A stretch of 57,905 nucleotides of DNA, counting the filler, from Sluysia triapertura (Eukaryota): NCBI GenBank assembly GCA_046118255.1. It is 4 parts of 4 records of this genome, joined end to end, with 100 filler letters (N's around TTAATTAATTAA, not from the genome) between each part and the next. Parts side by side here need not be neighbours in the genome. Positions count along the whole stretch, not along the records: positions 26,627 to 44,746 come from JBJNIA010176362.1; 3 more parts are not named here. One strand, written 5' to 3'. This document shows positions 1-57,905 of this stretch, piece by piece. The notes below the pieces were generated by a model. It made no database searches and was not told where the DNA came from. It worked only from the letters and a program-made list of their open reading frames with translations. Within the stretch, counting starts at the first letter, position 1, and every line of letters begins with the position of its first letter. Position numbers and translations under genes: made by a program.

Positions 1-253
1 ACAATCTTATCATATCTTATTATAATTTTTCTGATTATAACTACTTGATTTATTTTAATCTAAAATTAGTTGTTATTAACCCTATTAAGTCTTATTTTAA
101 ATTGACAAACATTATAATCTTGGTGAGTGTTTTTAGTTTTGTTTTTTGAAGATAATACTTTATTTTAACTAGGATTTAATAAACATTATGTTACATGTGT
201 ATGTCATTAAATTTAGTTTATGAAATATTTGTATATGATAGCTTGAGTCTTGT

Positions 254-2695
254 ACTCGTCTCAGCGGTTCGAGGTTTAAGTGCTTAACAAATAAAATAAC
301 GATTTAAAAGACTTTATACTTTCACATTTTTATTTGTTCAAATCTTATTTCTTTATTTTATTGCTTTCAGATTTTATTTTTGAATGCCATTCGTTACAGG
401 TTAAATTACAACAATACAATAAAATAAAACAATAGTTTAATTTTATTCACAGTTATTATTAGATTATTAAATGACAAATTAAAAAACGAAAATGATAATC
501 GAATATTGTCTGAATATTAAGTTCTCCGATAATAATAATAATAATGGTTGTTAATTATCGTCTGTCAGCTCGTCAAATTTTATTCCATATGTTTTAGTTT
601 GATTTGTTCCTTTTTATATTCGTTGGGTAATAAAATTTATATAAATATAAAAAAATATAAAATTGTTCCAAAAGTATTACAATGTATAAAATATAATTTT
701 TCGATATAATTGAGAATATTAACAATGTAATAATACAATTTAAAAAATGAATTCACATATAATAAACTTTTTCGAATTATATTAAAATGTATACAGTATA
801 ATTTATTTCTCGATATAAATGTTAGAATATTTAATTATTTATTAAGCATTATTTATTAAATGCTTAATTTATTCAATTTGCAGACATAGTATATTGTTAT
901 ATTCATAATTATTCATACCGGATTCTTGATTCATATTACATTCATTACACAGTTATTATGTGAATGTGCTTTGTAAATTGATCATAATATTTATAAGTTT
1001 GAATTTCACACCATTCACATTTAAGCATTGTTTTCATATAATTTTATTTTCCTTTTCATACATTCACATTCAAACATAATTAAAACTTTACAATTATGGA
1101 TTTTGTGCTTTCAGACATTCCACTTTAGTCATACTTTATTTACAATTAGGTTATAAAATTGAATAATCACACATTTTTTCAGTTAATGTATATATTTATA
1201 TAACGTATAAAGCATTTAAACGTGGAATTAAGTTTACTAAATTTTTTAAGCACATTGTATGGATTATTTTATGGATTATTTTATATGTATGCATAATATA
1301 TCAATTTGTTTTCTACGTTGAGTTCTTTTTATTGTAAATGATCTTAGCGACTAGTATTAATTCACTTAACTCGATTGAAAATATTTATCTTTGATGTTGT
1401 AATTCTTATACTCTTCTCAGCTGTTCGAGATAGGAGTGCTAGTTTAGGTAAATAAGTGTCTTATTATCTAACTGCTCTAATTCCCAATCCCTCTTCCTTT
1501 TTAAATATAAAATACAGGTCAGAAAACTTAATTCAATTAGTTTGCTAAAAATGCATAATATGTTGAACCGTTTGATTAATTTAATTAATTTAGTTTACTA
1601 ACTTAAAATTTAATCAAATTTTATTATAAAAGAAATTAGTCTTTATATAAAATTCGAATAACTTACCTTCAGTTAAGCTTCGTAATTCAAAGGATTATTC
1701 AAATGTCCATAATCAATAGTTTCTCGAGCCATGATCAACTTAAAATATCCTAATAATCTTATCTTATTTTTTTGTTCTGTTTATTGTGAGTGTTTTATCA
1801 AATGATTCGGCTTTTTATATTTTATTAAATTTTATTCTATTCAATTCAAGTTAATTTTTAAACAGCGAAAATATGTGTACGATTAATAGACAATTAGTTT
1901 TCGAATACACAAGTTAAAAATACATGTACAATTAGTTTTACAATTACATAATTGATTTTGCGTTATTCGATTTTTATGTGGATAAATCAACATAAATTTT
2001 AATATTATTATTAAATCTGTGGAGAGAACTTTTTCTGTTTTAAATTTAAACAATTATTAAAAATATTAAGCTTTTTTTGTACTTTTAAATTTTTATTAGA
2101 AACGTCAAAAGTTCTAATTAACGAAAAACAATTTAAATGCAACTTGTAAACAATTAATAAAGTAGGCTTAAGGCCTTTTGTAAACAATAAATTAAACAAA
2201 TAAACAATGTTGAACTTTATTTTGCGAATAAAAATTGTAAAAACATAATTAACACTAATAAACAAGTAATAAACGGTTACCATTATCATCATCATTATTA
2301 TTATTATTATGGTTATTATTATCATAATTATTATTACCATTATTATTATTATTGTTATGATTATTATAATTATTTTTATAATTATTATTGTAATAAATGT
2401 TTTCGACGTGTGAATATATATGTTAATGTAAAATTCTCTTTGCTTCTTCCAAGTCTTTAAAAAATTTACGAGTTTTTTCTTAGGTTTTATTTTTTAAACT
2501 TTCGTCAAATTAAATGTCTGTATAATGTTTTATACTTTAGTGCTTAAATAACTTTTGTTCTTTATTATTAATTCAAATCTTTTTATTAACTCTTATAATT
2601 ATTCTCGACTTTTCTATCAATGTTATCACTTTATATCGAACTTAACTGGAGGTATGAATTAATATACTCGTCCTCGTTGTTTAGGATAGAAGTGC
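254..2695. repeat. Three ungapped copies (254-283, 1410-1439, 2666-2695) of a 30-nt hairpin motif, about 1.2 kb apart
   Basis: actcg-tctc-agcggttc-gagg-tttaagtgc / actct-tctc-agctgttc-gaga-taggagtgc / actcg-tcct-cgttgttt-agga-tagaagtgc. A partial fourth copy lies near 9941-9965. Confidence 0.7.
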
Positions 2696-3562
2696 TTAAT
2701 AATTCATTAACGACAGTTATGCGACTATGCTTTAATCAACACTCGACTGTAATTGAATTTTATTCGTAAATGTTCAGGTTTCAACTTAACACAGATAAAT
2801 TATAATTATTAATAATCCAATTGTAAATATTTAGTTCAAAATTTACTATTACAACCTATCAATCTATCTTAAACCCCTATTTAACTTACAAATAAAAACA
2901 AAGAATAATTTCAATAAAGATTTATTAATTTAATTATAACTAAAGATAATTTTTATTAAAAGAATTTATAAATAAAATTTTTACTATAATGTTAATATTT
3001 TCAACTATACGCGGAAAATAATTCTTACTCTGAATCTTTCAGTAAATGATTTCTGGTTCTCGCAGTGTTCTTCTAAAATAATTGCTGAAATGTTGTCGTT
3101 TTGAATAGTACTTTTTGTTTTGAATCGTAAATTTTATTGAAATTCCAACATAATCGTAACTCCTTTTATATTATTTCCAATAATTAACTATTATAGTCAC
3201 GAACATAATATTATAATAGTTAATAATTTCAGATTATTTAATAAATTTCAGATTATAGTCACAAATATAATAGTATCGAGTTAATTATACAAATGAATTA
3301 TTTTCACTATATATTATTACCTTCTTAGTTGAAAATTAATTAGGTTATTTTATAATAATGAGTTTTACAAAAATGAATATTATTATGTATGTATCCGAAT
3401 GTATGTATTGCATACCATTAGTTGTGATTCATTCACAATTCGTTTACGCAATATTATCATGTACATATTAAATTACGACTTACAATGCATCCACGCAATG
3501 TTATTGAATTCGTATATATTGAATTAAGATGTGTATATTATATTAAGATGTAATTGAATTAA

Positions 3563-3700
3563 CCCTTTCAGCCCCGAATTTTATATCTGGAGGAAGCTAA
3601 AATTATGCTCTTCGTATTACTTTAGTAGGATCTTGCATAGCAGTTGTGTAAGAGAAAAAATCGCCATTGACGCCATATAGCGGTCCCGGGGCTGAAAAGG
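3563..3700. mobile_element. piggyBac-type MITE (138 bp)
   Basis: TTAA at 3559-3562 and 3701-3704. 14-bp TIRs CCCTTTCAGCCCCG / CGGGGCTGAAAAGG (13/14 match) begin with CCC, as in piggyBac. Confidence 0.9.
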
Positions 3701-3933
3701 TTAAGATATCTTTACAGTTGTAAGTGAATTAAGAGTGAATAAGATGTATTTACATTATTATTAATATTATGATTATAATTATTATTGTTATTGCTTTGGT
3801 TGATTTGTGATTTTAAAATGGTTGTAAATGTTTTTAATCTTGTAATTTGGTAATGTTGTTATAACTTTAAGCTCTATTGTCAATAAAATATTCCTTTTAT
3901 GCCATTTATAATGAAGAAGTTTCAAAAGTGAAG

Positions 3934-5376
3934 TTAAGATACCGTAAGTAACCTTAATGCTGGCTTTAAGAATAAGTTGCTTAAATCTCTAATAAAATTT
4001 ATCAATCTGCTCTCTTTGTTAATGGAGCATCGTGTAAACGGATTATGAACGTCCTTCAATGAACTAAAAGTCTTAAAGTGCTTACCCAAGAGTTGGGTAG
4101 AATGGACTTCTACAGTATTAGGAAATTTATCTGCGTTTAATCTTGTCAATTTTAACATACATATATTTATTACAACCTCATGCAAAAACAACAAAAATCT
4201 TTTTAATATATAAGTTTGAAAATTTAATAAAAATACATTAATTGGTATGTATTTAATCACTAAATGTCTAAGATTCAAATTAGAAGTTTTGTCTTCTTCC
4301 TCATCTCCTCTTTCTCCAAGTTTATTGTTGCATACCACACTCTGTTTGGCTTCACGAATCCGTTCGGTAGCTTTATAAATGGAATTAAAGATTAATGAAT
4401 ATATTAAGTTAAAACTCACGTTGATTGTTTCAATATTAGAAACGTTAACAAAGATGAACTCAAAATCTACTACATCAGTCAAATCACTCATAAACAACTT
4501 TGATTGTAATACTTTATCTAAGAATTGATATTGCATCATTGATTTCAGACTTTTTGTTAAGGTTTCTTAAGTAGAGTAGAACACAAATTTTAAGGCGTTT
4601 AAGTAAGTATGAATCACTTCTTTGTTCAAGATCCACGTGAAAATGTCTAAAACCCGATTGATCATGTCTTTGAACGTCCTGATATCTGCTTAATGAGATT
4701 AAATTACGAAATTGTTCTTCTGAAATGTACGTGACGATTAATTGATAAGTTGAAACTTGAAGCATTCTATGATTGTTCTGTAGAAATTGCAGGACATCGA
4801 GAATTTTATGTACGTATTTGATTATCATCATAATTTCGTTTCGGTATATAATCATGTGCACATAATGAAGGTGAAACGATCGGATCATATGATAACTACT
4901 AATGATTGACTTATATGAGTATGATAAAAATTGGTTTCTTTTCTTTAGATCACAATTGTTGTCTACATCGACAGTTCTATCAGGACTAAATCATAGTCTA
5001 GAATTCGTGAATAAGCTAATACTTTACTGGGAAATATTGGTTCAATTAAATACTTTATAATTCTACGGAATTGAGGTACCTCGACATATTTTACATCGAA
5101 TTCTGAATAATTATCATCAATTAATGTGCATACAAATTTTAGTTCCGAATCACGTAGTCCTGATCTAAATATAAAAACGACAACATTTATTTTTAGAGCT
5201 GATGTTTCACAAAGTATGACTTTGTCATCAAGATAACCGAGCTGCGTTTTAGAAAAATTAAAACTGTTTGATTTAAGAAAAATAGGATCAATCCATCTCG
5301 TAAATAACTGTTTGCGGATCACTTCCATTGTTGTTACGTTATCTTCTTTAGTTTTAAATTTTTGAATTGTCACCAT
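3934..5376 (-). pseudogene. Disrupted ORF of about 480 codons, product unknown
   Basis: Three abutting or overlapping minus-strand ORFs (5376-4963, 4888-4514, 4539-3934) with coding-like composition, separated by stops and frameshifts. No family recognised. Confidence 0.55.
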
Positions 5377-5621
5377 GTTTGAAACGAAATTAAATTATAA
5401 ATATTTACAACAATAAAGTGATAATAGTATTTTCTGTTTTTCAACTGTTACTGTTTTTTTTGTTGTTTAATTTTTTTAACTCTTTTCGATTCTATTTTTG
5501 TGACTCGTCGCAGTGTTTTTTAAACCAGTTTAAATTGTGAACATTTACAATTATTATAATTATGTTATTTTTCTCCTCTCACAAATTGGTCACCACTAAA
5601 GCAAGTTGTTTTAGTTTGTTT

Positions 5622-5798
5622 TACTATTGGTTATCCAATCACGACGTCAAAAATAATTATTTACATAGAATAGTCGTGATTGGATGATACATAGTATTGA
5701 AGTACAAAATTAATTTTTGATGATTTACCATCATCAATATTGATATGTTAATAAAATGGTGCATAGAACGTCAATATTGATGATGGCAACAACAAAGG
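5622..5798 (+). ncRNA. Pair of long pri-miRNA-like hairpins (candidate)
   Basis: Perfect inverted repeats 5633-5645/5673-5685 (13 bp) and 5728-5743/5771-5786 (16 bp). Both extend outward using G-U pairs on the + strand, and both loops are 27 nt. Confidence 0.5.
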
Positions 5799-5883
5799 TA
5801 GTTTTAATTATATTTATAAAATATTTTAGTAATTGATAATAATAATAATAATAACAATAATATTGTTATTATTATTTTTTTAA

Positions 5884-6704
5884 ATGGAAATAAATCGCAT
5901 AAATCTTTCTTTTGATAACTTACACGATCTTTTCTTTGAACTACTTAATTTTCTACATATAGAATAAAAAAAGAACAAAAACAGATGACATGCTGTGAAG
6001 GAGCAACGGTAACGAGGTTTACTACGTCTCAATTATCAATGAACAAAATTACAGCAGCCATCTAAATGACCGTATGAAGTAATGAAAATTACCGACACTA
6101 ATTAGATTCTACCAAATTAAGATTCATAAACATTTGTAGTACATGCCAATAGATGTAAGATAGCACCACATAATTTAATTTAATCACGTAAGGATACGAG
6201 CTATTATCGACATGGGAACTACTACATCTGTAATGCATTATAATTTCCTAACTACCTGGGAACTTCTGTTTATGGATCCACCGCAAACAACAATTTATAA
6301 CGTGGAGCGAATACAAATTAATATGAATAGAGTAATACATGGTCATTTAACTATATTGGATCCACACGTAAATGCAATACATTTGGGAAAACTCTCCTTT
6401 TGATTTGATAATTTATCTAGATATAATTGATAAATTAGATGCTATAGTAATACATAGTAAGTTTGGTTTTATAAAATTTCCACGATGTGCATAATTGATA
6501 ATTCCACAAGTTGTTGTTCCGCACATTGATGATGAGATTACTTTATATGAAACTCCAATTCATGTTCCGACACCTAGTTTCGAATCCATTGATCCCGTAA
6601 TACCTTCGTTTCGATTATCTGATATGTTATGGGAACGGTCATCTACTGACTCATCGCTGTCATCCGTAACGAGTGAATTTTCGGAAGCTCTGTTGACACG
6701 ATAA
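5884..6704 (+). pseudogene. Decayed retropepsin-like aspartic protease ORF with Pro/Ser-rich tail
   Basis: Frame just before the 6212 ORF reads VRIRAIID(M)GTTTSVM, matching the retropepsin ALxDTGAxxS motif with a single ACG>ATG change. Several stops and frameshifts. No RT follows. Confidence 0.6.
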
Positions 6705-6747
6705 TACTTACTTTTACTAATGCAAACAATCATAGTATTAAAAAATC

Positions 6748-7717
6748 ATGTTGAGCATCATTACTAATATTAACAGTTGAATTCTTATCTTTAATTAATT
6801 TTGTTAAATCTATAAATTTTGAGAAAGATGAGGAATACAGAAATTTATACGAGGCTTTCAATAATGGAAAATAATAAAAATTATTGATTACAAATATTTA
6901 TAACGAATATTTACTTAGAACCACTGTTAATTGGTAAACCACACCAATATGCTTATAGACCAATGTTAATATCATTTGAATTGGATACGAAACGAAATAC
7001 TTAAAAGGTGCGAAATTTGGCGCAAAATATTGCAACAAATAAATCGATAAACAATTGTACCTCTAAAATCAAAGACAGTAATGTTTTATCTAATGGTAAA
7101 ATACATAACATCGTCATATTAATCTATAAGCTACTTTTTATTTTTGCAGTTCTTATATGCAATATGGATCATATTATATATAGTTGATTTTTGTAGAAAA
7201 TTATGTATGTTCTCAAACAATGATTACTGTAGTACAATGTAATACACATGATGTATAGGTTTACAAAACCGAATATCTTGAATTTCGTAATTATGACACA
7301 GAAGTTATATTCAAGTTAGATTTACATGCTTAAAACCTGAGAGACTTAATTTCTTGCTAAAAGACACATTATTGCTAGAATATATGTAGCACCGGCGAAA
7401 TTAGAACAGTTGTATTTTGCATTAAATGGAACACGGAAATACTTATCATTACCAGAAATGTTAAAAAATGATTTGCATTATTAATATTAATTTTAGTTGC
7501 AATATTATTTATCATCGCTTTGTCAATAGTTATAATCATTATGTTTGCATCAAATAGATGTAGATATCCATGTTTACCTCCAAATAATGACAATGATGAC
7601 CGATATACTATTCCACATTGAAGTAATTTAGAACCACCACCAGGATTTCCATTAGAATAACCTCCTGTTTACGAATATGCAACTGGTAATCACTCGCCTC
7701 TGATATATGGAGACTGA
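6748..7717 (+). pseudogene. Decayed single-pass membrane protein with Pro-rich PPxY tail (env/glycoprotein-like)
   Basis: From 7472 the frame reads FALLILILVAILFIIALSIVIIIMFAS (TM), then NRCRYPCLPP...LEPPPGFPLE*PPVYEY (PPVY at 7661-7672). The upstream part is Cys-containing but broken by stops. Start is approximate. Confidence 0.45.
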
Positions 7718-8799
7718 CAAATAACAAGTTTACAATCCGTTATGTTAGCGCGTGTATGTTTGACATGTATAATCAATGTACATACAAAATAAGTAACAAT
7801 ATTAAGACCACGGATTACATTAAAAGCACTTCAGCGAATTATATATGCAACAATACAGATAATACTATTAAAATCACTAAGATCTCTATGCGCTGTTGCA
7901 TCACTGATTGGTGCAAGTACGAATCAGACATTAGAAAAATGTAAGTCACTGGATTGTGCTTAAGATGGTCTCATGGAAAATCGATTATTTAATGTCACAC
8001 TAATTTAGGAAATTGAGGATGGACCAAAACAAAATTCGAGAATCATATCGATACATAATTACATGATTAGGACAAAGCCTTTCATCTTTGATCAGCTTTC
8101 GGTGATCAAATTTCGGCGACTATTAAATTTCCAATCCACTAACAGAAAATATAATATTAATTGCCTTTTAATTTGTTAAGGCAAGTCACTATGCTTTGAT
8201 ACTTCCTAACACTAGTATCCATTTACTCTTTGTCCCAGATCATGATCTTACATTTATTGAAGTTTAAATCTTGTGCTATAATGAAATTCATGACACTATT
8301 GGATTTTGGTCAGAATATAGAATATGTGATTTAATAAACTGGATGTTTTCACTAATTCAACACCATTTACTACTACCGTTTTAAGTACTAGAAATACCGT
8401 ACGTATTACTACAAATATAAGTTATACTACTAAACTAGATAAGACTTTAAATCACTCGCACATAATTTTACTACCGACTCCATAATAAATCTCTATCACG
8501 CTATATTTAGTTATCACGTTACATCAATTACGTGTTGTTTTTCAATTTCATAAGTTTTATCTATTCAATCACCTTTTTATTAAAGCATAAATAGGACATA
8601 AAATATGAGTAATGACATGTCCTATTCGCTGACCATGTGTGACAGCTGTTAAAAATGTAAAAAATGTGATGCTGATATTCATATTTTGATAATTTAATCA
8701 AAATAATGTTTATTATGTATTTATTTTAATACTTACTTTTAATTTAAATCTCACTAAATTATGTGCAGATATGGTGACCACTCCTTTATTTACTGATTC

Positions 8800-9748
8800 C
8801 TTCTCCCAGAGTGTAGATTGAAAAGTGAGTTACCTGTAACTTGGCCATTCACATCTTTGCTCTGTCATCTGACCACCCACGTGTCTCACTTCAGGGTCTG
8901 TCCAATGCGCCTGAAGAGTTTAATTCGTTATATATTCCCGTATTTCGAGGCGCGGATAGAATGACTCTAATTGTAAATAACTTTCCTTTACTCCTTTGTA
9001 CTATCTATAAGCTGCAGTATTTTGATGGAAGCTTTAGAATACCCCTACTTCAATCGCGCTTTTCTTTGTATTACCGACGGCGCCTTTTCTCTCCTTTTGC
9101 CCAATCTTTTTGATAGTGACTCCCCAAATTTGGGTAGATGGAACAGTGGAATTTCTTATACCCACGATCAATCTCTTTCTGCAGAGGATGAAGACCGACT
9201 TGTCTTCGTAGCACATCATTATGTCCTCGATTTTTTCAGCAAATCCCATCTTACTGGCTTTGCCTGTACAGCAGGCAATTTCACTCACAGGCTAGAATAA
9301 GGCCCCGATGTCGCATTCACAACTTCTTATGCGACATACAACTAATCGCAGATACCGATATGAAGGAGAGTAAAGATCTCGATGACGTTATGACATATTT
9401 TTTCGGTCATCTCCACAATAAGATACTAGTCTCATTAAACCCTCGCTTTGTCATTGAATCCCTACAGCTTCCTTTCTTTTAAAACAGATGATTGTTTTTT
9501 ACGGGCCAGACAAACCCTTAAACTCTTATACCCTATCTGCCCCAAATTTATGTGTCGCCAACTAGCTTCTGAGTTGATGACATTATTGGATTTCATAAGA
9601 GAAAAAGACATTACTTTCATTCCTAACTGTAATAACCACCCTTCGATTCTTTTCTCTAAACCATCTACGTCTTCTAGGTTTCTCTTACTATGTCAAAATC
9701 CTCGAATCCTCCACCTACTCCTTCGTTTTTAGTTTCAGCTCTGGCCAT
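8800..9748 (-). pseudogene. Ty3/Gypsy gag remnant
   Basis: ATG at 9748 gives MARAETKNEGVGGGFEDFDIVRET*KT*M, resembling the gag start FDxxxExWxxYxER (TGG>TAG, TAT>TAG). Minus strand is purine-rich. Follows the LTR-end-like ...GGTCCGGTAACA. Confidence 0.5.
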
Positions 9749-9771
9749 GTCCCGTCTTAAGTATCATATAG

Positions 9772-9808
9772 TGTTACCGGACCCTGCCAAATTGTATTTT
9801 GCCGTAGG
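9772..9808. repeat. LTR-terminus-like motif TGT(T/A)A(C/T)CGGACC(C/T)TGC...TTTG(C/T)CGTA; also at 17921-17957 and 19884-19918
   Basis: Three near-identical ~37-nt copies. On the minus strand the motif ends in ACA directly upstream of the gag remnant. Confidence 0.7.
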
Positions 9809-10434
9809 TTAAAAATGAGAAAAACCACAACAGTGAATTATTTTAGAAAATTTAGGTATTTAGGAAATTTAAGAATTGTTATGTGAATGTAACAATTAAC
9901 TTAAAGTTTTGAATTAATTAGCGGATAATGAAATTTTAGATAGCGTCTCACTGTTCGAATAAGAAATGAGTAAAGAAGATATAGAATTGGAAAATTCATG
10001 AAAATGTAGGAAAACGTAAGAGTGAAATACTGTAAGAGTGAGATAGATGAATATAGCAACATCTACAGTCATTTTTGGAGTTGATGAATATCTTGTAGTT
10101 TGAGACCATTGAGGAAACTAGATATTTCTTTGAAAAACGTTTCGAAGCATTGAAGTTTCGAATCTTTGAACTTGTGCACCTTTTAATCATTTAAGATCTT
10201 ATCAACCTTTGAAACTTTGAATAGCATTTGAGACCTTTGAATTAATTGAAGTAATTGAAATCTTCAAAATATTTCTGAAATAAAATCAATATTCCCAATA
10301 TTAAAGTTAAATTTGATATATTAATAAATAGTTAATATAGAGTACCAAAAAACTTTGGAATCTAATAAAATCTTGAAGCATGAAATAAGATAAAGTCGAA
10401 AAATATAATCAAAGTTTTAATTAACTTAATTTTA

Positions 10435-10930
10435 TTGGGTTGGTGCATAAGTTCGTGCGGTTTTTTACAATTATGAAAAATGTACACTGATTAAGAATAA
10501 AAACATGCAAAAAATTCCAGATAACAAAATGAATTTATTAAATCATTAGAAAAAACAATTATCTCAGTCTCATCGGTGAGATATTCTCCGCCACATTCGA
10601 TCATTTCTTTTCATCGTTCTGGAAGTTTGTCAATCTAATGTCTAAAGAAGCTTGGTGATTTCTGATCGAAAAATTCTTCAATCCACGTTGTTATTGCTTC
10701 TTCGTTTTCAAATGCAAAACCAGAAATATGGTTTAAGATGGAGAGAAAAAAAATGAAAATATGTTGGGGCTAAGTCAGGCTAATATGAGGGATGGGGAAG
10801 AACTTCCCAACCAAGCTCTTCAATAGCCAACTTTGTCATTGTGGCGACGTGAGGTCGAGCATTGTCATGCTGTAAAATTATCTGCTTTTTATTAGTCCTC
10901 TTCGTTTTGATTGCAGTGTTTACTCGTGTA
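10435..10930 (-). mobile_element. Truncated mariner (DD34D-type) element: 3' part of transposase plus one TIR
   Basis: QHDNARPHVA...LGWEVLPHPSY*PDLAP...KLPER*...GGEY. TIR ttgggttggtgcataagttcgtgcggtttt is preceded by TA at 10433. Confidence 0.92.
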
Positions 10931-11101
10931 AATAATATATATCCTGAGAAAACCTGAGAAAAATAAAATTGTGTATAATAATAATTGTATAATAATTGCA
11001 AAAATGTAATAATTATTGTAAATTTGAAAAATAAATAATAATAATGAAAATAAGAATTGTAAAAAACATAATAATTTAATCTTTGTAAATAATAATAATT
11101 T

Positions 11102-11201
11102 NNNNNNNNNNNNNNNNNNNNNNNNNNNNNNNNNNNNNNNNNNNNTTAATTAATTAANNNNNNNNNNNNNNNNNNNNNNNNNNNNNNNNNNNNNNNNNNN
11201 N
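11102..11201. other. Assembly gap with six-frame-stop linker
   Basis: N44-TTAATTAATTAA-N44. Confidence 0.98.
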
Positions 11202-11264
<63 letters not shown>

Positions 11265-11280
11265 TATTATTGTTATTACT
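11202..11280. repeat. (ATT)n microsatellite
   Basis: Direct reading. Confidence 0.95.
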
Positions 11281-11634
11281 ATTCTTATTCTAATTAAGAC
11301 GATCTTCTTCTACATGAATTAGCTTATATTCAAATTTAAGAGATAGGATAAGAATGTCGGGAGTTGTGAAGTGTTATGTGCTGCTGTAATTATTATTCAA
11401 TTTGAATTAATTTTTTTTCTTTCTTATTAATCTTCTTCTTCGCATTTCAACAACGAGATCTCACACAAACTCAATGCGCGATATTGTCAGATGATCTTTA
11501 AACATGAATCTTCAAGTTCAATTAATTTTCCATACTAAATTATTTAATTCTGATGTAAACAATGTGTGAGGACTATGAAATGATTCAGTAATGTGTGATT
11601 TAAATTGAGAATTCTTCAATTCTTGTACGATTTT

Positions 11635-11750
11635 GGACTCGCAAATCGAACCTGGAACCTCTGGCTTCACAGCTGTTCAGTTCGATGCTCTACCAACTGA
11701 CCTATCAGCCCCGACTAACAATTTTATTTTATTATAGTCAATTATACTAT
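11635..11750 (-). mobile_element. Degenerate tRNA-derived repeat (same family as 32976)
   Basis: Minus strand reads aaattgttagtc-GGGGCTGATAGGTCAGTTGGTAGAGCA...GGTTCGATT (A and B boxes). Shares about 35 nt of 5' flank with the 32976 copy. Confidence 0.8.
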
Positions 11751-12667
11751 CATTACAGTGCACAGTATATAAAACATGTGATACCAAGTGAATTTGCTGA
11801 ATTATGTTTAGTGATATTTTAATATTGTTTAAATATAACTCATTTGAGTTGCAGATGATCTGTAGAATGACTTCGTTAAATAAATCGGGTATTGCAAAGA
11901 GTGAAGTTTCTTCTTTGAAATATCGTTTTATTCGGTTTTCCAGAAATTTATGATTCAATGATCGATGATGTACTCTTGATTTAATATGGTATTCATGTCG
12001 AATGTTTGAGTTTGTCGATGATTTATAGAGTGAATTTATCTAATGTAAGTGTAGTGAACTCCAGATCACAACTACAAACAAACACTAACACAAATCAACA
12101 CATCTTACATAAACAAATTACTAAATAGATACAAAACATAAACACAGTTATAATAATTTATTATATCATAATTATAATATAATTGTTCTTTTTCTTCTGT
12201 GTTTATTCTTGTGTATATATTTTTTTGTTCCTAGTATTTTATCACTATTATTATTGTTATTATTTGTGCTACATCTACTTCTACATGTTTCATTATATTG
12301 CTCATTTCTGAAGCATAAATAATATTATGAATATAATATTATAAATTATGACTAACATTGTGAAGGTTGCAAGATAAAGAATGTAAGAATATTTATGGAA
12401 TGTTTATTGTGTGATTTAAACTGTGAATTATGTTAATTATGTTGTGAGATCATTTTGTTGTCAATATAATTATTTTCCAATCAGAAGTGCCACAGATTTC
12501 AAGTGTCTTTGAAATGTGTCATTACTAATATATTAATGTCCCATTAACAATCAACTTGATGCTGTTACACAGTGACAACCATGACAACGACCAAATCCTA
12601 TGGGAGTGAACGAGTTCCAAGAACTTGAACATGATTATTGAAGTTTCAAAAAGTACACTATCCTTAT

Positions 12668-12837
12668 GTATCTATGCGATGTTGATGATCTTCTCAACAA
12701 TAACAATGGGAGGATCTCATAATGAAGTAATTAAAGATAAATGCACGTTACTAATTCTGTATTTATGCGATGTTGATGATCTTCTCAACAATAACAATGG
12801 GGAGGAGCTCACAATGAAGTAATTAAAGATAAATGCA
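12668..12837. repeat. Tandem duplication, unit about 90 bp
   Basis: tatgcgatgttgatgatcttctcaacaataacaatggg...aatgaagtaattaaagataaatgca occurs twice. Confidence 0.9.
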
Positions 12838-13379
12838 GAGTTTGACTTCATTTAAAAGAGATGTTTCAGGTGAGATATTTGCTGGAATTCTCAACATGTG
12901 TTTATAGATAGAATTTAGAGATAGAATTTAATGAATAATGAATAGACTTCATCAGCTGTGTTTCATATCTTGTGTACTATAAATATGAATGCAAATTCGA
13001 AATTTGAAATCAAATTTCGAAGATTTGTTTTAAGTCGGGCGAACGTTTTCTCCAAGGTAAAACTTGCAAATGTAAAGTTCGAACAGAAAGATACAACACA
13101 AAGTTGACTTTTATCTGGCATGTCAGGGACGTGCGTCTTATCAGACCAATAGTGGAAGCTTAGTCGTACTATTGGCTCTTGTTCAGGTCTTGCTTAATCA
13201 ATTTATTGTTATCAAAATAAGAACTTTGTATCATCTCACATTGTTTTTATTTTCTGAGCTCGATAATATGGTGTGTTATTACAAAATACAAAACTTTTGA
13301 TTATAATCTCCGGAAGTAAATAAGATACAAAATTTTCACACAAACAAAAAAGTTGCCGAAATGTTTATATAAACTGCGA

Positions 13380-13990
13380 TCTACATCAAATATCCTGTCA
13401 TTTTGTTGTAAAATGGAATTATAAGTTTTCATTAGAGCTTCTCAACAATTTATCAACAGCATTCTGAATTTCGATTGCATTTGTTGGCCTAGGTCTGATG
13501 GCCTTATACTCCAAAAATTACTCAAGTGGATTCAGCTGATGTGTATAAGGTGGAAGGATTTTAGAAGCAATTCCATTGGACGTCAAGAGTCTCAAATAGG
13601 CAGTTATCAATAACCAATAAATAGTCGCGGTGACTATTGAAGAATGGGAGTAGTTTGGATAAGCACGTTTATCTCCATCATAAGCACGTTTATCTCCATC
13701 ATGAGCACGTTTATCTCCATCATGAGCACGTTTATCTCCATCATGAGCACGTTTATCTCCATCATAAGCACGTTTACCTCCATCATGAGCACGTTTACCA
13801 TTGCATGGCAGACAATACCTCTTGCATTTACTAAATTTATAATCGATAAAACGCCTTAAACATTCAATTAAAGTTTTATCGAAATTAATAAACGTTTAAA
13901 CATTCGTGTATTCTAAATCCAAACAGAATGGACCGTGTTGTCATGTTTCTGTTTTTGTGTGCGACCAATAATGAAATTAAAATCACAAAA
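13380..13990 (-). pseudogene. IS630/Tc1-like transposase fragment
   Basis: Minus strand reads ILPPYTHQLNPLE*F (consensus LPPYSPxLNPIE). MVNV at the expected MDNV position. Boundaries approximate. Confidence 0.65.
13661..13800. repeat. 21-bp minisatellite, about 6.6 copies
   Basis: Unit (a/g)agcacgtttatctccatcat. Confidence 0.97.
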
Positions 13991-14164
13991 TTAAATTCAA
14001 AAAAACAATGAAAATTGTGTTTCTTGAAATTAATTACTGTAATAGTAAAATCAATAATAGACATTCTCAGAGGAAACAGCTGCAAAAGAAGAATTCATTC
14101 ATTGTAGACAAAATAATTGTTGTTGTTGTTGTTGTTGTTGCATGCGGTACATTTCAATAAAACC

Positions 14165-14592
14165 GATTATTAGACTAAAACAGGAAACGTATATGTTTTG
14201 GTTTTCTTAATACTTGCTACCCATAAATCAACTACCAGGAAGGAACTTACTGAAACCCTCATAAAAATTTGGCATCACGAGACCAAAAACTTGTGCCCAA
14301 TCTCATTTGTGGTATGCCTTTAAGGATCAGGAAATTATTGGATAACAAAGGAGGGCAAACAAAATATACTGATACAACAATTCGAACATATTTGATTTGC
14401 AGTAAATTTCTGTATATATTGGATCTCAGTATTTTTATCTATTATTTTACTTTCACCAGAACATATTGGAGAAAGTAGTTATTTTCCAACATTTACAACT
14501 GTTGATAAATGGCATGTATTTATACACATTTCATAGTATCCTTGAAAAATGTTGAATTTTATCACAATAATGGTCGTCTTTAGTCTAATACA
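14165..14592 (+). mobile_element. Internally deleted Tc1 element, copy 1
   Basis: KELTETLIKIW...NLICGMPLRIRKLLDNKGGQTKY matches the Tc1 C-terminus. TIR remnants attattagactaaa at the left and tttagtctaat at about 14580. Confidence 0.85.
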
Positions 14593-15544
14593 AATTGCAT
14601 AAATACATTAATAAAATATTATTGCTCACCTTATTTCTAAATCGCATTAAATTAAAGTATCACCGAAAAATAATGTCAAAAATATCAATAAGATAAAAGA
14701 ATCCATCACTCTTAATTAGCTTATAAAATGCGAATACTGACAAATACAAATAAGAGTTTGTGGCCAAAAGAAAGAATGGTACTGAAACTATTAGAAATAT
14801 ATCAGACATTCGCTGCCAACCCTAAATTCGCTTTGCAATTGTTTATCTAAGATTTATTGCTTCAAGGTAAATACACACATTTTCTCATACATAAAAATCA
14901 AACACGAGTATACTCGATATCATTTTTCTTATTTGCACACACGTTTAACCAAAAAAAACAAATGAAAGTATAAAAATACTAAAAAACGGGACACAATTTT
15001 CTGTAAATTTACAAAGGCTGCTTATTTACTAAGAGTTGACAGGATTGTGTAATATTATTGAACAATTTGACTCTGAGTTTATCTGTCCAACATTTCTCTC
15101 ATCAGTGCAAGCAGTGTATAGTTTGGTAGAGTCAGAAGTAGTACCTATCAATAAATTATTAGTTGGGAAATAAACATAACAAATTAATAAATAAAGTAGA
15201 ATTTTTGAAGAAACAATTTATTTGTAGCCCTTTTTCGAGTTTTTACACGTGTATACTTATGTTTATGGCTGCCATAAAAGGTTTGAATGCTTTCCACAAA
15301 CCGTGTAGGTTATAATATATTCGTGGTGGAAATGCGTAGATTGTGTTAAAACTCATAATGATCTTGATTCTACAAATAATTTACGTAAATGTTTAAATGA
15401 ATGGAAATTTCAAAAATAAAGATCCACAAATTAAAATCTACAAACAAACATTCTGAAAATGATTACATTAACGTGTTATCAAAAATGTTAGGTGGAAATA
15501 AAATAAAATTGTGGAAATTAATAAGCTAATACATATCAAATATG

Positions 15545-15838
15545 TACAAATTGTTGTATCAGTACTTTGTTTACCCTCCTTTGTTATCCAATAACTTCCT
15601 GATCCTTAAAGATGCATGTCATGGATAAGCTCGTCATCGTAACGCCATGATTTTATCAGGGTTTCAACAAGTTCCGTCCTAGTGGTTGATTTATGAGTAG
15701 AAACTCCCCTTTGACAAACTCCCACAGATTTTTATGTGATTCATGTTTGGAATGTTTCCAGGCCAGGTTAACAAATATTAAGAAAACCAAAGAAAAACAT
15801 ATTTTTCCTGTTTTAGTCTAATAATTTGGCCACCACTG
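15545..15838 (-). mobile_element. Internally deleted Tc1 element, copy 2 (inverted relative to copy 1)
   Basis: Minus strand begins CAGTGGTGGCCAAATTATTAGAC (Tc1-type TIR), then WPGNIPNMNH..NLWEFVK and KGG*TKY. Alignable to 14165-14385. Confidence 0.85.
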
Positions 15839-17298
15839 CAGTATATAGCATATAATATAATACTAAATAAATAATATAATAAATATAGTATAATAATGAA
15901 TATATAATAATAATAACATAGTATATTAACGCTAATATCATAAAAATGTTAATTCTCGACTTTCAGCCTATTAAATTTATTAAAAATTATGACGTGTATG
16001 TCGATGATTCTGTATAATTTGTTTCATCATAATTTATTTTAAAATATAATTCCTTTCGCCTAAATTTGTTTCGATTTGTGTTACGTAACCATCTTTATGA
16101 ATCTTTAGACGAATTCAATTTTTAGCGATTGTTTGTTTAGTTTGTTAAGTTTGCTCAGCCTGTAAAATATGTTTTTCAAGGTAAATTGATTTTTATTATT
16201 ATATTAAGTTGAATCTTAATATTTAAATTTTTCTACACATTCATTTGATCTTATTACTATTATTATAAAATCATCAAGTCGATCACTTATTGAGTATCAA
16301 AAGTATACCCACCAATCAGGTGGTAAGACAACTAAATGATGCAAACGTTAGGAATGGTATGTAGTTAAACCGAATTGATCTCACAAAATTTGAAATAGCC
16401 GCATGTGTTATTTCAAAATTTCGAAAAGAGAATAATATCATGTTCCTAATTCTTATAATGTACTGAGGAAAATATTCGTGGTATTTTATCGATTCATTAC
16501 AGAATTTCGTCGTATGAAAATCTATCTTCAATCATTTTTTTGTTAAGTGAGTTTTATAGTTGTCTTAATATTTGATCTTCAACTCGAGTTATATAAATTA
16601 TTAACTTAGTGACTTACAAATAATTTGCGAATTTCGGTTAATATATATTTCAATCTCAAAACCGAATAATGAAAATTGGGGAGAGCTTATTTCAAATCCC
16701 ATACCATACTTAAATTCTGCGCATTTCAACATTACTTTTTTCTGGGAGCAAATTAATTTTTGATCTACCCTGGAAAAAAAACAATAAACGACTTTATCAA
16801 TATTACAAAAAATTTACTAAAACTAAAATGATAAAAATAAAACATAAAAAACTTACTAAAAGTATAACATAAATTTGTTGAGGATATTTCGTAGTACTAC
16901 GGACATTTTCGGTATTATCTTTAAATCTCTCTAAATTCATCTCGAGCATAACACATTATGCATTATCTTTTCGAATGGTGTATCTTCAGATTCCACTTTA
17001 TTTGTTGTTGTTCGATGTCGTAGGCATTTTGAATTTAGCCGATAATTAAATTTACAATTCTCTATTGAACATGAATGAGTGAGAGGACAAACGGTTGTGG
17101 TATTCAATTCTTTTAATTAATTCTTCGAATATCCAGAAGTTGTCTTGTTACACGTGTAACAATATGTTATGTTGTCATAACGACCATTTAAAATCACATA
17201 AAATGCTTTAAAATCTCTAAAAACATTTTTAAAATGTTTATTTTCCGAAAAAGAAAATAAAATTTCGAAAAAAGAAAATTCTCTTCTAAAAATAGAAT

Positions 17299-17359
17299 AG
17301 AAGCTTCTAGAATGTTCTAGTATACGAACTAGCATCAGCTTAATGAGAATCGCCATTTT
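17299..17359 (+). promoter_or_regulatory. Four-unit heat-shock element, TATA-like box and CGCCATTTT
   Basis: aGAAg cTTCt aGAAt gTTCt (17299-17318), tatacgaa at 17321, CGCCATTTT 30 nt later. Confidence 0.7.
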
Positions 17360-18109
17360 ACAAATTTAATTAATCAATATTCAACGCCATTTGAAAGTGC
17401 AATTAATAATAGCTCCATCTTGAGTTTGGTAATCATTTTAACATTCTGTCATTTGGGCTTGGAATTCGTAGCAAAATCATCACAAGATTTTATTTTATTC
17501 CATGAGAGAGTAAATTATTTTGTTTTAAGTGATTTTGATTTTTCATAAGTTAAAATCGTAAACTACGCGTAAAATCAAATTTAAATCTAATATTGTAAGA
17601 ACCCTGATATATTAAGGGGAAACTTTCCACGTAAATTTTAAAAGAAAATAGATTAAATATGCCAAGAGGATTTTGATCTTAAAATAATATTCAAGTTCTA
17701 TTTTTGTTGATTATATTGTATAAATTTCGTGTCCTAGCTTATTCTGCTCTTGCATTTAATTTAATATAATTAAAACAAATGAGTTTGTCTTTCTTGTGAT
17801 ATTAACGTTAAGACCCTCTTAAAAATCATTAAGTTAGGAACGTACTAAACGTATTTTTAAGTGAATATAGTTAACTTATCAAGTTGCAGAAGCGCCAGCT
17901 ACAAGTTGTAAGATGTTTACTGTAACCGGACCTTGCTAAATTTTATTTGTCGTAGGTTTAGCTATAGGAAAATCATAGCAAATAGGACATTCACAACTAG
18001 AATTCTACTTCGTAAATCAATACTAAGTTTTCTGAATAACAGTTGCTTGGCAATAACATTTAATAAAATCAAATACTTATTCGAAGATGAATATTACTGT
18101 TGTGATGAC

Positions 18110-18369
18110 CTATTATATCCCTTGTTATTGGCTGCTATTATTATGTCCCTTGTTATTGGCTGCTATTATTACGTCCCTTGTTATTGGCTGCTATTATTAT
18201 GTCCCTTGTTATTGGCTGCTATTATTATGTCCCTTGTTATTGGCTGCTATTATTATGTCTCTTGTTATTGGCTGCTATTATTACGTCCCTTGTTATTGGC
18301 TGCTATTATTACGTCCCTTGTTATTGGCTACTATTATTACGTCCCTTGTTATTGGCTGCTGTTATTATT
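18110..18369. repeat. 28-bp minisatellite, about 9 copies
   Basis: Unit cccttgttattggctgctattatta(t/c)gt. Confidence 0.97.
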
Positions 18370-19333
18370 AGTGTTAAGATGCATCAGTAATTATCAATAA
18401 ATGTTAAGATGTTATCGATCAGTTATTAATAGAATTATTGATTATTTAACGTTTAATATCATTTTGTTAATTTAATATTTTTGGCATTAATTTAATATCT
18501 TTGGAATTAAAATATTTTTGGAATTTTATATTTTGTTAATTTTGGACTTTTATTATTTGGAATTAATTAATTTTTGAAAGTAAGAGAATATTAATATTAT
18601 TATTATTGTTAAAATATTGAAAATTATTTATTTGTTTTAAAAATAATATAACCGTTTACCTTCAAGGTCGTCTTTTTTAATATGAAAGCATTGAAATAAA
18701 GCTCCATACTCACAACTTTTTTATCGATAATTAACTATTAGTTAAATTACTTTGCGAAGATGCTGTTTTAGTATCGAATCTTAAAAGGAAATAAACTAAA
18801 GATACAAAGGAATTTTTCAAAAGCCAAGATTGATTAATTTTAATTTTGCGTCTAGAGCCAAAGTTGATTGAAGTATTCTACAACTGTGTTCAACTCTATC
18901 CAAAAATTGTATTCAATTGAGATTAGTTATGTTCAAGAAATAAAACTTGCAAAATCTGTATAAATTTTGTGTTTGTCTGTTGTGAGTTAATATAAAAATT
19001 TGCGGCTTTATGTAGTTATTTTAGGTCGACCTTGGCTTTTATTCAAATACCAAAAATATTAAATTTAAACAAATATTTTAAATAAAAATATTAAATAAAT
19101 ATTTGAATTAAATAATACTTACATTTAAAAATTGAATTAAATTAATTCCGAAATTAAACAATTAAGTTAACTTAAAAAACCAATAATAATACCAAAATAA
19201 AACAAAATCAATAACAATAATTGCAAGTCATTATCAATCAATATTCACACAATAACATATTAATCACAATATGCATCAACCACATGCACCAATTGACTTT
19301 GTTACATTGATTCTGTTTACTTTACATAAAAAT

Positions 19334-19420
19334 AGAAGCTTCTAGAACATTCCATGGATTCCCATTGGCTGATGACTAGTGTATATAAACTAGCATCAGT
19401 CGAGTGAACATCGCCATTTT
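19334..19420 (+). promoter_or_regulatory. Four-unit heat-shock element, inverted CCAAT, TATA and CGCCATTTT (YY1/Inr-like)
   Basis: aGAAg cTTCt aGAAc aTTCc (19334-19353), ATTGGCTG at about 19364, TATATAAA at 19382, CGCCATTTT at 19412. Confidence 0.8.
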
Positions 19421-20400
19421 ATTTATTTTGCGGTTGCAAATTTTTTGTTTATCGATTGATAATCAAACAATTAATAGTCATTATTGGTGGTAATATTATT
19501 CGAACAGAACTCGCTTTCCATTCCATGTTTATCATAAGTTATTTTTATTAATGTGATACTAATTAAAATTAAAATCTACTCGACCTTCCTTTTAAAGTTA
19601 TAGCAAGTTTCCTCGCAAAATCCACGTAAATTTAATTTTATTAATTAACTGTCTATTCTTTATATTGTACGTAAATTGTAAATTTTTAGATATTTTTGTG
19701 ACTTTTTGAATAAACTTATCTGAAAGTTTATAGTATCATTATTTCATTAGAATTAGAATTTTTCGATAAGTTAAGAAGTGTTTTTACGAAGTTAATTGGG
19801 CATTAGACAAGGCTCTAATTAAGGAGTATTAATATTAGCTTATATGTTTACAGGAACGCCCTCTTTACGACATAGACGTTTAGTGTAATCGGACCCTGCC
19901 CAAAAATATTTTGCCGTATTTATATTACAAACACATTATAAAAATTTTCCTTAAAATTCTTTACAAATAACAAAAGAATTTTTATAATCACTAGTTTATT
20001 ACAAAAGCTTAATTTAATATTAAAACAATAATTTTTTGTTAATCGCACACATCATCCAAATTATCGACAAACCACCAAGTTTTACTAAGAATCGTTTGAG
20101 ACAACACATTATTGAAATTTTTACTGTGACAATTTATTCTCTTTTCTAATTTTATCTTTTGCTTTTCTACATTATTTTCATCATTTTGTCAGAAATTGTA
20201 CTTGATTTTCGTATTTGTTATTTTATTTTCATTGGCTTTTACAACTTTCCAAATATTTTAAAATTACTTCACATTCGATGTTTTCTTAAATATACATATC
20301 TCATTGTTGTAACTATCAAGAAAGCACAATGGTAGAAATTTTTTGATTCGAAATAATAAGTTATAAATAAACATTACTCGCCTTTTAATATTTCTTTTAT

Positions 20401-21486
20401 TTACACATCTTCTCCTTTTATACTTTTCACGAAATACTTCTTTATATTTCTGTAATATTCGGGAAATTCTTTCGGTAACTCGAGCAATATTCCTTCTATT
20501 ATTCTCTTAAAGTACTGAAACGGATCTCCTGTGATTTTCTCCATTTCGTGCTTTATTCTTATCTTTGATTTTATCATGTTAAACATCTGCTCATTGGGAC
20601 TTAGAAACGGAGAGTGTGGAGGAAGAAACTTGATTACATGCAAAGTGGAAGTAGTTGTGAACTCGTTCTCAAAGGCATCATTATCATAGATCAAATACAT
20701 CTTCTTGTTTGGTAACTTTATCGACAAATTTGTGATAAAGTTCTGATATATTATATAGTTTACTGCACCTCTTTGTATTTCTTTGTGAACGAGTCCATTT
20801 TTCGAAATAGCTACGATGAGAGTTGTGTGAGGTAATTTCACAATGGATTTGTTGAAATTGATCGAATTTTCGTGTTTTATCCACATCTTGGGAATTGATT
20901 TCCATTGTCCAAATTTGATTTCTCCGATGTAAACACATTCACTTTCTCGCCAACATTCGTTTAGGTAATTTTCGACATACAATCGACGCTTTTCTTTAGT
21001 TTCATCTGTATTACGATAAATCAAATTTTGTTTGCAACTCTTGAAGCTAATCAGTTGACCTTCTAAATACCTCGATATTGTCGTGGTTGATAATTCCAAA
21101 CCCAAGGAGTGATTTAAAAAGTTTCTCATCATTAATAAAGTGGATGTTGGGTAATCTTCAATATACTTTAATAAAGCAGATCCTACATCGTCATTGATTT
21201 TCTGTTGTCTGTGACCTCGTGGACCTGAACTTAAACTTTTATGCTTAGAATACCTTGCCAAAATTCCTTTAACTGTCCATTTCTTCACACCAAGAATCTT
21301 ACCTACTTCGTAAGGTGACTGACCGTTCATGGATGCTTCTATTATTCTCGTTTTATCTTCATTACTAATTCTACATTGTTTAATTATTTAAAAATTAATT
21401 AAAAATTACCTATTCCTTTTATTTGAAGTACTTGGTTTTTCTGTTTTTCGATCGGTTGTTTCTGCATCGTTCGAATTATCTTGCAT
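20401..21486 (-). CDS. Spliced IS630/Tc1-like transposase-derived protein, 348 aa (exons 21486-21410 and 21370-20401)
   Basis: N-terminal HTH-like region (EVGKILGVKKWTVKGILARY; YPTSTLLMMRNFL...LSTTTISRYL) and DDE_3-like motifs YIGE, IYDN and FLPPHSPFLSPNE. A 39-nt GT-AG intron joins the upstream ATG in frame. Confidence 0.85.
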
Positions 21487-21963
21487 TAACTTCAAATTTA
21501 TTATCAAGTACACAATAGTACATTGAATTGCTATTTTTATCGTTTTTTGATTGGTTTATAAATTAGAGATTATTTAATCATACAGTAAAATTTTCTACTC
21601 CGAAGTGTGTGTATTTCATATTAAATTATTTAATGCATATAAATATGTTGGATCATAAACAGTGAAATTAAAACAATGAAAGGATAATTCTAATGACACA
21701 TGCATACAAGAATGTATTATTCAATCAATATGCACACATTCATGACTCATCACATTCTTCTACTCATCATTGTACACATGTCACAATTACTTTTAGATAA
21801 TTTTAGTAATCATTATTCACATCTACTACCACACGGTTTTTCTAGTGTCTTATGTTAAATTAAGTTTAGTTTTCTAATATAATTATAACTCTCTCCTAAC
21901 AGATTTTTTTATTTAAATTTTATTTAAAAAATTAGTTACGCAAATAAAATAAATTAAACTCAC

Positions 21964-22814
21964 CTTTCACCGTTTGGATTTGTAAGAGGTTCAAGAAACA
22001 CTAATTCCCCACAAAAACTTTCTAGCAATCGTAAGCTGCTTTTCTCGGAAGAAGACGGTAACCACTCAGCTAAACATCCATGCGCTGGACGAATACTTAA
22101 TGGTAATTGAAACTGTTGCAAAATTGAATACAAATTGTGCACTCCAGGAATACTATTTAAACCTGCCAAAGGACTTATGTAGCACTTATCATCTGGATAA
22201 ATAAATAGATTGCTTAAGTTGTTATCACAACATTGAATAAGAAACATTTCTTTTGACTTTTTTCCTTTTTGTACAAAAAATTCTTTACACTGAACAAAAT
22301 TAAGAACGGTACCAGCATTGATCGTGCCTACGTTAGAAACGCAAAGCTGGAAAGTATCATTCGAGGTTCTCCGAGGTAATAAACACTTTAGATCCTTACG
22401 AACTAAAAACGAAGAAGGTTTGCTCTTAACTATCATTTTTGTTGAAGTCCAACTTGGAGCAGTTTGACCGGATTCGTTCATTATTTCGAACCATGTTATG
22501 TTTGAAGAAGTAATAATCACATTAACGAGCTTGTTAGATCCAGCAATTAATTGGGCAGTGTTATTACTATTGTTAAATTTAGCACCGATCTTACTCCAAA
22601 TCCCACGAACTAGCGTAACCTGAGAAACACATTTGAGAGTAAGTGCTTGTTCATTTTTTAATACACATCGACAACCTTTCTTAAGGCAATGGATTTTGAC
22701 TAATAAGGATTTAGATTCTGATAGAGAACAGTATTCGTTATTTATTAATTCATTGATAGTGAACCGTTCTTTCGACCATATAATTGAATGATCACTTTTA
22801 ACAGATGAGGTCAT
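21964..22814 (-). CDS. CABIT-domain protein (Themis/GAREM/Serrano family), first exon
   Basis: WS..FTINELI, WFEIMNESG, PSSFLVR, GTVL, LIQC and PGVHNLYSILQQFQLPLSIR resemble CABIT motifs. The ORF stop lies inside a perfect AG|GTGAGT donor at 21963. Confidence 0.7.
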
Positions 22815-23959
22815 TAAGCCTTTCAGAATGTAACAGTCTGTTCGGATGACTCAAATTTGTAGAAACATATGGATAAAATTACAAACAGACGACGTTTATT
22901 CGAACTACGTAAGCATACAAACACATTAATTCGTTATTCTATATAAATTCATCAACCAATTAAAATCTATGAGGTTAGAAAATAAAATGATTAATATAGT
23001 GAAATTACAAATCAAAGTAGTCGATGTATTTCCCTTGCAATAAAACAAAAATGACCTTGAGTGGTATGAAATATTCTATATATTACTTATATATTATTGT
23101 ATAATTGCTGCATTTAAACTTTTGGATCAAATATGTCAATTTAATTTTGACAATATTACATGCTATTGTAATATAATGTATTAGTAATATATTGTGTGAA
23201 TTACATGTATATATATCAAAATGATGCACTTATTATTTCATTAAGCAAAAATTTATAGAATTATTTAAATAATTATAACATAAAATGCTATTTTTAAATA
23301 AAAAAATATGACTTATAAATACAAGCGATAGTATTACTTTTCATTTTATGCAATATATGAAAATTTATTGAAATACTTTTGTTTAATTTATTGATTTAAT
23401 ATATCTTTCTTAAATATCTAAACTCCTAAGAATATGTATAAGTTTTCTATTAATAATATTCATTAAACAAATTTTAATTGTAAAATTTAAATATTTATAT
23501 ATTCGTGAATAAATAAATAAAGTCCGATACGTGTTAAAGGTTATAATATATAAATTGTAATTTATGTATAGAAATTAAAAACCCTTTATTGTAATTAAAT
23601 TAAAATTAAAAATCAATTTAATGTAAATGTAACTTAGAAATTAAATTAGTAATTAATTATGAAATTGTGAGATTTAATGGTGTGATAAAATAATTTATAA
23701 AATGTTTGTGAGTTCACCTACGATCCTAGGCTAGTGCGTAGGATTTTAAAGAATAATAACGTGAATTTATTGAAGGTCAAACTTTGAAAAGTAATGCTAG
23801 GCGATAAAATTACAAATTTTTTAAAATGTTTCTCATTTAACTTATAATTTATTATAATTATAATTTATTTGTCACTTATTCTTATTCTTACCTTCATTAA
23901 ACTTTACTTTTCTGTCTGTACTCGGCCCTCTCGGATAATTTTGCATTTCAGTGAAATTT

Positions 23960-24921
23960 TAGTTGAAAGTTTCAGATCTTAGCTTCTTACAAGTCTTAAC
24001 ATAGTGACCCTTACTACCCACAGTGAGTATATATTACATTCCATTCTATATTTGTCTGAGTCTTATAGATATTGTTATTATTATTATTACTGAACTTAAT
24101 ACGACTGTTATTCCTAATGTTACTATCGTTATTCTATCTATCAAAATTTTCACCAACATAATTTGGCCATCTCTGTGCAGGTCTTTGTTCGTAACCATTA
24201 GAACATGTGGTTTTATTAATACTCTAAAAACCTGATACTTATTTTCTCTATAAGTAAAATTATTATCGTAATTTAATACATTATTAGTTCTAAAATTATT
24301 TCCTCTAAGATTGGGGTTAGTTGTATTAAAACTACTTACTCCGTACTCCGAATTATTATATTCAGCGATAAAATTAGAATTCTTACGTTCAAACCTTGGG
24401 GATTCAATATTCTTAAAATTTCTAACTTTATAATTACCTTCGTTATCATTTACATAGCTTATACTATCTTTTTCCTCGGCTCGAGATCTTTCGACGCCCT
24501 TCATTTCTTAAGAATATCTTTATAAAGTAAGTTATCAATTAGACTTACATGTGTTCTTAATTCTGAGATTAAGGCATTTTTATCAACTACGATATTTTCT
24601 TTTTTATCATCCGGAATTGTAGTTCTAGCTATTAAAGATTTTAATGCGCATGCGAATTCATAAATGGTTTCCTTATTTTTCTGTCTTATATTAGCATAAT
24701 ACTTACCTATATCAGTAAAAGCCTTGACAAACTTTTGGCAACTTCACTTATATCCGTTATCAATAAGTCTGGATTGTAACTCTAGTTTAATAATTTTGCA
24801 TACGTTTAATTTTTCTCGACTTCATTCCAGCCGTTTGCCTCTGCAATACTACCGTACTCGAAAAGGAAGTCTCTAAACTCTTCTATAGGTAGTATTATTC
24901 TGAGAAGTTCTAGCTAGTCAT
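23960..24921 (-). pseudogene. Retrotransposon gag pseudogene with CCHC zinc knuckle
   Basis: FRDFLFEYGSIAEANGWNE; IRQKNKETIYEFACALKSL; Asn-rich linker; YTHCG/SKGHYVKTC with a 1-nt frameshift. Confidence 0.85.
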
Positions 24922-25045
24922 TTCTTTGAGGCTTTTTCTTTTCCTTAGTAAATTCAATTAAACTTTGTCTATCTTTGGTAAAACTTATATAATAACGTTA
25001 AAACTTAAATGAAAATTTATAATTTATCAACAATAAAGATACACT

Positions 25046-26526
25046 TTGTGGTGTCACGCTTCAATATATAACATACATCTCCTACATAATTCTCCTACAC
25101 AAACACCTCCTAATAAAACAAATACACGCTTCACACAAATACTCTCGACAAACAACACTTTATCATCCACACCACAGTACAAACACTCACGCGCTACACA
25201 TATTACACACCCAGTAACAACCCACAAAGTCCCCATACCAAAACCAAATAAAATTTTAGGCTATGGTTTCTCTACCAAACGTTCCCGACCTTTTATTTCG
25301 GAGCGCCAAAAAATAAAACCGCAAAAAAAGTGTAAAATTTTCATAGACGCACCACAGGGAGCGCTATTCTTAAATAAGAAACCATCCCTATATAAATGGA
25401 CACCCACACAATACCTGTCCACCCCTAACAAAACCTATGCCCAAGCATGTAAAATGGGCATACCTACCTTGTAGAGAGGCCCCATACGGTCAAATTCTAA
25501 TCAACCAGCAGCGTATCACGACGACAAAATACAGTCCCGTACAGGCACAAATTGTAAAAATGAATTCAATAAAGTCAATCAATACAAATCAACCATTTAC
25601 GATAACAAACAATGTTCCAAACTCAACTACAACATTGAACTTGGTCACAATCTAACATGTTATACAAAGACTCCCGTCAAAATAAATAAAGACAAGTCGG
25701 ACCACAACAACCAAAACAATTACCCAAAAGCAAAAAATAACAATAAACAACAGAAAAAGGCTCAGCCTTCAGAAACAACCAACGACAACATTACACCACA
25801 AACGTTACCCAATAACAAATCCGTAACCAAACAAAATCTGAAAATCACAAATCCCAAACAAATAAACAGTACTCCAGAGTATACAATACATGATTGTAAC
25901 GACAGGATTAGAGTCCAAGTTAAGTGCGTAACCTGTGCGTTACGAAAAAACGTCACAATCTGTCAACGCTCACGAATAAAGACGTTGAACAACATCATGG
26001 ATCATAAAGGTGTCTAGTTTTCTCACCGATCAAAACCTCTACGGGAACACCTTACATTTTGTGACTACAACATATTTGACGGAGCTGTAATAGGACTAAC
26101 ACACAAACTGCTCGGCGGATCAGACGTCGACGGTGACATCCCCTTGACACAACAAAAATCCCAGAAGAAGGCAACTACTTTCGACATGCCATTCTTCACA
26201 GACGAATCGGGATTACCAAACACATGGTTCCTTGTCGTTGAATCACATTTTAAAAGATACAATATTAAACGACAAGGCACCATGTTCAACCAACTTCTAC
26301 CTCTCCTGCCGCAACCACTTCTTAGCAAATTAGGTAGCAAGATTCAATCATGCTTGCAATCCGAAAATGCTTATGACGACTTGAAGCAAATAATCTTGGC
26401 ACATTACCGCCCCAATACACAAAAGGTATTCCAAGATTACTTCAAGGCTCAATCACTAGGGACATTATCCCCCTCTGAATTCCTGGCCAAAATCAGAAAT
26501 GACCTAGAACCCTTCGGTTGCGAAAA
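25046..26526 (+). mobile_element. 5' part of a retroelement with gag-like (DUF7041-type) ORF, cut by the gap
   Basis: Abrupt A/C-rich segment starting TGTGGTG, with TATATAAA at about 25389. The 26144 ORF has PFF...PNTWFLVVESHF...YDDLKQIIL...LGTLSPSEFL. Confidence 0.8.
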
Positions 26527-26626
26527 NNNNNNNNNNNNNNNNNNNNNNNNNNNNNNNNNNNNNNNNNNNNTTAATTAATTAANNNNNNNNNNNNNNNNNN
26601 NNNNNNNNNNNNNNNNNNNNNNNNNN
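26527..26626. other. Assembly gap with six-frame-stop linker
   Basis: N44-TTAATTAATTAA-N44, followed by (ATT)n to about 26702. Confidence 0.98.
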
Positions 26627-26643
26627 ATTAATATTAATATTAA

Positions 26644-26703
<60 letters not shown>

Positions 26704-29700
26704 TGTAATGTATAATTTTACAAAAAGAAAATTGACAAATTTCTTATGAATTTTAAAGATTTTAGAAATATACCCTATTCATTTTTTAGTTACTTTATTC
26801 AACGTAAACAAATCAAATAATAATATTTTCTAATTTGAAATATTCATTAATCTTCGTTTATAGAAATAGATCGTATAATGCGATTATAAAAACAAAATAA
26901 AAAATATTCAAGGAAAAATAAAATTGATTAACAATTTCATTATTAAAATGCAATAATTTATAATTTATAATTTTGAATTATATTTTGTTTAAGCAACTGA
27001 ATTTTTTTTTGTAAATTTAACATTGTTTCAGATTATCTTTGTTTTTAATTAAAATATTGTGTCTTTTATACATGTACGCTGATATACTTTAAATATATTG
27101 AATTATAATAACAATTCGGTTGTATTTAAAGTTTTGTTTTATAATAAATACACTCTAAATCAGACAGATTACAAAATTGATTTATTTTAAATTTCTGTAT
27201 TGCAAAAAAAATAAAACTTTGTAATTATCGGTCAAGTTAAACAATAAAATTAATAAAGATTTCATATATTCACGAAGTTTGTTTTAAATATGAGTGTGAA
27301 TTTTTGAAACAATTCTTTTGTTTTTAACATGTAATATTTTACAATTTTGTCAAATAATATTAACAAATATCATATTATAGTTCATTACAATTTTAAAAAT
27401 GCTTGTCAACTACTGTAAAAAAAGGTATATAAATCACATAAAATGAAAAGTTATCGAAATCATTCAAAACTGATACATTAATGAATAAGAAGTAATTCTA
27501 TCAATTCATATAAATAGTAAATTTGTTAGTGGATCTTTATGCAACATATAATACTCACAATTAAAATTCAATTAAAACAATTTTATTAGTAAAATAATGT
27601 TTTTCTAAAACTCAAATACTATTAAAATTGAAATAATACAAAATATTTCATATTATTCTTAAAAATTAATTAAATACTGAAAATTATCAAAATGCAACAC
27701 AAATTCCAAACTCATACCTTTCATTTTTTTTGTGGCAGGACAATTTTAAAAATTAAAAGTAAGAAAAAATCAAAATTTTGAATAAATAAAATGTTTGAAA
27801 TGCTTCACCCTGTAATTTATGCAAAAAATGTAAATAATACAAAATATTCATTTTATTCGAAATTTCGAACAGTGGAAAATAATTCTTTCAACATCAACAC
27901 TATCAATTAAAGCGAGACTTAGTTTTTATTTAAATTAAAATAATAATTCAAACAAATTTCCGAAATTCCTGATTAACTATTTCTTAAACAAAATGAAGAA
28001 TTAATTCCGTTTTAAAATAAAAAAATTAAATTTTCACTTATTTTGTACGTATAAAATATTTAAACTATAAAAATATTATTATGGTTTCTCGGATGAAATG
28101 TGTAGCTAATCATGTGGTGGTCAGACTCATTACATCTGATATTAACGCAAATTTAATCTTTAAACATCCTTTTTTATTTTCAATATTTTAAACCATCAAA
28201 AGTAAATTCATTTGTTTCATTTACACATTATAATGAGATTATAAACCTGGCAAACAAAGCTGTAACAAGTTAACTCAAACACATAAGAATAAACACGTAA
28301 CACATATAAACTAAAATATAAATTAAATATTATACTCAAAGAATGAAATCGTTCAAAAGGATGTACAGTTTCTCTGACATTACCGAATAAAACTCCAATC
28401 AAGTTCATTACGATTCCCAGATGTTTTCTGCCATCAAATTTAATAAAAGCATCTATACTAATTGGCACTAATATTTATGTCAAGCTCACATAAATATTTC
28501 TTCACTTGATAACGTTAATTTGATGTTCAAATTCATCCATGTATATGTACGCTATAAGGTAAATTTCTTCGTTATTTTTATCACCCAGATTTTCTTTAAC
28601 TTTGCAAGGTGCACGTGAAATCGTTCTTTGATTGTACAGTTGCATCGCTACCAATTATAGTAGTTCCATGGTCTGATTGATTTGCATTTCCAACTTCAAT
28701 TTTGAGTTATCATTGCATTTTCATACGGTAAATTTCTAGTAGTTATAAAGGCTCTCGCCATCGGCCTTTAATTCATAGACTTATTTAAGTCTACATCCTT
28801 TATATGTTTCCTAAAATAATCTGGATCCTAACATTTTATAATCCGTACGAGTTTTCCAAAAATTTAACATAAAATGACGTATCATCTTTTTTATTACGTG
28901 ACAAGTCCTTAACTGCTTGTTTAAGCGCCTTTGCAAACATTTTAAATTTCTTAGAGTTCATTTTATTAATACTTTTGACCTTTGCTCCTTATAGAAATAT
29001 AGATTCTTTTTTATTGTTATCAAATTATCAAATAAATAATTAATGATATTGATGCATTAAAAATAACAAAAATGCTTCACTGATCTATAAATCAAATACA
29101 CACTGTCAATCTTTTTAATTTAATTTATTATTATAGTATGAATTAATGTAAAATACATATTAATACACAAATACATATAATTTCTTACATATAAATTAAA
29201 ATTTTGTTAAATGTGTAAATGATAAATATCATTAAAGGAAAGTGATATTTAATAATATCTGATCAAGTCATAACTTGAGGTATTACTATAAATGCAGTAT
29301 CGTAAAGAAAATTATGAAATAAAATCCAATTATCGAAGGATTTTGACTTTATTCATAATATAAATATACACCAAATTGTTTATGCAACTACGACATGATA
29401 AATTATTTATTTACAAAACCCTTGTTTAAATTAAAATTCTTCATAAGAAACCAATTTAATAAAATAGCGTAGATTACAAATTGTATGACAGATATAACTA
29501 AAATAATGTGCATTAATTACTTTCATCCAAATCGCTTAAGCATAACACATTAATACAAAATTATTTTAAACCGGAAACTCCAAATGAATGCACTTTTACA
29601 AATGAGTTTATGTACTTTTTTCATGCTGCATCTTTATAAATATCCTACTGAATTTCACTCATTTAGAAATCTGCTAAATAATCAATAATTGTGTAAAGAG

Positions 29701-31141
29701 GATATTAACCATCAACTATTAATATATTATCACCCAATAATACTAATAGTCGTTTCAGGTAATTATATGTAATGCGAATATAAATGTTTTTTGTTGCAAA
29801 CATATAACATGCAATGTCCAAATCGATACTGACAAATAAAAAAAACTTAATCAAAATAAATACATAATATCTGTTGATTTATTTGTTGCTGTTTTACGTT
29901 TATAATGAATAGTGCAGATAATATTTGACAAACAATTATAGTCATGACAGCAGAATCGAGAGGAAGCATAAGCAAGCAATGAATATTTACACATTTACAT
30001 ACATGCATAACTAAATGAGTTAACAAAAAAGTACCAAATTCAGTAAAATAGTACAATAATAACAAAAAAATGGAGCAATAACAACAATAATAACAATAAT
30101 TTTAAATATACGTTAAATGAGTATTACAAATTTTGATTATAAACTGAGATTAAAGTGTTTAATATCATAAAAATTGGTTTGTGTTTTTTGTATATTGATT
30201 TGGTATAAGATTGTATAAGATAGTGTTGAAGTTTCTTCAAGATTTTATTAAAAAATCCGTATTAGATTATGTTAATGCTTATTATGTTAATCGAGTTTAT
30301 TATTAGAGTTCGTTATACTATTCTTTATCAAATTTAACATATTATTATTATAATGGATCAAAAGAAGACAGAATCGACGAAAGTTGGTTCAATCCTCAAG
30401 ATACAGTTGGTAACAGAGAAGTATAAATATTTTAGTTATAAATCAAATATTTTATAGGTTGGGCTTTGTTTGTGATTAATAGCTACAATGATGTTGTGCT
30501 TTTTCATACTCTTAACTTACGGCAAAATTAACTTAACTTAATTTTGAGTAGGTTAGGTTATAGTAAACGAGTTACAAAGTAACGTTTGCGCTCTTGCAAT
30601 TATAAAATGACAATTATTAACCTGAAGTTTACCTTTTATCTTTTATTCTTCAGTTTACTTTATATGCCTTAACTATGTACATTAATTTTATTCCTAAATC
30701 TTAATACAGAAGCCTTAATTCTCAGAAATTAATTTAATTACACTTAAAAATGTATCTTCTTAAATGGATCTTAATAAAATTATAAGCCAAATTTTATTTG
30801 TTAAAAGTTTGGATTTTAATGAAATTATTGTAATTTTTCCGCAATTCACAAAGCCAATAAATTTTCAAAATTTATAATTTTATAACAAAATATATTGTAA
30901 GAAAAATAAATAAGATATTTTGAAATTAAAGCCTTTTCTAAAATTGATTTGATGCTCAATAAATCGTGGTTAAAATTTATTAAAGAATGAATTTAAGTGA
31001 GATTGTAAGTATAATGGTCCTAAGATAAATTAAACGTACTAATTTTTTATTGGCCAAAATAATAAGTCCAAGATAAATTTGTGTAGTATCAGTTGGTATT
31101 GTTAAATTGTATTATTAACCTTACAGAATAAAAGTATGTAA

Positions 31142-31190
31142 GTGAGTTCATCGACGTATCTAAGCTTAAAAGTTATGGCTAGACTGTCGG
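31142..31190 (+). repeat. Dispersed repeat core GTGAGTTCA...CG(T)ATC(C)TA; also at 23708-23745 (+) and 50315-50358 (-)
   Basis: gtgagttcatcgacgtatctaagctta / gtgagttcatcatcgtatctagtctta / gtgagttcacctacgatcctaggcta. Confidence 0.6.
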
Positions 31191-31399
31191 GTTTTTAAAG
31201 AAATTTAATATATAAATTCAATGGAGGTGAATGATAAGTTTTTTGGACTTGAAGAAGCATATTTATTATTATACTTTTTGTTTCTTATGTATGAGTGTGA
31301 CCTAATTTCTATTATCTTTTTCTAACTTTATTATCAACTGCAAGGAATTACAAAACATGATTGCAATTAATTTATTAAAATAAAGAGAGATTTTACGGG

Positions 31400-32180
31400 G
31401 GTTTCTTTATTAAAGAGAACCTATTAAATATATTATCGAAATTTTAAGAAATTTGCGATGGTTTCATCTTATAAGAAATATAAACTGTATACAAACTATC
31501 GCCTAGCTTGCTATCACTGTGGATTCTGTACATATTATTATTATGTTTCATTGAAATATTTATCTTCGTTTCGAATTTTTTTATTATTACTAAAAGATAT
31601 TCAGGAATTCCGTAATGTAAGCATTTTGAAACTATTGTCATGATTTTAATTATATTCTTGCTTTTATTGGCAACCAATGTAATTTCTTAAGATAAGACGT
31701 TACATGAGATCTTCTTCCCAATTGGAAAATTAGTATTGCTGCTTGATTAATTATTAATTGTAATTTTTTCACTTTTCTATATGAAATTGAATGCAATATA
31801 CCATTGTTAAAATCTATGTTGCTAGTTATCAATGAATTGACAAAATTTTCAAACACGCGATATTTTATTTAATTGATATTGACACATTTTAACAATACAA
31901 TTAATATTTTCTTCCATGTTCATTTTTGAATCCATATAACAACCTATATTTCTTACTTTTTGCTTTGTATCTAGTTTTTTACCACCTAAAATTAACTTTG
32001 CTTCACTTATTTTGGTATTGTCGCTATTTTTATTACCGAAGCTTATAAAATCTGACCTTAGTATTTATTTTAAAACCATTTTATCAATTCAGATACTAGT
32101 TTTTCTGTTCTTTGAATAGCATTTTCCATGTTGTTCATTTCAAATTCAGTATATATTTGCGCGTCATCGGTCTTATATTT
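31400..32180 (-). mobile_element. L2/CR1-group LINE 3' remnant
   Basis: DDAQIY; VRNIGCYMDSKM; SLITSNIDFNNGIL...KLQLIINQAA...HVTSYLKKLHWLPIKARI. Confidence 0.9.
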
Positions 32181-32975
32181 TAAGATCATAGTTATGATAA
32201 TAATTATCAATACAACGATACATTAAGTTGAATATAAAGATAAACTTGTTTTCAATAAGAACTTGTGACACAATGTACAACACGTTAATGGTACATCAAA
32301 AATCAATGTCAATAAGATATTTAGAATAATTTCTTAATGACAATTAATTTGATATATAATTTTATTATGCATGCTCATTATAATACATAGAAATTTAACT
32401 TTATAATAAAGAAAATTAATTAAATCTGATGATTTTACGTTATTTACGTTGACGTGTTTCACACTGTCTTGGTGTTCATAACATTGATACATTTCATGAT
32501 TGTGTTTTATTATCTATGATACCACTTATACGCAAACATCACAAGAAAAGTTATTGATTAAAAATGATTTTTAAAACAATTCTAATAAAATTAATTAATT
32601 TTTTTGTTAAATTTTATGTATTTTTTGTAAAACTTTATAAAATATTGATCCCTTTACCTTCAAGCTGCAATATTCTTTCAGTAATTTTATTTTCCGACAA
32701 CCACACAACAGAATTTTGTTCATACGTGAGTGTGTATCGTATGATAATCTATTTTTAGTCATTTCTTTATGAACTGAATTTGATTTAAGTTTTATAATTA
32801 GTTTTAAACTTATGGAATAATTCTTAGTAAAATCATCTTTGATTAATTCTGGACGCACATTCAGAAATTTTATATTATTTGGATCTTGACTTAACTTAAA
32901 TATATTGTTGGGGTAAAAGGCCTAAAAAGTGCCAAGTAGTGTAATTGAATATATTGAAAATGAAATTGTTAGACG

Positions 32976-33047
32976 GGGCTGATAGCTCAGTGGTAGAGCA
33001 TTCGCACTGCGCATCGAAGGTCCCGGGTTTGATCCCCGGTCAGTCCA
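32976..33047 (+). pseudogene. tRNA-Cys-like sequence (pseudogene, or SINE/TRIM head)
   Basis: 7-bp acceptor stem gggctga/tcagtcc and D arm TAGCTCAGTGGTAGAGCA are present. The anticodon arm is 18 nt and aberrant, and the T loop is GTTTGAT. (TTA)n follows. Confidence 0.8.
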
Positions 33048-33062
33048 TTTTAGGAAGTCTAA

Positions 33063-33102
<40 letters not shown>

Positions 33103-33104
<2 letters not shown>

Positions 33105-33230
33105 GTTGGGATGTAGGCTTAATGCGCCATGTAGTAATCTAAAAATTGTTAGACAGGAGTGATATCCCAGTGGTACAGCCATCAGTCCATCACTTCTATC
33201 CCCGGTCAGTCCATTTGATGAAATCTAACA
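33103..33230 (+). repeat. Second, degenerate tandem copy of the 32906-33064 unit
   Basis: tgttggg..aggc.taa..gcca.gtagt..aaattgttagac..cagtggta..atccccggtcagtccattt..tctaaca. Confidence 0.8.
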
Positions 33231-35327
33231 TTTGGTGAGCCCACATATCGAATACCCTTCTGATGTTGAATTAAATGATTTGTTATTATTTTTTGCATGA
33301 AAATACAATGGCTTTTATGGACGAGGTAAGGGAGAAATACCAGCAGTGTGACCAGCAATATTTATAGTGAGAGAGTGTTTGATTGTGAGACTTGGATTGA
33401 TTGGATAATGAAAGAGTATAAAATAAAAATTTAAAAAATTTTTCAGCACAATCACACAACACAAAAATTTACAGACATCGAAGATTCATGCATATGGTAA
33501 TAGTTTTGTAATTTTTATTATTTTATCATTTTATTATTTCAAGAAAAATAAAATAAAATAAGTAACTTTTTTAGGGAAAATATTTATCTTACTTGATAAC
33601 AGTAATTTTGCTGTAGTAAGAAAACAATAGTTTTAAGATAAATAAATTTGATTTTTTTTCAGAGTTATCATTTTGAAAAATTTTCAAATATATATTTAAT
33701 TTTAATTTAAATATTCATAAATTTGATTTTTGCGAGGATCTCTGAAAAATTTTTATAATTTTTGATAGTCAAATAAAATAAAATTACTTTGAAATATGTT
33801 AATAATATTGTTATTTTTATATTTTATAGGAAATTGATAAATATGATTTTTGGAGGATCCCTGCCCAAAACATTTCAGGTTAAGATTATCTGAAAATATT
33901 TCAGCAGTATCACTATTTTGAACTTTCTCGATATTGATATTTTTAGAGTTGTTGCATCACTCCTGGTTTCTTTGGTTATTATCATATTATTATATACGTT
34001 ATTCTTAATCTTGACATTTTAGTCATATTTGGTATTGTTTATGGAGATTTATATGATAGCAATTTGTATTTTATTTTTGTTTAATCATTAAATTATTGTC
34101 TTGTTATTAATTTGATCTTCAAAAACTCAATTTTGGGGTGAATAATTATCATTATTAAAATAAGAGAATTACTGATAATTTATACTTAATATAGTGAATA
34201 CTTAAATTATTGAGATTTTATTACAGTTAATTAAATTGATATTGATTTAGCGTAATTAATAATTTTCAAAGATGCAACAATTTTTGTTGTTGTTATTAAA
34301 ATAAAACACAAATATGCATAATACAACCTAACAAATTTTGAAAATTTGTAAATCAAGAGTCACACAGGCTCATTGAAAAATTTTCTACTAATTACTATTT
34401 TAGACTTAAAAAATTCGAAACAGTACAAACTGCATCTTCAACTAATTGAAAATTTGCAAAACTCTAAGCATGTAATATTTTGCAATACTAAATTATAATA
34501 GAAATTGGATTAATATTGTGATTTTCTTGGATCTGTAATCGTGAAATAAACAATAATAGAGATATTTTTCATAAATTTTACTCAATTAGAGAACAATTGA
34601 TATCAGAATCTATAAAAAAAGACAAAATTAAAATGTAAAACAATTCCACATTGAATTATTTACCATCTTGCGAAGTTTTTTGATATTATAATATGGAGCA
34701 GGTTGCATAAAAAAGATCCGCTATCTGTGCAGTGTGACATTTTAAAGGCTTTTTAGAATTTCCTCTTGAGTCCTCCCTTCCTTGTAAATTATGAGGTCCA
34801 TAATTTTCTTTTAGAAAAATACGTAAAATTAGTGCATTATGGAACGTGCATGTGTAGAGAAGAGAATAAGTGTGTGTGTAGATAATTGTGAAGAAGTGTA
34901 GAAATATCTATTTATATTTGAGAAAATGTTATTACTTTACTTAGTCTGTTTATATTGTTAAAGTTTTAAAATAATTTTTGAAGGTGTTTTATTAGAATTT
35001 TTTAAATAAATATTTCTACACTTGAATTGAGATTTTATTCCAAGGAGGTTCCATTTAGTTTGTAATTATAGTTTTAATTAATCATTTTAATCTTCTATAA
35101 AGTAAAATAACGTTGTCTTGAATATTTATAAAATATTAAAATTAAATTATTTTTTAATTTTTAAATTATTTTAATTAGGTTTGATATTTAAAAATTTATT
35201 TTTCAACCTACAAATTGCATCAATGATTGTTTTAACTTACAATTTCCTTATTGAAATGGGTCAGTTGAATTTTTAGAATTCTACACCTTTCTACTTCATT
35301 TATTTTCAAATTGAAGTTATAAGTTTT

Positions 35328-36060
35328 ATGGGATCAAAATTTCAAATGGATTTTATTCTTGGAAATAAAATATCCGAGAATAATTATGCTTCTTCATCAA
35401 AAGGTTGTGATTTAAGTGATGAAAATATGTTACCTGATAGCAGTTTAAGTCCAAGTCAGATAATGGAAAGTAATTTTGATACATTACATTATAATAATTT
35501 TAAAGAACATAATCATTTAGAATCAGATACAAAAATTCGAGTTTTTGATATAGAAGGAAATCAGTATTATGTAGACGAAAAGCATTTAATTCATGATTTA
35601 AGTAAATTTGAGTATTTTTGCTGAAAATATTTTAGATATTAATTCAATGGAAAAATCTAAGTGCAGTAAAATTAAAGTTGAAAGTGATGTAAATGAAGAA
35701 AGTGAAACAAACAATGACATTATTGATAAAATGTCTGCTGAATATGATGAAGTTTCAGATAATGAGAGCTTGAAAGAAATCACAGAAGCAGCTCATCTAG
35801 CTTATATTGAATGGAAAATTGACAAAATAGAACAAGAAATAAATAAATTAAGCGGTAATCCGTTAGCAGTTGTGATAAATTCAGCATGTAATTTGGAAGT
35901 TTTAGAATTTGATAAATTTGAAGTTAAAGAAGAGCGTTTTGATCGTAGATTACATTTGGATTTATCAGAAACGGAAACATTGGATAGAAGCCGAAAATTA
36001 CGAATGAAGGATATATATGATCGTTTCAGTGAAATTAATAAGTGGGTTAGTAATACGTAG
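35328..36060 (+). CDS. Hypothetical spliced protein (exons 35328-35601 and 35636 to about 36056; may continue)
   Basis: A 34-nt GT-AG intron (35602-35635, phase 1) joins the 98-aa and 150-aa ORFs in frame. Acidic protein, no family recognised. Confidence 0.65.
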
Positions 36061-36216
36061 GCGTGTCTCTTAACTTGTATGTTTTGAATGATAGTATTAC
36101 CTAGATTTATATTGATATGAAAATTCAATTGTCATTTTTAGAGTTATTGTACATTATATGAAAATCAAGTATTTAGCATTCTTAAGTAATTTGATATTTA
36201 TTTTAAAAATGTGGTA

Positions 36217-36358
36217 CCGTATTTTCCGGTACATTTTAGGAGGTGGACCTTATCCAGAAAATACGGTAATAGAAAACAATAGTCGCATCATATTTAGTCG
36301 TAGGATATTTCAGGATGCGTCATACAGTCAGGTATACCTTACAATCCGGAAAATACCG
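36217..36358. mobile_element. pogo-type MITE related to the 49316 element
   Basis: TA-CCGTATTTTCCGG ... CCGGAAAATACCG-TA, with an extra internal right TIR ending at 36266. Confidence 0.75.
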
Positions 36359-37289
36359 TATCGTGTATTCACGTTTTTCTGCTGTACCGACAAGAGTATA
36401 AATTGTATCTTAGCAATATTTTGCTATTGTTCCTTTGAATAATTTTTAAATTTTCATTGCGAGGCACCAATGCTTTTACTTCTAAAAAACTTGATCAAAA
36501 TTTATTTCATGTTATCTATTGATTTTGATGTTCATTTTTGATAAAAAGAATAACTAGAGACTGTTCCTTTTATTTCTGTTTATTGTATTATCTTTTTTTC
36601 CTATATAAATAAGCGATTTCATAGTTTTTAAATTATATTTATAGAATAGACTGTACTTTTATTTCTTAATAAAGATTATTCAATTTATTAATGTTTCGAT
36701 TGTTTCAGACATTGCTTTGTTGCGCAGTCAAAAATAGGCAATTTTCAATGAAAATTTTTGAAAAGATGATTTTTAGTATTCTTAATTGTATATCTTTTTA
36801 ATATCATCATTGCTAAGTATTATATCGCTTTTTAACCTTTATTAAAACATCGTACAAATATTCTTCAAAGATCGTAATACAAGATACAAACGAATAATTT
36901 TTCTTTATATTATCAAAACTTGAGTATTATCACACTTAACCACTCTATCTTTGGTGCTACGGGTTCTGGGTATTTTATCCAAAGTCTCATTCGATACTTT
37001 AGAACTAAATTTTGACCCATCAGTGTAAGCGTTGTGGGTTTATTATAAGCATGAAATGATTATTTATTGGATTTAATTTTACTGCAAAGATACTTTGGTT
37101 ATACCTAAACTACAAAGCAAATAAGCCTAGAAGAGTTCGACCTAACAAGAACGACTTAAGTCTGAACGACAGCGGCCTGATAGGATTTACGATGCAAAAA
37201 TAGAGTCAAATAAAGGTTAAGATAAGGATTGTCTGATAATTTTAGCTTATTTAAATTATTAAAATCTATCAATAAATTTAATGATTTTG

Positions 37290-37661
37290 AGTTAGCCTTT
37301 TTACGGTCTAACTTGTTAATAAGATATTAAATTAGCCTTTTACGGTCTAATTGTTGAAAACGAAATTGTTGATTTTATGATATTAAGCTAGCCTTATTAC
37401 GGTCTAGCGTTGTACAAGATTTTAGCAATTAATTAAAAATCAAATTAAAGTATGAAGTTTTATTACCACAACTCAAAAAATAATTTATACAAAAGTAATA
37501 TACACTGATAATAACAATAATTATTTTTGTTTGGCTTAAATTCTAATGAATTTAGCTTACAAGATTTTAGATTCAATTTAACTTATCCTGTTACGGTATA
37601 AGTTCAAAAATAAAATATTAGTTTAAGTGTGATTTTACTCCTCCCTTCTTACGGTGAGGAG
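37290..37661. other. Array of five covarying hairpins with a shared bulge and loop motif
   Basis: Pattern stem-CC-T(N1-2)TTAC-GG-T-stem' at 37290, 37330, 37387, 37580 and 37638. Confidence 0.9.
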
Positions 37662-38129
37662 ATTAAAAACCTTATTAAAAATAAACTTACCATTTTCATG
37701 GATTTTCGATTAAACGCTCTGTGAATAATAAGCTACTGCTGGCAAAATTGTGTTGAACCCACAAAATTTGTTGGGTTTTATACCCAATTTTGTTTTCAGT
37801 CGCCATATTATTCATACGTGTATAAATTAATTTAATTAAACAAAATTTGCTTTTATTTAAACCTAAATTATAATTAAACGAAAATAACTTTTATTTAAAT
37901 TTAAATTATATGCTATTTTAATTAGTTAATTTTTATATAATATTTTAATTTTTTACAATAATATTTTACATAATAATTTTTTTAATAATATTTTACAATA
38001 ATTTTTCATAATAAATGTATAATATATATAATCATAATAAATTATTGAATAATAATAATGTAAAATGTCTATTAAGGATAATAATATAAAATGTCTATTA
38101 AGGCTGCTGGACAATACTCATTCTCACAA

Positions 38130-38520
38130 ATACAATGGACTAATAACGACATTAGTGATTATCTATTTTGTAGGTGAATCAATCGAACAACTTATTTTCA
38201 TAGTTTTATAATCAGTACTTGAATTTGTTGAGCTTGTTGAAAACGTCTGCTACAATTATTATCACTTTCAGTAAAAGCTCAATCAAATATTCAGAACTAG
38301 GTTTATTTTCTACTAAGAAATAATAATTTAAATTTATGATTTGGGTTTTATATTGACACGGAGAAATAATACAAAATTGAAATTGATCATCTAAATACGA
38401 ATTTGTCTTTTTAAGCATTACTTGTTTAAGCTTAGATGAATTTTGATATGGAACTGTTTTGAAATGAAACACTTTACTACTCGTTTTTAGTAATTCGTAC
38501 ATTATAACACAAATCAAATT
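38130..38520 (-). pseudogene. Degenerate paralogue of the 56129-56572 unknown gene
   Basis: VFHFKTVPYQNSSKLKQVMLKKTNSYLDDQ versus VFHFKTDHSQNSSEIKHLIIKKTKEYLDDQ; KTQIINLNYYFLVENKPSS versus KTQIIDLDYYFLAENRPSS. Confidence 0.85.
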
Positions 38521-38935
38521 TTTTTGGATAATTATCTATTTTTTATCTTTTAAATGTTTTTAACTGGTATATATAAAATTTTTGTTTTACACAAATCTTT
38601 TTAATTATTTATTTTTGCTCTAAAAATTCGTGTCTGTATTCATTGTGAAATGTTTGATGTAGTTGACTCACAGTGTATGTCGACAACAGTGTGATTCCTT
38701 GATTAATAAAGTTTATACTGACAAAGAAAAAATGTTTAATTGGTTAATCAATGGGATAGAAGGGTAAGATTTTTATTAGCTCATAATTTTTATTTATAGC
38801 TTGGCGATAATTACAGCTTTACAACAATGAACTGTCAAATGATGACAGTTGAAAATGAATTAAATAGAGACATTGTTCTTAACTGGGTTAGCAACCACTA
38901 AAATGATTAAAATTTTCATGTTTTATAATGCTAGT

Positions 38936-38936
<1 letters not shown>

Positions 38937-39005
<69 letters not shown>

Positions 39006-39008
39006 GTA
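38937..39008. repeat. (TAA)n microsatellite, possibly the 3' tail of the minus-strand LINE
   Basis: Repeat is read directly; the tail role is inferred. Confidence 0.9.
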
Positions 39009-39009
39009 A

Positions 39010-42000
39010 TAGAGTTAAAGTACATAATAAGAATATAAGATAAATAATAAAATTGCAAATGGTAATAAAAATAATATAATAATAAGAAAAATTGATCAAA
39101 CACAAATTCTTTAAACTCTTATCTTTCTTTAAAAGTTTTCGTCTTTCTAAAAAATACATGATTTTCTGTTTTTGTGACTTATAAATTCTTTTGCATTGTA
39201 CATAAATATTAATAAAAATATATAACGTAGTTAAAAATGTTAAAAGGAATTGATAAAAGAATGTAATTTAGGATGTTAAAGAATTTCCATTTTAAATGTA
39301 ATGTTTTAAACCTGATACTGAAATGATATAAATGTTGTGAATGTTTAAAGATTGTGAACTTGAAATGTTTTAAATAAAATTTTGAAATGTACGTTTAATG
39401 GTTTAGATGTAAATATAATTTTAATGTTATGAAAGTGTAAGTTTGAAATGTTTAGAAATATCTAAAGTTTTAGTGAATCTGAAAAAGTAAAATATGGAAT
39501 GTTATGAATTGTGAGTTTTCGTGTGTAGAAATGATTTGAATTTTGAATATGAAGGTTGACCACCACAATGTACAAAGAGTGTAAAGAAAATGTGAAAGGG
39601 AGCATGAAATAACACAAACAAAGGAAGGAAAAATACAGAAATGAGGAAAAACAAGCTTTAAAAAAACAGAAAAAGGAAGGAGAAAAGAAAGGTAGAGAAA
39701 TGAAGAATGAAATGAAGTGGAAATCTGCTGTTATAGTAATTTGAATGTTTAAAAGAAAAAGCATTAAAAATGTTTTTGTTTTATTAATTATAAAACAACA
39801 GAGGGTCAAATTAAAAAATACCGGGAATATGAAAAAATAAATTGAATTAATTAAATTAAATTAATTAAATTATAAAGGAAAGAAAAAAGAAAGATAAAAG
39901 AAAACACCCAAAGTATGGAATAGGAAAGCCGCCAAAGGTGAAAAACAATTTGGAAAAAAATAGGGACGCCCGATAATATACAAAAAACTTTTACAATGCA
40001 TGGGTTAAAAAATCCAATAAGTGAAAATGAAAATAAAAAGTATTAATAATTGAAAAGGTTCCTAGGGTAAAAGGAAGCTAGGAAGAGAGCAAAGTAAGAT
40101 AAAGGAAAATACCCAGATGAATAGTAGAAAGGGATTAAGGAGTTATGGATGCCTAGATAAAAGTACAAGAATTGAGAAATTAGGAGTGCACAAAAAACAA
40201 ACATGTTTCTGTACAATATATACATTTTACAATTATTTACAAAATAAGGTAAAAGGAGGGAAATGATTTGGTAAGATATTGTCTAGGAAAGTTTACAAGT
40301 AGAAAGTTCCAACAAAGTACAAGTGTTTACAAAAGAGAGGTATTACGTGTTTAAGAAGAACTGTGAAGAGAATGATAAAGGACGACTCCAGGGACAGCTT
40401 GATACACTGGTTCACCAACTCAGTGATATCAGTTTTGCGGAAACTGATTCGAGATCCCATGTACTGAGTGCGCCAGCTACAAATGTGTCAAAAGAAACCT
40501 GACATTTGGATTGGAGTTTCTGCCTAAGATCAGAGTACCTAGTAATATTAAGAGACTGGGCGCCCTAAATTTGTCACAGTTATCGATAGGCGACATCAAT
40601 CAGAAAGAATTGGGTCGAAGTGGTACCCTGTGCCTGAATGTCGGGTCAGTAGAAGTATTTTACATGTCTTTCTTAACTGAAAAGCCATTTTGTACAGGTT
40701 TACTAGAAAGACATTCTAGTATCTTATTATGTCAAACTGTACAACCAATAACAGATTGAGGGTACAGACATAAAACATGGGCAATCATTTCACGTTCAAA
40801 CCCTCACCAGCGACAAGGGACATGAACGAGTTTAAAGAAATTAATAGAATAGATCCAAGTCTGATTGTTCAGTTGTAAGAAAAATGGACAACCGGATAAG
40901 TCCACAAAACGTCCCTGGATTTAGTGGGATTTCCAAATGTTGCTATTGGTATTATTATTCAGTTCATGATGATATTTCCCCACTTTCTCTTTATGAAACC
41001 GATTTAATATAATCTCACCAAGGATGTCGCACGTAATGCAGAGTTTAATTTTGTCCTCGGAATGAAGGAAGGAGATAGAAATTCGACATTTACGTTGTAG
41101 ATTGAGGATGGACCGCCAAATTTTGGTGTACCAAGTTTGGAGTCGTGCGTGCCTATCAGATTTAACCCAATTTAACCATGATATAGCATCAGATAGATTT
41201 TCGACTATCAGTAGCAACTCGGACAGTTTCATGAAAGGAGAGGTTACGGATAAGGTCGATGCGAATACTGAAAAGTCGGAAAGCGCAGACTACATTCTGG
41301 CACACATAGTCGTCGTGGGAGAGATCAAGCCTAAACTCCCGTAATTTTTGTGCGCAAATAAGAAAGCATTGTTAAGAAGGAAATTCTTTAAACCTAAGAA
41401 ACCCTTGAAGAGATGGTTGACATTTTCATCGTCTCCGACAGATTGAGGAAGGTTCCAGGATTGTCTGGAATGAGGACTGGAAAGGATTTGTGTGTTTATA
41501 ATAAGATTGCCCATACGGAATGGTAAGCGCGATTGGATGAAGTTGCGAAACATAAAGAATTTCTTTCGACAAATTAGAGTAGAGTATTTCACTTTCTCAG
41601 CAACCGCTAAGTTTTCCTCAAGGAGATCAGACAGGTTGCACTTTTTATTTCACCAAAGGGATTGTATTGTCACCATCTTTCATTCATAATGGGAGTATTG
41701 TCAATAAGAAGAGAAAGAGTGGTGTCGCCCAGAATGTTGTGGAAATAAATGCATTTACTAGGGCGGAAGATTAAGTTGGCCGACTTTGTATGCTCAAGAA
41801 TATAATTAAGAATTCGTTGCAAGTCCCCGTGTGAGGTAGCAATTAGTGCGATGTTATCCGCATTAGCAAGATAGTAAAGGAAGTGACATTTCACTAATTG
41901 AAATGTAGTCTTTCCGAGAGTTCGTGAACTTTTGAAACAAATAATCATTGACCAAGCAGAGAAGGGTCATAGGGAGATGGCAGCCTTGGTTCATTAATAA

Positions 42001-43990
42001 GATTGTTACAGTGTACGAAGTGCTACTATCTTCGTAAAGATCCCTAAGAAGATTGAGCGTTTGCTGCTCCAGCCCCATAAGGGAAAGTGTGTGCCAGATG
42101 AGTTGGTGGGGAACAGAACTGAAAGCATTAGTTAGGTCGATGAAAATTACATAGATTAAGGGATGCAATGATTTCCTGAAGTGAGTGTAGCAAAAATTAT
42201 GCTCGGTGCAACTATCAGAATGAAATAGCGCGGTTCGGTGATTAATGATAAGATTGCCGCATATAACCAGGAGAGAAGTTTTTTGTGAAGACTCTATATG
42301 TTACATCGAGTACTGCAATTGGGCGCCACAATGAAACGTGTTAGATTTAATTATAAGGAAAGTAGTAAAGGATTTCCAGGTGCGAGACAGTTTCTCAATA
42401 TCAGAAGGTAGAGGAATTGTCCCGAGGGATCTACGTTTTTGATTTGTTTGAACGTAATTTATTGGACCCTAGAACAGAATTCTTACAAAACTTCAAGGTA
42501 GCCATAATCTCAATAGGATCGTTAGTATAGGTATCGAAGAAGTATGACAAAATACCGATTTGTGATGGGTCAAAGGAGGGATTGTAATAGTCACAGATCT
42601 CGGAAGCAAAAGGAGTATGTGGAGGGAAAGGAGTTCCAATAATTAGTTGAAACGCCTTAGTTTGATTCAGCTGAAAGATTTTACCCAGGTCCTGTTGAAC
42701 TTCCTTATTGCAATTTTGAGACTTTTTAAATTGTGATAGTATGTTCGAAAACTTTGAGGGAAACATTTTGTCCAGAAAAAGTCTTTACAAATTTTGTTAC
42801 ACAACGACTAAAGAGAAGGATGAGGGTGTTTCGCTTTCGTGTCGGATGGAAGTATCAGAGTGTGGTCAAGACATTATAAAGTGTTTCCCTTGTGGCATCA
42901 ATATTAGGTTGGAAAAACATTATAATGTCGAGATTGAGTTTATATTGCAAAGCAATATTACAAATAATGGGACTGCAATCTTATATGTAAAGTCCTGCTT
43001 ACTAGGGTACACTGGAATTGCAGTTTATGCGATCATGACATTTTTGAAGAAGTTACATAACAAATAGAGATGACGTGGAAAAGTATTGAAAGGATCAACA
43101 ATATAGTAGAAATTATTCTCATTGTTGAATATGACGAGGACCCAATGGTTTTCAGTATTCAGTACCCAGTAAAAGTGTTGCCAGCTAGCACACTTAGGAA
43201 AATCAAAGTTGTTGTGAAAGGTTTCCTCATCGTTGAACATGGCAAAGTTTGCAACGATGGAGTCAAATACAAGACAGTTAGGGTCCAAGATAAATGCATT
43301 AAAGAAGCCATGATCGCCTTCAGGATGGTCAATCTGACTGGTGGGTGGAATCAAGATCATTAGCAGTTGGAGTAAGACAAAGATTCTTTGGTGCTGAATG
43401 TTTAAAAGATATTTTAAAAGATATGTTTAAAAAGTATTTTATCTTCAGACATTATTGTTAAGTTTTAATAGAAAGGTATAATCAAAAGTTATTATCAAAG
43501 AGAAGGGAACAGGAACACTTAAGAATGACCTTTTTTCCTTTGAAATTGTGCTTTTTAAGCTGATGTCACCTAAGACTACCACGGTGATTGGGATTAAGTC
43601 TTTGGGTAATCCCGCACGAATTGCAACAGACTCTAGTAGTATATAGAACTTGTATGTCATCATCCGGAATGAGTGGTAGCGCAGTCGGTTTCTTGCCCGC
43701 TCCACGAATGTCTTTCTAAAGAACATTCGTTTGTTCAATATAGGTCAAGGAAAATTCTTCCCAGGTTTTAATAGTGCCACAGGTGCATTTCACTTTCAAT
43801 TCACTGAAGAGGGTAGTAAATTTGTGTTTGCTAAGGAAGTTTCTGCGTACTTCCTTGCAGTGAGAACAGTTTGTAAAGTTAGTCTCTTCATAGTACAATG
43901 AGCAAGGGAACATTTGAGATAAAATTTATGAGAATTATTATCAATCTTAGCTCAGTCTTCTAGGTCAAAGGTATTCTCGACGGACGTCAA
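39010..43990 (-). mobile_element. Decayed NeSL-like RLE non-LTR retrotransposon (Zn fingers, Ulp1 protease, RT, CCHC/RLE, long 3' UTR)
   Basis: NHWVLVIF...YIVDPF and Q...DCSPIIC (C48 protease); IFIDLTNAFSSVPH, QGCHL and LANADNIAL (RT); CRW*GFEREMIAHVL...*HNKI and FVAGALSTWD (RLE). Coding part about 40300-43913; ends approximate. Confidence 0.88.
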
Positions 43991-44017
43991 TAGAAGTTTG
44001 GAGAGGGCGTAAAAGTA

Positions 44018-44082
44018 TTGTAAATAATATCATCCTAATGATTTTGTATATTTGTAAATAATATCATCCTAATGATTTTGTA
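44018..44082. repeat. 31-bp direct repeat, two copies (period 34)
   Basis: ttgtaaataatatcatcctaatgattttgta. Confidence 0.95.
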
Positions 44083-44191
44083 AAAAATAATAATAAATTC
44101 TAATAATCACAATTTATTGTAAAAAAAAATAATAATTTCTAATTTTATTGTAAAAAATTTTTATTTTATCATAATTATTGTAAATAGTCAT

Positions 44192-44512
44192 AAAACGGAT
44201 ATTTATATAATAATAATCTTGTAATAAATAAAACGGATAACAAAACGGATATATATTGTTTATTATTTTAAAAATTAGAATATATATATTATAATTGCTG
44301 TTATCATTTATAAATAATTATTTTATTCGAAAAAATTTAATTTACAAAACGGATATTTAGACGGAAATCCTTATCTTTATTTTATGTTTATATTCAATGT
44401 TTTTGACTAATATATTTGTATGATTTAAATCTCTCTTCAAAATCGGATATTTATAATTATTTAAATTAATTTTTCAACAAAGGATATTTACATTTTTAAA
44501 GCGAGTATAAAA
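44192..44512 (+). promoter_or_regulatory. Cluster of AAACGGATA-like sites upstream of a TATA box
   Basis: Exact AAACGGATA at 44193, 44231, 44243 and 44347; variants at about 44360, 44441 and 44479; TATAAAAGG at 44506. Confidence 0.6.
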
Positions 44513-44746
44513 GGTAAAAATTTATTAAAACTCCACACACAATAATTGTTAGCAGTAAAAAACGTTCAAGTTGCAGAACTTTTGGATACTACGAGTTCAG
44601 TTATCATATTTCGATATAAATTATAAATTTGGGGAAAACGATTTAATTATCTGGATACAATCAGTTCACTCTTCACATTTTCGATACACAGTAAAGACTT
44701 GGAAAATTTATTTTGGTTAAAAAACGAAATTATCTGCAATTGGGTT

Positions 44747-44846
44747 NNNNNNNNNNNNNNNNNNNNNNNNNNNNNNNNNNNNNNNNNNNNTTAATTAATT
44801 AANNNNNNNNNNNNNNNNNNNNNNNNNNNNNNNNNNNNNNNNNNNN
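44747..44846. other. Assembly gap with six-frame-stop linker
   Basis: N44-TTAATTAATTAA-N44, followed by (ATT)n to about 44915. Confidence 0.98.
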
Positions 44847-44917
<71 letters not shown>

Positions 44918-45179
44918 ATTTTTTCTGCAATTTATATTTAATAATATAATTAATAATAAATTATATGCTTCATAAATAAATATAATTATAAATAATGCTA
45001 CAGACCTACTCTGTATTTGCGACATTTTTGAAAACGTTTTAGAGCTAATGTACGTCAAGAAAAGACAATCCTCAGTGAAATGAAATTACACACATGTGTT
45101 GCAAATGCAAGAAATTTGAATTAGACTTTAAATTAGACATTTTCTGTTTCGAATTTTACAATTTGGAAATTGTTTTACT

Positions 45180-45760
45180 AGAATTTATATTTATTCTGTC
45201 ACAGATACAGAAATAATGTAATATAGTCCTCATTATCTTAATACGCTCGAGTAATCAAAACTGGGGCTTCCGAAGCATATACATTATAATAAAACTGAAG
45301 ATGATTTTTCACATATTAATTAAAAAGAATGAATACATTTGGTAACAAGCAAAAAACCTACAGCTGTTCTTCTTCAATCACGTCAATATATATTCATAGA
45401 TATGATTAAGTAACCTTTCCGAGATGGGCTTTTGGTAATAAAATATTTAAGTTATTATAAGTGTTTAAGAGTGTTATATTCTTTAAAACAAGGGTTTATA
45501 CACAATTCAAGGTTGCATGCACTATCCTGAAATTTTGTATCTTATTTTTTCTCTTCTATTCATGCCGCTGCATGCAATACATTTTCTTCTAAATTGAAGA
45601 AGCTATGATGAACAATATGCATCTAAAATGTATTTATCTAGAAATATAAGACGAAAGATAAAATTGGTGGTGTTAAGGACAACATTTTATTAATAAAATA
45701 ACTCATTTTTAAAGATAAATGCTAAGATGTATGTGCATATCTGTGACAACCGCTCCTAAA
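45180..45760 (+). pseudogene. Possible Helitron/PIF1 helicase C-terminal remnant
   Basis: YSPHYLNTL...GLPKH resembles YPxEFLNSL...GLPPH. Highly degraded. Confidence 0.3.
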
Positions 45761-48700
45761 GAGTTAATATTTCTATGGAATTAATTGATGACGTTGAAAA
45801 TTTCTTGTTGCATAGCAATATGTCATTTCAGTGTTACAAGAATTAAATTTAGAAATTATGACGAACTTGATTTAAATAGTAATTTTTTATAATTTTATAA
45901 TATAAATAAATTGATATCCACATATCCACATATAATAGTTTGGATGAATGTATGTGCATATCTGGGTTTATGGATTGTACATACTTTCATTCAGTAGTCT
46001 TCACACCTTTGTTCTGCGACCCACTTTTTTCGTAACCTTTTTTCCAGAAACCTTCATGTGTTGTAAGAAGCTCATTTTCTAATTTTCTTATTACTTTTTA
46101 TTTTATTTTTCCTATTTTTTAATTCGGAAAACAATTTTTTACTTCTTTATCTAATAATTATTACAATATTTTTTATATTTGTTTTATTAAACAATAAACA
46201 ACAATGATTTTATTTTGATCAATCGGAAACATTATTTCTCAACAGTATTTATAAAATGTGCAACATTGGTCTTCTTAATGTAATTTGAGTACAAACATTA
46301 TCACAATAACATGGTCTAAGATTTAGGGGTTTTGTCCGATAGAAAATAATATCTATTTAATCAATAAAGAAAACATGTAAATTGAGAAATATAAACAAAA
46401 CAATAAGTTCCCACTTCTCTCTTCATCATCAACATTTATTCGCTGACAGTTTCTCTCATTCCATCTTTCCATAAAAAATAGGTTAACTTTTTCAAGTCGC
46501 TTCGCTTAAACTCTATCATATGCCACAAAATAATATTTTTAAATGATAATATAACAATTATTTACAATTAAATTACAATTATTTAATTATAAGATAGAAA
46601 TTAAACATTTAAAAAAGGATTTAATAATACATTTAATAACTAAACATTTCTTCATAAAACACTGAAATTTTTTAGATTTACAGATGATTGATGATGTGTT
46701 GTTTATATTTCCAATTTAAACATTGCCGGTATTAGTTAAATAAATATTATTTTCAATCCTATAATTAAATTAATTCAAAACGCGAATTAAAGCAATCAAT
46801 AAATTATAATATACAAGTGATAAAGCAATAGTGACAATTATGTACAACTATTAATGTGAGGGCTCAGCTTATAACACAAATATCTCATAATTCATAAAAC
46901 ACATAAGAGACTCCTAAGTGTAACAACTGAATCGCAACTCTTAATTCTATTGAAATCAGATCATCAGTTAATATCATGTAACAAAATAAAGTTCATACAT
47001 TGCATTATTTAATTTGTAAACATACAGATACGATACCTAAAATCCAATTGCTAAATACAGGAGAACTCAATAATGAAACAAAATACTACACATAGATCAT
47101 TTAATAAAACCTTTAACGAAATCACACATTCTTAGATCATCAAACACTCCTTTGTACATCCTGTATTTAACATTCAATTAACACACAATGTTATTCATTA
47201 AACCATTTCTACCTCAAACCAAACAATATTTTCAGCAGATTATTCGCACACCTAAAAATTTTGCAATTATTTAACAGTACTAAAAGTAATTTAATATTTA
47301 ATAACATATTTAATAATAAAAATATGTAAGAAATTCGTTCATTCATCGAAGCCTCAAATGATAGTAGTGTAGAATTTAAAGACGGTGTTCAAATATATTG
47401 AAGTGAATATGACAGTGTTGGAGAATTACATGAAGAAAAGTAGGAAATAAACATAAGCATAAGGAAATCAAGAAACCAAAGACGTTTATTTTAATACAGT
47501 GAAAACGAAAAACCCAAGAAGATAAGTGTTTATCACAATCAGAAAACAAATAAAGTCAACAAGAAGATGAAGTTAAAGCTAAAGAGGAAGAAGAAACAGT
47601 GACAAGATAGCTTCCAAACGCTTTTGTTTCTGTTTTTCATTAAGTTCAGTTTACTGAATTGAGCTAAATGGGTTAATAATGTTTATTTGCTAACACCAAA
47701 CTTGAACGATAATTCATAGATACTTTGAGATTGGTTAGACTCAACTGTGACCTTTATTTTGTCATTAACTTTGATTTTTAGGTCAAATTATCCTGTACGA
47801 AATTGGATATTGTCCACTGCTAGGTAACTCTGGAACCAAATATACTATCAATATGTGATACCGTCGTTCCACTTAAGAATCTTACTTCATAATAGTGAAA
47901 ATTTCCGACCATTCAATTTTCAACAAAATTAATTTTATAAGTTTTCTATATTTTTAGAGATTACGATGCTTCTTTTCAAGTGGCGAGCTACGTAGCTTTC
48001 CAATAAAAGAACAGAGAAGTAAAATATTAAGCCAATGTCAAATAATTTGCTGTTTAACTTGCCAATATTATTAACTACAACTAATCCAATAATACAACTA
48101 ATAATTGAATCGATAAAATTGTTTGAAAGTACATGTTTAAAGATCAATGAAGAGAAGCTACAATTTATAATTTTCAGTAATTAAAATAAATGAAACAGAG
48201 TTAATTGTGTGAGGTAAGATGCTAAACAAAAATTATGGAAATATAAGTAAGTGATAAGAATTCACAAATGACAATGGAAGACAATATTAATTGTATGATT
48301 AAAAAGTTTAAATACAAATTAAAGAAAATATTATAAAATTTATTAATAAAATTAGGGCCTAACTTATTTGTTTACTTATTGATAATCATTTAGGGTAATC
48401 GATTTCATACGGAAAGGGTAATTATTACAATTTCCAAGTAAAAAGATTTCATATGACACTTTCTTGGTAGAATTACCAATAAAAATAAGAGTACAATTGA
48501 AAATCATGACAATTTATAAATCATGAATATCTCTTGGAAATAAAAAATTAGGAAATCTAAATGAACATCTTTAAAATAACAATTTGTACATAATACGATA
48601 GATAATAAGTTATGCACAGTTTATGATTCAAAAATATGCAACCAGCTACAGATAATGTTAAATTATGAAATAGTTAAGAAAAGGGCATGGTTCTTTCTAT

Positions 48701-49315
48701 TCAGAAATACTATATTGAATGATTTATTTTAAGTTCTTACGGGTACTTATTTTATAATAAATATTAGCACAATATAAATTAATGTATTAATAATTATAAT
48801 AATAATATTACTATTAATATTATATTGTTTTCGATTAACACTGAATTAAATTTAGTTGTGGCCATCTCCAATTTTGGTAGTATTATTTTGTAATATTAAC
48901 ACCTTATATTATTTTGGTAGTACGGCCATATCCAAATTTAGGCATATTGTGTTTTTTGTAGACAATTTAGTCACATTTTAAAGATTCCATTGAAACATGT
49001 TTATCTAGCAAATAAAGTTATGGATCATTCCAAATTGTCTGTCAATTCTTTTAGTTACGAGTTATCTAAGTATCAAAACTGTATTAAAATACTAACGTCG
49101 AATAGACAAAGTCAGCAATATGTGATAAAACCTTCATAAATACATTCGATTAAAAAACCTTACATTATCAGAACAAAAAATTTCTGAGTTACCAATAGAA
49201 CAAAAAATATCTTTATAAATCATGATTTTCAGAATTTTAGGGATTAATTATTGTAAAAGTAAACATTTCTCAATAATTATTGTTGAAATAACAACACATT
49301 GCAAATGTGCACATA

Positions 49316-50198
49316 CCGTATTTTCCGAACTATAAGCCGCATCCAAAAACTTAAAAAGGGTCGTAATTTAGGGGGTGCGGCTTATACGTTGATGTTTAAA
49401 ATCTTCAAAATTTTCTGACTCTAATAAATAAAAAATGTTATTTTTAATGCAAAGTCCTAATCTAATAAACTACCTCGTCATTGTGTGATATATTTGTTAG
49501 AAGACCAGGTAGGTTCTTTCATGCATCGTCCTCAATGATTGTTTGTGATTAAATGCGCGCTCATCTTACTGATAAGTGAAATCATTAGTAAATCAAACCA
49601 ATACTGTTTTAACTGTCATCCCTGGTGGCTTGACCAAGATTCTTCAACCTCTTGATATTTCAGTCAACAGATCATTTAAAACCAAATTAAGAAAAACTTG
49701 GGAAGAGTGGATGACCTCAGGGGATCATAGTTTTACTAGAACAGGTAGACAGCGAAGAGTGGATTATGTGACAATAACTGAATGGATTCGTGATGCTTGG
49801 AATAGCATCCCCAAATCAACAATCATCAAAGGCTTTATTAAAGCAGGCATCATTCATGATTCTGGCGTAGAAAGTGAACGGGCAACTGAAAATCAAGCTG
49901 CCGATTCAGATGAAGTAACCTATATTAATTATGAGTATGATGAAATTGTGATGGATTCTTAGAAAACTAATAATTAGTTATTATCGTTGGTTAAATTTTA
50001 TTTGAAACAGGTTATATTTATACTTATTTAGTGATAAGTTAAAGTGTTCTTTTTAATATAACATTACTACTCAACTTAATTTAATTTGGGAAATATTATA
50101 TTCTGCAGAGTCACCAGTAGAGTATTTCTAAGTAGATTTATTTAATGCATCTTATATTTTGTATTTTAATGGTGCGGCTTATAGTCCGGAAAATACGG
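49316..50198 (+). mobile_element. Internally deleted pogo/Tigger-family element with DDE_1 transposase fragment
   Basis: TA flanks; ~27-bp TIRs CCGTATTTTCCG(A/G)ACTATAAGCCGCA; ORF 49576-49962 VIPGGLTKILQPLDISVNRSFK...WIRDAW...IIKGFIKAGI. Confidence 0.95.
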
Positions 50199-53100
50199 TA
50201 TTTCATTTCAATAATCCTAAGGACATTAAGTCCATTTTGAATTTTAATTTTAATTTCGAATTTTCCAAAAATTTAGTAACACCCGCATTTACAATTTTCT
50301 TCTAAGAAATTCAACTGCCAGCCCTAACCGGTAAGACTAGATACGATGATGAACTCACAATCTTACATCTTTACTCGTGAGCAAAAATAAAACAAAATCT
50401 CACAATTATTTAAGCGTCTCATCACCACATGAAAAATCACATGACTCAAAAATAACTAAAATATTCTTAAAATTAAACGAAATTAAGATATGGCCTTAAG
50501 ACTGGTCAAAAAATGAGAAACAAAGGATATTCATACTACAATATACCATTCTCGAAGACCCATTCCAATATAGTTTTTTGGTACTTAAAAGAATCCGAAT
50601 TTAAAGCTTGGTTCCTATTTAGTACTTCATTTAGTACGTATTTAATGAAAGAGTAAATCTAATCAGCATTACTTTGAATATAACTAAAATTTTCTTGAAT
50701 TATTTAGAAAGTGTATTTTTTCAATTAAATTTCTTTAATATTTTACATATTAAGTTTATCTTATTATTAAAGCGAAGTGTGACTTATTTTATAATATTGA
50801 TTTTTATTTTTAAAAAATTTATATTTTATAATAATATTGATTTTAATTTCTAAACAATAATGTCTTTAGTAAAATATTTTAATAAGATCACAAAAGAGTC
50901 ATTGTATGAATAGAAAATCAGAATTTTTCAAAATTTATATTTTATAATAATATTGATTTTAATTTTTAAAATTTATTCACTCTTATCTTTAAATTTCAAA
51001 ATGAACATTTTAAATTAATTTTTTTAATTAAATTTTCATTCTAAATTTTATATATTTTCTAAATTAAAATATTAATATGAAAAAATTATCAATCTGTACT
51101 CTTTAATTAATTTACATTATATATTTATTTTCATTAATGAAATTTAAAATAAATAGAATTTAAAACATTCGTTATTTTTAATTTATTATGAAAATAAATC
51201 ATTAGCAAACACTGATAATAAAATGATATTCAATGTTAAGATTTATATGGTCACATTTGGAGGAAAATGTCGCCTGTGACAAGTACCATTCTTAAAACAT
51301 CTAACATCTATATATTTTTGTAAGAAAATAATATTATACACTTTTATTATTGTACACTTTTAAAATAATTATAATTTACGTTATTTTATAATTAATGAAA
51401 AGATAATTGAATTTGAATGGAACCTTGATCATTATATTGTGAGTCAATTATTTCGGTAATATTATTACTAAATTTATTATGTGCTATTAATTAACAAGAA
51501 TATTAGAAATATGTATTGATTATAAAATTTTTGTGTAATTATTTTGTTAAAATAATGATTTTATCAATTGTTTTATACGTTTACATTAATTTATAGTGTT
51601 TATGCTGCTTCATCTTCTGTAACTTAAATACCATACTTATTACCTTATTATTTTACTATTATTATTATTATCACGGTACTTAAATTTTTATTTTAAATTA
51701 ATTAATTTAATTGATTTTTAATAATTTTCTGTCTTGCAATTTTAATTATTAATTAGTATTAATTAAACCTTTACTTTATTAATTTTAAAGTAATTAATTT
51801 TAACAAATGATAACTATAAGATCAAAATAACTTCATTAATTTTAAATAGTCAAATATAAATATAATAATATATTTGTTTTTAATTTATAAAAATAAATCA
51901 ATAATATAATGAAAACTAAAACCAATTCTAATAAAATATATTTCTATATAAATATTCTGTAGTCAAACTTTAGTCAAAACTAGATCAACATAAATGTACT
52001 TTATAAATTATTCACTTAAATTTCATTTTATTAATTACATATAAGACTGTATTTATAAGTATAAGTAATATTTTTTCAAAAATAATTTCTTATTACCAAG
52101 AACTTAATATAAATAATAAAAGAAAATTAATTTTTAATATTATTAATGTAATAATATAATTTTTAGATAATCGTAAAAGCAAAACATCATTTTGGATTTT
52201 ACAACTTAGCACTGGCATGCATAATAAAAGATCCTCTTTTTATTTATGTTAAAATAATTAGTGAAATATTTTCGTTTTGAAATTTTATACTTAAATTAAA
52301 ATTGTCATTTTAATTTTATTTATTTTTCCTTATAAAATGGATGTAAATGTTAGGGTCTGTCTACAGTCTACAATTTACACCTCTTCAAGCGACGCACTTG
52401 TAAGATTTATATTAATGAAAGTGAAAGGGTCATTCTACTATCTCTTACCTTTGAATATTTTAATGTTTTTCAATTTATATTTTATAGTATAATATCTGAA
52501 TTGAAGATGTTAAGTTATTCGCACAGTATTTTTAGAATTTTATTTATTTTCAAAGAATATATTCATTAAAATAATTAAAAATCCTTTTGCATAATAACCA
52601 AACCATAAAAATATTATTAAAATAATAATAATAATAATCGAATATTATTATAATAAGAAAATTCCCTAAAGCTTATTAGTCTTTGATTTTAAAATTGATT
52701 TTGTTGCTAACATTAAATTAACATCAAAAGTAAATATTATACGTTGATTTTATTCCTATTAAATAGATAAATTACCTAATAAAAATAACTTACGAAATAC
52801 AATTGATTGTCTTGTCTGGATATAAATAGTTGCCCAAGTAATGATTGTTGCATATGAATAATCGCTCAAATTTGAATTGGACTTTCTATTTTATTTTCTT
52901 TTTGATGTGTATTTGAATTTTTCGTTTTTTATTTATATTCTCAGCAACAGCCTATATCGTTAATTATAATTGTTTATAAAACTTTCCATAAATGAATTTC
53001 ATTTTTAAATAAATAAATTTCAATTAACTAAATAAATTTTAAATTAACATTTTATTGCAAAAAATTAAATAAATCATAACTAAACTATTTAAATAAGTTT

Positions 53101-55032
53101 TGAATAATATTTCAATTAATATTTTTGATTAAATCTGTCAATTAATTTCGTTCATTATTATAGTTATAACTATTATTATTATTGTGAAATCTTGGTAAAT
53201 AATTGAACTAAGTACCACGATCTAAAATTCGTTATTCAATTACATAATTATATTTATTATATTGAGTAACCATACGTTTTCCAAAAATTGAGTAATAATA
53301 ATCATAATAATAATAATAAAATTAATTGATAAAATGATATTGAAGCTTTTTTTTCCTGATGCAAATTGAAATTATTTTGTTTTAATTTCTGGGTACTCTA
53401 AATCAACTTCATAAACAATCATAATTATTTAAATTTCATTTTTCATAATTTAAATCAAAACTTCAACCCTTTTCACCTTTGGGAAATCTTGAATCACTGC
53501 ATTTGAATATAATAATTAGCATCATAATATAATAAATATTTTCCTTTAAATATATTTATAAACGTATTTATCTTTCTTTAAATTGATTAAATTTAGTGAA
53601 TAATTTATTAAATTCATATTCAAAAACTATTATAACTTATGGATCATAAATTGCATGTTTGTTTTTTCCTATTACTACATTCGACATTTTCATTACAAAA
53701 TCTGCCTGATGAACTATTTCCTATACTTTTCAATATAATAATAATGTGACATGTTTCTTGTATATAATATTTAGGTTTATAAGTAAATGTTTTAACTCAC
53801 GTATGTATAACATGAATCGATTTTATAATATTCTACATGCATGTTTCCAAAATTTTCAAATAAATCCGGTACTATTAAAATTTAACTTTTGTTAGTACTC
53901 TAGGTCCAGGTAACCAGAAGCTGAAATAATAAGAATATAATAAATTTTAAAAAAATAATAAATAAATAATAAATTAACCTTAATTGACCTAAAAGAAATA
54001 ATGAATAATAAGAATAATAAATGAATAATTCACTCACCTTTCTTCTGGTTGATTGTTACTAAAAATAAATAATTAGTCATGAATAATCAAATGAAAAATT
54101 ATCTCATTTCTCTAGTTGTCTGCAGTGTTCCTAAAAATAAATATTTATTATTTTGTGATGAATAATCAATACTTAATGATAGTATAAATTACAGTTACTC
54201 TCGAAGTACAAGTCACAAGTAAATAACAAAGGTACAAGGAGAAAAATTTGTCACTTAATGAATAGAGCTTCGTTGGCATGATTCGTAATAAAGTGACCAC
54301 AGTTCACTATTCCTGTATTCAGGACTTTGGACACAAATCGTCAATTAAGCGGTTAAAGTATCGATTTTCAATTTAAGTGGTTAAAGTTTTACTGTTGTTC
54401 CTGTTATCCAGACAATTCATCACTCTTGATATTCGTTGATTAGACTTCTGATTTCAGTGAACGTCCATCGATTTTTATTTATTGTCACCTGATTAAATAA
54501 ATTTTTCTTGATAAGTTTTAATTCCGTTAGGAATTATAAATCAAACTTAAAATCTCGAAATTCACAATTTTGGTTTAGGCCAGACAATATCTTTTTAAGA
54601 TATTTAAAGGTTCTAGAGCTTGTTTTAGAAATACAATTATATTATTTATTTATTTAATTTTGTTTCTGCATTTATTTAATCTTTGTTTATTATGCATTAT
54701 TTATAACAGTTGTTTTTAATAAAACTTAGTTTCATGTATATTGTTCTTACGTTTGAAAGATTAAGTGTTAATGAATAAAAGAAATTTTAGAATCATTGTA
54801 AATGTATGAATGAATAAATTGTGAATCTTTACATTTAAGAACATAAATTATGAGAAGCTCCACGACATTTCCATTAAAAAAGCCACAAACCTAACGCTGT
54901 CGGTATTTAATAGTAACATAGTTTTGGAGACGCATTTCTTATTATATCTTGCATATTAATAGTTTTCAGTACAAAAACAATATTCTAGTAATTTTTTGTC
55001 AAAATATTAATAATATTCAGATTTAATTAAAT

Positions 55033-56572
55033 CTAGATATTCAGAATATATAGTGTGGTGGCCTACATTTTCATTCAAAATTTAAATCATTATTACACAT
55101 ACTTAATATCACATTTCACATTTTACTTTTTCAGATTCATTAAAATTATTTTTCACTTTAAAACAATTTCATAACATTGAAATTATACTTGTATCGAAAA
55201 CCATTGAGCGTGCATTTCAAATTTGATTTGAAACATTTCAAGTTCACGGTTGTTCAACATTCAATCATTAACATCATTGAAAAACATTAAATTCACATTT
55301 CAAAATTATTTTTAAACATTACAATGAAAATGGAATTTCTTTAGCATCCTTGATTATGTTGTCGTCTTCTTTAAACATTCTTTTATCAGTCCTTTTCACG
55401 TTTTATTTTTTTGCAGCGAATGAAAGAAAGATTTCCATATATTCTTTTTGATATTTTAAAAGAAAAGAAGAAATATTGAAGAAAGGAAAAGATAGTAAGA
55501 ATTTATAGATACTTAACAAAAAAAACAGAAATTTATGTAATTTTATTTTAAAAAGAAAAAGAAAGCTTTTAAAGAAAGAAAAGAATTTTAAATAATTTAA
55601 AGAATTTTAAGAGAAAAAGAATTATTTTCAAAAAAGAAATTTATGTTTTGTATTATTTTCATTTTCTGTTTTATTATTATTATAATTATTAGTAAGTATT
55701 TTATTTTCATTTATTATTATTATTATCATTATTATTAGCATAAAAATAGTTGATTATAATCTGTCATTAGTTGACAATTTTTAATTAAATAAAATAAAGA
55801 TCATTTTGTTAATTGTCAACTAATGACAGTCGCTTAGTCCAGAAATTTAAATTTAATTTTAATTTTATGCTGTTTCAACTATTGGCTGTGTCAACAAAGT
55901 TTGTAAAAATCTCAATCGATTATTGAGTAACTGATTTGACTCGTTAAATTAATAATAGCTAAAAAATTTCATTACTTTTAAAAGTAGTTACAAAATGAAT
56001 CATTGTTTAAAATAAAGTTAAAAATAGACGGTGACAAAAATTAGCTCACAATTAAGCTAGACAGCTTTTAGTTTGAAGATTTTATGAAAACAAGGTTTAA
56101 GAACAGTACTTAATGAAAAATTTAATTCATGATAATTATATGTAGTTTATTAAAAATGAATTGTGAAGATGAAAATTCAATTTATTGTAATTATAAAGGA
56201 ATGGTGTTTCATTTCAAAACAGATCATTCACAAAATTCATCTGAGATTAAACATTTAATAATAAAGAAAACAAAAGAGTATTTAGACGATCAATTGGAAA
56301 CTTGTATCACATTTCCCATGTTGACCTAAAACACAAATAATAGATTTAGATTATTATTTTTTAGCAGAAAATAGACCTAGTTCGGCATATTTGATTGAGT
56401 TTATATTGAACAGTGATAACAATAGTGGCAAACGTTTGCAACAAGCTCAAAATATCAGTGTTGCATATACTTCATCAACATCAAATACTGATTATAATGC
56501 CATGAAATTATGCTGTTCTATTTATGTGTATACAAAATCGATAATAACTACTGTCGTCACTAGTCCATCGAA
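55033..56572 (+). repeat. Diverged inverted copy of 38130-39570 (LINE 3' UTR-like segment, TTA tract, flank and gene)
   Basis: Colinear matches to the reverse complement, e.g. tgtggtgg, ttttactttttcagattca, catttcaagttcac, cattcttttatca, tactgattataa. Confidence 0.85.
55761..55829. repeat. Perfect 19-bp inverted repeat with 31-nt spacer
   Basis: ctgtcattagttgacaatt / aattgtcaactaatgacag. Confidence 0.95.
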
Positions 56573-57221
56573 TTCTTAACTTCAATTTTTTAATTTGTAT
56601 AATTCAACAATGCTTTTTCAAATTCGACACAAATGCAAAATAATTCAAAATGTAATTCGAACGAAATAATTTCTGCTAATTCATCAAATGTTAATTAATC
56701 CTTCCAGTGTATATTTAATGTCAAGTAATGTTCCTCTAATACACTTGACAGGTATGAATATTGATGCTACAGTTTCACACATGTCAGTGGCAGATGTAAT
56801 AACATCCGATTTAGTAACAAATACAACTAATAATCATGGATTTGTGTTTCCTTCTCAAAAGTTATCTCATCCTTATGTATCAGTTAGAATGGCACCCCAT
56901 AAAAAGAATACGCTAAATGATTATTACAAACGTGGCATCTGTCTTTATGGCATGTCACTAGATGGACAATGTTCTAGTTGCAAATATGCGCACAACATCT
57001 CAGAATTACAACAAGATACAAATGAAGAGCGTATCTTGTCCGACAATCTCAACCTCATCATGCATCTTATTTCCAGCTTAAGTTTGAAACCAATTATTTC
57101 AAGTTCTTCCATTAACAGTGAATTAGGAAATGTTATCTACAGTGATAACTCGAATTATAAAGTAATTCTTTCGTTTTATAAAATGTTTTGTAAAAGTTTT
57201 AACTGTATTTTTTCTTTATAG
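56129..57221 (+). pseudogene. Frameshifted unknown gene with C-terminal CCCH-like zinc finger
   Basis: Three consecutive ORFs. KKNTLNDYYKRGICLYG...CSSCKYAHNISEL resembles the TIS11-type pattern KTxLC...GxCxYGxxCxFAHxxxEL. Confidence 0.6.
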
Positions 57222-57905
57222 AACTGTGTTTCGAAAGCGGCGAATGGACAGTAACGTGCACAAACATTAACAAACGTTATTAATAAACGTTAAAATAACA
57301 GTTTTAATTGATGTCATATTCTATTTCATGTTGAATAAATTTTTTAATTCTTATTTTTATTTTATCTTTCATAAAGTTTTTAATCACAAATAATTTCTCT
57401 TAATATTAAAAATTTTTGAAATGATATTGCTTTTAATTTTACCATGAATTTTTATAATTTTAATTTTATCTTTAATAAAAATATTAAGTCTCTATCACTA
57501 ACACATAGAAATCGTAGCACATGTTATTATCATTGAATCATTGATGACCATTTTGATAATAATAAGCTTTATTTGTCAATTACCATTGATAATATTTGAC
57601 AATTGTACTATTGATGATATTTGACTATGATTATTTGAAATTTTTATCTATTATTATTTGTTATGATTATTTGATATTTTTATCTGAAATTCTTATGATT
57701 CGAATGATTTAATTTGAAATTTTTAAATTTGGAAATTTATTTTAATTTGGAAATTTAAACGGTAAGCCTTAGTTTAATATTGTTAATATTTAATTAATTT
57801 TATATTTCTACATCTAAAATAATTAATATTTTTGTTTTTCTAAATAAATTTAAATAAATCATCTAATGTCAAGGTCGACAGGTAAAAATTTATATATATA
57901 GATAA

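Follow-up and report, generated by a model that had tools for sequence, protein, structure and literature searches.

Features of the locus

The window, i.e., the whole 57,905-nt stretch of Sluysia triapertura DNA analyzed here, contains a truncated copy of a mobile element with a decayed cargo ORF, palindromes beside that ORF, and an adjoining repeat of a different kind (Table 1). Contigs of one sequencing run cover the whole region together with the neighboring repeat; they carry no expression information.

Table 1. Features of the element copy in the window and of the repeat that adjoins it.
Feature	Position	Strand	Remarks
Remnant of a high-copy mobile element of ~2.9 kb	3795..6037	-	5′ arm (~700 nt) missing; relatives stop at 6037
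Element 3′ terminus (minus-strand CCAAA)	3795..3824	-	Flanks unrelated beyond
Decayed chimeric cargo ORF, split into three frames	3934..5376	-	Long versions open in other copies
Segment from host misato exon 1	4903..5297	-	Junction placed by alignment
Third CCAAT box, immediately downstream from palindrome 1	5624..5632	-	Kept in most aligned relatives
Palindrome 1 (hairpin 1), inverted CCAATCA pair	5633..5685	.	49 nt box to box
Palindrome 2 (hairpin 2), CCATCA...TGAC arms	5728..5786	.	Total length 59–61 nt in most copies
(AAT)n/(TAT)n tract, separating palindromes 2 and 3	5836..5880	.	
Palindrome 3, one arm	5996..6013	.	Partner arm lost at the 6037 break
Separate repeat, outside the element: decayed integrase C-terminal region, then membrane-protein-like ORF	6037..8652	+	

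An initial annotation of this DNA had placed the palindromes between divergent genes of one decayed cassette. Those genes belong to two different repeats that meet at 6037. None of 19 related loci continues beyond this position, and the 6037–8652 repeat is a high-copy family of its own (627 candidates), so the flanking genes do not form a single cassette. The repeat cuts the window copy at 6037, and its relatives show integrase-like motifs; we take it, from such motifs, to be gypsy. A Pfam search with the repeat gave no match at the cut-off, and no LTR was seen after it in seven relatives. The 6037–8652 ORF has hydrophobic stretches and a proline-rich, PPxY-like motif.

Other features lie elsewhere in the window. 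A 328-aa ORF at 20401–21387 (minus strand) matches DDE_3 (E = 9e-8) and HTH domains and is a Tc1/mariner-like transposase. A stretch at 11630–11720 looks tRNA-like by eye on the minus strand, possibly a SINE, and is not called by ARAGORN, which reports one odd tRNA at 32976–33047. Tandem repeats occupy 13638–13805 (21-nt units) and 18055–18424 (28-nt units).

Twin hairpins in the window copy

The first two palindromes had been annotated as twin pri-miRNA-like hairpins with unrelated stems and position-matched loops. Both stems are present in the window copy (5633–5645 with 5673–5685, and 5728–5743 with 5771–5786), and each loop is indeed 27 nt long. The region folds far better than shuffled sequence, with z scores of −5.25 on the + strand and −6.72 on the − strand. 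The shared loop positions of AATAA and CATAGAA are likewise real in this copy, but they are not a property of the family. Among 87 twin modules collected genome-wide, AATAA-N7-CATAGAA occurs in both loops of a single module, the window's own; CATAGAA is found in loop 1 of one module and loop 2 of seven. The identity between the two window loops (13/27) is equalled by 6% of shuffles. In 16 of 17 aligned relatives, stem 2 ends in GAC, with one more pair and a loop of 25 nt; the window copy has a private change at this stem end and another in loop 1.

The initial annotation had proposed a cluster of small RNAs in which the loop scaffold is fixed and the guide stems vary. The reverse is seen. The stems are the best-conserved columns in an alignment of 18 copies, are common to whole families and covary (see below), while loops of different families keep their length and are unrelated in sequence. 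A microRNA precursor is expected to have a stem with room for a ~22-nt duplex and a lower stem; conserved pairing here covers only ~13–19 bp, and the outer stem extensions, which had been described as continuing the pairing, differ from copy to copy among aligned relatives. Searches of Rfam with both strands gave no family at the gathering score, the best of the sub-threshold plant microRNA matches being MIR172 (32.8 bits vs 70). A cluster of microRNA-like precursors is therefore extremely unlikely, even though both hairpins fold well and the wobbles of hairpin 1 lean to one strand, and we reject it on the rarity of the loop scaffold and the Rfam result. Comparable palindromes are liable to be called microRNA hairpins, and caution is warranted. 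We also reject a PEVE-like or viral origin, since the cargo proved to be host-derived. Two parts of the initial annotation fared better: the label “element-encoded” and the alternative of inverted CCAAT boxes in a promoter both draw support from the copy number, the spacing, and the location immediately before the start codon of the cargo.

Anatomy and ends of the element

The window palindromes belong to a high-copy repeat with 744 candidates in the 619-Mb, AT-rich genome; 40 of the 744 were scored. Intact copies are 2.6–3.5 kb long, with TG at one end and C[C/T]AAA at the other, in the order TG end, AC-rich arm, palindrome 3, (AAT)n, palindrome 2, palindrome 1, leader, ORF, and C[C/T]AAA. 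The 5′ end of intact copies is sharp and, in the minus-strand reading, is TGTAGTGGCCAAC. The 15-mer at the TG end has 1,458 exact genomic matches (0 in the control), and a sister end has 4,339 (3 in the control); flanks are unrelated among the 30 inspected for the main end and the 30 inspected for the sister end. The AC-rich arm, ~600 nt long, directly follows the TG end of intact copies, and the complete form of palindrome 3 lies 615–856 nt from that end in relatives. At the opposite end, 24 of the 39 non-self matches listed start exactly at 3795.

Some copies are extended at the 3′ end. At 7 of 30 3′ ends there is an additional 27-nt unit, which contains a small hairpin and beyond which the flanks diverge; in some copies it ends in CTAAA. 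The unit occurs zero, one, or two times, each closing in a C/T-AAA-like sequence, at L037 (left end), L102, L103, and L108, and the same pattern is seen at L112, L117, L123, and L126. The unit was considered as a tRNA primer site and rejected, because its first bases are variable and the similarity between flanks is lost immediately beyond it.

Members of the superfamily are frequently found nested head-on inside each other's AC-rich arms (L021, L027, L032, L109, L190, and L207), and several lie inside gypsy pol sequence (L025, L035, and L285). The window holds two further members with the sister TG end, at 55054 (+) and 39567 (−); the former has an 18-bp palindrome and precedes a zinc-finger-like ORF at 56670–57221. 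We found no description of the superfamily in the literature searched, which was mostly open-access text.

Capture of misato exon 1

The cargo ORF of relatives matches the Misato N-terminal domain (PF10644, E = 1.2e-6), and the decayed misato segment of the window copy is 70% identical to the host over 5002–5263. The host misato gene lies on another contig (best match, E = 2e-21), with its first exon intact and without the module upstream. A search bearing on the lineage of the organism gave two vertebrate misato sequences. The rest of the gene is on a third contig, where it resumes after AG in the same phase; this part is absent from the cargo. A parental family shares the arm, the palindromes, and the downstream ORF, and has an N-terminus of its own instead of misato. 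In the chimeric family, host misato exon 1 has thus taken the place of the parental N-terminus; the host piece starts ~7 nt ahead of the ATG and runs up to the splice donor.

At the 3′ junction, misato homology stops at host position 1528–1529 in 28 of 52 unique matches (3 extend further, and the remainder are shorter), the host bases that follow directly are GT, and TTTAG is found at the junction site in 5 of 6 parental copies. Microsimilarity there amounts to one base plus the donor/acceptor pair. At the 5′ junction, an A-run before the start codon is common to host, parent, and chimera. Since the host exon in the cargo stops exactly where the splice donor begins, and there meets an AG of the parental ORF, capture was likely via RNA; DNA breakage would hardly yield such an in-frame union of host donor and AG.

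We propose a four-step route. A parental copy would have been located in sense orientation within misato intron 1, and the host exon would have been spliced in frame to a cryptic AG in the element ORF. Reverse transcriptase would then have left the chimeric RNA for a parental one at the A-run that precedes both start codons. The product would have retained the promoter and subsequently been amplified. The misato splice capture is one historical event; no second example was found in the CSRNP or myotubularin families (see below), whose gaps are not GT-AG and whose host genes were not found.

At L176, on the reverse strand at 4779, a sister-type element starts in sense within the presumed misato intron 1. 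This is the arrangement that the capture model requires, but the element is not of the parental family.

Other cargos and past selection

The module sits a few hundred nucleotides or less before the start codon, ahead of differing cargos. Besides misato, families carry CSRNP (E = 1e-6), an Unkempt-type finger (E = 3e-6, under the cut-off), and a myotubularin-like sequence (E = 3e-4, under the cut-off). Pfam gave E < 0.005 for 6 of 40 further ORFs, one of which lies 4.7 kb out and is probably flanking DNA. A long open version of the cargo ORF, of 389 aa, is present in L033; it yielded 2 weak matches among 1.84 billion representatives. A protein search with the L019 ORF gave no homolog, and a Pfam search with the parental ORF gave no match. 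The 40 best matches included no source for the constant part of the ORF. In the ESM Atlas, there were matches to tubulin C-terminal clusters with a score of 0.87, which serve as a lead only.

Pairwise dN/dS was calculated for 13 copies selected for long open frames. The median is 0.83 for the misato part (77 pairs) and 0.475 for the downstream constant part (30 pairs), which may reflect selection on the constant part in the past, with the proviso that the copies were chosen for being open.

Mode of spread

Of 44 module-bearing starts, 4 have a 5-bp duplication after C[C/T]AAA vs 0.53 expected (p = 0.002); the set contains a false start as well as some nested starts that face the opposite way. 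Duplications of 4 bp and 6 bp show no excess in the same set. An earlier test gave 6 of 52 (p ~0.02). Among nine misato-type copies with both ends mapped, L134 alone has a TSD.

The element shares one hallmark of a solo LTR, TG at the 5′ end, and lacks another, ending in C[C/T]AAA rather than CA. PPT-like sequence was found in none of 152 upstream flanks, and 30 element ends showed no common internal region downstream. Indeed, no second LTR, PBS, PPT, or internal region was found beside any copy inspected, and terminal direct repeats are not among the top repeats listed for five full-length copies. A search for an autonomous partner among 50 RT-bearing loci found none; 3 of the 50 hold the element motif, in no case in LTR position. 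Together, the RNA step, the occasional 5-bp TSDs, and the TG end point to LTR-type machinery, but we do not class the element as an LTR because the CA end and the internal region are missing. Most simply, the unit is an old solo-LTR-like module with cargo inside.

An alternative is a DNA element of Helentron- or Pack-TIR-like type, with the palindromes as paired sites for an element-encoded transposase or recombinase and the cargo taken at the DNA level. Such an element could account for the lack of a TSD in 8 of the 9 copies just mentioned, for the terminal hairpin unit that closes in CTAAA in some copies, and for symmetric arm sequence that is private to each family. However, terminal or subterminal inverted repeats are absent among the top repeats of the five full-length copies, the palindromes lie ~1 kb inside the element, 5-bp TSDs are enriched, and a host donor abuts an AG at the cargo junction. 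We consider a DNA element quite unlikely.

What the palindromes may do

CCAATCA-N30–45-TGATTGG has 3,735 genomic matches vs 15 in the control. Spacers of 33–36 nt account for 2,783 CCAATCA-N-TGATTGG sites, spacers of 37–41 nt for 106, and spacers of 42–47 nt for 544 (controls, 2, 6, and 7). Across 27 lineages, the distances that separate palindrome 2 from palindrome 1 group around 34, 45, and 54–55 nt, with a Rayleigh p of ~0.014 at a period of 10–10.5 for lineages that are not independent; the ~10-nt period is broad, with p < 0.05 from 9 to 11. Two spacer peaks with a trough between them point to proteins on double-stranded DNA, and stepped spacing would be expected for proteins bound to one face of the duplex.

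The palindromes are probably the promoter, in the form of paired double-stranded DNA sites, of a non-autonomous, LTR-like, gene-capturing retroelement that spreads by reverse transcription and integrase; from sequence evidence, we put the probability at about 0.58. CCAAT-binding factors such as NF-Y are candidate binders of palindrome 1. The base before CCAAT is a pyrimidine, which differs from the NF-Y consensus.

The arms of the palindromes match one another more closely than this reading alone would lead one to expect. In palindrome 1, arms of the same copy pair at 6.68 of 8 variable positions, vs 4.57 for arms from different lineages (29 lineages). CCAAT is present in 25 of the 29 lineages, and the other 4 have CCAAC on both arms; palindrome 2 has both-arm changes at two columns. 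The arms match beyond the consensus of any single factor, which independent host-factor sites do not predict.

The initial annotation had stated that G-U pairs in the outward extensions of both stems work only on the + strand. For hairpin 1 this is partly true: its mismatches in 29 lineages are G·T on the + strand in 41 cases vs 14, compared with a neutral G·T bias of 1.3 in the cargo and a local C:G skew of ~2. For hairpin 2 it does not hold, with 24 wobbles on + vs 20 on − by lineage (66 vs 57 uncollapsed), although one column of this palindrome is G·T on + in 12 of 17 lineages. Extra folding energy on the + strand is seen for 60 of 87 modules and for 62 of 84 stretches of adjoining control DNA; since control DNA shows the same, this advantage is not specific to the module. 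The support for the strand remark is thus real but confounded.

Arm covariation and the + strand wobbles of hairpin 1 weaken the promoter reading and lead to its main rival, in which the palindromes act as single-stranded hairpins on the window + strand, i.e., in first-strand cDNA or antisense element RNA. There, they could be replication, strand-transfer, or packaging signals read by the proteins of a partner element. Changes that are private to a family and affect both arms, CCAAT to CCAAC among them, would suit such hairpins, as would the excess of hairpin 1 wobbles on one strand and the skewed column in hairpin 2, and the splice junction speaks for a passage through RNA. The spacer peaks, by contrast, are about one helical turn apart and, with the phased gap, fit duplex DNA; hairpin 2 wobbles fall on both strands; and the energy bias extends to control DNA. 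Matching arms can also come from template-switch correction of near-palindromes. Overall, we regard single-stranded hairpins as somewhat unlikely.

A more far-reaching possibility, which we consider unlikely, is that the element represents a new class of retroelement, one that replicates as a lone 3-kb unit, has a single integrase-type end, and lacks a second LTR, in which the palindromes serve both as a two-way promoter and as hairpin signals in first-strand cDNA, and which harvests host first exons. If so, first exons would be spliced from an intronic seat and thousands of promoter-equipped chimeric ORFs seeded, some of them under selection (dN/dS ~0.5 in the constant part).

If the promoter reading is right, this is an animal genome in which thousands of mobile units place host first exons, in frame, behind a ready promoter, amounting to large-scale exon shuffling through retroposition. 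The misato family presents parent, donor gene, and product side by side.

Comparison with known systems

Retroviral oncogene transduction produces one of its junctions through splicing and the other through a template switch between two co-packaged RNAs. The misato capture is similar in combining probable splicing at one junction with a proposed template switch at the other. It would be the mirror image of oncogene transduction, with the host donor joined to an element acceptor and the switch on the 5′ side, and the unit here is without virus genes.

In LTR-mediated retrocopies, part of the element ORF is replaced at microsimilarities and the product then spreads non-autonomously (PMC5131818). 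As here, a piece of host mRNA replaces part of an element ORF, and one switch event is amplified to many sites; the microsimilarity at retrocopy junctions may have its counterpart in the A-run shared at the 5′ junction. There are also differences: those retrocopies lie between a 5′ and a 3′ LTR, whereas a single LTR-like unit is seen here, with the cargo within it and behind the promoter; and both of their junctions are mostly template switches, whereas the 3′ junction here is splice-like (PMC5131818).

Burro and Ogre are giant Ty3/gypsy elements, with Ogre LTRs of 1.9–6.5 kb (PMC6431247). They resemble the element in the multi-kilobase scale of the LTR, in their thousands of copies, and in having host-like domains aboard. 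Their extra ORFs are in the internal region (PMC6431247), unlike the situation here, where no gag-pol, PBS, or PPT was found beside the copies.

Helentron/HINE/DINE-1 elements (PMC4067079) and Pack-TIRs (PMC8277862) are similarly non-autonomous, with microsatellites, internal palindromes, and host fragments. The element described here differs in having 5-bp TSDs in a minority of copies and capture at a splice site. The 12- to 15-bp subterminal inverted repeats described for Helentrons (PMC4067079) are absent from the top repeats listed and from the ends inspected. Helentron insertion at TT (PMC4067079) has no counterpart here, T preceding the TG end in 50% of 100 flanks and the bases after the AAA end being mixed. 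A terminal palindrome, another Helentron-type feature, is found only in the 27-nt extra unit (7/30 ends). The terminal inverted repeats of Pack-TIRs and Pack-MULEs (PMC8277862) are likewise lacking, the two ends of the element being unrelated.

The DECA-CCAAT composite of TALE/NF-Y/Sp2, in which DECA lies 10–11 bp from CCAAT, also combines TGACA-type and CCAAT motifs in a spacing-constrained module (bioRxiv 10.64898/2026.02.16.706105). Here, the TGACA cores are >40 bp from the nearest box, and 33–69 nt separate palindrome 2 from the first box, rather than the 10–11 bp of the composite.

Lastly, the m1m2 motif pairs of the Caenorhabditis elements CERP2 and CELE2 have been shown to act as promoters (PMC9757741). 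CERP2 and CELE2 are MITEs with two different motifs in inverted repeats, whereas the element here has three internal palindromes and a cargo ORF. In both cases, motif pairs with fixed spacing have been spread in thousands by a mobile element (PMC9757741).

Follow-up and report, generated by a model that had tools for sequence, protein, structure and literature searches.

The window, i.e. the whole stretch of 57,905 nucleotides from Sluysia triapertura, includes a piece of 18,120 bases (positions 26,627 to 44,746) on whose plus strand five short hairpins lie close together. Most of this piece has a G+C content of 15-30%, with a richer block at 40100-44100, and ORFs are few. RVT_1 and Peptidase_C48 were the only Pfam domains detected in it. 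Both are part of a decayed non-LTR retrotransposon (LINE) situated on the minus strand at 38937-44100 (its G+C-richer portion being 40100-44100), where the Ulp1/C48 domain is located upstream of reverse transcriptase (RT). The element contains frameshifts and all three stop codons occur in it. Ulp1 preceding RT is the domain order of nematode NeSL and Trichinella Utopia elements (PMC4640811), and the same order was observed in an intact relative of 1,135 residues encoded by a metagenome contig. Exhaustive protein search retrieved RT relatives with at most 46% identity among the best-scoring hits. Word-index search with the RT fragment gave no homologues, and none of ten ORFs of the piece had an entry in the protein collection searched.

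Among public runs, one DNA run and no RNA run contained the region. Depth of coverage was summed over contigs of this DNA run that were at least 80% alike and were mapped to 35200-39800; the resulting values are not copy numbers. Unique flanks have a summed contig depth of about 20-28, and a unique contig covering 36273-37112 has a depth of 16.6. The 3' part of the LINE (39050-39511) reaches depths of 3,000-6,800, and an (ATA)n microsatellite with about 49 units marks the end of the element. The whole element at 38937-44100 is consistent with a high-copy LINE truncated at its 5' end, for which a trinucleotide repeat is either the target or the terminus.

Further upstream, a tRNA-like sequence is found at 32963-33066 (Rfam hit at 32976, 50.6 bits), Cys-like and with an odd anticodon loop. 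A second, deleted tRNA-like copy occupies 33143-33232, 180 bp from the first. Both copies are flanked by the same inverted repeat of about 10 nt (AATTGTTAGAC ... GTCTAACATT). Arms of these flanks (TTAGAC/GTCTAA) resemble arms of hairpins 1 and 2 described below (TTAGCC/GGTCTAA), possibly by chance. With its LINE, tRNA-like element and microsatellites, the piece is eukaryotic nuclear DNA, possibly of a nematode. Mitochondrial insertion was rejected on account of many variant contigs and joints of single-copy depth at other nuclear loci.

Two plus-strand ORFs (98 and 150 aa) at 35328-36060 could be joined by a putative 34-nt GT...AG intron at 35602-35635. They contain no Pfam domain, and no homologues were found (exon 2 was searched by word index). 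Depth here is 3-6 times the baseline and several joints are internal, so that the two ORFs represent a repeated family of small size, not a conserved gene. At 36215-36360, a 15-nt inverted repeat (TACCGTATTTTCCGG / CCGGAAAATACGGTA) is present with one left arm and two right arms. It is situated in a stretch whose depth is about 7-8 times the baseline and is thus a MITE-like element of low copy number.

A separate high-copy element (37083-37236, plus strand) adjoins the array. It has a degenerate A-rich tail and depth of about 36,000 (36,297 at 37116). Direct repeats of 8 bp, TAATTTTA, border it on either side (37074-37081 and 37237-37244). A B-box-like sequence, GAGTTCGACC, is located about 50 nt from its start; no tRNA match was found. 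This element is probably a retroposed SINE or LINE 3' fragment, separate from the hairpin repeat. Insertion with an A-rich tail and 8-bp target duplication indicates that retroposition machinery has been active here. A 22-mer of this element gave no hits in metagenomes.

Hairpin geometry and stem covariation

The preliminary description of this locus had listed five hairpins with unrelated stems and a shared bulge and loop, and reading of the sequence found all five in their places. Hairpin 1 (37290-37313) consists of a 6-bp stem, a CC/GG clamp, a 7-nt loop ending with TTAC and an extrahelical T. Hairpin 2 (37330-37352) has a 6-bp stem and 6-nt loop, and hairpin 3 (37387-37408) a 5-bp stem and the 7-nt loop TTATTAC. 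The stem of hairpin 4 (37580-37604) is 7 bp long and unlike those of hairpins 1-3, with a 6-nt loop, while the 6-bp stem of hairpin 5 (37638-37661) is G+C-rich, unlike all others, and carries a 7-nt loop. Clamp, TTAC and bulge are the same throughout. The common plan of the five is a Watson-Crick stem of 5-7 bp, two C-G pairs and a T(N)NTTAC loop of 6-7 nt, with an unpaired T between GG and the 3' arm in every case. Read on the minus strand, the hairpins have a bulged A, two pairs and a GUAANNA or GUAANA loop. They are spaced by 40-57 bp, with the exception of a 195-bp gap between hairpins 3 and 4. The conserved core of 11-12 nt (about 45% G+C) is the G+C-richest part of the AT-rich setting.

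Three additional features were noted around the hairpins. In the gap, TTTTATTACCAC at 37456-37470 resembles a decayed core (CCTTATTACGG) with unpaired flanks and might be a dead unit. The same gap contains a hairpin of another kind (37536-37560), with a 9-bp stem, a bulged T and a TAAT loop. Downstream of the array, a terminator-like GTTGGGT...ACCCAAT stem (37770-37788) is followed by a T-rich run.

Using a regular expression on both strands, the core CCT-N1-2-TTACGGT was found five times in the 18,120-base piece, always on the plus strand and within a span of 372 bases; none occurs outside it in the piece. In 500 dinucleotide-preserving shuffles, the mean number of this specific core was 0.014, and that of a generic CC-N6-7-GGT core with at least five flanking Watson-Crick pairs was 0.022, compared to five observed. 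The suspicion that matches might be as frequent in shuffled sequence (0.014-0.022 expected) is thereby removed: the five-hairpin array is real and far above chance expectation. A covariance model built from the five units (R1) recovered only these five in the piece, and the hit ranking after them had an E value of 0.44. At Rfam gathering thresholds, only the tRNA at 32976 matched in the piece, and nothing that matched the hairpin motif appeared at E up to 10. The lone overlapping hit (RF02842 RefA1, 37619-37686; 13.4 bits against a gathering threshold of 94, E 9.3) is at chance level. Hammerhead and other ribozymes were rejected as well, since their core motifs are absent and no Rfam hit was obtained.

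Predicted RNA folding of the five hairpins yields -5.8 to -12.1 kcal/mol and recovers the drawn structure on either strand. Predicted DNA folding is weak in comparison (-2.9 to -5.1 kcal/mol). We agree with the preliminary description that strand and nature of the nucleic acid, RNA or DNA, are undecided, as both strands fold and G-U pairs are missing.

To describe variation between units, the five hairpins with their flanks were aligned by MAFFT (alignment A1) and proved to be in register throughout. Of 40 stem cells, 39 pair (97.5%) and six of eight pairs vary on both sides, values for pairing and covariation that were reached by no shuffle. When the partner was slid by 1-3 columns, pairing dropped to 25-52%. 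Two C-G pairs, bulged T and TTAC are invariant in 5/5 units, as had been noticed before. That the stems differ, completely so in copies 4 and 5, and yet are paired is borne out by the same figures. No G-U pair exists among the 30 variable-stem pairs, and the sole unpaired cell in A1 is the outermost position of copy 3.

A GATWTT leader (GATATT or GATTTT) is placed exactly 10 nt 5' of CC in copies 1, 2, 3 and 5. It is GATTTT in hairpin 1 (37283-37288, plus strand; alignment A1 and repeat family D1), and the leaders of hairpins 2, 3 and 5 lie at 37323-37328, 37379-37384 and 37631-37636, respectively, all on the plus strand in A1. In hairpin 4, the plus-strand leader (37563-37568) is shifted upstream by another 4 nt. 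An internal plus-strand duplication spanning 37276-37431 is formed by unit 1 (37276-37334) and unit 3 (37372-37431), with 79% identity over about 60 nt including flanks, which shows the units to be homologous copies. Between copies 1 and 5, all six stem pairs are swapped with leader and core unchanged. Such a swap looks like block replacement, or like very strong constraint on leader and core, and unlike gradual drift.

Since stems differ yet pair while loop, clamp and bulge are fixed, the folded single strand appears to be under constraint, and plain duplication followed by decay does not account for the pattern. On this point our analysis sides with the preliminary description. One could object that the palindromes were made by mutation and not selected, either through templated quasi-palindrome correction or through birth as inverted duplications around a constant core, and that the hairpins have no function. 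Perfect Watson-Crick pairing and whole stems swapped with no intermediates would suit such an origin. Moreover, 267 contigs share at least 99% identity, so that the family has the appearance of being young and would in any case have decayed little. Nevertheless, templated correction would remove the extrahelical T, which is invariant, and leader and core are conserved where stems are not. We know of no process that puts one constant core of 11-12 nt at the centre of unrelated palindromes. Mutational origin is therefore considered improbable.

Copy number and modular arrays

The five hairpins are contained in a block of very high summed contig depth, approximately 37237-37690 on the plus strand. 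Depth is about 230 at 37201-37233 and about 1,000 at 37237-37243. It rises to 16,249 at 37321, between hairpins 1 and 2, is 5,059 at 37605, past hairpin 4, and falls to about 500 at 37710, a roughly tenfold drop beyond hairpin 5. By 38588 it is at baseline again. Mean depths of consecutive bins are 34,048 (37202-37355), 7,943 (37356-37509) and 7,547 (37510-37663). Right 3' of hairpin 5, where depth falls about tenfold, there is an A-rich stretch (37662-37686, plus strand), possibly the plus-strand 3' tail of the repeat.

Altogether 2,356 contigs aligned on 4.6 kb, falling into identity classes of 267, 452, 763 and 874, the first being the contigs at least 99% alike mentioned above. Twenty-four contigs start exactly at 37372, that is at the start of unit 3, and are preceded by unlike sequence. 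In joints of single-copy depth, the end of a hairpin-3-type unit (37405/37408) is followed by the start of a hairpin-2-type unit (37322/37323) with 18-23 different letters between them. Another joint connects 37319 with 37578, i.e. hairpin 1 directly with hairpin 4. Hundred- to thousand-fold excess of depth, many variant contigs and alternative orders of modules show the hairpin unit to be part of a repeat family of very high abundance. This family is partly young and occurs in modular arrays with variable spacers, of which the present array is one locus. We are highly confident that the hairpins are modules of a high-copy repeat under structural constraint at the level of the family.

Very high copy number of the hairpin unit is new, and it places the structure in a repeat instead of a unique regulatory platform. 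The preliminary description had proposed a multivalent platform, a packaging signal, localisation element or protein sponge in one host transcript. Five same-strand hairpins with a common loop and bulge within 372 nt speak for this. Transferrin-receptor mRNA offers a parallel, as five iron-responsive elements (IREs) in its 3' UTR likewise form an array in which a single bulge and the loop are fixed and the stems are unrelated. Moreover, a plus-strand ORF ends 1.2 kb upstream (36060) and a weak minus-strand ORF ends at 38212. In IREs, however, the bulge is a C, the upper stem has 5 bp and the loop reads CAGUGN, and they reside at a single locus, whereas the hairpins here have a different motif and are highly repeated. 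Summed depth of the repeat exceeds that of its flanks hundreds to thousands of times, other loci carry units with other spacers, and both neighbouring ORFs lacked homologues and Pfam domains in our searches. Given the high copy number elsewhere, a function connected with the repeat itself is more probable than one in a host transcript, and the platform is now very unlikely.

Thousands of short units in which the box is constant and the neighbours vary are also what a cluster of small-RNA genes would show, each gene having a fixed motif for promotion or processing and a body of its own, as in nematode 21U-RNA loci or snRNA-like genes. The leader of hairpin 1 resembles an Sm site (GAUUUUGA) with a terminal hairpin behind it. 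An Sm-like match is missing from the other four units, though, pol III terminators are absent, no Rfam small-RNA match was obtained, and at 40-57 nt the units are packed more closely than known small RNA genes would permit. We give this explanation very little credence. SL RNA genes, suggested by ACC|GUAA in the minus-strand loop, were rejected for equally tight spacing and lack of an Sm site.

Arrangement of the units deserves comparison with satellites. In a tandem or dispersed satellite-like repeat, the conserved dyad-symmetric box could be the site of a chromatin or centromere protein. Short spacing of 40-57 bp, variable spacers, mosaic arrays and a conserved box inside otherwise divergent units, the G+C-richest part of an AT-rich setting, all agree with this. 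The precedent is found in Meloidogyne holocentromeres, whose monomers of 40-90 bp share one dyad box (PMC8097292, PMC13404089). The 19-bp box repeats of this genus are similar to ours in being short divergent units in mosaic dispersed arrays of an AT-rich genome, with one small conserved box tied to dyad structure. A weak hint is that LINEs of the Ulp1 and RT type are known mainly from nematodes (PMC4640811) and nematodes are holocentric. On the other hand, the Meloidogyne box has about 80% G+C (PMC8097292), as opposed to about 45% in our core, a comparison made by described properties and not by letters. It also forms the dyad itself, whereas here the box is the loop with its bulge and the dyad arms vary. 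Only five units, with a 195-bp gap, are present at the locus. We regard a satellite with such a protein site as rather improbable.

We looked for the hairpin in other sequence collections. Model R1 detected nothing in 520 kb of metagenome loci, and the motif is absent from the LINE loci on contigs of two RT relatives. Scanning for the TAG...CTA form of the hairpin produced isolated hits, 48 among viral contigs and 61 among prokaryotic genomes, not above chance for 16 fixed bases, and no array was among hits from these viral and prokaryotic collections. One pattern-scan hit, near position 76 on the minus strand of a Clostridium arbusti contig, is a terminator-like hairpin with TAGCC-TTTTAC-GGTCTA in an 18-bp A/T stem; we interpret it as a chance look-alike. 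The doubled TTACGGTCTA pattern had at least 120 hits in metagenomes, mostly unrelated tandem or CRISPR-like repeats, and hairpin geometry was found in none of them. In literature, the letters of the motif were met in vector sequences only. The hairpin element would work in the manner of known protein-read hairpins, but it was assigned to none of the families compared, which were those of Rfam and the systems named in this work.

Possible partners of the hairpin

When loop, clamp and bulge are fixed and the stem is arbitrary but always paired, this is the signature of a hairpin that a protein reads by its shape and some of its bases. As the units exist in massive numbers, the repeat itself is the simplest beneficiary of the structural constraint. 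The best overall reading, which we propose tentatively, is that the hairpins are modules of a young abundant repeat read by the protein that copies it, perhaps as the tail of a non-autonomous retroposon partnered by a LINE. Constant loop, clamp and bulge would be the surface contacted by the copying protein, and the stem would need only to pair, its sequence being arbitrary. In its most likely form, the hairpin would be made of plus-strand RNA, lie near the 3' end of the non-autonomous retroposon and be bound by reverse transcriptase of the partner LINE. Arrays might form when the tail module is duplicated in tandem or when short 5'-truncated copies insert into earlier tails. The retroposon-tail mechanism specifically is possible, and we hold it with reserve.

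Known 3' tails of stringent LINEs of the L2 clade and of their partner SINEs, such as those of eel UnaL2 and zebrafish ZfL2, provide the closest model. They too have a short hairpin in a high-copy eukaryotic repeat, situated just 5' of a simple or A-rich tail. The single bulged base of the UnaL2 3'-tail hairpin is required (PMC1636434), and zebrafish L2 ORF2 is specific for the loop but recognises the stem only in general, as a helix (PMC4176376). In our repeat, high depth stops just past hairpin 5 and the A-rich stretch on the plus strand, and the hairpins are predicted to be markedly more stable as RNA than as DNA. The neighbouring high-copy element bears witness to retroposition at this place, and a decayed LINE is present within the same piece.

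Several observations do not favour a retroposon tail. Known LINE/SINE tails have one hairpin per copy, common to an identifiable LINE, in contrast to the array of swapped-stem modules with several hairpins per locus seen here. The one LINE of the piece (40100-44100) lacks the motif on both strands according to model R1. A target-site duplication was looked for around the hairpin block and not found. Finally, zero G-U among 30 variable pairs is unusual for a selected RNA helix, and a DNA palindrome fits equally.

The last point leads to the possibility that the hairpin acts as single-stranded DNA, recognised by a structure-specific nuclease or recombinase of the HUH type (Helitron, IS200/IS605, REP/RAYT, CRESS origin) or by an integron-like one. 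Recognition or nicking would then take place at the extrahelical T and at TTAC on the 3' edge of the loop. As G-U is missing and Watson-Crick pairs make up all 39 paired cells, the two strands are equally able to fold, and the repeat is abundant and arranged in arrays. An extrahelical base on an arbitrary stem is the hallmark of ssDNA hairpin substrates, as in those of IS608 TnpA and integron attC. TTAC is the cleavage tetranucleotide of IS608, although there it lies outside the hairpin and here in the loop. REP/BIME and IS200/IS605 hairpins resemble ours also in number, hundreds to thousands of short hairpins per genome, and are recognised by shape plus few fixed bases including an extrahelical T, as ours may be. 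The likeness to IS200/IS605, drawn already in the preliminary description, is one of analogy. These hairpins are, however, prokaryotic and act as ssDNA, whereas the present host is a eukaryote with LINEs. No ORF for a Y1 HUH transposase (TnpA/RAYT) was detected in the 18-kb piece, whose Pfam domains are those of RT and Ulp1 only.

Other HUH systems fit incompletely as well. Helitrons are very abundant eukaryotic elements, often associated with tandem arrays, and in their 3' hairpin pairing matters above sequence. They need, however, this hairpin 6-15 nt 5' of CTRR, a 5' TC and insertion between A and T. At the required distance, CTRR is absent after all five hairpins, TC is missing where the repeat block begins on its left side, and stems here are A+T-rich. 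All loops end with TNTTAC, exactly TATTAC in hairpin 3, which we take to resemble the 3' half of the CRESS/geminivirus nonanucleotide. Origins of these viruses have the complete NANTATTAC nonanucleotide in the loop of a G+C-rich stem, accompanied by Rep, as opposed to TNTTAC alone on A+T-rich stems, and no Rep gene was found in the 18-kb piece. DNA hairpins are also predicted to be weak (see above). To our knowledge, Y1-HUH hairpin repeats have no precedent in eukaryotic nuclear genomes. An ssDNA substrate is therefore judged unlikely.

The preliminary description had compared the hairpins with the coat-protein operator of phage MS2. Likeness of layout to MS2/Qbeta operators holds loosely on the minus strand, as far as it concerns a lower stem, a one-sided 5' bulged A, two pairs below the loop and an A-rich loop. 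The MS2 loop, however, has 4 nt (ANYA) and not 6-7 nt, its clamp is G-C instead of C-G, and phage or levivirus context with coat and replicase genes and an Rfam match are lacking here.

Returning to the repeat as such, we see a small chance that it is a eukaryotic nuclear counterpart of bacterial REP/IS200-type elements, or a hairpin box marking chromatin such as holocentromeres. In the former case, thousands of shape-coded hairpins would be spread or maintained by a structure-specific ssDNA enzyme. In either case, swapped stems would be a feature of specificity or diversification and not drift.

A striking array of covarying hairpins can be a single locus of a species-specific repeat, and copy number should be checked before regulatory claims are made. 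If loop and bulge are a protein handle, this repeat is a natural experiment in which many copies with arbitrary stems present a fixed recognition surface. It would then be suited to finding the partner, be it LINE ORF2, an HUH enzyme or a chromatin factor, and to studying shape-based recognition in a eukaryote.
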